42,608 nt of DNA from Anaerolineales bacterium (GCA_036477195.1 JAZGCZ010000079.1:1-42608); one strand, 5' to 3'. Numbered from the stretch's first letter, positions 1 to 42,608 are shown. The notes: generated by a model not told the origin, from the letters alone. Made by a program: numbers and translations.

Positions 1-202
1 TTTCCGCTCCCCGCATGCCGAACTGCGCCTCAACCTGAACCACATCTGGCAATCCATTCACGATCGCCAAATAGGCTGATGCGCCTAGCAAGCCCAGGCC
101 TGCGACCAACGCCAATATCAGCGCTAGCGCAGCAATCAGTTGACCGCTGCCTTCTCTGCGGGCCGATCTACGAGATCTGCGTATCTTGAGTGAACGGGGC
201 AT
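1..202 (-). CDS. Partial CDS (N-terminal ~67 aa; the rest lies beyond the window start). Arg-rich N-terminus plus a single TM anchor, possibly a class A penicillin-binding protein or transglycosylase
   Basis: Not in the ORF track because it runs off the edge. Minus-strand ATG at 202-200. Translation is MPRSLKIRRSRRSARREGSGQLIAALALILALVAGLGLLGASAYLAIVNGLPDVVQVEAQFGMRGAE. That is a basic stretch, one hydrophobic helix, then a 'LPDV..' segment like the anchor preceding PBP1 glycosyltransferase domains. The catalytic domain is not visible. Confidence 0.4.
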   Translation of the reverse strand, partial: MPRSLKIRRSRRSARREGSGQLIAALALILALVAGLGLLGASAYLAIVNGLPDVVQVEAQFGMRGAE

Positions 203-420
203 CTTGAAGCTTTGCCCTGCTCTTGCGGTAATCGCAGGGGCGAGAATTATAATCATCAGGTTACAGCCAGGCTATTAGGCTGCTGAGTGAAATACATCGC
301 TTCGATTTCGCGGGCTGTCGCAGGCGTTTGAGCTCAGTCGCAATGAGTTCGATGGAAAGCTGACTGGCCACGCGAGCTTCGAGCACTTGGCTCGGTTCGG
401 GCAGATAGATCCCGAGCCGG

Positions 421-1197
421 GTGAATCCATCTGACATGGGTATTATTGCTGACATGACTGGTGCCAGAATCTGCGAAGTCTTCCGAATGGGCACAATCGA
501 CTTTGTGTCCGGCCGGGCAATCCAGGAGAACTTAGCTTCCGAAATCGGCGCCGGAAGACGCTCGGCCGCCCTCATTCTGCTTGAACACCCCCATACCTTC
601 ACCTTCGGACGCCGAGGTAAATCGGAAAACCTGCTCTGGGATGAGCACGAGCTTGCTGATCGAAACATCGAGGTGCATTGGACCGACCGAGGAGGGGACG
701 CAACCTATCACGGACCAGGCCAACTGGTTGGCTACCCCGTGCTGCCGCTGGGACGTCTCAAAACAGACGGCCGGCTGCCCAAAGGAGATTACGTGGGCTA
801 CCTACGCGATCTCGAAACTACCCTCATTCGCGCTCTTGCGGGACTCGGGCTGGCAACTGGACAGCGCAAAAACCACACTGGAGTCTGGGTGCAGCCTGAC
901 GTCGCTTCTCGGTGCATACATTGTCCCCCCGCGGCCCGCAGGGCTCCCTCTAAGCTCGCCTCGATCGGAGTGCGCGTCACGGCCCAGGGGGTCAGTCAGC
1001 ATGGATTTGCGCTCAATGTTGCGCCCGACATGCAATACTGGGAAGGGATCGTAGCCTGCGACCTTCCCGAGACCCCCATGGTCTCACTTGCGAACCTGCT
1101 CGAACCGGCGCCAACCATGGAGCAGGTAACCGAGGCAGTCGTCACAGAATTTGGCAACGTCTTTCAACTGACCATGCTCGAGACAATCGCCGCTTAG
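421..1197 (+). CDS. lipB: Octanoyltransferase LipB (lipoyl(octanoyl) transferase)
   Basis: 258-aa ORF with DRGGDATYHGPGQLVGYP and KLASIGVRV...HGFALNV, matching the LipB RGG..TYHGPGQ and K-x-x-x-[IL]G / HG[LF]ALNV signatures. Start is ambiguous (GTG 421, ATG 436 or ATG 453). Confidence 0.85.
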   Translation: MNPSDMGIIADMTGARICEVFRMGTIDFVSGRAIQENLASEIGAGRRSAALILLEHPHTFTFGRRGKSENLLWDEHELADRNIEVHWTDRGGDATYHGPGQLVGYPVLPLGRLKTDGRLPKGDYVGYLRDLETTLIRALAGLGLATGQRKNHTGVWVQPDVASRCIHCPPAARRAPSKLASIGVRVTAQGVSQHGFALNVAPDMQYWEGIVACDLPETPMVSLANLLEPAPTMEQVTEAVVTEFGNVFQLTMLETIAA

Positions 1198-1212
1198 CCA
1201 CCGTTCTATGAA

Positions 1213-1364
1213 CATCCTTCGGCACGACTCCTAAAACCATGCTCGATGAAATTTTCCGCCTAGTCTCCGATCTACACTCATCCTCCGGCACGACTCCTAA
1301 AACCATGATCGATGAAATTTTCCGCCTAGTCTCCGATCTACACTCATCCTCCGGCACGGCTCCT
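1213..1364. repeat. Tandem direct repeat, 66-bp unit x ~2.3
   Basis: Copies at 1213-1278 and 1279-1344 differ at only 2 positions. A partial third copy at 1345-1364 has 1 mismatch. Unit is catcct(t/c)cggcacgactcctaaaaccatg(c/a)tcgatgaaattttccgcctagtctccgatctacact. It lies between the lipB stop and the patatin start. Confidence 0.9.
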
Positions 1365-1382
1365 GCAACCAGTAGCGGATAG
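1239..1382 (+). CDS. Speculative 47-aa small ORF made of two 22-aa repeat units
   Basis: The 66-bp unit is a multiple of 3. ATG 1239 to TAG 1380-1382 reads MLDEIFRLVSDLHSSSGTTPKT MIDEIFRLVSDLHSSSGTAPATSSG. It ends 12 nt before the patatin ATG. There is no clear Shine-Dalgarno, and the opposite strand is also open (ORF 1142..1357), so coding status is doubtful. Confidence 0.15.
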   Translation: MLDEIFRLVSDLHSSSGTTPKTMIDEIFRLVSDLHSSSGTAPATSSG

Positions 1383-1394
1383 GATTATCCACTG

Positions 1395-2396
1395 ATGAAG
1401 AATATTCTGTCCATCGACGGTGGCGGTATTCGCGGAATCATTCCGCTGGCCTGTCTGATCGAGTTGGAAAAGATAGAGGGACGACCCTCGCGTGAGATAT
1501 TTGACATGGTCGCGGGAACATCGACCGGTGCTGTAATTGCAGCTGGGCTCGCTCTCGGAATGAGCGCGCGGGGTCTTATGGCGATCTATCGCAATCTGGC
1601 CGAGTCCGCTTTCCAGTCGCTACCGTTCTGGAAGGTGGCCCTCAATCTCGGCAATCATCGCTACAGCAGTGAGTTCGTTTCGAAGACGCTCGATCAGATG
1701 GGCGCCGACCGAGAGATCAATAGCCTCCCGATCGATATCTTAATCACCGGAAAAAACACGGTGACTAGCCGCATTGACTTTTTCGTGCGCGATAGCGAGG
1801 GCAATGCCTCAGTGTGGGGTCGCCTACCGCTTAAGGATGCCGTCCTTGCCAGCACTGCAGTTCCCACGTACTTCCCTGCTCACTCTGCAACTCTTGACGG
1901 AAAAACGCATACTTGGGTCGATGGTGGGGTAGGCGTCTCGGGAAACCCCTGCTATCAGGTAGCAGTTGAAGCAATTCATTACAGTGCGGGTGCCTATCCC
2001 CCCGGTGACACTCGGATGCTGTCATTTGGCACCGGCCGCACACCCCACCCGATTGATGCCCACAAGGCTAGTTTTCTGCAGTGGGGCGAGTGGGCGCTTG
2101 GTGAGATGCTCGAAGACGCTTCGGACTGGCAGTCCTTTATGACCAGGTTGGAATATGACGGGTCCGGTCGTATCGACTTCCGCCGCTATGACCTGGACCT
2201 CGCTCCCGATGTGATGGATCAACTCGGCGTGGAAGTTCCTCCGGGCAAAGATGTGACAAATATCGGTCTTGATGATGTTTGGGCAGTTGATTTTCTCCAG
2301 GATATTGGCCGAGCTTTTGCGCGGCGCATCAACTTCGACGACCCCAACGGCCTGTTCATGCCCTCAGTAATGGGCGGCTCACCTCCGCTTTTCTAG
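1395..2396 (+). CDS. Patatin-like phospholipase
   Basis: Canonical patatin motifs are present: oxyanion DGGGIRG near the N-terminus, nucleophile elbow GTSTG, and catalytic Asp in WVDGGV. Length is 333 aa. Confidence 0.9.
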   Translation: MKNILSIDGGGIRGIIPLACLIELEKIEGRPSREIFDMVAGTSTGAVIAAGLALGMSARGLMAIYRNLAESAFQSLPFWKVALNLGNHRYSSEFVSKTLDQMGADREINSLPIDILITGKNTVTSRIDFFVRDSEGNASVWGRLPLKDAVLASTAVPTYFPAHSATLDGKTHTWVDGGVGVSGNPCYQVAVEAIHYSAGAYPPGDTRMLSFGTGRTPHPIDAHKASFLQWGEWALGEMLEDASDWQSFMTRLEYDGSGRIDFRRYDLDLAPDVMDQLGVEVPPGKDVTNIGLDDVWAVDFLQDIGRAFARRINFDDPNGLFMPSVMGGSPPLF

Positions 2397-2456
2397 CGCG
2401 CCGAACCGCCAAAAATCCCTCCATGCTATACTCCGCCGGATTTTCCGGAGATCCTC

Positions 2457-3485
2457 ATGCGTACCTTTGAACGGGACACCTGGAGCGCTGATCAGCCCAT
2501 AGTCTTCCCGGGCCTTCGATCGGGCGCTTCGGTGCTCAGTACCCTTCTCTTTCGCCTTAGAGCAGGCACTTTGCAGCTGAGTTCTCTTAGCGTTCGCCTT
2601 CGGTCAGCCGCTCTACTGCTGGGTGTCCTTCTCATTGTTTCGGCCTGCAATCGGCCTGCCGAAGAGCCCCCTCCCAATGTGCTGGCGACCTCAGTGTCAT
2701 CCACGCTGACCGCTCAGCCGGTCGAAGAAGCGACCGCTACAGTCGCCGTCGACAGGATTGATGAGAACACTCCGAAGCCAACTGAAATCCCCGTGGAATC
2801 CGAAAGCACGCCAACAGCAGAGGTAACCGAAGAGCCCGAGTTTTCACCGACCCCAAGCAGGACTCCTGTTCCACTTGAGCCCGGGGATCCACGTTCGGGT
2901 CTTAATCTTTCGGATCCGGACTACGATGACGACTTCAGCCAGCGATTCACCTGGTTTGAATTCAGCGATCCCGAATCCGCCACCATCATTTGGGATGACG
3001 GCCGGCTGCGTGTCACGGACCATATAAGGGATGGAATCCTGTGGTGGACGACCACCGCCGTTGAGATCGAAAATTTCTATGCCGAGATCACGGCGCAACC
3101 CTCGTCCTGCTCAGGAAAGGACGCGTACGGGATGGGGATCCGAGTCGGCGGTGACAATATCGACCGCGGCTATACCTTGGAGATCTCATGTGACGGCGCG
3201 TGGCGCGTGCGGAAGTTCATTGCATTCGATGAGATACCTGACGTACTGAGTGACTGGACTGAGTCGGTCCTGATCCAAACTGGGCCCGATGCCAGTAATC
3301 AAATCGGCTTCCTGGCAGACGGCGATCAGTTGTTCGTGTTCATCAACGGCGAGTTGATTAATACGATCGCTATTGAGGACTCGGACTACGTATCGGGCGT
3401 GCCCAGTCTCTTTGCCAACGCTACCCAGACCACGGATCTCACCATAAATTTCGATGACTTCAGGCTCTGGTTCCTCACCCCATGA
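2457..3485 (+). CDS. Secreted lipoprotein with a C-terminal LamG/DUF1080-like jelly-roll domain
   Basis: Lipobox LLIVSAC follows a hydrophobic stretch. An internal TTG at 2571 would give a normal-length signal peptide. A P/T/E-rich linker follows. The C-terminal domain (YGMGIRVGG...GYTLEISCDGAWRVRKF...INFDDFRLW) is paralogous to the next gene. Confidence 0.7.
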   Translation: MRTFERDTWSADQPIVFPGLRSGASVLSTLLFRLRAGTLQLSSLSVRLRSAALLLGVLLIVSACNRPAEEPPPNVLATSVSSTLTAQPVEEATATVAVDRIDENTPKPTEIPVESESTPTAEVTEEPEFSPTPSRTPVPLEPGDPRSGLNLSDPDYDDDFSQRFTWFEFSDPESATIIWDDGRLRVTDHIRDGILWWTTTAVEIENFYAEITAQPSSCSGKDAYGMGIRVGGDNIDRGYTLEISCDGAWRVRKFIAFDEIPDVLSDWTESVLIQTGPDASNQIGFLADGDQLFVFINGELINTIAIEDSDYVSGVPSLFANATQTTDLTINFDDFRLWFLTP

Positions 3486-4350
3486 GCCCCCCGCTCGAGG
3501 GTGGAGTTGGCGAATTTATTTCTTTATTCTCTCCACCCTCGGCGCCACTTCCCGTGAGCTCCCCACACTAGGGTGGAGTTGGCGAATTTATTTCTCTTGT
3601 CTCTCCACCGCGGCCTGCCTGAGCATTGCCGCGTGCGCGCCTCTCGCAACGCCCAATGTGAGCTCGTCGCCTGCCGTCGCTGAATCAGTCACTAGCCAAC
3701 CGCCTCCTACACAGACTGCTCCGCCGCCGACCCGCACGGCAGTCCCTGAGCATAGGATCGGACTCGGAGCACCCCTCTTTGAAGACAATTTTGAATTCGA
3801 TACCGGTTGGGAACCTGGCGCCTCCCCGCGCGGCGCTGTCAGTCGTCTGGACGACAAATTATTCATCTCGGTACAGGGCCCTTCGTCGACGTTCTCCTCA
3901 TTGTCTCCAGTCGAACCGATAGCAGATTTCATGGTCGAAATTGAGGTCCGCTCTGAGATTTGTGAGAATGGAGACGAATACGGACTAATTGTGCGGGTTG
4001 GAGGAGCCGGCAACCCCACGCAGGATTCACATTATCGCTTCTTGATCACTTGCGAGGGAGCCGTTCGGGCTTCACGCTTTCTGTCGGGCGCTGAGGCGCC
4101 TATACTGCCGATCACACCCAGCGCGGCCGTTCTTGCCGGCGCCCCGGCTGTAAACCGCATCGGAGTTTCGGCGATCGGCGATGTGTTTCGGTTTTTTGTG
4201 AATGATATGCAAGTAGTTCAGCTGGAGGATGGCGAAATTCCCAGCGGCAAGATCGGCCTGATGGTTCGCGCCCGCCGCGGAGCTCAAACGACAATTTCGT
4301 TTGACGACTTTCGTGTGTGGGACCTGGGCTCATCCCGGCCAGATGAATGA
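3454..4350 (+). CDS. Secreted lipoprotein, paralog of 2457..3485 (jelly-roll domain)
   Basis: Lipobox SIAAC, then a P/T-rich linker. The C-terminal domain (YGLIVRVGG...YRFLITCEGAVRASRF...ISFDDFRVW) aligns by eye with the upstream gene. Start is uncertain. The only canonical in-frame start before the signal peptide is ATG 3454, which overlaps the upstream gene by 32 nt and reads through both hairpin elements (GWSWRIYF twice). Confidence 0.65.
   Translation: MTSGSGSSPHEPPARGWSWRIYFFILSTLGATSRELPTLGWSWRIYFSCLSTAACLSIAACAPLATPNVSSSPAVAESVTSQPPPTQTAPPPTRTAVPEHRIGLGAPLFEDNFEFDTGWEPGASPRGAVSRLDDKLFISVQGPSSTFSSLSPVEPIADFMVEIEVRSEICENGDEYGLIVRVGGAGNPTQDSHYRFLITCEGAVRASRFLSGAEAPILPITPSAAVLAGAPAVNRIGVSAIGDVFRFFVNDMQVVQLEDGEIPSGKIGLMVRARRGAQTTISFDDFRVWDLGSSRPDE
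3499..3609. repeat. Two copies of a ~40-nt hairpin-forming element, spaced 72 bp apart
   Basis: 3499-3538 is gggtggagttggcgaatttatttctttattctctccaccc. 3571-3609 is gggtggagttggcgaatttatttctcttgtctctccacc. Each has an 8-bp (7-bp in copy 2) GGGTGGAG/CTCCACCC stem around an AT-rich 24-nt loop. Confidence 0.8.
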
Positions 4351-5176
4351 GATGGCAGAGAAACGACCCTTTCGAAACCGCCTCAACGATTTAGATCCCA
4401 AAACGTGGATTAAATTCCAGAAATCCTGGTTCGTTCACGATCCGCCTCCGAGACGCAAGGATGTGAAGCTGCATCCTGCCAAATTCCCGGAGACTCTGGC
4501 GCAGGAATTCATTGAGTTTTTTACAAAAGCCGGTCAGACCGTGCTGGATCCGATGGTCGGTACCGGATCGACTCTTATCGCTTGCCTTCGCAGTGGGCGT
4601 AATGGAATTGGGATCGAGCTCAGCCCCACGTATGCAGAGCTCGCAGCCCAACTGGTGAAGGAGGAGAAAGCTGCTCTCGGATCAGAACGTCTGCAAGCCG
4701 ACGTGATTCAGGGCGATTCCGCAGACTTGGCCCGTTTCGAGCTGCCGCTCATCGATTACGTGTTCACCTCTCCCCCTTACTGGAACATGCTCCACGCCAA
4801 GGGCGCAGGTACTCAAAGACAGCGTCGGGAGGACGCTGATCTTGACGTCACCTATTCAGAGCACTCTGCTGACCTGGGCAATGTTGAGGACTATGACGAA
4901 TTTCTGGATCGTCTGGTGGCAATCTACTCCAGCCTGCAGGAGGTGCTTAGACCGCGCGCCTATCTGACAATCATCGTCAAGAATGTAAAAAAGGGAGGAA
5001 AAATCTATCCCCTGGCCTGGGATCTTGGCCGTCAGCTGGGCCAGATCTTTACCCTTAAAGACGAGAAAATCTGGGCTCAAGACGACATTCGCCTGGCTCC
5101 CTACGGCATGGGGAACGCCTGGGTCAGCAATACATTTCATCACTACTGTCTTCAATTTCGATTCGAACCTGATTGA
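4343..5176 (+). CDS. SAM-dependent N4/N6-type (probably N4-cytosine, SPPY) DNA methyltransferase-like protein with permuted motif order
   Basis: HPAKFPETLAQEFIEFFT followed by LDPMVGTGST (AdoMet motifs X and I), then IGIELSP, then the catalytic motif IV TSPPYW about 70 aa downstream. ATG 4343 overlaps the upstream stop (ATGAATGA). The longest ORF starts at 4301. Confidence 0.75.
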   Translation: MNEMAEKRPFRNRLNDLDPKTWIKFQKSWFVHDPPPRRKDVKLHPAKFPETLAQEFIEFFTKAGQTVLDPMVGTGSTLIACLRSGRNGIGIELSPTYAELAAQLVKEEKAALGSERLQADVIQGDSADLARFELPLIDYVFTSPPYWNMLHAKGAGTQRQRREDADLDVTYSEHSADLGNVEDYDEFLDRLVAIYSSLQEVLRPRAYLTIIVKNVKKGGKIYPLAWDLGRQLGQIFTLKDEKIWAQDDIRLAPYGMGNAWVSNTFHHYCLQFRFEPD

Positions 5177-5334
5177 TGTGAGCGGGTCCGCGCTTGATGT
5201 TGCCACCGCGGCATAACCTTCGAGCCCAAATGATGTGAAGGCTCCGCGCTTGATGTTGCCACCGCGGAATAACCTTCGAGCCCGAATGATCTGAAGGCTC
5301 CGCGCTTGATGTTGCCACCGCGGCATAACCCGAG
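5174..5334. repeat. Tandem direct repeat, 56-bp unit x ~2.8
   Basis: Unit is tgatgtgaaggctccgcgcttgatgttgccaccgcgg(c/a)ataaccttcgagccc(a/g)aa. Copies start at 5174 (1 extra nt), 5231 and 5287. The array begins exactly at the methyltransferase stop codon. The unit is not a multiple of 3. Each unit has GGCTC/GAGCC and CCGCG/CGCGG complementary arms. Confidence 0.9.
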
Positions 5335-5369
5335 TATCCTAAGTCTGCAGCACCCCACCGTAATTCTGA

Positions 5370-6005
5370 ATGTATCTTGCAATAGAAGGTGTAATCGGCG
5401 TCGGGAAAACCTCCTTAGCGCGCCTACTCCAGCCCATGTTCGATGCGGAGCTATTGCTGGAGGTCTTTGAGGAGAATCCCTTCCTCTCTGATTTTTACTC
5501 GGACCGCCACCGGTATGCCTTTCAGACCCAGATTTATTTCCTGCTGAGCCGATACCATCAGCAGCATGATGCTGTTCCTCGAGCCCTCGCTAGCGGTGAC
5601 CTTATCGCGGACTACACATTTGCCAAGGACGCGCTATTTGCGGGGCTCAATTTGTTCGGAGACGAGATTCAAACTTATGAGCAGGTGCACAATGCGCTCG
5701 CCGAACGCATCCCCCTGCCTGACCTAATTGTGTACTTGCGCGTTACTACCGACGTAGCGATGCAGCGCATCTCAATGCGGGACCGCTCCTACGAGCGTAA
5801 TATGGAGTATTCGTATATCGATGAGCTCAACTTGGCTTATGATGACTTCTTCGATCAACTCGATGAGCTCCGCGTTCTGATCATTGATTCGACTACCCTG
5901 GATTTTGTCTCTCACCCGAACGACTTGGAGCATGTAGCGGACCGCATTCGCCAAAAGCTGCAGATCCCCCCATACCAACAGCACCTGCCACTAGAGAAAT
6001 CTTGA
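5370..6005 (+). CDS. Deoxynucleoside kinase (dAK/dGK/dCK family)
   Basis: N-terminal P-loop IEGVIGVGKTS. Overall similarity to the second kinase at 6981..7637 (ENPFLSDFY / QNPYLADFY; FQTQIYFL / FQSQIFFL; RIS(M)RDR / RISMRGR lid region). Confidence 0.85.
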   Translation: MYLAIEGVIGVGKTSLARLLQPMFDAELLLEVFEENPFLSDFYSDRHRYAFQTQIYFLLSRYHQQHDAVPRALASGDLIADYTFAKDALFAGLNLFGDEIQTYEQVHNALAERIPLPDLIVYLRVTTDVAMQRISMRDRSYERNMEYSYIDELNLAYDDFFDQLDELRVLIIDSTTLDFVSHPNDLEHVADRIRQKLQIPPYQQHLPLEKS

Positions 6006-6976
6006 GGATTACAACCGAGAAGCTATTGGAGCTGGCACAGAAGGAGGCTGAGGCCCGACCGGGTGTCGTCTCGGGCTACGTAATCGGCTCGGCCGCGGAT
6101 GGTGATCCAGTTTTTGGAGGCACGGCTGACGTGGATCTTGTGCTGATCCACGAGTATGAACCGGCCGCGCCACGAGAGATCGTCCCTCTCTCCGACGAGG
6201 TCCACCTCGACATATCACACCACGCGAAGCGTCTGTACCAACAGCCGCGGGATCTGCGTGTGGATCCCTGGCTCGGCCCCGCGATATGCGAGCCTGTCTT
6301 CCTTTACGATCCGAGCCACTTTTTCGAGTGGGCACAAGCCTCGGTGCGCGGGCAATTCCACCGCGCAGACTACATGCTGGCCCGGGGTGCTGCATTTCTA
6401 AAGAAGGCCCACGTGTCGCTCAATGGGTTAGAAACCGAACGGCTGTGGCTCTCTGGCTGGACACGTGCATTGCTGGAGGCTGCCAATGCCGTGGCTTCGC
6501 TTGAGGGATTTCCTGCTTCCGGTCGGAGGGTCATGCCGCGGCTCAAATCAAAACTGACCGACCTGAATCATCCCGAAATCTATGACCACTTCCTTCGATT
6601 GCTCGGCGCCGAGCAATTCGAGGATTCGTTAGCGGCGGAATGGGTTGATAGCTGGGCCACGACCTTTGATTCGGCCTGCAAGCTTTCCTTGGACCCCGAG
6701 CTGTCCGAAGTTCGCGGAGGCTATTATCTGGGCGGGTTCCAGTCCATGATAGACGAAGGATCGGCTGTCGAAATCTTGTGGCCGATGCTATCCACATGGG
6801 ACCGGGCAATCCATGAACTCGAGCTAGCCCAGGAACACCAACCCCATTGGCCGCAGATATTGAATACACTGGGGTTGTCTGTCGATCACGCTAGCCAACG
6901 CGAAAAGGAGTTAGAAGACCTATTGGATCAAGTCGAAGGAATTCTGGAAAACTGGGCCGAGAAAGTCGGAGCTTAG
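6002..6976 (+). CDS. Pol-beta-superfamily nucleotidyltransferase-like protein with a helical C-terminal domain, specificity unknown
   Basis: N-terminal GS-x13-DVDLVLI pattern (GSAADGDPVFGGTADVDLVLIHE), then HLDISH as a possible third acidic residue. This is the minimal NTase signature. TTG start overlaps the upstream stop (TTGA). The next gene starts 5 nt after its stop. Confidence 0.55.
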   Translation: MRITTEKLLELAQKEAEARPGVVSGYVIGSAADGDPVFGGTADVDLVLIHEYEPAAPREIVPLSDEVHLDISHHAKRLYQQPRDLRVDPWLGPAICEPVFLYDPSHFFEWAQASVRGQFHRADYMLARGAAFLKKAHVSLNGLETERLWLSGWTRALLEAANAVASLEGFPASGRRVMPRLKSKLTDLNHPEIYDHFLRLLGAEQFEDSLAAEWVDSWATTFDSACKLSLDPELSEVRGGYYLGGFQSMIDEGSAVEILWPMLSTWDRAIHELELAQEHQPHWPQILNTLGLSVDHASQREKELEDLLDQVEGILENWAEKVGA

Positions 6977-6980
6977 TGGA

Positions 6981-7637
6981 GTGAGTCGCTTCGTCGCGGT
7001 TGCAGGGAATATCGGCGTCGGCAAATCCACGCTTGTTGAGCTCCTGGCAGAGCGAATGAATTGGACGCCGTTCTTTGAGCCTCAATCGCAAAATCCATAC
7101 CTGGCGGACTTCTATCAGGACATGCAGGAATGGTCCTTCCAATCCCAGATATTCTTTCTGTCGCGGCGCTTGCGTGCCCACCGAGCTATTTCAGATCATC
7201 CGGGCCCGGCGGTGCAAGACAGGAGCGTTTATGAGGACGCTGAGATATTTGCACATAATCTTTACCTCGAAAGAAATATGTCCGATCGCGATTACCGGAC
7301 CTACCGCGATCTCTATGAGGTTCTAACCCGCTTCCTGCCACCCCCCGACCTGGTTGTGTATCTAAGGGCCTCGGTGGATACCCTTATGACCCGGATTTCG
7401 ATGCGCGGGCGGGACTACGAAAAAGGGATACAGCCGGAATATCTTATGCGCTTAAACCATCTGTATGAGGAGTGGACCGAACGTTTCTCTCTCTGCCCGG
7501 TACTTACCGTGCCTGCCGACGATCTTAATTACGTCCTCAACGACGCCCATCTAGACCTCATCATTTCGAAAATTAAAAGCAAGCTATCAGGCAAGGAAGA
7601 AGTTAAGTTTGAGGCGGAGGAGATGCGGGGTAGCTAG
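6981..7637 (+). CDS. Deoxynucleoside kinase (second paralog)
   Basis: P-loop AGNIGVGKST, DRSVYED (ERS/DRS motif), lid RISMRGRDYE. GTG start with GGAG about 10 nt upstream. Confidence 0.85.
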   Translation: MSRFVAVAGNIGVGKSTLVELLAERMNWTPFFEPQSQNPYLADFYQDMQEWSFQSQIFFLSRRLRAHRAISDHPGPAVQDRSVYEDAEIFAHNLYLERNMSDRDYRTYRDLYEVLTRFLPPPDLVVYLRASVDTLMTRISMRGRDYEKGIQPEYLMRLNHLYEEWTERFSLCPVLTVPADDLNYVLNDAHLDLIISKIKSKLSGKEEVKFEAEEMRGS

Positions 7638-7645
7638 CGCGATTC

Positions 7646-7674
7646 TTGCTCCGCCTATTTGATTCCACTACAAT
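7646..7674 (+). promoter_or_regulatory. Putative sigma70-type promoter for spoVS
   Basis: TTGCTC (7646-7651), 17-nt spacer, TACAAT (7669-7674), about 60 nt upstream of the spoVS ATG. Sequence match only. Confidence 0.3.
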
Positions 7675-7737
7675 GCAATAGCGGGTTACCTTCGAACCCC
7701 CATCCGATAACGGGCTACATCAAAAGACAAGGGCCCG

Positions 7738-7998
7738 ATGACTATCATCAAGGTTTCCGCGGCTTCGAGAACCTCGGCCGTCGCCGGCGCGATCGCTGGC
7801 GTGGTACGGGAGCACAACCACGCGGAAGTTCAGGCGATCGGCGCAGGCGCTGTTAATCAAGCCGTCAAGGCGGTTGCGATCGCCCGAGGCTACCTCCAAG
7901 AAGACGGGCTGGACATCGTATGCCTGCCCGAATTTACTTCTGTCACAATTGAGGGAAAAGAACGAACCGCAATTCGGCTGGTAGTAGAGCCGCGCTAG
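7738..7998 (+). CDS. spoVS: Stage V sporulation protein S family protein
   Basis: The 86-aa protein MTIIKVSAASRTSAVAGAIAGVVRE...QAIGAGAVNQAVKAVAIARGYL...TAIRLVVEPR is a near-textbook SpoVS sequence. Confidence 0.9.
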   Translation: MTIIKVSAASRTSAVAGAIAGVVREHNHAEVQAIGAGAVNQAVKAVAIARGYLQEDGLDIVCLPEFTSVTIEGKERTAIRLVVEPR

Positions 7999-8010
7999 CC
8001 TTGCCCCAAG

Positions 8011-9006
8011 CTACTCAACAGCAGGCAGATCAAGCATGAGCACCTCCAACGCGAGGCGCAAATTCGCATTGCTATCTACCGCAGCCAGCGTGCTTGTGAT
8101 TGCTTTCACCACCCCATATCGATCCGCCGAAGCGACCGGCTGGGTCACGTTTTCAAATGAGGGCAACTGATCAGGATTGCGAGACTGCACCTCAGCCTGG
8201 TAGCCACGATAGAGCAGATCTCGCCAAATGCTCAGCCAGGTCTCAAGCGTGGTCCGGACTCGGCGACGCTGAACGGCGAGTTTTCCCCGCCCAACGATTC
8301 GTTCAGCCAGCGCAAATCGGCCGCTGATATCCAAGCCCATGGCCTCGCGCAATTGGTTTATGGCTTCTGATCTGCGTTCAAAGATATCAGGATCTGATGC
8401 CCAACGAATGGCTCTTCCTGGTCGTCCCTCTGATAGCGTGGCGAGCATCTTAGCCCGATCAGACTCTACCTCGTGATCTTCGAGTGCGCTCGAGATGATC
8501 GACGAGGAGACGCTACGGAGCGGAATGACTTCGCACCTTGAGACTACCGTAGGCAGCAGCAGCTCTTGGCTTAGCGCAGTTAGAAGGAGCACTACCTTAT
8601 CGGGCGGCTCCTCCAATGTCTTTAGCATGGCGTTGGACGCACTGATGCTTGCATGGTGAAAGTTCTCAAGAAGGGCAATCCGCCAAGGTCCTTCATAAGG
8701 GGCCAGGGCCAGGCGGCGCTGCAAGGCGCGTACATCATCCACTTGGATTGTCGGATCTGGCGCGAGGACGTCCAGATCGGGGAAGGTTCCCTCCGAGATG
8801 AGGCGACAGGCACGGCATTCGCCGCATATTTCACCCAGAGGGTCTGCACGTTCGCAACTTAGGGCTTGAGCGAATCGGATGGCCAGAGTGCGTTTTCCAA
8901 CCGATTCCGGGCCGATAAAGAGGTACGCATGGCGCGTGGTTTGATCCTGGACATGATGCTTTAGCAGCTTCACAGCCCAATCGTGACCGATAAGATCCCA
9001 ACTCAC
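8011..9006 (-). CDS. holB: DNA polymerase III subunit delta'
   Basis: N-terminal HAYLFIGPESVGKRT (degenerate P-loop), Cys cluster CGECRACR, and LKTLEEPP motif. Length is 331 aa. Confidence 0.85.
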   Translation of the reverse strand: MSWDLIGHDWAVKLLKHHVQDQTTRHAYLFIGPESVGKRTLAIRFAQALSCERADPLGEICGECRACRLISEGTFPDLDVLAPDPTIQVDDVRALQRRLALAPYEGPWRIALLENFHHASISASNAMLKTLEEPPDKVVLLLTALSQELLLPTVVSRCEVIPLRSVSSSIISSALEDHEVESDRAKMLATLSEGRPGRAIRWASDPDIFERRSEAINQLREAMGLDISGRFALAERIVGRGKLAVQRRRVRTTLETWLSIWRDLLYRGYQAEVQSRNPDQLPSFENVTQPVASADRYGVVKAITSTLAAVDSNANLRLALEVLMLDLPAVE

Positions 9007-9101
9007 GTTTCCATTGTATCCTTTGGTCTAGATTGAAGTTCAGATCCCGAAGCCGGAGGTTTTAGTAGTTAGAGCTGAGGGGCGAATCCTTCTGGGATAG
9101 G

Positions 9102-9701
9102 TTGGCTTATATGGTGGATCAGCAAGGAGAGTGGATCGGTCTCTCGGAAGCCGCCGGGCTATTAGGCGTTCATCCCTCAACCGTCCGTTCATGGGCAGAT
9201 AGTGGAAAGTTATCCGTCCATCGGACCGCTGGTGGCCACCGACGCTTCCTTCGGTCAGAGATCGAAGATCTTCGGCGCGGACCCGAAACAAGCGGCGCTC
9301 AACTCGTGATTGAAAATGTGATCGGCCGAACGCGTCTCGAAGTCGCCGAGGGTCGATTAGAGGATCAGGCTTGGTATCGGAGACTGACGGAGCAACAGCG
9401 CGCGGTTTATCGCGAAAAGTCGCATTTGCTTGTTCAGCAAGTCGGTGAACTTATTGGTGCCGATACAACGGAGGAGCCGCGCCAAATTGGCCGCGAATAT
9501 GCCGTGATCAGCCTTGATTGTGGAATGTCACTGGTCGAGGCGGTTGAGGCATTCTTGTTCTTCCGCGGATTCCTGATGGAAAGTATCTACAGCCTTCAGG
9601 AGGCACAAAGCGGGCCGGCATGGGCACAGTTCCAACGTCAGGCCGCCAAATTTATAGATGATGTGCTGGTCTCAATCGTCGAAACCTATGAGACACCTTG
9701 A
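9102..9701 (+). CDS. Excisionase/MerR-type helix-turn-helix DNA-binding protein with a helical C-terminal domain
   Basis: N-terminal LSEAAGLLGVHPSTVRSWADSGKLSVHRTAGGHRRF matches the excisionase-family HTH pattern. The C-terminal ~130 aa were not recognised. TTG start (alternative ATG at 9111). Confidence 0.7.
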   Translation: MAYMVDQQGEWIGLSEAAGLLGVHPSTVRSWADSGKLSVHRTAGGHRRFLRSEIEDLRRGPETSGAQLVIENVIGRTRLEVAEGRLEDQAWYRRLTEQQRAVYREKSHLLVQQVGELIGADTTEEPRQIGREYAVISLDCGMSLVEAVEAFLFFRGFLMESIYSLQEAQSGPAWAQFQRQAAKFIDDVLVSIVETYETP

Positions 9702-9734
9702 GACGGTATAATCGGCTGCTCCAGGTTTTCCCCT

Positions 9735-10259
9735 ATGCCTAATGCCCTCACAAAATTGCTGAATCAACCGCTACTCATGCGCATTCGCCGTAACCACGGC
9801 TTGGAGCATGCCACAATTCATATGCTTAGCGCCAAATATCCGCATACGCCGATCGCCGGCCGTGCCGACGCCAAAGGGTTTCTTATTCTGGGCCGGCTGC
9901 CAACAGATGCTATCGCAGAGAGTGCAGAGGAAGCTGCGGCACGACTGCGCGCTGGCGAAGACCACCTCGCAATCCACCCGAATTGTGGAACCAACTTTCT
10001 GACCGCGGCTGTGCTTGCCGGACTCGCTTGTTTCGCCACCCTTCTGGGGGGCAGAACCGATCGCACGCGAGATCGCCTCGAGCGCTTGCCCTTGGCGATC
10101 TTTGCTACCGTTCTAGCCTTGATCATCGCCCAACCGATCGGTTCCGCCGCACAGCGGCACGTGACTACATCCGGCGAGATCGGAGGGCTTCGCATCGGAG
10201 AGATCCAACAGCTGCGCAGCGGACGTACGACCGTGCACAGGGTGCGCACACAGGGCTAG
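9735..10259 (+). CDS. Hypothetical protein with a putative metal-binding motif and two hydrophobic segments
   Basis: 174 aa. Contains RRNHGLEHATIHML and HPNCGTNFLTAAVLAGL, then two hydrophobic helices. Family not confidently recognised. Confidence 0.55.
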   Translation: MPNALTKLLNQPLLMRIRRNHGLEHATIHMLSAKYPHTPIAGRADAKGFLILGRLPTDAIAESAEEAAARLRAGEDHLAIHPNCGTNFLTAAVLAGLACFATLLGGRTDRTRDRLERLPLAIFATVLALIIAQPIGSAAQRHVTTSGEIGGLRIGEIQQLRSGRTTVHRVRTQG

Positions 10260-10260
10260 A

Positions 10261-11208
10261 GTGAGCCCGCCTTCTGTCTACCTCTTTTACGGCGACAACC
10301 CCCTCGCCATCACTGAAACCTTAGCGGATCTCGAAGCCAAACTCGGGCCGTCATCCGAATTTAACGTGCAGCACTTTAACGGCGGCGCGCTCGACCTCGA
10401 GCAACTGCGCGCAGCGTGTGGGGCTTTGCCTTTCCTCTCCAGCCGGCGGCTGATCGTGGTGGAAAATGCTGAAAGCATCCCCAAAGGGCGCATTGAAGGT
10501 TTCTCGCACCTCATGGATGACCTGCCAGATACGGCCGCGCTGGTCCTTATCGAACAGGTCCGAGTCGATAGCGAGCGGAAATACAAAGAGGGCTCTCCCC
10601 TCTATGCTTGGACGCTAGAGCATCCCGAAAAAGCCTATGTGCGCGCGTTTTTGAAACCGAAGGGCCCGGCCTTCATAAGTTGGTTGATCGAGCGGTCGAA
10701 TGGCCGGATTGAGCAGGACGCAGCACAGCTGCTTTCTCACTATGTGGAGGAAGAACCGTTGCTAGCTGAACAGGAGCTCAATAAATTGCTCGATTACGTC
10801 AATAACGAGCGGCCGATATCGGTTGGAGATGTGGAGAGCTTGTCGCCTTCCTACGGCCATTTGCACATCTTCGATGTCGTGGACAAGTTGGGCGATATGC
10901 ATCAGTCACTTCCAAGGCTGCAACGCATCCTCGAAGAACAGGATCCGTGGGAGGTATTCCCGATGCTCGTTCGTCAGTTTCGACTGATGATTTTGGCTCG
11001 CCGGGCAATTGATATGGGGGAGGATCCGAGCCGCTCCATGAACGTGCCGCCCTTTGTGGTGAAAAAGATCAGCGCCCAATCCCGGCAATTTACGAGCTCA
11101 GAGTTGAAGGTTATCTATCGGCGATTGCTCGACTTAGATGTCTCCGTTAAGCGTGGCGAAGCCGATTTATCGCTCGATCTGCTCCCCCTCATGGCCAGCT
11201 TGTCCTGA
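10261..11208 (+). CDS. holA: DNA polymerase III subunit delta
   Basis: 315 aa starting VYLFYGDNP. Typical HolA N-terminal pattern (..LPFLSSRRLIVVEN..) and C-terminal helical domain (FRLMILAR; VKRGE). GTG start 1 nt after the upstream stop. Confidence 0.8.
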   Translation: MSPPSVYLFYGDNPLAITETLADLEAKLGPSSEFNVQHFNGGALDLEQLRAACGALPFLSSRRLIVVENAESIPKGRIEGFSHLMDDLPDTAALVLIEQVRVDSERKYKEGSPLYAWTLEHPEKAYVRAFLKPKGPAFISWLIERSNGRIEQDAAQLLSHYVEEEPLLAEQELNKLLDYVNNERPISVGDVESLSPSYGHLHIFDVVDKLGDMHQSLPRLQRILEEQDPWEVFPMLVRQFRLMILARRAIDMGEDPSRSMNVPPFVVKKISAQSRQFTSSELKVIYRRLLDLDVSVKRGEADLSLDLLPLMASLS

Positions 11209-11265
11209 TAGCCTGCCCTGACGCACAGACAGTTTAGGTCCTCGCCAAGCCTTTCGAGCTTTGCT

Positions 11266-11571
11266 CTAAGCCTCCAGTGTCTGCTTCGTTAGCCCAAGAT
11301 CCTGTGTGACATTCGAGAACACTCCCAGATCGTCCTCTATTTCACTGGGCTGCGGCTTGATCCCCAACCAGAAATGGTTGGGCTGTACCGTGTCCATGGG
11401 CTGTATCTCCGTATGCCCTACTTTCGACGGCTCGGCGAGTGTGGACGGGTGGACCAAGCAGAGCGTCGCCACCCTTCCGTACTTTTCCTTGTAGTAAGTT
11501 GCGGCACGTTCTACTCGTTCTGAAACCGCTATCGCACGATCTGAGTCGAACCACAACATTCCGATATCCAT
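11266..11571 (-). CDS. Hypothetical small protein (101 aa)
   Basis: ATG at 11571 is preceded by AAGGAGG (plus-strand cctcctt at 11577-11583). The ORF track start at 11598 is probably too long. No recognisable motifs. Confidence 0.55.
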   Translation of the reverse strand: MDIGMLWFDSDRAIAVSERVERAATYYKEKYGRVATLCLVHPSTLAEPSKVGHTEIQPMDTVQPNHFWLGIKPQPSEIEDDLGVFSNVTQDLGLTKQTLEA

Positions 11572-11619
11572 GCAGACCTCCTTGTAACACCTTTCCACAA
11601 GCAGCGAACAGGTGTTCTA

Positions 11620-11647
11620 AGTATAAGCACATTTGTTCTAGAGTCAA
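11620..11647 (-). promoter_or_regulatory. Putative sigma70-type promoter for 11266..11571
   Basis: On the minus strand: TTGACT (11647-11642), 16-nt spacer, TATACT (11625-11620). Confidence 0.35.
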
Positions 11648-11663
11648 GTCGAGCATCCTCGCC

Positions 11664-11730
11664 GCCCATGCGAGCTTATGGTGTCAAGCCGAACACTCGC
11701 TTTGGCCCATGCGAGCTTATAGTGTCAAGC
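11664..11730. repeat. Two 26-bp direct repeats with 41-bp periodicity in a divergent promoter region
   Basis: gcccatgcgagcttatGgtgtcaagc at 11664-11689 and gcccatgcgagcttatAgtgtcaagc at 11705-11730. Each carries TTGACA on the minus strand. Confidence 0.8.
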
Positions 11731-11802
11731 GCGGCACCCGTTCGGCAGATGCAGGCGTACAAAGGGTTTTGGCCGCTATGCTACAATTCCGCCGATTTCC
11801 CT

Positions 11803-13137
11803 ATGGAAGGCGATTCGCTGATACCGAATGTACTAGGACTGCTTGCAGTCGTGATACTGGTACTCATCAACGCGTTTTTTGTGGCGGCGGAATTTGCCCT
11901 GGTGAGTGTGCGCCCGACGCGCATCGCAGAGCTCGTGGCAAGTGGAAATCGGATGGCTCGATGGGTGGCAAGTGGCCTCGAGAATCCTGACCGCTTCATC
12001 GCCGCTACTCAGCTCGGGATCACCCTCGCCAGCCTAGGTCTGGGATGGATCGGTGAGCCGGCACTGTCTGGTCTGATCGAGCCGTTAGTTCAACTGTTCC
12101 CGGCCGGATTTGCGACCACTATCTCCCGTACCATCTCCGCAGTCCTCGCATTTGTAATCATCACTTTTATGCATGTAGTCGTGGGCGAACTCATGCCGAA
12201 ATCTATTGCGCTTCAGAGCCCGGAAAGGACCTCGCTGCTCGTCGGGCGTCCATTGGCATGGACCGTGAGTCTCTTCAAGCCAATGATCTGGGCGCTGAAC
12301 GGAACCGGGAATGCGTTGCTGCGGATCCTCGGCGTCAAGCCTGCCGAGGGACACGAGTTGGTCCACTCCGTAGCGGAACTCAAAATGATCGTGACCGATA
12401 GTGCAGAGGTCGGGGTCGTTGCCGTTTCCGAGCGGGAGATGCTGCATGCGGTGTTCGACTTTCGGGAGACATTGGTTCGTCAGGTCATGAGTCCCCGTAC
12501 GGAGGTTATTGCCGTCCCATTAGATACCGCCCTGGAGCAGATTCTTGAAACCGCCGTTTCGACTGGATTTTCCAAACTGCCCGTGTATCAGGGTGACCTC
12601 GACCAGGTGGTCGGTGTCGTTCACTTAAAGGATGTTGTAGGGGCCATCCAGAGCAATGGATCGGCAACGGCGCGCGACCTCATGCGAGAGGCCGTGTTCG
12701 TTCCTGAAGCCGCTCAGGTAGACACCCTGCTCCAAATTTTCCGTGCGCGGCACCAGCATTTGGCCATCGTGCTTGACGAGTATGGGGGCACGGCAGGGGT
12801 GGCGACATTGGAGGACCTGCTGGAAGAGATCTTTGGCGAGGTCAGCGATCCATTTGATCGCGATGTAGAGATCCAAGCACTACCCGATGGATCCTCCCTG
12901 GTAAATGGCCTTACGACGATCGCCGACGTGAACGAGCACTTTGGATTGAAGTTATCCGATCCGCACTACGACACTCTTGCAGGCTTCATTCTCGGCCAAC
13001 TCGGCCGTCTGGCAGAATTAGGCGATAACATCGTCGTGGATGGTGCCAGGCTTCGAGTGGTCGCGATGGACGGTCGGCGCGTGTCTAAGGTCTGGGTTTT
13101 TCCCATCGCCTCCACCGAGAGACAGACAGCAGAATAA
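11803..13137 (+). CDS. CNNM/CorC/HlyC-family membrane protein (DUF21 + CBS pair + CorC_HlyC domain)
   Basis: From ATG 11803: MEGDSLIPNVLGLLAVVILVLINAFFVAAEFALV (typical DUF21 start), then 4 TM segments, a CBS-pair region and a C-terminal transporter-associated domain. The ORF track start at 11668 reads through the upstream repeats and is probably an over-extension. Confidence 0.85.
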   Translation: MEGDSLIPNVLGLLAVVILVLINAFFVAAEFALVSVRPTRIAELVASGNRMARWVASGLENPDRFIAATQLGITLASLGLGWIGEPALSGLIEPLVQLFPAGFATTISRTISAVLAFVIITFMHVVVGELMPKSIALQSPERTSLLVGRPLAWTVSLFKPMIWALNGTGNALLRILGVKPAEGHELVHSVAELKMIVTDSAEVGVVAVSEREMLHAVFDFRETLVRQVMSPRTEVIAVPLDTALEQILETAVSTGFSKLPVYQGDLDQVVGVVHLKDVVGAIQSNGSATARDLMREAVFVPEAAQVDTLLQIFRARHQHLAIVLDEYGGTAGVATLEDLLEEIFGEVSDPFDRDVEIQALPDGSSLVNGLTTIADVNEHFGLKLSDPHYDTLAGFILGQLGRLAELGDNIVVDGARLRVVAMDGRRVSKVWVFPIASTERQTAE

Positions 13138-13141
13138 GCGC

Positions 13142-15640
13142 GTGAAATATGTTGAGGTAGCCGTAAACCTCCCCGCCGTGCGGGGTACGTTTCATTACCA
13201 TCTTCCCTCGCGGATGCATGGCAGGGTCGGCGTGGGCCATCTGGTGACGGCCCAGTTTGGACATCGTCCTGTCCAAGGCGTTGTTATCGACCTTCCCAAG
13301 GTGCCTGAGGTGCCGGAGACTCGGCCCATAGACGACATATTGGATCCGGAACCGGTTCTCACGGAACATCAGCTGCAACTCGCTCGATGGTTGGCAGAGT
13401 ACTACCACGCTCCCCTCATTGAATCCATCACTTTGATGTTGCCTTCCGGGCTCAGCCAACCTGCCGATTCGGAGTACACGCTGGTCGCGCCAGATGCGGT
13501 GGGCGAAAATACCACCCAGCATCGCCTCATTCAGCTCCTAACCAAACGCGGCCCACTTCGAGGACGGCAGATCGCGCGCGCCATGTCTCGCATGGACTGG
13601 CGGCGCGCGGCAGATCGGCTGGTGCGCGAGGAGGTCGTCGTTCGCAGATCCATCCTAAATCCCCCCCGTGTCTCCCCACGCACCGTGCGCACCGTCCAGC
13701 TGGATGTAACTCCTGAACAATCTGAGGCCGCATACGATGATTTGGGCCGCCCGGGAGGCGAGGCCGCCCAACGCCGGAGGGCAGTTCTCGAATTGTTGGC
13801 GAGGCAAGGGCATCCGCTTCAGGCAGCGGCTATTTACTCTGAGACCGGGGCAAATTCTGCCGATCTTCGCTTTCTAGAGAGGCGTGGATTGGTCAGCTTC
13901 CACGGGCTAGAGGTGTGGCGCGATCCGGTGGCTGAGTTGGAATTTGTCGCGACCGATCCTCCAGAACTCACTAAAGATCAAGAGAATGTTTGGAGCGAAG
14001 TCCAGTCCGCCATCGAAGCACAGACCGGGCACGCATTTGTATTGCACGGTGTCACCGGGTCAGGGAAAACGGAGATTTATCTTCGGGCGGTGGGCGAGGC
14101 CCTGGCTCGGGGCACCTCTGCCATTGTATTAGTGCCCGAAATTGCACTTACACCTCAGACCTTGCGCCGATTTCTGGCCAGGTTTCCGGACAACCTGGGC
14201 GTGCTCCACTCGCAGCTCAGTGAAGGCGAGCGCTACGATACCTGGCGACGAGCCAGATCCGGCGCACTACAAGTGATGGTCGGGCCCCGGAGCGCGCTCT
14301 TCGCACCGCTTGAAAACATCGGGCTGATCGTGGTCGACGAATCACATGATGAGTCTTACAAGGAACAGGGCCAGGCGCCACGCTATCATGCGCGGCAAGC
14401 TGCGCTCGAGTACGCTCGTATCACATCCGCCGTATGCATTCTCGGCACCGCGACGCCAGATCTGACCACCACCTTCCGATCGAGAAGGGGCGATCTCACA
14501 CGGTTGTCCTTGCCAAAGCGTATCCTCGGGCATCGAGAGAAGCTGCGGCAGCAGGCTAAGCGGCTGGGTGTGCGCAGCCGCTACGAGCCAGCCGGCGGCG
14601 TGGCAGAAACTATTGCACTTCCGCCGGTCAGGGTGGTCGACATGCGTCAGGAACTGCGCGCTGGAAATCGCTCAATGTTCAGCCGCGCCCTGCAACGTTC
14701 TCTTGGGGAAGTCCTGGATAACAACCAACAGGCCATTCTGTTCCTCAACCGGCGCGGGACGACGACCTATGTCTTTTGTCGTGATTGCGGGCACGTGATG
14801 CGCTGCTCCAATTGCGATTCACCACTGACCTTTCATTCCGCGCGGGAGCGGCTTCTCTGTCACCACTGCGGCAACGACCGGCGAATGCCAGAGAAGTGTC
14901 CAAACTGCGGCAGCTCCCGGATCAAACAATTCGGTGCCGGCACTCAGCGCGTCCAGACCGAGGTCGAGCAGCTGTTCCCTACCGCACGCACGCTCAGATG
15001 GGACCGAGATACGACCCGCACCAAGGGCTCACATGACGCGATACTCAGTAGTTTTGTGGCGCATGAAGCGGATGTGCTGATCGGCACACAGATGGTAGCG
15101 AAGGGCCTGGACCTGCCGTTGGTCACTCTCGTGGGAGTCGTGCTGGCGGACATTGGGCTGAATTTGCCAGACTACCGGTCTCCCGAGCGATCATTTCAAG
15201 TGTTGAGCCAGGTTGCCGGCCGCGCAGGACGCGGATTGCTCGGCGGGCATGTTGTTCTGCAGACTTACGAGCCCGAACATTACGCGATACAGGCTGCGGC
15301 TGAGCACGACTACGATGCGTTTTATGAAGCAGAGCTCGAGATGCGTCGCCAATTGGATTATCCACCCCACCGGAGGCTGGTGCGGCTGGTTTTCCGGCAT
15401 ACTTCGGAGGATGCGGCGCAGTCGGCTGCTGAGCGGATGGCGGGCTCAATCGAAGCTCGAATTCGCGAGCTCGGCGTGCGCCGCGCCGACCTCATCGGCC
15501 CCGTCCCAGCTTACTTCCGACGCGTTCGAGGTGAATATCGCTGGATGGTTGTAATCCGTGCTTCAGACCCGACCAGCCTGCTGCCTGATGAGTTGCCGCG
15601 TGGATGGACGGTCGACGTCGATCCGGTTTCTTTGCTGTAG
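13142..15640 (+). CDS. priA: Primosomal protein N' (replication restart helicase PriA)
   Basis: VKYVEVAVNLP start (GTG 13142, just after the upstream stop). Walker A GVTGSGKTE, DExH-like VVDESHD, four CxxC pairs (CRDCG..CSNCD..CHHCG..CPNCG). The ORF track start at 13040 overlaps the preceding gene. Confidence 0.9.
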   Translation: MKYVEVAVNLPAVRGTFHYHLPSRMHGRVGVGHLVTAQFGHRPVQGVVIDLPKVPEVPETRPIDDILDPEPVLTEHQLQLARWLAEYYHAPLIESITLMLPSGLSQPADSEYTLVAPDAVGENTTQHRLIQLLTKRGPLRGRQIARAMSRMDWRRAADRLVREEVVVRRSILNPPRVSPRTVRTVQLDVTPEQSEAAYDDLGRPGGEAAQRRRAVLELLARQGHPLQAAAIYSETGANSADLRFLERRGLVSFHGLEVWRDPVAELEFVATDPPELTKDQENVWSEVQSAIEAQTGHAFVLHGVTGSGKTEIYLRAVGEALARGTSAIVLVPEIALTPQTLRRFLARFPDNLGVLHSQLSEGERYDTWRRARSGALQVMVGPRSALFAPLENIGLIVVDESHDESYKEQGQAPRYHARQAALEYARITSAVCILGTATPDLTTTFRSRRGDLTRLSLPKRILGHREKLRQQAKRLGVRSRYEPAGGVAETIALPPVRVVDMRQELRAGNRSMFSRALQRSLGEVLDNNQQAILFLNRRGTTTYVFCRDCGHVMRCSNCDSPLTFHSARERLLCHHCGNDRRMPEKCPNCGSSRIKQFGAGTQRVQTEVEQLFPTARTLRWDRDTTRTKGSHDAILSSFVAHEADVLIGTQMVAKGLDLPLVTLVGVVLADIGLNLPDYRSPERSFQVLSQVAGRAGRGLLGGHVVLQTYEPEHYAIQAAAEHDYDAFYEAELEMRRQLDYPPHRRLVRLVFRHTSEDAAQSAAERMAGSIEARIRELGVRRADLIGPVPAYFRRVRGEYRWMVVIRASDPTSLLPDELPRGWTVDVDPVSLL

Positions 15641-15718
15641 GAGTTGGAGTGGGGAACCATACTCCTCCTCGACTAGCTGCAGTGCGGGCGAACGGATCTA
15701 CTTTCGTTGCTTTGAATG

Positions 15719-16420
15719 TTATAGCTGAACCGGGCGAAAGTCCGTGTTGCGATCAAAAGCGTCCATACCCTCCGACCGTTTCAAGGCATTGACGACCCAA
15801 TAGGTGAGGGGTGTTGCAAGAGCTTCGTAAGCACTCTTGACCAGCCATTGAGAAACGACGGCCGTCATGAGCGCCGAGGTCGGCAGGATGCCATAGAAGG
15901 CGGCTGTAATGAAGATCAGGGAGTCGGCGCCCTGCCCTACGATAGTCGATCCAATCGTGCGCATCCATAAGTAGCGACCCTCGGTACGCACCTTCATTTT
16001 TGCTAAGACAAATGAATTTAGAAACTCGCCGACCAGGTATGCCAGAAAGGATGCCACCAGCAGCCGCGGCGTGAAGCCCAGGATGGCTCGATAGGCCTGA
16101 TCTGCCTGCTGGGGGTTTTCATAGACACCGGCGGTCCAAAAGGACGCGGACGGGAGAACACCCGCGAGCCAGATCGCGATCACGGCCAACAGGTTGCAGC
16201 CAAATGCGATCCAAATCCCTCGGCGCGCCGCCGGATACCCATACACTTCCGTAATCACGTCCCCCACGATATAGGCAACCGGAAAGAGCACGATGGCGGC
16301 CGGCAGCGTAAGCTCGATCGCGTCGAAAAGCCGCAATGTGATCAGCCGGACGGCGATGATGTTGGAAACAACCAGGGAGGTGGCAAGCAGCGCGATGACC
16401 GCCGGATACCAGCGGCCCAT
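15719..16420 (-). CDS. yhhQ: Queuosine-precursor (preQ0/preQ1) transporter, YhhQ/DUF165 family
   Basis: Polytopic 233-aa membrane protein with LFPVAYIVGDVITEVYGY, typical of YhhQ. Its ATG directly abuts the queF stop (TAAATG). Confidence 0.8.
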   Translation of the reverse strand: MGRWYPAVIALLATSLVVSNIIAVRLITLRLFDAIELTLPAAIVLFPVAYIVGDVITEVYGYPAARRGIWIAFGCNLLAVIAIWLAGVLPSASFWTAGVYENPQQADQAYRAILGFTPRLLVASFLAYLVGEFLNSFVLAKMKVRTEGRYLWMRTIGSTIVGQGADSLIFITAAFYGILPTSALMTAVVSQWLVKSAYEALATPLTYWVVNALKRSEGMDAFDRNTDFRPVQL

Positions 16421-17236
16421 TTAGGCTGTATTTGGCGTTGCGGCGGGAGAATCCCGATTACTTGTAGCGGTTTTGGGCCGTGTGGCGGACTCAGCAGGAG
16501 CATCACGAGTACTTACCGCGGGCTTGGGCCGTGTAGCGGACTCAGCAGGAGCATCCCGAGTACTTGCCGCGGGTTTGGGCCGTGTGGCGGACTCTGCAGG
16601 AGCATCACGAGTACTTACCGCGCGCTTGGGCCGTGTAGCGGACTTAGCAGGAGCATCCCGAGTACTTGCCGCGGGTTTGGGCCGTGTGGCAGACTCACGG
16701 GAAGCATTCGGCGGCCCATGATTCGAGAGTGAGGATCCATCTCGGCTTCCGTGTTCTGCTTCTACGGTGATCCCGATCCCTCCTCGCACATTGAAGGCTC
16801 CCTGTACCCAACACCAGTGAGGTTCGAGGGCTTCCACCAGATCATCGAGGATGGTATTGGTGACGTGTTCATGAAAGACGCCCTCGTTGCGATATGACCA
16901 TAAATACAATTTGAAGGATTTGGATTCAAGGATTTTTTCGTTCGGAATGTACTCGACGGTGATCGTGGCGAAATCTGGCTGCTCGGTTGCAGGGCATACG
17001 CACGTGAATTCGTCAGTTTCCAGACGCACCACATATCGGCGTCCAGAATGATGGTTTGGAAAGGTTTCCAGCTCCTTGCTCGGACCTGTCTTGCTGCCCA
17101 GCAATGTAAGTCCCTTTAGATCGGAAACTTCTGTCACGTCGCCCTCTCCTGGAGATATTCGATTCTGTCTGAGCCCGGCGATTCGTTCTATTCCCCCATT
17201 TGCGCGATCTCCGCCTTGCCCTGTAGACTCACTCAC
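16421..17236 (-). CDS. queF: NADPH-dependent 7-cyano-7-deazaguanine (preQ0) reductase QueF (type I) with a C-terminal tandem-repeat extension
   Basis: Core is LTLLGSK...FPN...EFTCVCPATEQPDFATITVEYIPNEKILESKSFKLYLWSYRNEGVFHEH...RGGIGI, which matches B. subtilis YkvM-type QueF including the catalytic Cys and QPDFA. After ...TVEAEHG comes a ~100-aa P/A/S/T/R repeat tail. An internal GTG at 17137 (GGAGAGGG upstream) would give a canonical-length N-terminus. Confidence 0.85.
   Translation of the reverse strand: MSESTGQGGDRANGGIERIAGLRQNRISPGEGDVTEVSDLKGLTLLGSKTGPSKELETFPNHHSGRRYVVRLETDEFTCVCPATEQPDFATITVEYIPNEKILESKSFKLYLWSYRNEGVFHEHVTNTILDDLVEALEPHWCWVQGAFNVRGGIGITVEAEHGSRDGSSLSNHGPPNASRESATRPKPAASTRDAPAKSATRPKRAVSTRDAPAESATRPKPAASTRDAPAESATRPKPAVSTRDAPAESATRPKTATSNRDSPAATPNTA
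16447..16715. repeat. Intragenic tandem repeat, 51-bp unit x ~5.3 (alternating A/B units, so a 102-bp higher-order period)
   Basis: Unit starts (gggccgtgt...) at 16475, 16526, 16577, 16628 and 16679. Odd and even units differ at the same few positions (tgtGgcgg/atcAcgag/ttAccgcg versus tgtAgcgg/atcCcgag/ttGccgcg). It encodes the repeated ...STRDAPAESATRPKPA(A/V)... at the QueF C-terminus. Confidence 0.9.
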
Positions 17237-17301
17237 CGGCCAATTGTATCAGCGGCCTGAGCCCTGCTAAAAGTAAGGCCAGGCCGCAAAACCCACTGAA
17301 A

Positions 17302-17679
17302 ATGAATTCTCATGCGCCTCGCGTCCTGGTTGTGGACGACGACGACTCCTACTGCACTATTATTCGCGAGCTGTTAATTCGTAATGGTTATGATGTTCGC
17401 CTTGCCTACAGCGTCGATGAAGCGATGAGCTTGCTGCAAGAAGAAACCCCAGATCTGATTCTCACCGATCTCATGATGCCTGAAGTGGACGGCATAACGT
17501 TTATCCGACAGCTGCGCGCCACACCACCACACTCGGGAATCCCTACGATTGTTGTCAGCGCGCTGGTATTGGCTCGGGAGCGGACCGCGGCAGCACAGGC
17601 GGGCGCAGACGCCTTCGTAGCCAAACCCTTCTCGATCAGCCAATTGCAGGCGACAATTCAGGAGGTCGTCGGCCAATAG
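17302..17679 (+). CDS. Single-domain response regulator (CheY-like receiver)
   Basis: 125 aa. VLVVDDDD acidic pocket, phospho-acceptor LILTDLMMPEVDG, conserved VSA and K (AFVAKPF). Confidence 0.85.
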   Translation: MNSHAPRVLVVDDDDSYCTIIRELLIRNGYDVRLAYSVDEAMSLLQEETPDLILTDLMMPEVDGITFIRQLRATPPHSGIPTIVVSALVLARERTAAAQAGADAFVAKPFSISQLQATIQEVVGQ

Positions 17680-17814
17680 ATAAGCTTTTGGATCAGAATC
17701 CAAATGGCCGCCCCAGGGCTATCCCCGCTCAATTCATAACTCTACAAACGCAAAGCGGCTGTCTCCTGGTGCTTTTGAGATAACCCCATTTTTTCTTGTG
17801 GTTGAACCTGGGTT

Positions 17815-19161
17815 CTATCCATACAACAGATCACGAATCGCGTGCACCTGCCGACGGAGTCCATCGTCACGTTCAATCAGATCCGAGATACGGTCATGGC
17901 CATACATAACGGTCGTATGATCCCTGCCTCCAAGTGCTTGGCCGATCTTCGGTAGGGAAGTCTCGGTTTCTTCCCGGATGAGATACATAGCCACCTGGCG
18001 CGGCAACGCGATCTGCCGAGTTCGGCGGCGACCGAGCAGGTCCTCCTCCGGTATCTGATATTGCTGCGCAACGGCTGAAATAATGCGGTTGGGCGTCATG
18101 GCTGCCGAGCGAGGCGCCACATCGGTTAAGGCTGCTTCAATCGTCGCCTCGCTCAGTAATGCTCCCGTTAGGTCGGTATAGGCCAGCACACGGGTCAACG
18201 CCCCCTCCAACTCGCGAATATTCCGCTGTGCCCTCCGGGCAATCAGTTCCAGGTGCTCTTGCGATACGTGCCGCCCCTCTCGCCCCGCTCTTGCCCGCAG
18301 GATAGCGATTTTGGTCTCGAGGTCCGGAGGTTGGATGTCCGCTGCCAGTCCCCATTCAAATCGGGACCGGAGCCGTTCCTCTAGAGTGACGAACGCTTTG
18401 GGCGGTCGGTCCGAGGATAGAACGACCTGTCGCTCCTGCCCATGCAAGGCATTGAAGGTATGAAAGAATTCTTCTTGAGTAGACTCCTTGCCTGCGATGA
18501 ACTGCACGTCATCGACCAACAAAATATCTGCCTGACGATATCGCTCTCGAAATTCGGCGGTGCTGTGAGAGCGGATGGCTTCGATCAGATCGTTGGTAAA
18601 TTCCTCCGAGGAAACATACACCGCCTTGCGTCCAGCCGCGATGCTGGCTCGAGCGATGGCATGCAGTAGATGGGTCTTTCCAAGGCCCACTCCCCCATAT
18701 AAGAACAGCGGATTGTAGGGGCCAGCTGGATGCTCTGTCACCGCAACTGCTGCGGCATGCGCCAGCCGATTGCTTTTTCCCACCACGAAGGTCTCAAATG
18801 TGTATTTTGGATTCAAGTAGTGGGCAGCAGCGGCTGGCTCATGGATGGGATCAAGTTTGGTGCTCCGCAACTGATCCACCGCTTGCTCGGGGGCCGCAAT
18901 CGTGCTCAAAGCCTGCGGTTGCCAGACAACAAACCTTACGTCGACCGTTCGGCCCGCGATGCCGCCGAGAACCTGTTTGATTGTCGGCCGTAGCCGATCG
19001 TCCAGCCAATCCCGAGCGAATGCGTTCCTTACTCCAATGACAAACTCGCCGTCCTCATAGCTCAACAGCTCCGCATCGCGGATCCAGGTTTCAAATTTGG
19101 CGCGTGGCATCTCAACTTGCAGCTGCCCCAAGGCCGCCTGCCAGAGTCGTTCCGCCTGCAT
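17815..19161 (-). CDS. dnaA: Chromosomal replication initiator protein DnaA
   Basis: Walker [11 protein letters not shown], Walker B LLVDDVQF, sensor and DnaA-signature region, and C-terminal HTH (...[23 protein letters not shown]). Preferred start is ATG 19161 ([14 protein letters not shown]...) with GGAGG upstream. The ORF track start at 19242 is probably an over-extension. Confidence 0.95.
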
Positions 19162-19268
19162 CCCAACCTCCGTGGAAATTTTGTTTTCTTCTAATGTACG
19201 TTCGGGTTTAGTTCCTGGAGAGGATCTGTCCCGCGCGACCAAGTTCGTCCCCCTGGCTCGCGGTTCGC

Positions 19269-19297
19269 ATTCTAGCAGAAGGGTATGCCACTATCAA
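19269..19297 (-). promoter_or_regulatory. Putative sigma70-type promoter for dnaA
   Basis: On the minus strand: TTGATA (19297-19292), 17-nt spacer, TAGAAT (19274-19269). This leaves a ~100-nt leader. Confidence 0.4.
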
Positions 19298-19320
19298 TAC
19301 TTGCAGCCCCCTCTAACCTA

Positions 19321-19358
19321 AAAAAATTCGAATCTTTAAGAACTCGCATTCTTAAGGA
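19321..19358 (-). terminator. Possible intrinsic terminator downstream of radA and the small ORF
   Basis: Inverted repeat tctttaagaa/ttcttaagga (9 of 10 complementary, 6-nt loop) at 19333-19358. On the minus strand a T7 run follows after 5 nt (plus-strand aaaaaaa at 19321-19327). The stem is AT-rich and the spacer to the T-run is long. Confidence 0.3.
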
Positions 19359-19375
19359 AAGCCGGAGGGATTAAT

Positions 19376-19564
19376 TCACCGATGACAGGCGGGCCACCCA
19401 ATACTAGCCCAATATGGCGAGCTAACATGATGACACTCCGCCAGATGTTCGGTAATCTTCAGCTTGCGGGCGACATTGTTCAGGCTGCGCCCAAACCTTA
19501 AGGAATGATTGCCGCGTCGACGGGGCTCAGACCCACGAGTGAGATTCCAATCTGAAGCATTCAT
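19376..19564 (-). CDS. Doubtful 62-aa ORF with a sigma70 region-4-like HTH fragment
   Basis: ..HSLRFGRSLNNVARKLKITEHLAE.. loosely resembles the LRFGL...TLEE(V/I)...(V/I)TRERIRQ pattern of sigma factor region 4. There is no N-terminal sigma domain. It may be a remnant or spurious. Confidence 0.2.
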   Translation of the reverse strand: MNASDWNLTRGSEPRRRGNHSLRFGRSLNNVARKLKITEHLAECHHVSSPYWASIGWPACHR

Positions 19565-19623
19565 CAGCGCCGAATCGGGCGATTCGTCAAAGTCGTAGGA
19601 TTGAGCGCTCGCGCTTTGGCCGA

Positions 19624-20988
19624 TCAGGCCTTGATGGCGAAGGCAAGTGCCTCCGAAAGACCCACCATCTCATGAAGCTTCAGCTCCGATGGCAGATCTA
19701 CTCCGCGCTCCGCGCGCTTGGGCAACACAACCGATGAGAAGCCAAGCTTGACTGCTTCGCGCAGGCGCGGCTCGAGGTTGGGCACGCGCCTGAGTTCGCC
19801 TGAAAGTCCGATCTCACCAATCAATGCCAGGTCAGGGGGCAGCGCTCGGTCGCGAGCCGAGGAGGCGATGGCGGCTGCCAGCGCGAGATCAGCCGCAGGT
19901 TCCTTGACCTGCAGACCTCCCACGACATTGATGAAGATGTCTTGATCCGAAAGCTGAATGCCGACCCGACGCGTGAGCACGGCGGTGATGATCAGCAATC
20001 TGTTGGTGTCTACTCCATTGGCTGTTCGCCGAGGGTGGCCGAAGGAAGTGGGGCTGGTTAGACCTTGCACCTCCACAAGCAGCGGTCGGGAACCCTCCAT
20101 GGTGACCGCGATTGCTGAGCCCGGAGCATCGCTTCGCCTCTCCGCAAGGAATGCTTCAGAGGGATTGGCAACCTCCTCCATCCCCGACGAGCCCATCTTA
20201 AACACGCCAACCTCTGTCGTGGCTCCGTACCGATTCTTCACGGATCTCAGCAGCCGATAGGAATGGTAGGGATCGCCTTCCAGGTAAAGTACGGTATCGA
20301 CCAAGTGTTCAAGCACCCGCGGACCGGCGATTGCTCCTTCCTTGGTGACGTGGCCAATGAGGAAAATGGCTACGCCCGAGGATTTGGCGACCGCCTGCAA
20401 GCGCAGAGCGCATTCTCGTATTTGAGAGATTGAGCCGGCAGCCGATTCGATGTCTGCAGAATGAACCGACTGGATCGAATCGATGATGGCTAACCTGGGC
20501 GCCACGTTTTCAATCTGTCCGACGACGCGATCCACATCCGTCTCTGTCGCCAGGTACAAATTCTCCGCTGGCGGAGTCCCATTGGAAACACGCAGCGCTC
20601 GAGATTTGATCTGCGCTACCGACTCCTCGCCAGAGACGTAAAGAACGGGGCCAGTAGCTGCCACCTCGGCACTGATCTGCAGCAGCAGCGTGGACTTTCC
20701 GATCCCCGGATCGCCGCCAATCAACACCAGCGATCCAGGAACCACACCTCCACCCAGCACACGCGCGAACTCAGCATTTTCGAGTGGGAGCCTATCATCG
20801 GCGCCGACCTCTATCTCGGTCAGTCTCTGTGGAGCCTGGCCGAATGTTGGAGAAGCCGAAGCGCGGCTCGAGCTTTGCACCTCTTCCACCATGCTGTTCC
20901 ACTCACCGCATTGCGGGCATCGGCCCAGCGGCTTGGCTGCCGTGCGTCCGCATTGCTGGCAGACAAATTGGGTTCTGGTCTTAGCCAT
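19624..20988 (-). CDS. radA: DNA repair protein RadA/Sms
   Basis: N-terminal zinc ribbon CQQCG..CPQCGEW, Walker A GGDPGIGKST, KNRYG (KNRFG motif), and a Lon-protease-like C-terminal domain. Confidence 0.95.
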   Translation of the reverse strand: MAKTRTQFVCQQCGRTAAKPLGRCPQCGEWNSMVEEVQSSSRASASPTFGQAPQRLTEIEVGADDRLPLENAEFARVLGGGVVPGSLVLIGGDPGIGKSTLLLQISAEVAATGPVLYVSGEESVAQIKSRALRVSNGTPPAENLYLATETDVDRVVGQIENVAPRLAIIDSIQSVHSADIESAAGSISQIRECALRLQAVAKSSGVAIFLIGHVTKEGAIAGPRVLEHLVDTVLYLEGDPYHSYRLLRSVKNRYGATTEVGVFKMGSSGMEEVANPSEAFLAERRSDAPGSAIAVTMEGSRPLLVEVQGLTSPTSFGHPRRTANGVDTNRLLIITAVLTRRVGIQLSDQDIFINVVGGLQVKEPAADLALAAAIASSARDRALPPDLALIGEIGLSGELRRVPNLEPRLREAVKLGFSSVVLPKRAERGVDLPSELKLHEMVGLSEALAFAIKA

Positions 20989-21239
20989 TCTCGAGTAGTG
21001 CCTCTCGTGTGGAGAACTGGATTATATCCAACAGGGATTTCGTGAAAGCTCGACGCTTATCCCCTGTGCTTGACATCTCCCGGCGCTCGTTTGCAGAAGC
21101 AGGTCGCACTGCAGATTCAATTCAAGAGCGCATCATCCCGTCTAATCTGCCCCAATCCACAGCTAAAGTCGAGACTATGTCTCTATTCTTCCAATCCGAC
21201 CTCTAGCTTCTCTATAATGAGTGCTCGGAGGAAGTCTGT

Positions 21240-22457
21240 ATGTCAATCCTATCTGATTACACACAATTCGATGGACGGCACTGGGAAACTGGATCCGTTC
21301 ACAATGTTTTTGCCTATCAGGGGATAGAAATCCCTGAAACGGGGCAGCCAATCTCTGAAGCAATGTTGATGGGGATTAGCGGGGGCGCTGCGTTTGGGTA
21401 CTTCATCTTCGAATATGAGGGGTTGGACCCGTACGTGTCTTTGCTTTCCCGAAACACCTTTGACCCTCTGGATACGCTGTTGGAGCGACTTGCGATTCCT
21501 CAGGATCTCTTCCATACCGCCGATCCCAGCAAGGGTGTGCGCAATCTGATCGATGTGATCGAGGGCGGTCGCCCGGCTATCGTTTGGGCGGATGTATTTG
21601 GCCTGCCGTACAACTCCCTCTCGTATGATGAGCAGATGTGGGCCATGTTCCCTATCGTTGTCCACGGGTACGCGGACGGAGAGGTCCATATCGCGGACCG
21701 TTCGAGCCAGTCGCTCCAAATCACTGAGGCAGAATTGGCAACCGCCAGGGCTCGAGTTAAGAAGGACAAATACCGCGTACTGGCCTTGGGCGCACCCGAT
21801 TTGAGCAAGCTACCGGGCGCCATACAGAAGGGAATCTGGCAATGCATTGCGCTCTACACCGAAGCGCCCCCGAAGGGCGGACGTGATAACTTCGGCTTCG
21901 CGGCCTATGACAAGTGGGCAAAGATGCTGACCAATACGCGTAACAAACGAAGCTGGGCGCGGCTGTTGGCTCCCGGAAGCAAATTGTTTGCAGCGCTGGC
22001 AGGAGTCGGATATCAGCAAGGGGCGTTTGGATGGGCTCGCACATTCCCCTCCAACCAGGTCGATGATCGAAGGCTGTATGCCGATTTCCTGAATGAGGCC
22101 GCATTGATCCTCAAGAGGCCAGAGCTCAAGGTGGCGGGTGAGCAGTTCATAGCGAGCAGCAACGCCTGGCTCAATCTGTCTGAGGCGGCGCTTCCCGATG
22201 AAGTCCCTCTTCTAAGGGAAGCGAAGGGGCTGCTGCTTTTGAAACAGGATCTCTTTCTCAACAAGGGAAGCCGCGCTCTGGATGAGATAACGAAGGCGGA
22301 TGCGCGGTTGTCCGAGATTTACTCGCTAGCTGCGGCTGAATTTCCGATGTCGGATAAGGAAGTTGCAAGCATGCGAGAGGGGCTCGCAGAACACGTGATG
22401 AATATTTCCAAGGTCGAACACGAGGCTATCGAATTGCTCCAGGCCGCTATAGCGTAG
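21240..22457 (+). CDS. BtrH-N-like (papain/C39-like fold) plus DUF4872-type protein
   Basis: The N-terminus ..FDGRHWETGSVHNVFAYQGI...ISEAMLMGISGGAAFGYF.. resembles the BtrH N-terminal domain family. Called from memory of the motif pattern only. TATAAT at 21215-21220 and GGAGGA lie upstream of the ATG. Confidence 0.6.
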   Translation: MSILSDYTQFDGRHWETGSVHNVFAYQGIEIPETGQPISEAMLMGISGGAAFGYFIFEYEGLDPYVSLLSRNTFDPLDTLLERLAIPQDLFHTADPSKGVRNLIDVIEGGRPAIVWADVFGLPYNSLSYDEQMWAMFPIVVHGYADGEVHIADRSSQSLQITEAELATARARVKKDKYRVLALGAPDLSKLPGAIQKGIWQCIALYTEAPPKGGRDNFGFAAYDKWAKMLTNTRNKRSWARLLAPGSKLFAALAGVGYQQGAFGWARTFPSNQVDDRRLYADFLNEAALILKRPELKVAGEQFIASSNAWLNLSEAALPDEVPLLREAKGLLLLKQDLFLNKGSRALDEITKADARLSEIYSLAAAEFPMSDKEVASMREGLAEHVMNISKVEHEAIELLQAAIA

Positions 22458-22537
22458 TTCCGATCCCCTCAGCCTGATCGTATTCAAGAAAGCTATTCTG
22501 TCGTCAGAATGCAGTGCTCTCGAGCGTATGTAAATTC

Positions 22538-22563
22538 AAAAAAAAGCTGCCCATATAGGCAGC
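22538..22563 (-). terminator. Rho-independent terminator of clpC
   Basis: On the minus strand: GCTGCC-tatatg-GGCAGC hairpin (22563-22546) followed by T8 (plus-strand A8 at 22538-22545), about 27 nt after the clpC stop. Confidence 0.7.
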
Positions 22564-22590
22564 CGATTTCTGTTTGGATCGAGCCGCAGT

Positions 22591-25080
22591 TCAGCCGGCG
22601 GCGAGAATCTCACCTTCCTCTTCTGGTTCCGGGGACCCGTGTGTGAGAAACAGCTCGTCATCGGCTACGTCCACCAGAACGGTGTCGCCGTCCTGAAATT
22701 CACCCGTTAGCAGCGCATCCGACAATACATCCTCCACTTTGGCCTGAATCACGCGTTTAAGCGGACGGGCCCCCATCTCTGGTTCATAGCCCAATACGGC
22801 CAACCGCTCCCGTGCTTCGTCCGTCGCGCGTAACTTCAGATTGTGATCTTCGAGCCGCAGAGCTACTTTGGCCATCTCCAGATCCACGATGGCTTTGATC
22901 TGCTCCATGCTGAGCGCATGGAAAACAATCACCGAGTCGACGCGATTGATGAATTCGGGTCGGAACTCCTTCTTAAGCTCTTCAGTTAGGCGGCGGTGCA
23001 TTTCATCGTATGCTAGCTGCCCCTCCAGCTCATCATCGAGCTCAGTCGAAAAACCCAACCGAGTCTGTTTCATGATCAATTCTGCGCCCAGGTTCGAAGT
23101 CATTACGATCAGAGCATGGCGGAAATCTACCTTCCGCCCTCGCGCATCAGTCAGTTGGCCCTCTTCCATGATTTGCAAGAGCATGTTGTGGGCTTCGTTG
23201 TGCGCCTTTTCGATCTCATCAAACACAATAATGGAATAAGGTCGCCTACGGATGGCTTCCGTCAGCTGTCCCGCGTCATCATATCCGACGTAACCGGGCG
23301 GAGCACCAACCAGGCGGCTGATCGAGTGACGCTCCATAAACTCAGACATATCGATTTGAACAAGTGCTTCTTCGCTGCCGAATAAAAATTCAGCTAGCGC
23401 CTTCGTCAGCTCCGTCTTGCCGACTCCGGTCGGGCCAAGAAACACAAAGGATCCGACGGGACGCTTGGGATCCTTAAGCCCTGCGCGCGCCCTTCGCACT
23501 GCCTTGGCGATGGCCTCAATTGCCTCATCCTGGCCAATTATCCGCTCGTGGAGTGCGTCTTCCATTTGCAGCAAGCGCTCTGATTCCTCTTGGGCAATTT
23601 GCATCACCGGTACGCCGGTCCACATAGAAACAACTTCGGCGATATCTTCCGCGGTTACCTTAGGGCTGTCCTCGTTGCGCTCCCAGCCAATGCGCAGCTG
23701 GGCCATTTTGTCTTCGAGCTCCGCCTCGCGGTCCATCAGTTCCTGAGCGTCGTCATAGCGCGCTTCTTCCATGGCGATCTTATGAGCATTCCGCGTTTCA
23801 CGCAGTTCGCGCGTGGCTTCCTGCATCGAGCGTGCGGCGGGGCTCTTATACATACGCACCCTGGAGGCCGACTCGTCGATGAGATCGATGGCCTTATCGG
23901 GCAAGAAGCGATCCGGTACGTATCTGGCGGAGAGGTGAGTAGCGGCCTCTAACGCTTCATCGGTAATGATTAGCTTGTGATGGTTCTCATACGGCGCCCG
24001 AATGCCGCGTAGTATCTCGATCGTCTCCTCGACGGTGGGCTCATCAACAAATACCGGCTGGAAGCGACGCTCAAGAGCGGAATCGCTCTCAATGTACTTA
24101 CGGTACTCATCCTGCGTTGTGGCCCCAATCACCTGCAGCTCGCCACGCGATAGGGCCGGTTTCAATATGTTCGCGGCGTCCACGGATGAGCCTGCAGAGC
24201 CTGCGCCTACCAGCATGTGAACTTCGTCGATAAATAATATTGCTCCAGACGATTTCAACTCATCGATGACCCGCTTGAGTCGCTCCTCAAACTGGCCACG
24301 ATACATGGTTCCCGCTACAAGCGAGCCAACGTCCAACTGGAGCACGCGCTTACCTAGAAGCGGCTCGGGTGTCTCACCGTCGACAATACGCTGGGCGAGT
24401 CCCTCTGCAATGGCCGTTTTCCCAACGCCCGGATCACCAATCAATGCAGGGTTGTTCTTCGTGCGCCTGGCAAGGATTTGGATGACTCGCTCGATCTCCA
24501 TCTGGCGGCCGATTACCGGATCCAGCTTGCCTTCTTCTGCCATTCCGGTCAGATCAGTCGCAAGCTGATCGATCATGGGCGTCTTGACTTTCTGTTCTTT
24601 GCGCTCTCGACTGGAAGTCCGGCCCGGGTGCCGGGTGGGGGTTTCCTGAAGCGCCCTACGCGTCTGGCGGCGAATTTGTTCTGGGGTGATTCCGAGCCTG
24701 CGGAGCACATCCATGCCCACACCCTCACCCTGTCGGACCATTCCAAGCAGTAGGTGTTCGGTTCCGATGTAGTGGTGCCCCATGCGCCGGGCCTCTTCGA
24801 TGCCCATCTGGAGCACTTGCTCGGTTCCAGGAGCCAATTCGATGCGGCTGCTTGGATTTCGTCCGACGCCCGTCAGCCGTTCGACCATCTCTTTGACGCG
24901 AGCTGGATCCAATCCGAGGTCGCGCAAGACGCGCCCGGCGATCCCACCCTCTTCTCGGATCAATCCAAGAAGCAGATGTTCGGTGCCGATATAGTTATGA
25001 TGCAAGCGCTCAGCCTCCTCGTGCGCTAGGCTGAGCACCCTTCTCGCCCGTTGTGTGAAGCGTTCCATCTTATCGGCCAA
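22591..25080 (-). CDS. clpC: ATP-dependent Clp protease ATP-binding subunit ClpC
   Basis: Two Clp_N repeats (FTQRARRVL..; [12 protein letters not shown] twice), AAA-1 GDPGVGKTA, a middle coiled-coil/UVR-like region, AAA-2 GPTGVGKTE, and a ClpB_D2-small tail. Start is TTG 25080 (GGGGAG upstream) or ATG 25068. Confidence 0.95.
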
Positions 25081-25162
25081 GATTTAGTCTCCCCGGAGTT
25101 CCATGTGCTTTCTCGATTTTACCAAAGAGTCCCGTCGGGGGCTCCGAGTCAGGATTAACGTC

Positions 25163-26755
25163 CTATGAAGCGGTTTCGGCTTCCTCCGGCTCTTCAGAAC
25201 TCAATCCAGTCTCCTCTACCATCTCACTGAGCTCCTGCAGCTCTGCTTCTGGCTCGATAGTACCTTGATTTTCGTCCTCTGCAGGGGCTGGATCCATTTC
25301 CTCGTTCGCCGGTTCAATCTCGTCAGGGGCTTCTTGATTTGGTTCTAGCTCAGGGTCCCCGGCGTCAATATCGGACTCTGGGTCCTCTGTGTCAGTCTCG
25401 GGGTCGGTCTCAGACTGAAGAGCATCTTCACCATCTGTGTCCTGAACGAGAGCCTCTTCCGATTCGAGTTCAGTATCTGTGTCAAGATTGAGGGCTTCTT
25501 CCGCTTCAAGTTCAGCATCGAAGTCCGCTACGGGCTCCACTTCTTGTGCCTCATCTGTCTCCTGGACGGCGGCTTCCCAATCCGTGTCGGCGTAGTCCGA
25601 AGACTCTACGCGCTTTAAGCTCAAGCCAATTCTATGTCGAAGAGCATCGACGCGAATCACGCGCAGGGTCATTATTTGCCCTTCTTGGACTACCTCACTT
25701 GGGTGTGTGATATGTCGATCTGAAAGCTCGGATATATGGACCAGTCCCTCGATGCCATATTCCTCCAGGCCCACAAGCTTTGCGAACGCACCGAACTTAG
25801 TAAGCTTTGTAATCGTGCCCTCAACAAGCTGACCTTCATCGTACTGTTCCAGGATTTTCTCCCAAGGATTTTCCTCAAGCTCGCGGATAGACAGGCTGAT
25901 GCGATTACGCTCTGGATCTACACCAAGCACCTTGACCTTGACCTCTTGCCCAACACTAAGCACCTCGCGAGGATTGCTTACTCGCTTCCAGGAGATCTCG
26001 GAGATGTGCACTAATCCATCCGCTCCACCAATATCAACAAACGCTCCGAAGTCAGCCAGGCTGATCACGTGCCCGGTGCGGACTTCGCCAATCGCCAGTT
26101 CCGATATCAAACGTTCCTTGAGCGCTTCGCGCGCTTCACGTGCCGCAGAGCGCTCTGACAATATCAGGCGGTTTCGCTGCCGGTCCACTTCAATCACCTT
26201 AGCGACCAGGTGCTCACCAACCATGCTCCCCCAGCGATCTTCAGGTGTTTCCCCATCTGCTCGGCGACGCCGAGCCAGGCTGACCTGCGATGCCGGAACA
26301 AATCCTCGAAGTTGGCCCATCTTAACGATGAGGCCGCCCTTGTTGTAGCCCGTCACTTCGCCCTCGAAGATATCTTTCGATTCCAGCAGCTCCTCTGCCT
26401 GCTTCCAGTCCTGCTCCTCTTCGGCACGGACCAAGGAAAGCTCAGGCGCGCCGTTGCGGCCGCCTGGCCGTATCACGTACACGCTGATTTCTTGTCCGAC
26501 GTCTAAGGTTGCTCGTTGATCTTCGGGGAGTTGTTCAAGTTCTCGAGCTGAAATTACGCCTTCTGATTTGGCACCGATGTCGACCAACACATCGGCTTCT
26601 GTGGCACGCACGATGGTGCCAACGCGAATCTCGCCTCGCTTGGGCGCATTTAGCACATATTTTTCGGACTCCAGGAGCGCGTCCATCGGGTGTGGTTCAG
26701 CTTTGTTCTTACCCTCTGCGTCACCCGCTGCGCTCTCCTTCTCCTCGTCTATCAT
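25163..26755 (-). CDS. rpsA: 30S ribosomal protein S1 with a long acidic C-terminal tail
   Basis: Several S1 OB-fold repeats (G..V.G.V....DFGAFVD / GL(V)HISE patterns, at least 4 recognisable). The last ~140 aa are a D/E/T/P-rich low-complexity tail. Confidence 0.9.
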   Translation of the reverse strand: MIDEEKESAAGDAEGKNKAEPHPMDALLESEKYVLNAPKRGEIRVGTIVRATEADVLVDIGAKSEGVISARELEQLPEDQRATLDVGQEISVYVIRPGGRNGAPELSLVRAEEEQDWKQAEELLESKDIFEGEVTGYNKGGLIVKMGQLRGFVPASQVSLARRRRADGETPEDRWGSMVGEHLVAKVIEVDRQRNRLILSERSAAREAREALKERLISELAIGEVRTGHVISLADFGAFVDIGGADGLVHISEISWKRVSNPREVLSVGQEVKVKVLGVDPERNRISLSIRELEENPWEKILEQYDEGQLVEGTITKLTKFGAFAKLVGLEEYGIEGLVHISELSDRHITHPSEVVQEGQIMTLRVIRVDALRHRIGLSLKRVESSDYADTDWEAAVQETDEAQEVEPVADFDAELEAEEALNLDTDTELESEEALVQDTDGEDALQSETDPETDTEDPESDIDAGDPELEPNQEAPDEIEPANEEMDPAPAEDENQGTIEPEAELQELSEMVEETGLSSEEPEEAETAS

Positions 26756-26892
26756 TGACGGGATTTGCCCCGGCGGATCAGCCCACGGATTATAAAGGCG
26801 TTGATAGGGGTTGACAACCTATGGCCAAATCTCGTGCGGTATAATGCCGCGCGGTCAAGATCCGGCCCAAACCGAGCCCCAGGAATATTATT

Positions 26893-28002
26893 TTGGCACC
26901 TGTATATCCGTTTACTGCAATCGTCGGGCAAGAGCGCATGCGCCGCGCGCTAGTGTTGAATGCCGTAAATCCTCGTATCGGCGGAGTGCTGATCCGGGGG
27001 GAACGCGGTACCGCTAAATCCACGGCCGCACGCGCGCTGGCAGCTCTGCTGCCCGAAGTCAGTGTAGTCGCCCGATGCCGGTTCCGCTGCGATCCGGAGC
27101 AGCCCACCACATGGTGCACAGAATGCCGCGAGCGAGCGGCGTCTGGTGAAGAGCTTCCTTCAAAAGTCTTTCGAACATCATTCGTCGACCTGCCGGTTTC
27201 AGCAACGGAGGATCGAGTGGTCGGCACCCTGGACATCGAGCGCGCCATCAAGGAAGGCGAGCGGCACTTCGAGCCAGGTGTGTTGGCGTCTGCTAACCGC
27301 GGTTTGCTCTATATCGATGAAGTGAATCTGCTGGACGATCATGTCGTGGATCTGTTGCTGGACTCAGCTGCCCTGGGCATGAACATCGTTGAGCGAGAAG
27401 GCATTTCATTTAGTCATCCTTCCCGCTATATCCTGGTCGGCACAATGAATCCTGAAGAAGGGGACCTTAGGCCCCAGCTGCTCGATCGCTTCGCGCTGTC
27501 AGTTGACATTCGAGGTCTATCAGACCCGGACGATCGAGTGGCTATTATGGAGCGCAATCTAGCGTTTGAGCAGGACCCGGTTGGATTTCGCGAGGAGTGG
27601 ATCGAGAGCGAACTCGAGCTCTCCGAGCGAATCGAAACCGCGCGCAAAACTGTCGATAAAGTGAGTTACGAGGTGCAGAACCTTCATGCAATCGCAGCTC
27701 TCACCTCTTCATTGCATGTCGATGGCCATCGGGCGGACCTTGTGATTTTGAAGGCCGCAAAGGCTCATGCAGCCTTCGAAGGTCGAAAAGCTATCGATGA
27801 ATCCGATATCGCCCGCGCGGCAGAGCTCGCGCTTCCCCACCGTTTGAGGCGCGGTCCTTTTCAACAGGCAGAAATCAAGCTCACCGATCTAGAAGACCGA
27901 ATCGAGCAGATCCAAAGCCAGGCGGGCGGCTCGCCGCAGTCAGAGCCTGAACCGTTGGAAGAGCAGGAGCTCGACCGAAAAAAAGTCAGCGCCCGGGCAT
28001 AG
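26893..28002 (+). CDS. ChlI/BchI-family AAA+ ATPase (Mg-chelatase subunit I-like)
   Basis: YPFTAIVGQERMRRALVLNAV, Walker A RGERGTAKST, Walker B LLYIDEVNLLDDH, sensor and Arg-finger region GTMNPEEGDLRPQLLDRF. The C-terminus runs into an acidic, Pro-rich SPQSEPEPLEEQELD linker. TTG start. Confidence 0.9.
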   Translation: MAPVYPFTAIVGQERMRRALVLNAVNPRIGGVLIRGERGTAKSTAARALAALLPEVSVVARCRFRCDPEQPTTWCTECRERAASGEELPSKVFRTSFVDLPVSATEDRVVGTLDIERAIKEGERHFEPGVLASANRGLLYIDEVNLLDDHVVDLLLDSAALGMNIVEREGISFSHPSRYILVGTMNPEEGDLRPQLLDRFALSVDIRGLSDPDDRVAIMERNLAFEQDPVGFREEWIESELELSERIETARKTVDKVSYEVQNLHAIAALTSSLHVDGHRADLVILKAAKAHAAFEGRKAIDESDIARAAELALPHRLRRGPFQQAEIKLTDLEDRIEQIQSQAGGSPQSEPEPLEEQELDRKKVSARA

Positions 28003-28008
28003 CCCAGG
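27965..28008 (+). other. Candidate -1 frameshift (or transcriptional slippage) cassette: AGGAG, 8 nt, A_AAA_AAA, 8 nt, GC hairpin
   Basis: A7 run at 27978-27984 is in X_XXY_YYZ register with the ChlI-like frame (cgA AAA AAA gtc). AGGAG lies at 27965-27969. The hairpin is CCGGGC-ata-GCCC(a)GG at 27993-28008. The -1 frame is open from 27951 straight into the VWA ORF. Confidence 0.35.
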
Positions 28009-28112
28009 AATCTGAACAAGAAAGCAAAGAGCTTGGGCAGGCCAAGCCTGCTGAACAAACACTCGTAGACTCCCTTAGCGCCCGCTGGTGGGAGGGTGGT
28101 GATAAGATCAAA

Positions 28113-28949
28113 GTGGGTGCCGCATTTTCCCCCCGGCGTTTGCAAAACCCCATCGATCGCATAACCCGCAAGCATGGCGGCCGTCGGACCCTTACCCGAA
28201 CGGATCGCAAGCGCGGCCGCTACGTCTCGGCCAGACCCGCCGAGGACCGCACCACCGATATTGCCTTCGACGCCACCATACGAGCCGCCGCTCCGCATCA
28301 GAAACACCGGTCCAAGAAGCGCGTGGCATTTGCCATCCGACCCTCGGATCTTCATCGAAAGGTCCGCATTCGAAAAGCGTCCAACTTGATCCTATTTGTG
28401 GTGGATGCATCCTGGTCCATGGCGGTGGCGGAACGCATGTCAGCCACGAAAGGCGCCATCCTTTCTTTGCTCAACGACGCTTACCAGCGCCGGGATCGGG
28501 TGGGGCTTGTTGTATTCCAGAAGGATCGCGCGCTGACTGTGCTGCCACCTACAAACTCGGTGCGGCTCGCGCAGCATGCATTGGCAGACATTCCCGTTGG
28601 GGGGAAGACTCCTTTGTCCGCAGGACTCACGCTCGCCCTCGAAACCTTTACAAAGGAACGGCTGAGCCATCCCGAGGTCCTTCCTCTCATGGTGCTGTTG
28701 ACAGATGGGGCAGGGAACGTCTCGTTAGGGGGCTTGCCGCCTCAGGAGGAAGCAATGCTGGTAGCGGACCGTATTCGAGAAAGCGAAATCCGGTCCGTGG
28801 TAATCAATATGGAGCATGCGGCTTTCGACCAAGGTTTGGCCAACGCGATAGCAGACAGATTAGGTGCCCCCTGCTACACGCAGCAAGAACTCAGAGCTGA
28901 ACACCTGTACCATGCGGTTCGACAGGAGACGGAAATCGCTTCAGGATAG
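28113..28949 (+). CDS. VWA (integrin-I-like) domain protein equivalent to the C-terminal half of Mg-chelatase subunit D
   Basis: RGRYV...DIAFDATIRAAAPHQ, the MIDAS motif VVDASWSM, and PPTNS...GGKTPL match the BchD/ChlD C-terminal half. The first canonical start is GTG 28113, but the same frame is open and linker-like (E/Q/K/P-rich) back to 27951, overlapping the ChlI-like 3' end. Confidence 0.85.
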   Translation: MGAAFSPRRLQNPIDRITRKHGGRRTLTRTDRKRGRYVSARPAEDRTTDIAFDATIRAAAPHQKHRSKKRVAFAIRPSDLHRKVRIRKASNLILFVVDASWSMAVAERMSATKGAILSLLNDAYQRRDRVGLVVFQKDRALTVLPPTNSVRLAQHALADIPVGGKTPLSAGLTLALETFTKERLSHPEVLPLMVLLTDGAGNVSLGGLPPQEEAMLVADRIRESEIRSVVINMEHAAFDQGLANAIADRLGAPCYTQQELRAEHLYHAVRQETEIASG

Positions 28950-29051
28950 TTAGCTTGACTACCCCTATCGGGAGGTCACAGAGCTCGCTTCAGGCTATCG
29001 GAATTGGGACACTTGCGCCCAGAGCTTGATAGGAACCGGGATTGCGACTAA

Positions 29052-30272
29052 CTAATTGCTGAGCTTTCTTAGGAGCCTGCTTTTGCGGTGTTCAATCTCG
29101 GAAGAGCTCTGATCCCGCTCCCACCCTTTTGGCCATTCGCCTACAACACCCAGTGCCACCTCGGCCCACTCTAGGGCTTGTGACAGGTCTCTGGCCTCCC
29201 ACTCGTAATACATCGCTAGTTCGATGCACGGAGATGGGTCATCGGGCGCTACTGCGTGCCATTCGATCCAACTGGGTTCAGCCTGCTCCCGGCAATTTTG
29301 GCGTTTCAGCATTGCCGTCAGATGTTTGAGCGCCTCAGCGCGCAGCGTGTCATTGGGAGCACCTCGCGCTGCTGCTCGATAGGCCAATTCAGCCTCAGCC
29401 GTTCGGCCAATCCTCTCATGCCAGCGGGCGACCGCAAGCGCTTCCCCTCCCGCTAGCCCGTTCGGATCCTGGTTAAGATGTCTTTCCAGAATAGCCGACG
29501 AAAGTCCGACCAGGGAAAGGATGTCGATGGCATTGTGATAGATCACTCGGATCATATCGGAGGCATCGCCTGTTCGCAGGTAGTTTAAATACATTCCGGG
29601 GATTAGCTCCCCGGGTACGTCTTCTTCGGACCGTTCGACCTCGAGCACGTGGCGTTCCAAGGTGCCTAGCCGGCAATTGCTCAGGGTCTTGCTCCATAGG
29701 CGTCGCGAGGGGTATAGCAGATCGAGGTGTGGTCGGCTCGAGAGCCTCCAGCGATCGCGCACTGCGATTGTGTAGCGAGATTCTAGAATCGGCAGATCAA
29801 ACGAACGGCCATTGAACGTCACCAACCCTTCCACGCCCTTGAGGTCAGCGCGCAACAGCCGCAGAGTTGCCGCCTCCTCCTCCGGATCGCGCAGGAAGTA
29901 CTGCCGAAGAAGGAACTCCCCCTTCTCGAAGGTACCCACACCGATCAAGAACCCTAAAGTACCTGCTCCTCCCGAAAGACCGGTCGTCTCGATGTCCACA
30001 AAGCCCCAGCGATGAATCTTCGAGGCCTTCAGACCCGTATCATTACCCACCTCTGCCGCGAGGCTGGAGGCATAGGTCAGCACCTCCTTCAGGGGGCGAC
30101 TCCCATGAAGGTAATCAGACGGATAGCGAGTATCGATATGATAGGCGAGGCCGCTCTCGGTTTTGATCTCCTCACCTTGTCGTAGCTCCCGGATTTTGAC
30201 TCGGCGCCGAGGCCGTGCTCGGGAACGACCTTGCTCGAGTCGCTCAAGACGGCGCCTTAGATCACTGGACAT
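29052..30272 (-). CDS. YprB-like RNase H-fold (3'-5' exonuclease-like) protein with a TPR-like C-terminal domain
   Basis: WGFVDIETTGL (DxE exonuclease motif I), TFNGRSFDLPIL, and YHNAIDILSL (H..D motif III) fit the YprB/RNase_H_2-type fold. The C-terminal ~120 aa are helical-repeat-like (AEAELAYRAA.., ALEWAEVAL). Confidence 0.7.
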   Translation of the reverse strand: MSSDLRRRLERLEQGRSRARPRRRVKIRELRQGEEIKTESGLAYHIDTRYPSDYLHGSRPLKEVLTYASSLAAEVGNDTGLKASKIHRWGFVDIETTGLSGGAGTLGFLIGVGTFEKGEFLLRQYFLRDPEEEAATLRLLRADLKGVEGLVTFNGRSFDLPILESRYTIAVRDRWRLSSRPHLDLLYPSRRLWSKTLSNCRLGTLERHVLEVERSEEDVPGELIPGMYLNYLRTGDASDMIRVIYHNAIDILSLVGLSSAILERHLNQDPNGLAGGEALAVARWHERIGRTAEAELAYRAAARGAPNDTLRAEALKHLTAMLKRQNCREQAEPSWIEWHAVAPDDPSPCIELAMYYEWEARDLSQALEWAEVALGVVGEWPKGWERDQSSSEIEHRKSRLLRKLSN

Positions 30273-30466
30273 TCACTTCGTTTCCTGCGTAATCCTCTTC
30301 GGAAGGGTGATGATTGTCACCGATTCACCCTGACATTCTTCAGTTCTGAACATCTTCTGCGCCAGCTATTATAGGTTCGGAGACAGAGCATTCACGCTCA
30401 GTCCTCCTTCGGTAAACGCCTCCACCGGGTTTCTCCCTCACCCGAGGCAAACTTTATTCTATTGTC

Positions 30467-32416
30467 CTATTCTTGGGGTTCGGCAGTGGGCAGCACCACC
30501 GTAAAGGTCGTTCCCTTGCCCAAATCGGACTCGACCCAAATTCGACCGTTATGGTTATCGACAATTGACTTGACGATCGAAAGGCCAAGCCCGGTCCCGG
30601 GCAAATCCTCCGGGACATTGCTGGCTCGGAAGAACTTGTCAAATAAATAAGGCTGATCGGCAGTCGGTATTCCTGGCCCAGAATCTGTTACTCGCAAGAT
30701 CACCTGATCGCCTTCCCCCTTGCCTTCGATATGCACGTAGCCATCGGGAGGTGTGTATTTCACTGCATTGTCGAGCAGATTGCCGATCATTTGCCTCAAT
30801 CGGATCGGCGCCCCAAGGACCATCGGCAACTCTTCGGGAATATCTGACTCCAGAGTCAGCCCCTTACCTTCCGCAGTACTTCGCATGCTTTCAAGCGCGT
30901 AGCGCGCAAGTACCGCGATGGGCGTGTTCTCTTTAGCTTCGTCCAAGCCTGCCTCGATTCGCCCTAGATCCAACAGGTTGCTCACCAGGTCCGTGATTTG
31001 GCCCACGCTGAGTTGGACGCGTCGAATGAACTCCTGCTGCTGCGCATTCAGCCCCCCAGAGCGCTCGATCAACTCGACATAGCCAAGTATGGCCGTCAGG
31101 GGAGAGCGCAAATCATGCGACACGGTGGTGACGAATTCCGACTTGATACGATCAAGTTCCTTCAGGTGCGTGATATCTTGCATCACGATCGCCTGTCCAA
31201 TGCCTTCGATCGGCGAACGCTGCGCATTGAACACCCTGCCGTCTTCGAGTTCCACTTCCTCCCGCCTCGAAACTCTGCCTGAGGCACGTAGCATTGCGAG
31301 GATCCTGGGATCCTCGATGATCTCACTTGCCAACTTCCTATTCCAATTTCCGTTGACTCCGAAGGCGTCTCGTGCCGTCTGATTCATGATGAGCAGCCGG
31401 TTTTCGGGGTCGACAACGATCACGCCATTCTCAATTCGCGCCAATATCGTTTCCAGCTTTCGACGCTCAGCTTCTGAGCTATTGAACAGTCGTGCGTTTT
31501 CGATTGCAATCGCCGCGTAATCTGCCATTGCGGTCATGATGGCAACATGCTCGCGGGTCAAGGTGTTTCCCGCTTTGCGGTTGTCGACGCCCAACACCCC
31601 GATCGTACGGCCGCGCGCAGTCAGCGGCACATAGATTAGAGAGTGCACCAAATAGGAAGTCTTGATCTTTTGCGGCGTCTGTTCGTCCAACAGCACAGGC
31701 TCACCGGATGCGATGACCTGGCCCGCTAACGAGTCATCAACTTGGAGCCGAAATGTGCGTGCAAACACCTCATCGAAGTTCTTGGAGGCCCTCATGTAGA
31801 GCTCGCCCGTGGTTTCGTCCAACAGCAGCAGGCTGCCTTCTTCGGCTCCGGTCAGGCGCACAGATTCATCCACGACCGCAGTCAGCACATCGTTGTGATC
31901 CAACATGGCGGTGACTGTGCGTCCGATAAGGGTCAGGGTTTCGAGCTCCTCTAGCTTGCGCCTCAGGGTCTCGGCTGCGGAACTGGCGTCAGCCTGCCCC
32001 TCAATAATCTCCAGCCAACGTCTGCGCTGAGCAAGCGCCCTTCCCACTGCTGCAAGCATGAGTTCAGTTTCGAACGGCTTACTCAGTAAATCGAAAGCGC
32101 CGGCTCGCATCGCCTCCACCGCCAGTGACTCGTTCCCCGCGCTGGTCATCATGATGACTGGGGGATGGGGTAATTCTGAGCAGACGCGTCGAATCAATTC
32201 GAGGCCGGTTAGATTCGGCATTTGGTTGTCGGTGATCACGACATCCGGTTTAATCTCACGCACGAGAGTGAGCGCCGACATTCCATCGCCGACGGTTCGC
32301 ACATCGTAGCCGGCCGGGCCGAGCACCGCTTCTTCCAGAAATTGGCGGATGTCCAAGCTGTCGTCAACGACGAGTATCAGGGGCTTGTTCATATGTGTAT
32401 TCAAAAAGGGGTGCAT
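30467..32416 (-). CDS. Hybrid sensor histidine kinase (receiver + GAF + PAS-like + HisKA + HATPase)
   Basis: N-terminal receiver (LILVVDDS...VVITDNQMP..), a GAF-like region, H-box FVTTVSHDLRSPLTAI, N-box LLDNAVKYT, and G-boxes DSGPGI / GTGLGLSIV. Confidence 0.9.
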   Translation of the reverse strand: MHPFLNTHMNKPLILVVDDSLDIRQFLEEAVLGPAGYDVRTVGDGMSALTLVREIKPDVVITDNQMPNLTGLELIRRVCSELPHPPVIMMTSAGNESLAVEAMRAGAFDLLSKPFETELMLAAVGRALAQRRRWLEIIEGQADASSAAETLRRKLEELETLTLIGRTVTAMLDHNDVLTAVVDESVRLTGAEEGSLLLLDETTGELYMRASKNFDEVFARTFRLQVDDSLAGQVIASGEPVLLDEQTPQKIKTSYLVHSLIYVPLTARGRTIGVLGVDNRKAGNTLTREHVAIMTAMADYAAIAIENARLFNSSEAERRKLETILARIENGVIVVDPENRLLIMNQTARDAFGVNGNWNRKLASEIIEDPRILAMLRASGRVSRREEVELEDGRVFNAQRSPIEGIGQAIVMQDITHLKELDRIKSEFVTTVSHDLRSPLTAILGYVELIERSGGLNAQQQEFIRRVQLSVGQITDLVSNLLDLGRIEAGLDEAKENTPIAVLARYALESMRSTAEGKGLTLESDIPEELPMVLGAPIRLRQMIGNLLDNAVKYTPPDGYVHIEGKGEGDQVILRVTDSGPGIPTADQPYLFDKFFRASNVPEDLPGTGLGLSIVKSIVDNHNGRIWVESDLGKGTTFTVVLPTAEPQE

Positions 32417-32488
32417 GAAGCTTGCCAGCGGGTTGATCCTAGCATGCTCATTTGTGAGCGAAAAGGGTACTCACGTAGATGATGGTAA

Positions 32489-33673
32489 TTAGGCCGTTTG
32501 AGTAGGAGTGGCCGCAGCCTGCAAATTTGGCATTTCGTCTAGTTCCCGCAGCATAGATTCGAGATCCCCGCTAAGAACCTGGAGGCGCTTGCGCTGGGAG
32601 GGATCTTCCGAATGTTCTAGGAGTTCGGGAATCTGCTCCTTCAAATCCTTGAGTTCCGTGCGGACGCGATCTACCCAGGCTACCTGATTCTTCATGCCGG
32701 AGAGGGTCTCGTCTACGACATCTTGCAGCTGCTCGGCCCGCCCCGTGAGCGCCTGAAACAATCGCGCGTTGATCAGCGAAATCGATGCGTAGTCCCCCAC
32801 TGCCTCCAGCATTCGCTGATTTGGCTCCGTAAACGGCTTGGCCTCTTCCCTTGCTACCGTGATCACGCCGATCGTTTCTTCACGCGCTTTGATCGGTACG
32901 ATTAACGCTGCCTTCGCGAAGCGAGCTAGCTTGAATTGCTCCAATCCTTCCCCGTGAAGGCTAAGCGCCTCTGCGGACAGCATGACCAGCGAACTCACGC
33001 CGTCATCCCAGGCTTGATGAATCTTATTTGCTAACGCTTTCGGCATTCCACGCTGTGCGCGCAGGAAAAGGTGTCCACTGTCCTCGTCGAGAAGCAGCAC
33101 CCAACCCATATCCGCGTTCGTGACATTGAGGCCGCTCAGAATCAGCTTGTCAAATAGCTCGCGCTGATTCGTGGTGGATGTTACGGCTTTCCCGATTCCA
33201 TAGATGGTGGTGAGTTCGCGGACCCGTTGCTCTAGTTGACGGTGGCTGTCTGCCAACTCAGCCGCAAGCTGTTTTGTTTCGTGGCTCAGGCGGACTTCTT
33301 TCAGAGCGCGTTCAATGGCGGCCAAGGCTTCGGTCTCGCGCAGCGGCTTGACCATGTAATCTTTGGCGCCCAATCGAAACGCCTGGATCGCGTCCGCCTC
33401 CTGGCCCTCTTCCGCGGTGACCAACACGGGAACGTCGAGACCCTGCGATCGCAGAGCGACCAGTAGATCTTTTCCGCTCAATCCGGGAAGCATGAGGCTG
33501 GCGACGATCAGATCCGGAGAGAAAGAAACCGCCTGCTGGATCGCCGAGCCGGCTTCATTTGCGGTTGCCACCTCGTAGCCCAGCGGCTCAAGCACCTGAC
33601 GCGACAACAGATCCAGTACATCTGGATCTTCATCTACGATCAGTACGCGCCCGGTCGCCGGAGAGAGGCCCAC
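32489..33673 (-). CDS. Response regulator with a receiver plus GAF-like output domain and a coiled-coil tail
   Basis: Receiver (VLIVDEDPD.., DLIVASLMLPGLSG, KDYMVKP), then a coiled-coil linker and a GAF-like segment (MGWVLLLDEDSGHLFLRAQRG...GVITVAREE). GTG start. Confidence 0.8.
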   Translation of the reverse strand: MGLSPATGRVLIVDEDPDVLDLLSRQVLEPLGYEVATANEAGSAIQQAVSFSPDLIVASLMLPGLSGKDLLVALRSQGLDVPVLVTAEEGQEADAIQAFRLGAKDYMVKPLRETEALAAIERALKEVRLSHETKQLAAELADSHRQLEQRVRELTTIYGIGKAVTSTTNQRELFDKLILSGLNVTNADMGWVLLLDEDSGHLFLRAQRGMPKALANKIHQAWDDGVSSLVMLSAEALSLHGEGLEQFKLARFAKAALIVPIKAREETIGVITVAREEAKPFTEPNQRMLEAVGDYASISLINARLFQALTGRAEQLQDVVDETLSGMKNQVAWVDRVRTELKDLKEQIPELLEHSEDPSQRKRLQVLSGDLESMLRELDEMPNLQAAATPTQTA

Positions 33674-33805
33674 TTTCGATATGATAGCACCGTATTATCA
33701 GGATCAGCATCCAGGCGATAGTACGGGGGATTGCGATAAGAATCTCATTAGATTCACCAGGGTCAGCTTGACTCCCGTTTCCGCGCCCCGTTAGAATTCT
33801 GATAC

Positions 33806-34702
33806 ATGGATTACAAGGATTACTACAAGGTCCTCGGTGTCGGCCGCAAGGCGGATGAGAATGAGATCAAGAGCGCTTATCGGCAGCTTGCCTTGAAATA
33901 TCATCCGGACAAGAACCCCGACTCTGAAGAGCACTTTAAGGAGATCAACGAGGCCTATGAAGTGCTTGGCGATACCGAAAAGCGCGCTAAGTACGATCAG
34001 CTCGGATCCTCCTACCGGACATGGGAGCGGGCTGGCCAAGCTCCAGGTGGATTCGACTGGTCTCAGTGGTCCCCTGGAGGACAAGGAGGGACTCGAGTCG
34101 AGGGTGGCGACATTGGGGATCTCTTCGGCGGGGTTGGTTTTTCGGATTTCTTCAACACCATCTTTGGAATGGGTGCCCAAGCACAAAGACGGACGAGGGG
34201 CCGGGACGTGGAGCAGCCGGTCGCTATTTCGCTTGCGGAAGCCTATAGCGGAACCACACGCACATTCAGCCTCAACGGCCGCAAATTGGAGGTCTCTATT
34301 CCACCCGGCTCTAAAACTGGAACCCGCATCCGTGTTTCTGGCAAGGGTGAGCCGAGCACGGGCCAGCCGGGCGATCTATATATAAAGGTGCGCGTGCAAA
34401 ACATGCCTGGGATCGAGAGAAAGGGCGACGACCTGCATATGGAAGTGGAGACCGATCTGTATGCCGCCATACTGGGCGGGGAAGTCGAAGTGAACACACT
34501 AGGTGGGCCGGTGATGCTGAAGATTCCGGCCGGTAGTCAGCCCGGCCGCTCATTTCGACTGCGTGGCCGCGGCATGCCGAAACTCCGCAACCCCTCCCAG
34601 CATGGGGACTTGCTTGCCAGGCTCAAAATCACTCTGCCAAAGAAACTAAGCAAGGAAGAGCGAAAATTATTCGAGGAGCTAGCTAAACTCCAAAAATCCT
34701 GA
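33806..34702 (+). CDS. J-domain co-chaperone, CbpA-like (DnaJ without the zinc-finger domain)
   Basis: DYYKVLGV...[13 protein letters not shown] (HPD motif), a G/F-rich region, and DnaJ C-terminal beta domains (GDLYIKVRV...; [18 protein letters not shown]). No CxxCxGxG repeats. Confidence 0.85.
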
Positions 34703-34736
34703 ACAAGACACCCTTGAGGGTTATGGAAATGATTCT

Positions 34737-35909
34737 ATGAGCCGACTAACGTTTTTCATCTCTATTATGGGAGTGGCGGCCTTATCCTGTACGGCGCTCC
34801 CCTCACTTGCTACACAGGCGCCTCCGCCTACCGCCGAACCGCTTCCGACTCTGGAGTCGCCAACGATCGTTTCTGAAGTCCTGGAAAATGCGTTTGCTCC
34901 CCCTGACAATCTCGTGGAGCTGTACAACCGCGTGAACCCGGGGGTGGTCACCATCTACACATTCGCCGCCCCGCATCCAGACACCATTCCGTTAGGCCAG
35001 GGATCAGGCTTCGTCATTGATACCGAAGGGCATATCGTGACCAACCAGCATGTGGTCGAAGGGGCGGAGGAAATCGAAGTGGATTTTCCCTCCGGATTCA
35101 AGGCCTGGGCAACTCTTATCGGTACCGATCCGGACTCCGATCTGGCAGTGCTGAAGGTGGATGCGCCTCCGGAAGAGCTGTTTCCTATACCGCTTGGAGA
35201 TTCCGACCAGGTGATGGTTGGAGAGTTCGTCGTGGCGATCGGAAATCCATTCGGATTGTCGGGGTCGATGACGGTAGGTGTCGTTTCCGCCATTGGTCGA
35301 GTGCTTCAATCTGAAAGGGAGGCGCCAGGCGGCGGTTCATTTAGTGCGGGAGACCTAATTCAGACCGATGCGGCCATCAACCCCGGCAATTCTGGAGGTC
35401 CGTTGCTCAACCTGCGAGGTCAGGTTATCGGCGTAAACCGCGCCATAACAACTGAGAGTTTCACGGTTTCTGGCAATGCCTCAAACTCTGGAGTCGGTTT
35501 CGCGGTCCCAATTAATATTGTGCGGCGGGTCGTACCGGCCCTCATTCAATCCGGCGACTATGACTATCCCTATCTCGGCATCACGAGCCTGGGGGACGGG
35601 TCCCTGAATCTCCGGCAATTGGAGGTCTTAGAGCTGCCCTCGCGTACGCTCGGCGTTTACGTGACGTGCGTGGTTCGAGGTGGGCCAGCCCATCGGGCCG
35701 GGTTGCAAGGTGCAGGAGCATGTGGATCCCCAGACGCTGCGGCCGGAGGTGATCTCATCATCGCTATTGACGGTGAAACCGTGGTTACCTTTAGTGATCT
35801 GATCGGATATCTCGTCACAGATGCGAGCGTCGGCGAGTTGGTCACGCTGACCGTCATTCGCGATGGAGAGACCGTCGATATATCGCTCACCCTGGAGCCC
35901 AGGCCCTAG
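34737..35909 (+). CDS. htrA: HtrA/DegP-family trypsin-like serine protease with a C-terminal PDZ domain
   Basis: Signal/TM N-terminus. Catalytic triad contexts TNQHVV (His), DSDLAVLKV (Asp) and GNSGGPLL (Ser). PDZ-like C-terminus (GVYVTCVVRGGPAHRAGLQ..GDLIIAIDG). Confidence 0.9.
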   Translation: MSRLTFFISIMGVAALSCTALPSLATQAPPPTAEPLPTLESPTIVSEVLENAFAPPDNLVELYNRVNPGVVTIYTFAAPHPDTIPLGQGSGFVIDTEGHIVTNQHVVEGAEEIEVDFPSGFKAWATLIGTDPDSDLAVLKVDAPPEELFPIPLGDSDQVMVGEFVVAIGNPFGLSGSMTVGVVSAIGRVLQSEREAPGGGSFSAGDLIQTDAAINPGNSGGPLLNLRGQVIGVNRAITTESFTVSGNASNSGVGFAVPINIVRRVVPALIQSGDYDYPYLGITSLGDGSLNLRQLEVLELPSRTLGVYVTCVVRGGPAHRAGLQGAGACGSPDAAAGGDLIIAIDGETVVTFSDLIGYLVTDASVGELVTLTVIRDGETVDISLTLEPRP

Positions 35910-35938
35910 CCAGAGTCTCCGCAAGCGACTAAAGAATC

Positions 35939-35979
35939 AAATGGCGAGCTTTCAATTGCGAAAGCCCGCCATTTTATTT
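35939..35979. terminator. Bidirectional rho-independent terminator between convergent htrA and 35993..36778
   Basis: aaatggcgagctttc-aattgc-gaaagcccgccattt: a 15-bp stem with one mismatch and a 6-nt loop, followed by TTTTATTT on the plus strand and a T-rich run on the minus strand. Confidence 0.65.
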
Positions 35980-35992
35980 CGATGAAGTTCGG

Positions 35993-36778
35993 TTACTCGC
36001 CAGACAACTCCCGCTCGATTTCGAGCAAGGTGTTAGCCAGGATCTCCAGATCGCGCTTCGCAGCGAACGGGTCCTCATCCACCTCGGATAGCACTAGGAC
36101 CAGGCGCTCGCGCAGCCCAGTCAGTTCATCTGCTCCGATTAAATCGCGCAGTAAATTCAGCTTCTCGCCGGTCTCCTGAAGCGCAGCGGCCACATTTGCC
36201 GCATCCTCCTGGGCCAGGGCCAGCTGTGCTCGGGTGACATCGACCAAGATGTTGAGAACCGCCAACCTGGCTTCGGTCTGCTGTAGAGACCTGATAAGTT
36301 CCTGATTCTCGTCCTCCACACCCTCCAGTCGATCGAGTTCGGCCCGCAGATCCTTCTGCGTTGCCAGCGCCTCGGCGAGCGACTGATTGAGGCCGTTCCG
36401 CTCATCCGTCAGCGGCCGTACCCGCACAAACTGCATTGCGACGACTCCGAGCGTGAAAACCACCAGCAACATCACTAGCCATCGGAACGCTCGCTTTACA
36501 AAGCGTCTGGCGCGGCTGTCTTCTTTGGTCTCCATCGCTTCCCCATCGGGAAGCGGTTCCTTCTTCTCGTCAGAGCTGTCTTCAGTATCGGTCCCAAATT
36601 GCTGCTCAGCCGAATCTCCAGCGAGGGCATCTTCCGATGCAATCCCGAACCGCTGCTCAGCCGTGTCTTCAACGGAGGCGTCTGCCGATTCGGAACCGAT
36701 TGATTCCTCCGCCCCATTCCCGACGGAGTGTTCCTCAGATTTGGATCCCCTCTGCTCCTCCGGCCGCTCTTCACTCAT
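35993..36778 (-). CDS. Single-pass membrane coiled-coil protein with an acidic N-terminal region (third gene of a 3-gene operon)
   Basis: Acidic N-terminus of ~95 aa with a degenerate internal repeat (AEQRFGIASED / AEQQFGTDTED). TM is FRWLVMLLVVFTLGVVAMQFV, then ~140 aa of heptad-like sequence. The C-terminal motif DLEILANTLLE parallels DLEIAWKLLVE in the upstream gene. ATG overlaps the upstream stop by 8 nt. Confidence 0.7.
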   Translation of the reverse strand: MSEERPEEQRGSKSEEHSVGNGAEESIGSESADASVEDTAEQRFGIASEDALAGDSAEQQFGTDTEDSSDEKKEPLPDGEAMETKEDSRARRFVKRAFRWLVMLLVVFTLGVVAMQFVRVRPLTDERNGLNQSLAEALATQKDLRAELDRLEGVEDENQELIRSLQQTEARLAVLNILVDVTRAQLALAQEDAANVAAALQETGEKLNLLRDLIGADELTGLRERLVLVLSEVDEDPFAAKRDLEILANTLLEIERELSGE

Positions 36779-37496
36779 TGGTCGCCTCCCCCTCTACCAG
36801 CAGTTTCCAGGCAATCTCCAGGTCGTCCCCCGCCACAAGTGGGGTGGTCTGTATCGCTTCGAGAGCGAGATCGATTCGAGCGATCGCATCTTGTACACTT
36901 TTTGCTTCGCCGTCGGGATCCGTCTCCACTAATATGTCGCGTGCCCGCCTTGCCTCATCCGCTGCCAGTCCGGCATTGTTTTCCAGCAGCCCGATCCTTG
37001 CACGCACGAGGTGGAGCATGGCCCGGCTGATCATCAAATCCTGCCGCAGATCTTGCTCAGGTTCTCCAAGATCGCTCAGCGCTGCATCAACCTGATCCGT
37101 TAGGTCACTCAGCGCGCTCCTCATAGCTTCGATCTGATCGGCTACAGCCTCCATCGCCTTATTTTGATCCACCGAGGCCGCTAGCGCTTTCTCGAGATGG
37201 GCTTGAGCTGTTGCCAAAGATTCGCCCTGCACCGCGACCGCCGCTTCTAATTCGGCTAACCGATCGCCCGATTGCTCGCGCAGCGAACTGGTATCGTTGC
37301 GCGCCAGATCCAGTTCGGTTTCAAGGGCATTAATGCGTGTCGTGTTGAACTGCGCGGGTTCGACCAGGTTCCGATAGACGCGCGGGATCCCAAAGTACGC
37401 GCCGATAGCGATAACCGTCCCCAGAGTGAGCACCACTGCCAACCTAAGCAGCACTCCAAACATGCGCCCCAAGAACGTGCTATTTGAATCGCTCAA
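36771..37496 (-). CDS. Single-pass membrane coiled-coil protein (second gene of the operon), paralogous in its C-terminal part to 35993..36778
   Basis: N-terminal TM MFGVLLRLAVVLTLGTVIAIGAYFGI followed by ~190 aa of coiled-coil-like sequence. TTG start overlaps the upstream stop (TTGA). Alternative ATG 33 nt downstream. Confidence 0.7.
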   Translation of the reverse strand: MSDSNSTFLGRMFGVLLRLAVVLTLGTVIAIGAYFGIPRVYRNLVEPAQFNTTRINALETELDLARNDTSSLREQSGDRLAELEAAVAVQGESLATAQAHLEKALAASVDQNKAMEAVADQIEAMRSALSDLTDQVDAALSDLGEPEQDLRQDLMISRAMLHLVRARIGLLENNAGLAADEARRARDILVETDPDGEAKSVQDAIARIDLALEAIQTTPLVAGDDLEIAWKLLVEGEATNE

Positions 37497-38248
37497 GGCT
37501 CCGTGACCACTTGACCGATCAACCGACTCAATCCATCGAGAAATGCCTGGAAGCGCTCGACTCGTTCAGCCTGCGCCCGAGTTTCTTCGAGCGCGACCGT
37601 AAGATCCATCTGCATATTATCCACAGCTGCTAGGGTCTCACCAACCTGCTGCAGGAGGGCCTCAACTTGCCCTTCAATTTCCACCATTTTTCCTGACACG
37701 CCCTCCAGGGCTTGGGCACGTCCACGCAAGGCTTCGAGCTCGACCTGTGTGGCCTCAAATTGGGATCGGATCTGTATCAATTCGTTGCGCGTTTCCTGCA
37801 AAGCGGCGTGACGACCGAAATCCAGTGTCCCGTTGATTCCAGCCAGCACGGACAGCGTGAGGGTTACAGAGCAGAGCACGCTGGTAGCACCCACGGCCAG
37901 CAGAGCCCAAATGCCTGTCCGTTGGGATCTGGACTCCGTGAGAACCAAGGGATACTTCATCCCTTCGGCTGCAGCCTGGTCGGACTTTTGAGAGGGCTCA
38001 GATACCGTGATGTCCTCTTCTTCTGTCGCACGCTCACCTGCACTGTCTGATGCCTGAGTTTCAAACGTCAAGAAGGGCTTGATGTTCTCCAAGATGCTTT
38101 CGCCCAGGCCATTCACTTGGCGCAGGTCTTCGGCGCTCTGATAGGGACGGCCCCCGACAATGCGGCCGGCCAATTGAGGGCCGATACCGGGTAGCTGTCG
38201 CAATTCCTCGTCGTCAGCCGTATTCGGATTTAGAACAGGAATCGTCAT
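37493..38248 (-). CDS. ComEA-like helix-hairpin-helix protein with a central TM segment and C-terminal coiled coil (first gene of the operon)
   Basis: The N-terminus LNPNTADDEELRQLPGIGPQLAGRIVGGRPYQSAEDLRQVNGLGESILENI is a textbook ComEA-type (HhH)2 motif. It is followed by an acidic linker, TM GIWALLAVGATSVLCSVTLTLSVLAGI, and ~110 aa of heptad-like sequence. Confidence 0.75.
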   Translation of the reverse strand: MTIPVLNPNTADDEELRQLPGIGPQLAGRIVGGRPYQSAEDLRQVNGLGESILENIKPFLTFETQASDSAGERATEEEDITVSEPSQKSDQAAAEGMKYPLVLTESRSQRTGIWALLAVGATSVLCSVTLTLSVLAGINGTLDFGRHAALQETRNELIQIRSQFEATQVELEALRGRAQALEGVSGKMVEIEGQVEALLQQVGETLAAVDNMQMDLTVALEETRAQAERVERFQAFLDGLSRLIGQVVTEP

Positions 38249-38261
38249 GCTTGACCTGGGG

Positions 38262-38295
38262 AAACAAAAATGAGCGGCGTGCGCCGCTCATTTTA
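38262..38295 (-). terminator. Rho-independent terminator of hsp20 (palindromic, potentially bidirectional)
   Basis: tgagcggcg-tg-cgccgctca (38271-38290), flanked by A5 and T4. On the minus strand the hairpin is followed by TTTTTGTTT. It lies 20 nt after the hsp20 stop. Confidence 0.7.
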
Positions 38296-38314
38296 CCCTA
38301 CGTGCTATTGAGGT

Positions 38315-38710
38315 TTATGCAGCCTTGACTTCGATCTTCTTGGGTCGGGCATCATCAGCCTTCGGGATACGCACACTCAGTAATCCCTTTTCGACCTTGG
38401 CCTCGATCTCATCTGCGTTGACGGCCTCAGGCAATCGGATCTGACGATAGAAGCTCTGGTGTAGCTCGCTTAGCAGCTTCTGATTATCGCCGTTCTCCTC
38501 GAGAGTGCTCTCGCCACTCATCGTGACCAGATCCTCAAGGACCTCCACGGTCACGTCCTCGGCCGATAGACCGGGCACCGCGGCGGTGATCAAATAGGCC
38601 TCGTCATCGGACTGAACGTCGATCGGCATTCGCCGGCCGCCGTTGAAACCGATGGCGCGGTATCCGTACCCACGCCTGCGTCTTGGATAACCTCTGTAGT
38701 AACTCAGCAT
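38315..38710 (-). CDS. Hsp20/alpha-crystallin family small heat-shock protein
   Basis: 131 aa. The alpha-crystallin core is PIDVQSDDEAYLITAAVPGLSAEDVTVEVLEDLVTMSGE...FYRQIRLPEAVNADEIEAKVEKGLLSVRIPK. AGGAGG lies upstream of the ATG. Confidence 0.9.
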   Translation of the reverse strand: MLSYYRGYPRRRRGYGYRAIGFNGGRRMPIDVQSDDEAYLITAAVPGLSAEDVTVEVLEDLVTMSGESTLEENGDNQKLLSELHQSFYRQIRLPEAVNADEIEAKVEKGLLSVRIPKADDARPKKIEVKAA

Positions 38711-38989
38711 TTTTGTTGCCTCCTAAAGTGGCTCGCGTTATCGTGGGAATCTTATCCAGAGACCGTCAGAAAGAGATATGCAAAGGCTATGAGGAGTGTT
38801 AACTTGTATGGACACGATAACCCGCGGCCGGAATTCCCCGATACACCGCGCGGGGTTCGCTGGCAAGCACAACGCTCGGCCGGAGAGTGCTCCTCCATCG
38901 CGCGGGGATCGCTGAACCTCACCTGGGTCGGTAGAGTAGGATAGAATGCGCGATACCGACGCGCAATCCGGATAGCGGGGAGCGAGCAA

Positions 38990-39538
38990 ATGCGACTTAA
39001 GCTGCCAGTTGGGATGCTGATTTGTTTCGCCGCTGCCGCGTGCAGTACCAACGCCGGGTCGGAGCAGGAGGTCGCGCCGCTACCGACAGCGAAAACGGTT
39101 TCCACACTTCCCACGGCCGTACCGCCAGAAGAAGGGGGACCGGGCCAAATTGGTGAATGGGCTATCCCCTTCTCATATCAAATTCCGGAGGGCACTTGGG
39201 GAGTAGGCTTTCACCGCTACGCGCTGCATGTGGACTGTCCTATCCTGGCACAGGCTGGCCTGGCGGGAGAGTGGCAGGATTTCGTTGTGACAAATGACGT
39301 CACGCCGATCAATACGCCGGTCTATCTGAGGCTAGGTGGGTTAAGCATTAGCACTCTGGGGCCGCCGGATATCCTAACCATCCACCCCGATCAGCTTACG
39401 ATCGCCCTGGTAACCATCATCGGGGTGACCGAAGAGCAAGCCGCCGTCGCAGCCGAGTCCGACGATTGTGAGATCGTTATCGGCTGGGATGGAGCTAACG
39501 CAGAGGAACTCCTGCCTGCGGAGCCCTATCGCCCGTAG
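38990..39538 (+). CDS. Hypothetical lipoprotein
   Basis: MRLKLPVGMLICFAAAACS is a signal peptide with lipobox AAAC. No recognisable domain. Confidence 0.6.
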   Translation: MRLKLPVGMLICFAAAACSTNAGSEQEVAPLPTAKTVSTLPTAVPPEEGGPGQIGEWAIPFSYQIPEGTWGVGFHRYALHVDCPILAQAGLAGEWQDFVVTNDVTPINTPVYLRLGGLSISTLGPPDILTIHPDQLTIALVTIIGVTEEQAAVAAESDDCEIVIGWDGANAEELLPAEPYRP

Positions 39539-39581
39539 CTCGTCATGAGATCAAGCTCACGGGGCGAGCTGCACAGATTTC

Positions 39582-40445
39582 CTAGCGAGAATGCTCCAGC
39601 ATCCACTCGTAGAGGGCCGGATCGCGATAGGCGCGCTCGTATGCTCCGAAGTGACCCTCATCTTCATAAAGCGTCCACTCCACATCCGCAGAACATTGCT
39701 GCTCTAGCGCGAGCGCATTCATCTGAGAGGCCCCTGCCTCCGAAATCCGATCCAACGCTCCATGGATGGCCCAGACCGGTACCTCCGCCAAGCGGCAGAG
39801 GGTCTCCGGCTCCGGCACAAACGGAGTTCGATAACCGCTTCCGGAGATCGAGACCATTGCCGCAAAACGCTCTGGGTAGGCCGTCGCCAACCACCACGAG
39901 CCGTAGCCCCCCATGCTAAGGCCGGTCAAATACACGCGATCCGTATCGACACGGTAGGTTTCGGACACCTCATCCATCAGGGCTCCGAGGGCCGGAATCA
40001 TTTCGGGTGACCACCAGGTCTCTCCCGGAAATGCTTGCGGCGAAATTACGACAAACGGGAAATCCTCAGGCTGCTCGTCGGCAAACAGCACCGCCGGCAG
40101 TCCGAAGCTCAATACAAAGGTCGAGTCGTAATCCTCATCTCCTGATCCATGCAGAAATAAGATCATGGGCCAATCTCGCTCTGGGTCATCCGCATAGCCT
40201 TCGGGAAGATAAACCAGGTAGCGCAATTCATCGTGGATAGTGGGCATTCCCTCCAAGGTCTCAGGCATTTCGAAGACTGCTTGGAGATGCACGCCTGTGG
40301 GCAGCTGAGGATCGAGTTGGACCACGCCCTCTTGATCGTCCCGTGACAGATCGGAGGGCTCTGCCGGATCCTGCTCTTCGGGGGTCTGGCAGGCAACCAG
40401 CAGCATCGCGATCATCAGGGCCAGGGCCAATTTTCGTGGTTTCAT
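39582..40445 (-). CDS. Alpha/beta-hydrolase esterase lipoprotein (phospholipase/carboxylesterase or PHB-depolymerase-like)
   Basis: From ATG 40445: MKPRKLALALMIAMLLVACQ (lipobox). ILFLHGSGD, nucleophile elbow GLSMGG, and a late HGALD fit the serine hydrolase triad order. The ORF track start at 40556 would overlap the divergent gene. Confidence 0.7.
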   Translation of the reverse strand: MKPRKLALALMIAMLLVACQTPEEQDPAEPSDLSRDDQEGVVQLDPQLPTGVHLQAVFEMPETLEGMPTIHDELRYLVYLPEGYADDPERDWPMILFLHGSGDEDYDSTFVLSFGLPAVLFADEQPEDFPFVVISPQAFPGETWWSPEMIPALGALMDEVSETYRVDTDRVYLTGLSMGGYGSWWLATAYPERFAAMVSISGSGYRTPFVPEPETLCRLAEVPVWAIHGALDRISEAGASQMNALALEQQCSADVEWTLYEDEGHFGAYERAYRDPALYEWMLEHSR

Positions 40446-40473
40446 ACGCTTATAAACCTTCGGGTCTCGGTTT

Positions 40474-42608
40474 ATGTTTAGAATCGGCTTGGGTCCAATG
40501 AGGCGTACATTTGGGTTGATCTTGATCTCCGCCAGCGCCCTGGCGTTCGAAGTCACGCTGACACGCCTTTTCGCCGTTCAGCAATTCCATCATTTTGCCT
40601 TCCTGGTCATCGGTTTGGCGGTGATGGGTTTCGCTGCCAGCGGAGTCATCCTTTCTTACAGACCCTACGGTACCTCGCTGATTACGCTCTGCCTAGCTTA
40701 CTCAGTCACCATTTTTCTCGCCTACGCCGTAATCAACTTCATAACCTTCGATTCCTATAGCATCGCATGGGATCGACGGCAGATCTGGATCCTGTTTCTG
40801 TACTTCCTGTCGGCCGCTGCGCCCTTTCTGTTCGCAGGGTGGGTGATTGGCGCCAACCTCACCGAAGCCGGGCCTCAGGCCCATCGCCCCTATGCGGCCA
40901 ATCTTGCGGGTTCGGCTCTGGGTGTGCCATTGGCTCTGGTAGCCATACCTTTGCTGAGAGGCGAGGGGGCCGTAATGCTCTCGCTCGCGCTTGGAGTGTT
41001 GGCGGCTGCCGCCTTTTCGGTGAGGGGTCGAACTCAATGGGCCCTCGTGGCAGGTGGCTTGACGCTGGGCGTATTGTCCATTGCCACCCCCTCTCAGTTC
41101 GCCCTGCGCCTCTCGCCCTACAAGCCACTTTCCCTTACTAAACTGGCCCCAGAAGCCCAATCAACGATCAGCCGCTGGTCGCCCGCGGCGCGCATCGACG
41201 TCGTTGATTCGGGCGGCACGCACGTATTCCCGGGCCTCAGTCTGAATGCGGGTTTGGAGCTACCTCAGCAAGCGGCGCTTTTCGTCGATGGAGACGGGCC
41301 GCTCCCCATCACAAATTTGTCCCCGGATTCGCCGAAGGCTGCGATCCTGGCGCGCCACATGCCCGCAGCACTGGCTTATCAGCTGCGACCCGGAGCGAGT
41401 AGCCTGCTGCTTCAGTCGGGGGCGGGGCTCGAGGTTCTGGTGGCTTTAGGAAGTGGTGTGGATCGCGTTCACGTCGCACTCGATGAGCCTGCCGTCTTTG
41501 ATGTGCTAGGCGGGCCGTATTCAGAATTCAGCGAGGGACTGCTACAGGATGCGCGACTCGAGCTGCTCGAGCGGCCAAGCCGTGGGGCACTGCTGGAAGG
41601 GGACGAGCAGTACGATATCGTGCACTACGCGCTGAGCGATCCCTTTCGCCCGGTCACCAACGGCGCCTTCAGCCTGACAGAGCAGTATGCACTGACCGTG
41701 GAGTCTCTTTCCGATGCCATGGACCGTCTGTCGGAGGATGGACTTCTCGTGCTCACTCGTTGGTTGGGGACTCCGCCCAGCGAGTCGGCGCGTGCATGGG
41801 CTACCTTGCTGGCCGCAATGGATTCGGTGGACGTCGAGGAACAGGTCCTGGCTTTCCGTGGCATGCGCACCGCCACCATGATCGCCTCCCCTCGCGCCTT
41901 CACCGCGGAGGAACTACAGCTGGCGAGGGAATTCCTTGAGTTCAACGGCTACGATCCGATCTGGCTACCGGATCTAAAGCCGGAAGAGCTGAATAAGCGC
42001 AATCGGCTGCCGGAGCCAGTCTATCACGAGCTCTATTCGGACCTGCTCGAGTCCCCGCAGAGCACGATTGATTCGTACGAGTTCAACCTTCGTCCACCCA
42101 CCGATGATCGTCCATACTTCTATCATTTCTTCCGCTGGGCTCAGACGCCCGAGGTGCTGTCCTCGCTGGGACAGACCTGGCAGCCATTTGGCGGAAGCGG
42201 CTATCTGGTGTTGGTGGCATTGCTCGCGATGGTGCTGCTAATTGCGGCAGCTCTGCTGATCCTTCCCAGTTTCGCCGGTGCCAGCCCCTCCGCGCCAGGG
42301 GTGGCCTACTTCGCCTGCCTGGGCGCCGGATACATACTGGTGGAGATCCCCCTCATTCAGCAGTTCACACTGCTGCTGGATCGCCCCGCCCTGGCTCTCG
42401 CGATGGTTTTGTTTACTTTGCTGCTCACATCCGGAATCGGGAGCTGGTTCTCCATTCGATTGCCGCTGAGATCGTCGCTCGCGGTTTTGGCGGCGCTGGT
42501 GATCCTGATCGCGATGTCGCTGCCCGCGCTGATGCGGCTTGGCCTTGCCTGGCCCCTTGGAGCACGACTCATGTTGGCCGCCCTTATCCTGGCTCCGTTG
42601 GGAACTCT
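40474..42608 (+). CDS. Partial CDS (open to the window end): polytopic membrane protein fused to a spermidine-synthase-like domain
   Basis: Not in the ORF track because it has no stop. ATG 40474 (or 40498). Reads MFRIGLGPMRRTFGLILISASALAFEVTLTRLFAVQQFHHFAFLVIGLAVMGF..., then several TM helices, a soluble region with LLLQSGAGLEVLVAL (Rossmann-like) and ..PPTDDRPYFYHFFRW.., then more TM helices. It is open for more than 700 codons. The family call is from memory of this motif pattern. Confidence 0.65.
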   Translation, partial: MFRIGLGPMRRTFGLILISASALAFEVTLTRLFAVQQFHHFAFLVIGLAVMGFAASGVILSYRPYGTSLITLCLAYSVTIFLAYAVINFITFDSYSIAWDRRQIWILFLYFLSAAAPFLFAGWVIGANLTEAGPQAHRPYAANLAGSALGVPLALVAIPLLRGEGAVMLSLALGVLAAAAFSVRGRTQWALVAGGLTLGVLSIATPSQFALRLSPYKPLSLTKLAPEAQSTISRWSPAARIDVVDSGGTHVFPGLSLNAGLELPQQAALFVDGDGPLPITNLSPDSPKAAILARHMPAALAYQLRPGASSLLLQSGAGLEVLVALGSGVDRVHVALDEPAVFDVLGGPYSEFSEGLLQDARLELLERPSRGALLEGDEQYDIVHYALSDPFRPVTNGAFSLTEQYALTVESLSDAMDRLSEDGLLVLTRWLGTPPSESARAWATLLAAMDSVDVEEQVLAFRGMRTATMIASPRAFTAEELQLAREFLEFNGYDPIWLPDLKPEELNKRNRLPEPVYHELYSDLLESPQSTIDSYEFNLRPPTDDRPYFYHFFRWAQTPEVLSSLGQTWQPFGGSGYLVLVALLAMVLLIAAALLILPSFAGASPSAPGVAYFACLGAGYILVEIPLIQQFTLLLDRPALALAMVLFTLLLTSGIGSWFSIRLPLRSSLAVLAALVILIAMSLPALMRLGLAWPLGARLMLAALILAPLGT

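Follow-up and report, generated by a model that had tools for sequence, protein, structure and literature searches.

The window, by which we mean the whole analysed stretch of 42,608 nucleotides from an Anaerolineales bacterium (GCA_036477195.1, JAZGCZ010000079.1:1-42608), contains an ORF for a ChlI/BchI-like ATPase which is overlapped at its 3′ end, in the -1 frame, by an ORF for a VWA protein. The following features were distinguished at this locus:

26893-28002, + strand: zero-frame ORF of 369 aa with a TTG start, comprising the ChlI/BchI-like AAA+ ATPase and the start of an acidic linker
27965-27969, + strand: AGGAG, contained in CAG GAG (Q-E) of the acidic linker; spacing to the heptamer, 8 nt (5′ side)
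27978-27984, + strand: slippery run A7 in the cgA_AAA_AAA register, putative -1 shift site
27984-28949, + strand: -1-frame continuation of 321 codons (linker, AAPxQ region, VWA/MIDAS domain, stop)
27985-28112, + strand: stretch from the run to the GTG, coding in the -1 frame (...KPAEQTLVDSLSARWWEGGDKIK), with the WWEGG motif at 28086-28100
27992-28008, + strand: GC hairpin of 6 bp with a 1x1 mismatch and the loop AUA, 7 nt 3′ of the heptamer
28113-28115, + strand: GTG, the gene-caller start of a 278-aa 'VWA protein'; this start codon is not conserved

Direct reading of the sequence showed that the zero-frame ORF has the C-terminus ...EEQELDRKKVSARA* and ends at TAG 28000-28002, 15 nt past the run, while the shifted frame runs on for 321 codons. 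The codons CGA AAA AAA occupy positions 27976-27984, and A7 is therefore in the X_XXY_YYZ register. In the -1 frame, a TGA at 27948 is followed by an open stretch that begins at 27951 and leads into the VWA ORF, up to the stop at 28947-28949, with no ATG, GTG or TTG before GTG 28113. When 26893-27984 is joined to the -1 frame, a trans-frame product of 364 + 321 = 685 aa is obtained. In all these points the sequence agrees with the original prediction of a 'dnaX-like' -1 recoding cassette that would fuse the ATPase to the VWA protein. Only three A runs of at least 7 nt are present in the window, and the other two (19320-19326 and 22538-22545) fall into gaps between the listed long ORFs. A tRNA scan of the window revealed no tRNA genes.

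The zero-frame ORF matches Mg_chelatase, AAA_5 and AAA_lid_2 in Pfam and the BchI-ChlI model TIGR02030 (425 bits, model positions 1-323 of 337), and the solved structures nearest to the ChlI-like part are those of ChlI (8osf, 6l8d, 1g8p; E = 1e-103). The -1-frame ORF matches VWA_2 and VWA in Pfam; the MIDAS motif of its VWA domain is DASWS, and the nearest solved relative of this part is the BchD VWA domain 2x31. Both ORFs also match TIGR02442, the 'putative cobaltochelatase' model of a single-chain ChlI+VWA protein, with a curated cut-off of 779.45 bits. The zero-frame ORF covers model positions 1-346 and the -1-frame ORF positions 358-639, with separate scores of 509.1 and 263.7, so that neither half is above the cut-off alone. 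The virtual fusion gives one end-to-end match (positions 1-639 of 641) with 781.1 bits. Thus the D-subunit architecture predicted for the trans-frame product is borne out by a full-length match above the cut-off, and natural in-frame relatives (P0016-P0018, L007, L021) are collinear with it.

The AAA+ I module, the acidic/Pro-rich linker and the C-terminal VWA/MIDAS domain are shared with the three-gene Mg chelatase (ChlI/BchI, ChlD/BchD, ChlH/BchH) and with the CobN-ChlI-ChlD cobaltochelatase. Unlike in these canonical chelatases, I and D would come from one gene rather than from separate genes, and the D-like AAA+ module would be the same as the I-like one, not a diverged copy. In addition, the equivalog cut-offs of canonical ChlI/BchI (TIGR02030, 466.95) and ChlD/BchD (TIGR02031, 499.55) are not reached, the scores being 422.9-425.3 and 428.8, respectively, and the Walker A motif is GERGTAKST instead of GDRGTGKST.

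The junction was compared in 79 species-level relatives from Anaerolineae/Chloroflexota, which together with the window make 80 sequences; the related loci comprise 936,509 nt. In line with the prediction, in 71 of the 79 relatives, as in the window, the VWA part is in frame f-1 relative to a ChlI part in frame f, and three have both parts in frame. An A run is found at the junction in all 80 sequences (A9 in 52, A10 in 23, A7 in four and A11 in one). The zero-frame stop is located 1-19 nt past the run in all -1 loci, and in several of them the two frames overlap across the run alone, e.g., over 13 nt (AAAAAAAGCCTGA) in L018, which pins the shift to the run. Elsewhere in the 936.5 kb we found 81 A/T runs of at least 7 nt, none of them longer than 8, and the junction run is the sole A/T run of at least 9 nt.

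At the A9 and A10 loci the register of the run varies freely. For the window's clade, seven further contigs from at least five samples were retrieved (NCBI, ENA, JGI, Logan), one of which shares 99.95% identity with the window. Each of these contigs carries A7 in an unchanged register, and A_AAA_AAA is found in 11 of the 11 sequences of this clade. Both the ChlI and the VWA halves are under purifying selection. The caveat that a 54-codon open stretch may occur by chance could be set aside, since about 80 other species have conserved the run together with its frame relation and the peptide read in the -1 frame. On this comparison of sequences, the A7 junction is neither a sequence error nor a chance open frame.

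As assembled, eight of the 79 relatives have another frame relation: besides the three in-frame loci there are five '+1' loci, which are one A short. All five '+1' loci are MFD MAGs (5/16 vs 0/63, p = 1.9e-4), and two other MFD loci contain extra frameshifts within the ChlI part, which suggests artefacts of assembly and not a biological difference. The in-frame variants retain the run (A10 in L007, A11 in L021, A10 in L088 and A9 in L090). When relatives and short metagenome contigs were considered together, L007, L021 and L088 (the last vs L089) proved to be in frame with one A more than their nearest relatives; L088 (A10, fused) and L089 (A9, split) are close relatives with a one-A difference.

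It was predicted that the run is accompanied by a Shine-Dalgarno (SD)-like element and a hairpin, as in E. coli dnaX, where -1 frameshifting involves an SD-like element, A_AAA_AAG and a downstream stem-loop. AGGAG is indeed present 8 nt upstream of the heptamer at 27965-27969. It is kept in the window, L081 and L002, but is replaced by AGGAA in L001, L003 and L082-L086 and by CAAGAA in L087. Either AGGAG or GGAGG occurs within 18 nt of the run in eight of 80 loci, at scattered positions. SD-like 4-mers were found at most 18 nt upstream in 38/80 loci vs 102/400 background windows; their positions are likewise scattered and largely correspond to Glu/Gln codons. Since the closest relatives have lost AGGAG and the 5-mer is found in those eight loci only, an SD-like stimulator was rejected, and the AGGAG 5′ of the heptamer is probably incidental.

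The downstream GC hairpin is also present, although it extends over 27992-28008 and begins 7 nt after the heptamer, and not over 27993-28008 at a distance of 8 nt, as was predicted. It is formed by the pairs C92-G08 and C93-G07, the 1x1 mismatch, and the pairs G95-C05, G96-C04, G97-C03 and C98-G02; the zero-frame stop TAG sits within its loop and 3′ arm. The 45 nt after the run, which include the hairpin, have an MFE of -10.1 kcal/mol (z = -1.5 vs shuffles). In the A7 clade the hairpin is retained in 10 of 11 sequences and broken in L003; its stems are invariant, with 0 covarying pairs and no compensatory changes, at nucleotides that are also constrained by the two overlapping frames. Family-wide, downstream structure is not in excess over control windows of the same gene (z -0.38 vs -0.26, p = 0.45), and a family-wide 3′ structure was rejected on this ground. 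No Rfam match was obtained for the whole window at the gathering threshold or for 27850-28150 at E up to 1. The hairpin at 27992-28008 is a possible local stimulator of the shift.

Thus the window resembles E. coli dnaX in having a lysine-codon heptamer in X_XXY_YYZ register, with AGGAG and a hairpin at 8 nt 5′ and 7 nt 3′ of it, respectively, and in that two proteins with a common N-terminal AAA+ module would be made from one gene. A 'dnaX-like' cassette is not supported: the SD-like and hairpin elements are not conserved at the chelatase-like loci, the hairpin being without covariation or a family-wide counterpart, and frameshifting would yield the longer protein in the window but yields the shorter one in E. 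coli dnaX. Beyond the AAA+ fold, the dnaX proteins are unrelated to those of the window.

Taken as a whole, the locus of this uncultured Anaerolineae bacterium very probably represents one chelatase-like gene of the fs-chlD type that is expressed through programmed -1 recoding, with the A run 27978-27984 as the shift site. Most ribosomes would read CGA AAA AAA GTC... up to TAG 28000 and produce the 'small subunit', a ChlI-like AAA+ protein of 369 aa. Some ribosomes would slip back one nucleotide at the run, passing from ...R K K to S Q R P G I A..., and would then translate the linker, the AAPxQ region and the VWA/MIDAS domain up to 28949. The slipped product would be a 685-aa ChlD-like 'medium subunit' with an N-terminal AAA+ module identical to that of the small subunit, and the I:D ratio would be set by the slip efficiency; the two products would presumably form an I/D-type AAA+ complex. 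The central claim of the original prediction, that the linker and VWA domain are attached to the ChlI-like AAA+ module by -1 recoding, so that I-like and D-like proteins come from one gene, is strongly supported by the comparative evidence. For A7 in A_AAA_AAA, tandem -1 slippage of tRNA-Lys on the ribosome appears to be the most likely main route. Slippage of RNA polymerase (RNAP) inserting one A would give an identical protein; it probably contributes here, and more in the A9-A11 relatives. The junction peptide ...ELDRKKSQRPGIAQ... would be the same by the ribosomal or the transcriptional route, and for the window locus we infer both the split between these routes and the ratio of the products.

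Public annotations give the VWA part a gene of its own (278-324 aa; 'VWA domain-containing protein / Mg-chelatase subunit D'), which implies two independent genes, with translation of the second one either starting at GTG 28113 or arising past TAG 28000 by reinitiation or coupling, and an incidental open -1 stretch. A purine-rich GGAGGG is located 17-22 nt 5′ of the GTG, and the original prediction had kept independent initiation as a caveat, with GAGGG as a possible SD. However, these nucleotides are the W-E-G-G codons of the conserved W-W-E-G-G and are also present in relatives without a start codon at this place. An alignment of the 80 -1-frame translations revealed protein-level conservation in the -1 frame over the 43 codons from the run to the GTG, with an almost invariant WWEGG, and substitutions are biased to -1-frame third positions (16/25 vs L001, 16/26 vs L002, 22/38 vs L003). 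The alignment column of the GTG contains V/I/T/A/P/S, in 41 of the 72 -1-type loci neither ATG nor GTG nor TTG occurs from the run to WWEGG, the starts in database gene models of the VWA ORF are inconsistent (278-324 aa), and the TIGR02442 match in the -1 frame begins at 28014, 5′ of the GTG. The start at GTG 28113 was rejected on the grounds of the conserved upstream peptide and the variable start codon; the caveat is effectively refuted, and we consider two independent genes extremely unlikely. The suggestion that the true run is A8 in a plain fused gene, misread by sequencing or assembly, or that the gene is a recent pseudogene, draws on the proneness of homopolymers to errors and on the additional A of the in-frame L007, L021 and L088. 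It was rejected, and its probability is close to negligible, since the -1 arrangement recurs in 71 other species-level genomes, the seven additional contigs of the clade, including the nearly identical one, all have A7, and both halves are under purifying selection. The one-A variants between close relatives (L088 vs L089; L007 and L021 vs their neighbours) and the five loci short by one A are also what could be expected from a phase-variable switch at the DNA level, in which replication slippage in a hypermutable tract would toggle the gene between split (I only) and fused (D only) states without RNA or protein recoding. Free toggling would, however, give a more even mix than the consensus of split -1 loci (71/79 species), A7 is short for efficient replication slippage, and the '+1' cases are those restricted to MFD MAGs, where ChlI frameshifts also occur. 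Moreover, in the Mg chelatase architecture the I/D-type complex requires I and D together, and both products would thus be needed in one cell. Such a switch is very improbable.

Less remote is a mainly transcriptional variant of the recoding model, in which RNAP slips on the A/T run, some mRNAs gain one A and encode the fusion, and the two-product outcome is unchanged. In this case the runs of 76 of the 80 family members (A9-A11) would be significant, because efficient slippage of bacterial RNAP is known for runs of 9 A or T (PMC5009743). In E. coli reporters with Mg-chelatase fs-gene cassettes, in which ribosomal and transcriptional slippage were not separated, the efficiency went up with run length, from 10% (A_AAA_AAA) to 40% (A9) and 63% (A11) frameshifting (PMC3711429, Antonov et al. 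2013 NAR); A7 was the weakest run tested, at about 10% in this heterologous host (PMC3711429). The free variation of register among the A9/A10 loci is in agreement with this variant, and the retention of the run in the in-frame L007, L021, L088 and L090 fits a mixed mRNA population whichever length is encoded. On the other hand, the window's clade has no run longer than A7, which is too short for RNAP to slip efficiently. The A_AAA_AAA register is retained throughout the 11 A7 sequences, which is relevant to ribosomal slippage alone, although this is weak evidence because they are related by descent. There is also the small hairpin downstream of the run, and its 7-nt spacing would suit a stimulator of ribosomal -1 frameshifting. 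We regard a mainly transcriptional origin of the fusion as rather unlikely, and programmed -1 recoding with a predominantly ribosomal route as the preferred reading for the window.

It should be mentioned that recoding of chlD-type genes has been known since 2013 and that the window is a further member of the fs-chlD family. The statement of the original prediction that no recoding had been described in this family is thus incorrect: it was published and tested in 2013 (PMC3711429) and reviewed in 2016 (Atkins et al. 2016, PMC5009743). For Anaerolineaceae it was reported in 2022, when fs-chlD genes with frameshift signals were listed for Anaerolinea, Ornatilinea, Longilinea, Levilinea and Brevefilum (PMC9227772, Kuznetsov, Milenkin & Antonov 2022). 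The window shares with the fs-chlD genes a ChlI-like ORF overlapped by a -1-frame VWA ORF, a poly-A or A_AAA_AAR shift site inside the overlap, annotation as two adjacent genes, the homology of the fusion to single-ORF chelatase proteins, and the proposed production of small and medium subunits from one gene. It differs in the minimal A7 of its clade, nearly all other Anaerolineae relatives having A9-A11, and its lineage was not found in the published fs-chlD papers, as far as they were checked. In contrast to the downstream stimulatory structure that is 'usually' present in fs-chlD genes (PMC9227772), no such structure is borne out family-wide in the present test.

Comparison with dnaX of Thermus thermophilus, where transcriptional slippage at a 9-nt homopolymer gives mRNAs with extra bases, revealed that: (i) the A9-A11 runs of most relatives have the length of efficient RNAP slippage; (ii) the in-frame L007, L021, L088 and L090 would similarly produce the full-length protein from unslipped and a truncated one from slipped mRNA; while (iii) in the window and 71 of the 79 relatives the genomic frame is split, the slipped species would give the long product, and A7 is short. 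The fs-chlD, or 'magnesium chelatase', recoding cluster was reportedly also the subject of a study by Antonov in MBE in 2020, which is cited in PMC9227772.

The large chelatase subunit was searched for among ORFs of at least 800 aa in the window and the 80 loci, with the ORFs of L009, L059 and L078 left out. Neither the 42.6-kb window nor the flanking ±6 kb of the 80 loci yielded an ORF resembling CobN or ChlH, which is a further difference from the canonical chelatases. The two ORFs of this size in the window are ClpC and PriA (Pfam). Minus-strand ORFs of ~805-908 aa, located upstream in 24 loci, were taken as ClpC, a homologue of which was detected by tblastn in 32/80 loci; four ORFs of at least 950 aa look, by eye and from their sequence only, like SecA, adhesin-like repeat proteins and a SARP/TPR-type regulator. 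Brevefilum fermentans, also of Anaerolineae, is without the large subunit gene cobN/chlH and without the CHL and B12 pathways (PMC9227772). Since no large subunit was found nearby, the 'chelatase subunit' function is an assumption, and an I/D pair without a visible H/CobN partner may have a non-chelatase role, a question already raised in PMC9227772.

Such recoding has already been published, along with its validation by experiment and its presence in Anaerolineaceae, and the window does not represent a new kind of system. The fs-chlD family gains a well-documented lineage, with the signal in ~80 Anaerolineae species and the run as the only long homopolymer in 0.9 Mb. In public databases the window locus and hundreds of its relatives are called as two genes, 'ATP-binding protein' and 'VWA domain-containing protein', with arbitrary starts; such loci would be better entered as one recoded gene with two products. 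The contrast between A7 and A9-11 provides a natural series for telling ribosomal from transcriptional slippage. It can be tentatively suggested, as a possibility that we hold to be doubtful, that in the window's clade the run contracted to the minimal A_AAA_AAA in one productive register, perhaps relying on the hairpin, and that one orthologous gene thereby exchanged transcriptional slippage for purely ribosomal frameshifting, with a D:I ratio that would probably be lower.

The ATPase ORF of the ChlI/BchI type and the VWA ORF that continues it in the -1 frame are parts of one ancestral gene with a conserved slippery run, a -1 frame relation and a nearby zero-frame stop. All sequence features noted in the original prediction (ORF ends, A7 register, open -1 frame, AGGAG and hairpin) were found in the window:

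26893-28002, plus strand: ChlI-like ORF, 369 aa, ending …EEQELDRKKVSARA* at TAG 28000-28002
26998-27024, plus strand: Walker A motif GERGTAKST, residues 36-44 of the ChlI-like ORF
27951-28949, plus strand: -1 frame, open throughout and closed upstream by TGA at 27948
27965-27969, plus strand: AGGAG, 8 nt before the heptamer
27978-27984, plus strand: slippery A7, codons CGA AAA AAA (27976-27984), X_XXY_YYZ register
27992-28008, plus strand: small hairpin, 7 nt past the heptamer

In conceptual translation, a -1 slip reads …LDRKK|SQRPGIAQESEQESKELGQAKPAEQTLVDSLSARWWEGGDKIKVGAAF… and gives a product of 685 aa. The whole window contains three A runs of at least 7 nt, and the two besides the junction run lie between long ORFs (A7 at 19320-19326 and A8 at 22538-22545). 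The latter, located between a convergent BtrH_N-domain gene and clpC, may belong to a terminator.

The ChlI-like ORF matched the Pfam families Mg_chelatase, AAA_5 and AAA_lid_2, and the -1-frame ORF matched VWA_2 and VWA. The NCBIfam model TIGR02442 ("putative cobaltochelatase"), a single-chain model of 641 positions with a curated cut-off of 779.45 bits, was covered by the former at positions 1-346 and by the -1-frame translation at positions 358-639, the second match beginning at nt 28014, upstream of the annotated GTG. Each half alone stayed under the cut-off; the virtual -1 fusion aligned in a single stretch (1-639/641) with 781.1 bits, just over it. The cut-offs of the canonical ChlI and ChlD equivalogs in NCBIfam were not reached. 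The nearest solved structures were ChlI (8osf, 6l8d, 1g8p) and the BchD VWA domain (2x31), and the MIDAS motif DASWS, the Walker B motif LLYIDE and the Walker A variant were all found. The Walker A motif has Ala at the position of the second Gly of ChlI/BchI (GDRGTGKST in 8osf). This form is kept in 66 of 76 relatives, with GERGTGKST in nine, and judging by the motif it may alter the ATPase activity of both products. In precomputed annotations PF26791 ("AAPxQ"), a family that Pfam defined recently, sits between the linker and VWA at ~28270-28300 (…AFDATIRAAAPHQ…).

For comparison, a scan that sampled each species by one genome yielded 80 Anaerolineae/Chloroflexota loci with 61-90% amino acid identity in the VWA part, Longilinea and Anaerolinea MAGs among them; frame relations were counted in the 79 loci whose contig includes the junction. 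The predicted arrangement held among orthologs: the VWA part lies in the -1 frame relative to the ChlI part in 71 of 79 loci, and an A run is present at the junction in every locus (A9 in 52, A10 in 23, A7 in four and A11 in one, the window included). All -1 loci have a zero-frame stop 1-19 nt past the run. Many loci have a -1 frame that becomes open only inside the run; in one of them (L018) the frames can be joined only at the run, since they overlap by just 13 nt (AAAAAAAGCCTGA). Elsewhere in 936,509 nt of the related loci, 70 A7/T7 and 11 A8/T8 runs were detected and none of at least 9 nt.

Seven more contigs of the window's clade (L081-L087, from samples in NCBI, ENA, JGI and Logan) all carry A7 in the same register, one of them, L081, at 99.95% identity with the window. 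An assembly error or a pseudogene is therefore ruled out for practical purposes. Independent initiation of the VWA ORF at GTG 28113, the first ATG, GTG or TTG in the -1 frame from 27951, was also rejected. The GAGGG proposed earlier as its possible SD in fact represents the W-E-G-G codons, and public gene callers place the start of the VWA product inconsistently (278-324 aa). The -1-frame peptide between the run and this GTG can be aligned in all 80 sequences, with conserved motifs (…E-P…Q-x-V-F-D…A-x-W-W-E-G-G-x-K-V-K-x-G…), while the column of the GTG itself varies (V/I/T/A/P/S). Over the 43 codons before the GTG, 16 of 25 (L001), 16 of 26 (L002) and 22 of 38 (L003) substitutions fall at third positions of the -1 frame, and 41 of the 72 loci of the -1 type lack any canonical start codon from the run to WWEGG.

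Five loci (L025, L030, L034, L043 and L050) showed a "+1" relation. All belong to the MFD set of MAGs (5/16 vs 0/63 others, Fisher p = 1.9e-4), which we take to be nanopore assemblies. Each has one A less than its nearest relatives, and one added A would restore the -1 relation and the nearby stop; two other MFD loci (L048, L060) contain extra frameshifts inside the ChlI part. The "+1" state is thus probably due to homopolymer under-calls and not biology. In three loci (L007, L021 and L013) the two parts are fused in frame, the first two exceeding their relatives by one A. Among further related contigs, L088 is in frame with A10 and L090 with A9, and L089, near-identical to L088, is split with A9. 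Whether natural or assembly-made, these variants still keep a long A run. Slippage on them would give the short product, as in the dnaX arrangement and the reverse of the window.

The proposed dnaX-like tripartite cassette of SD-like motif, A7 and hairpin is not supported. AGGAG is intact in the window, L081 and L002, and is replaced by AGGAA in L001, L003 and L082-L086 and by CAAGAA in L087; family-wide, AGGAG or GGAGG occurs within 18 nt in only 8 of 80 loci. SD-like 4-mers are only slightly enriched (38/80 vs 102/400 background windows); the linker is rich in Glu/Gln, and their positions in it are scattered. The hairpin (CC.GGGC-NUA-GCCC.GG) is found in 10 of 11 A7-clade sequences with no compensatory changes, four pairs being invariant and two broken in L003; its nucleotides are also constrained by the stop codon and two overlapping reading frames. 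The 45 nt past the run have an MFE of -10.1 kcal/mol in the window (z = -1.5) and no excess structure family-wide (mean z -0.38 vs -0.26 in controls, Wilcoxon p = 0.45), and no Rfam family matched the searched sequence. The conserved elements are the run itself and the zero-frame stop shortly after it. The five-residue zero-frame tail past the run (VSARA*, 27985-28002) is conserved in the A7 clade. In L001, L003 and L082-L087 its change CGG to AGG is synonymous in the zero frame and replaces Pro by Gln in the -1 frame, which hints that this dual-coded tail may be constrained by the zero frame or RNA structure besides the -1 frame.

According to the original prediction no recoding had been described in this family; published work contradicts this (PMC3711429; PMC5009743; PMC9227772). 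Antonov et al. (2013) grouped -1 fs-genes, annotated as two neighbors, into a "magnesium chelatase" cluster in which the Chloroflexi genus Herpetosiphon is included, and measured frameshifting of 63% (A11), 40% (A9) and 10% (A_AAA_AAA) in E. coli reporters (PMC3711429). Atkins et al. (2016) review this recoding under the heading "Magnesium chelatase: also regulatory?" (PMC5009743). [quoted passage not shown] Frameshifted chlD (fs-chlD) genes with frameshift signals are reported for Anaerolinea thermophila, Ornatilinea, Longilinea, Levilinea and Brevefilum (Kuznetsov, Milenkin and Antonov, 2022, PMC9227772).

We regard the site as real, strongly conserved programmed -1 recoding and as one more case in the fs-chlD family already published rather than a new type of system. 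It is very probable that recoding here yields a short I-like and a long D-like product; that such cassettes give both is taken from the literature. The main route in the window would be tandem -1 slippage of tRNA-Lys on A_AAA_AAA, because A7 is short for RNA polymerase slippage and all A7 sequences share one productive register. Transcriptional slippage is likely important in the A9-A11 relatives, and the in-frame variants that keep the run (L088, L090) fit a mechanism like that of Thermus dnaX, with a mixed population of mRNAs. Both routes yield an identical protein, and neither computation nor mass spectrometry can separate them. The locus offers an annotation correction and a natural A7-versus-A9-11 series.

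The neighbors of fs-chlD are housekeeping or stress genes, in the window those for PriA, RadA, ClpC, ribosomal protein S1, an RNase_H_2-family protein, GAF response-regulator kinases, DnaJ and an HtrA-like protease. No tetrapyrrole genes were found near fs-chlD, and no CobN/ChlH-like ORFs among the examined ORFs of at least 800 aa in the window or the ±6 kb flanks of the 80 loci. Brevefilum fermentans (Anaerolineae) lacks cobN/chlH and the CHL/B12 pathways, and the role of its I+D complex is therefore unassigned (PMC9227772). Gene order around fs-chlD is conserved, with S1 divergently upstream in 51 of 80 loci and, further out, ClpC in 32 of the 80 (22591-26755, minus strand, in the window); in the closest relatives the RNase_H_2-family gene is convergently downstream (29052-30272, minus strand, in the window). 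The S1 homologue (25163-26755, minus strand, 530 aa) consists of four S1 repeats followed by an extremely acidic C-terminal tail of ~130 residues, reading …DTDTELESEEALVQDTDGED…EEPEEAETAS.
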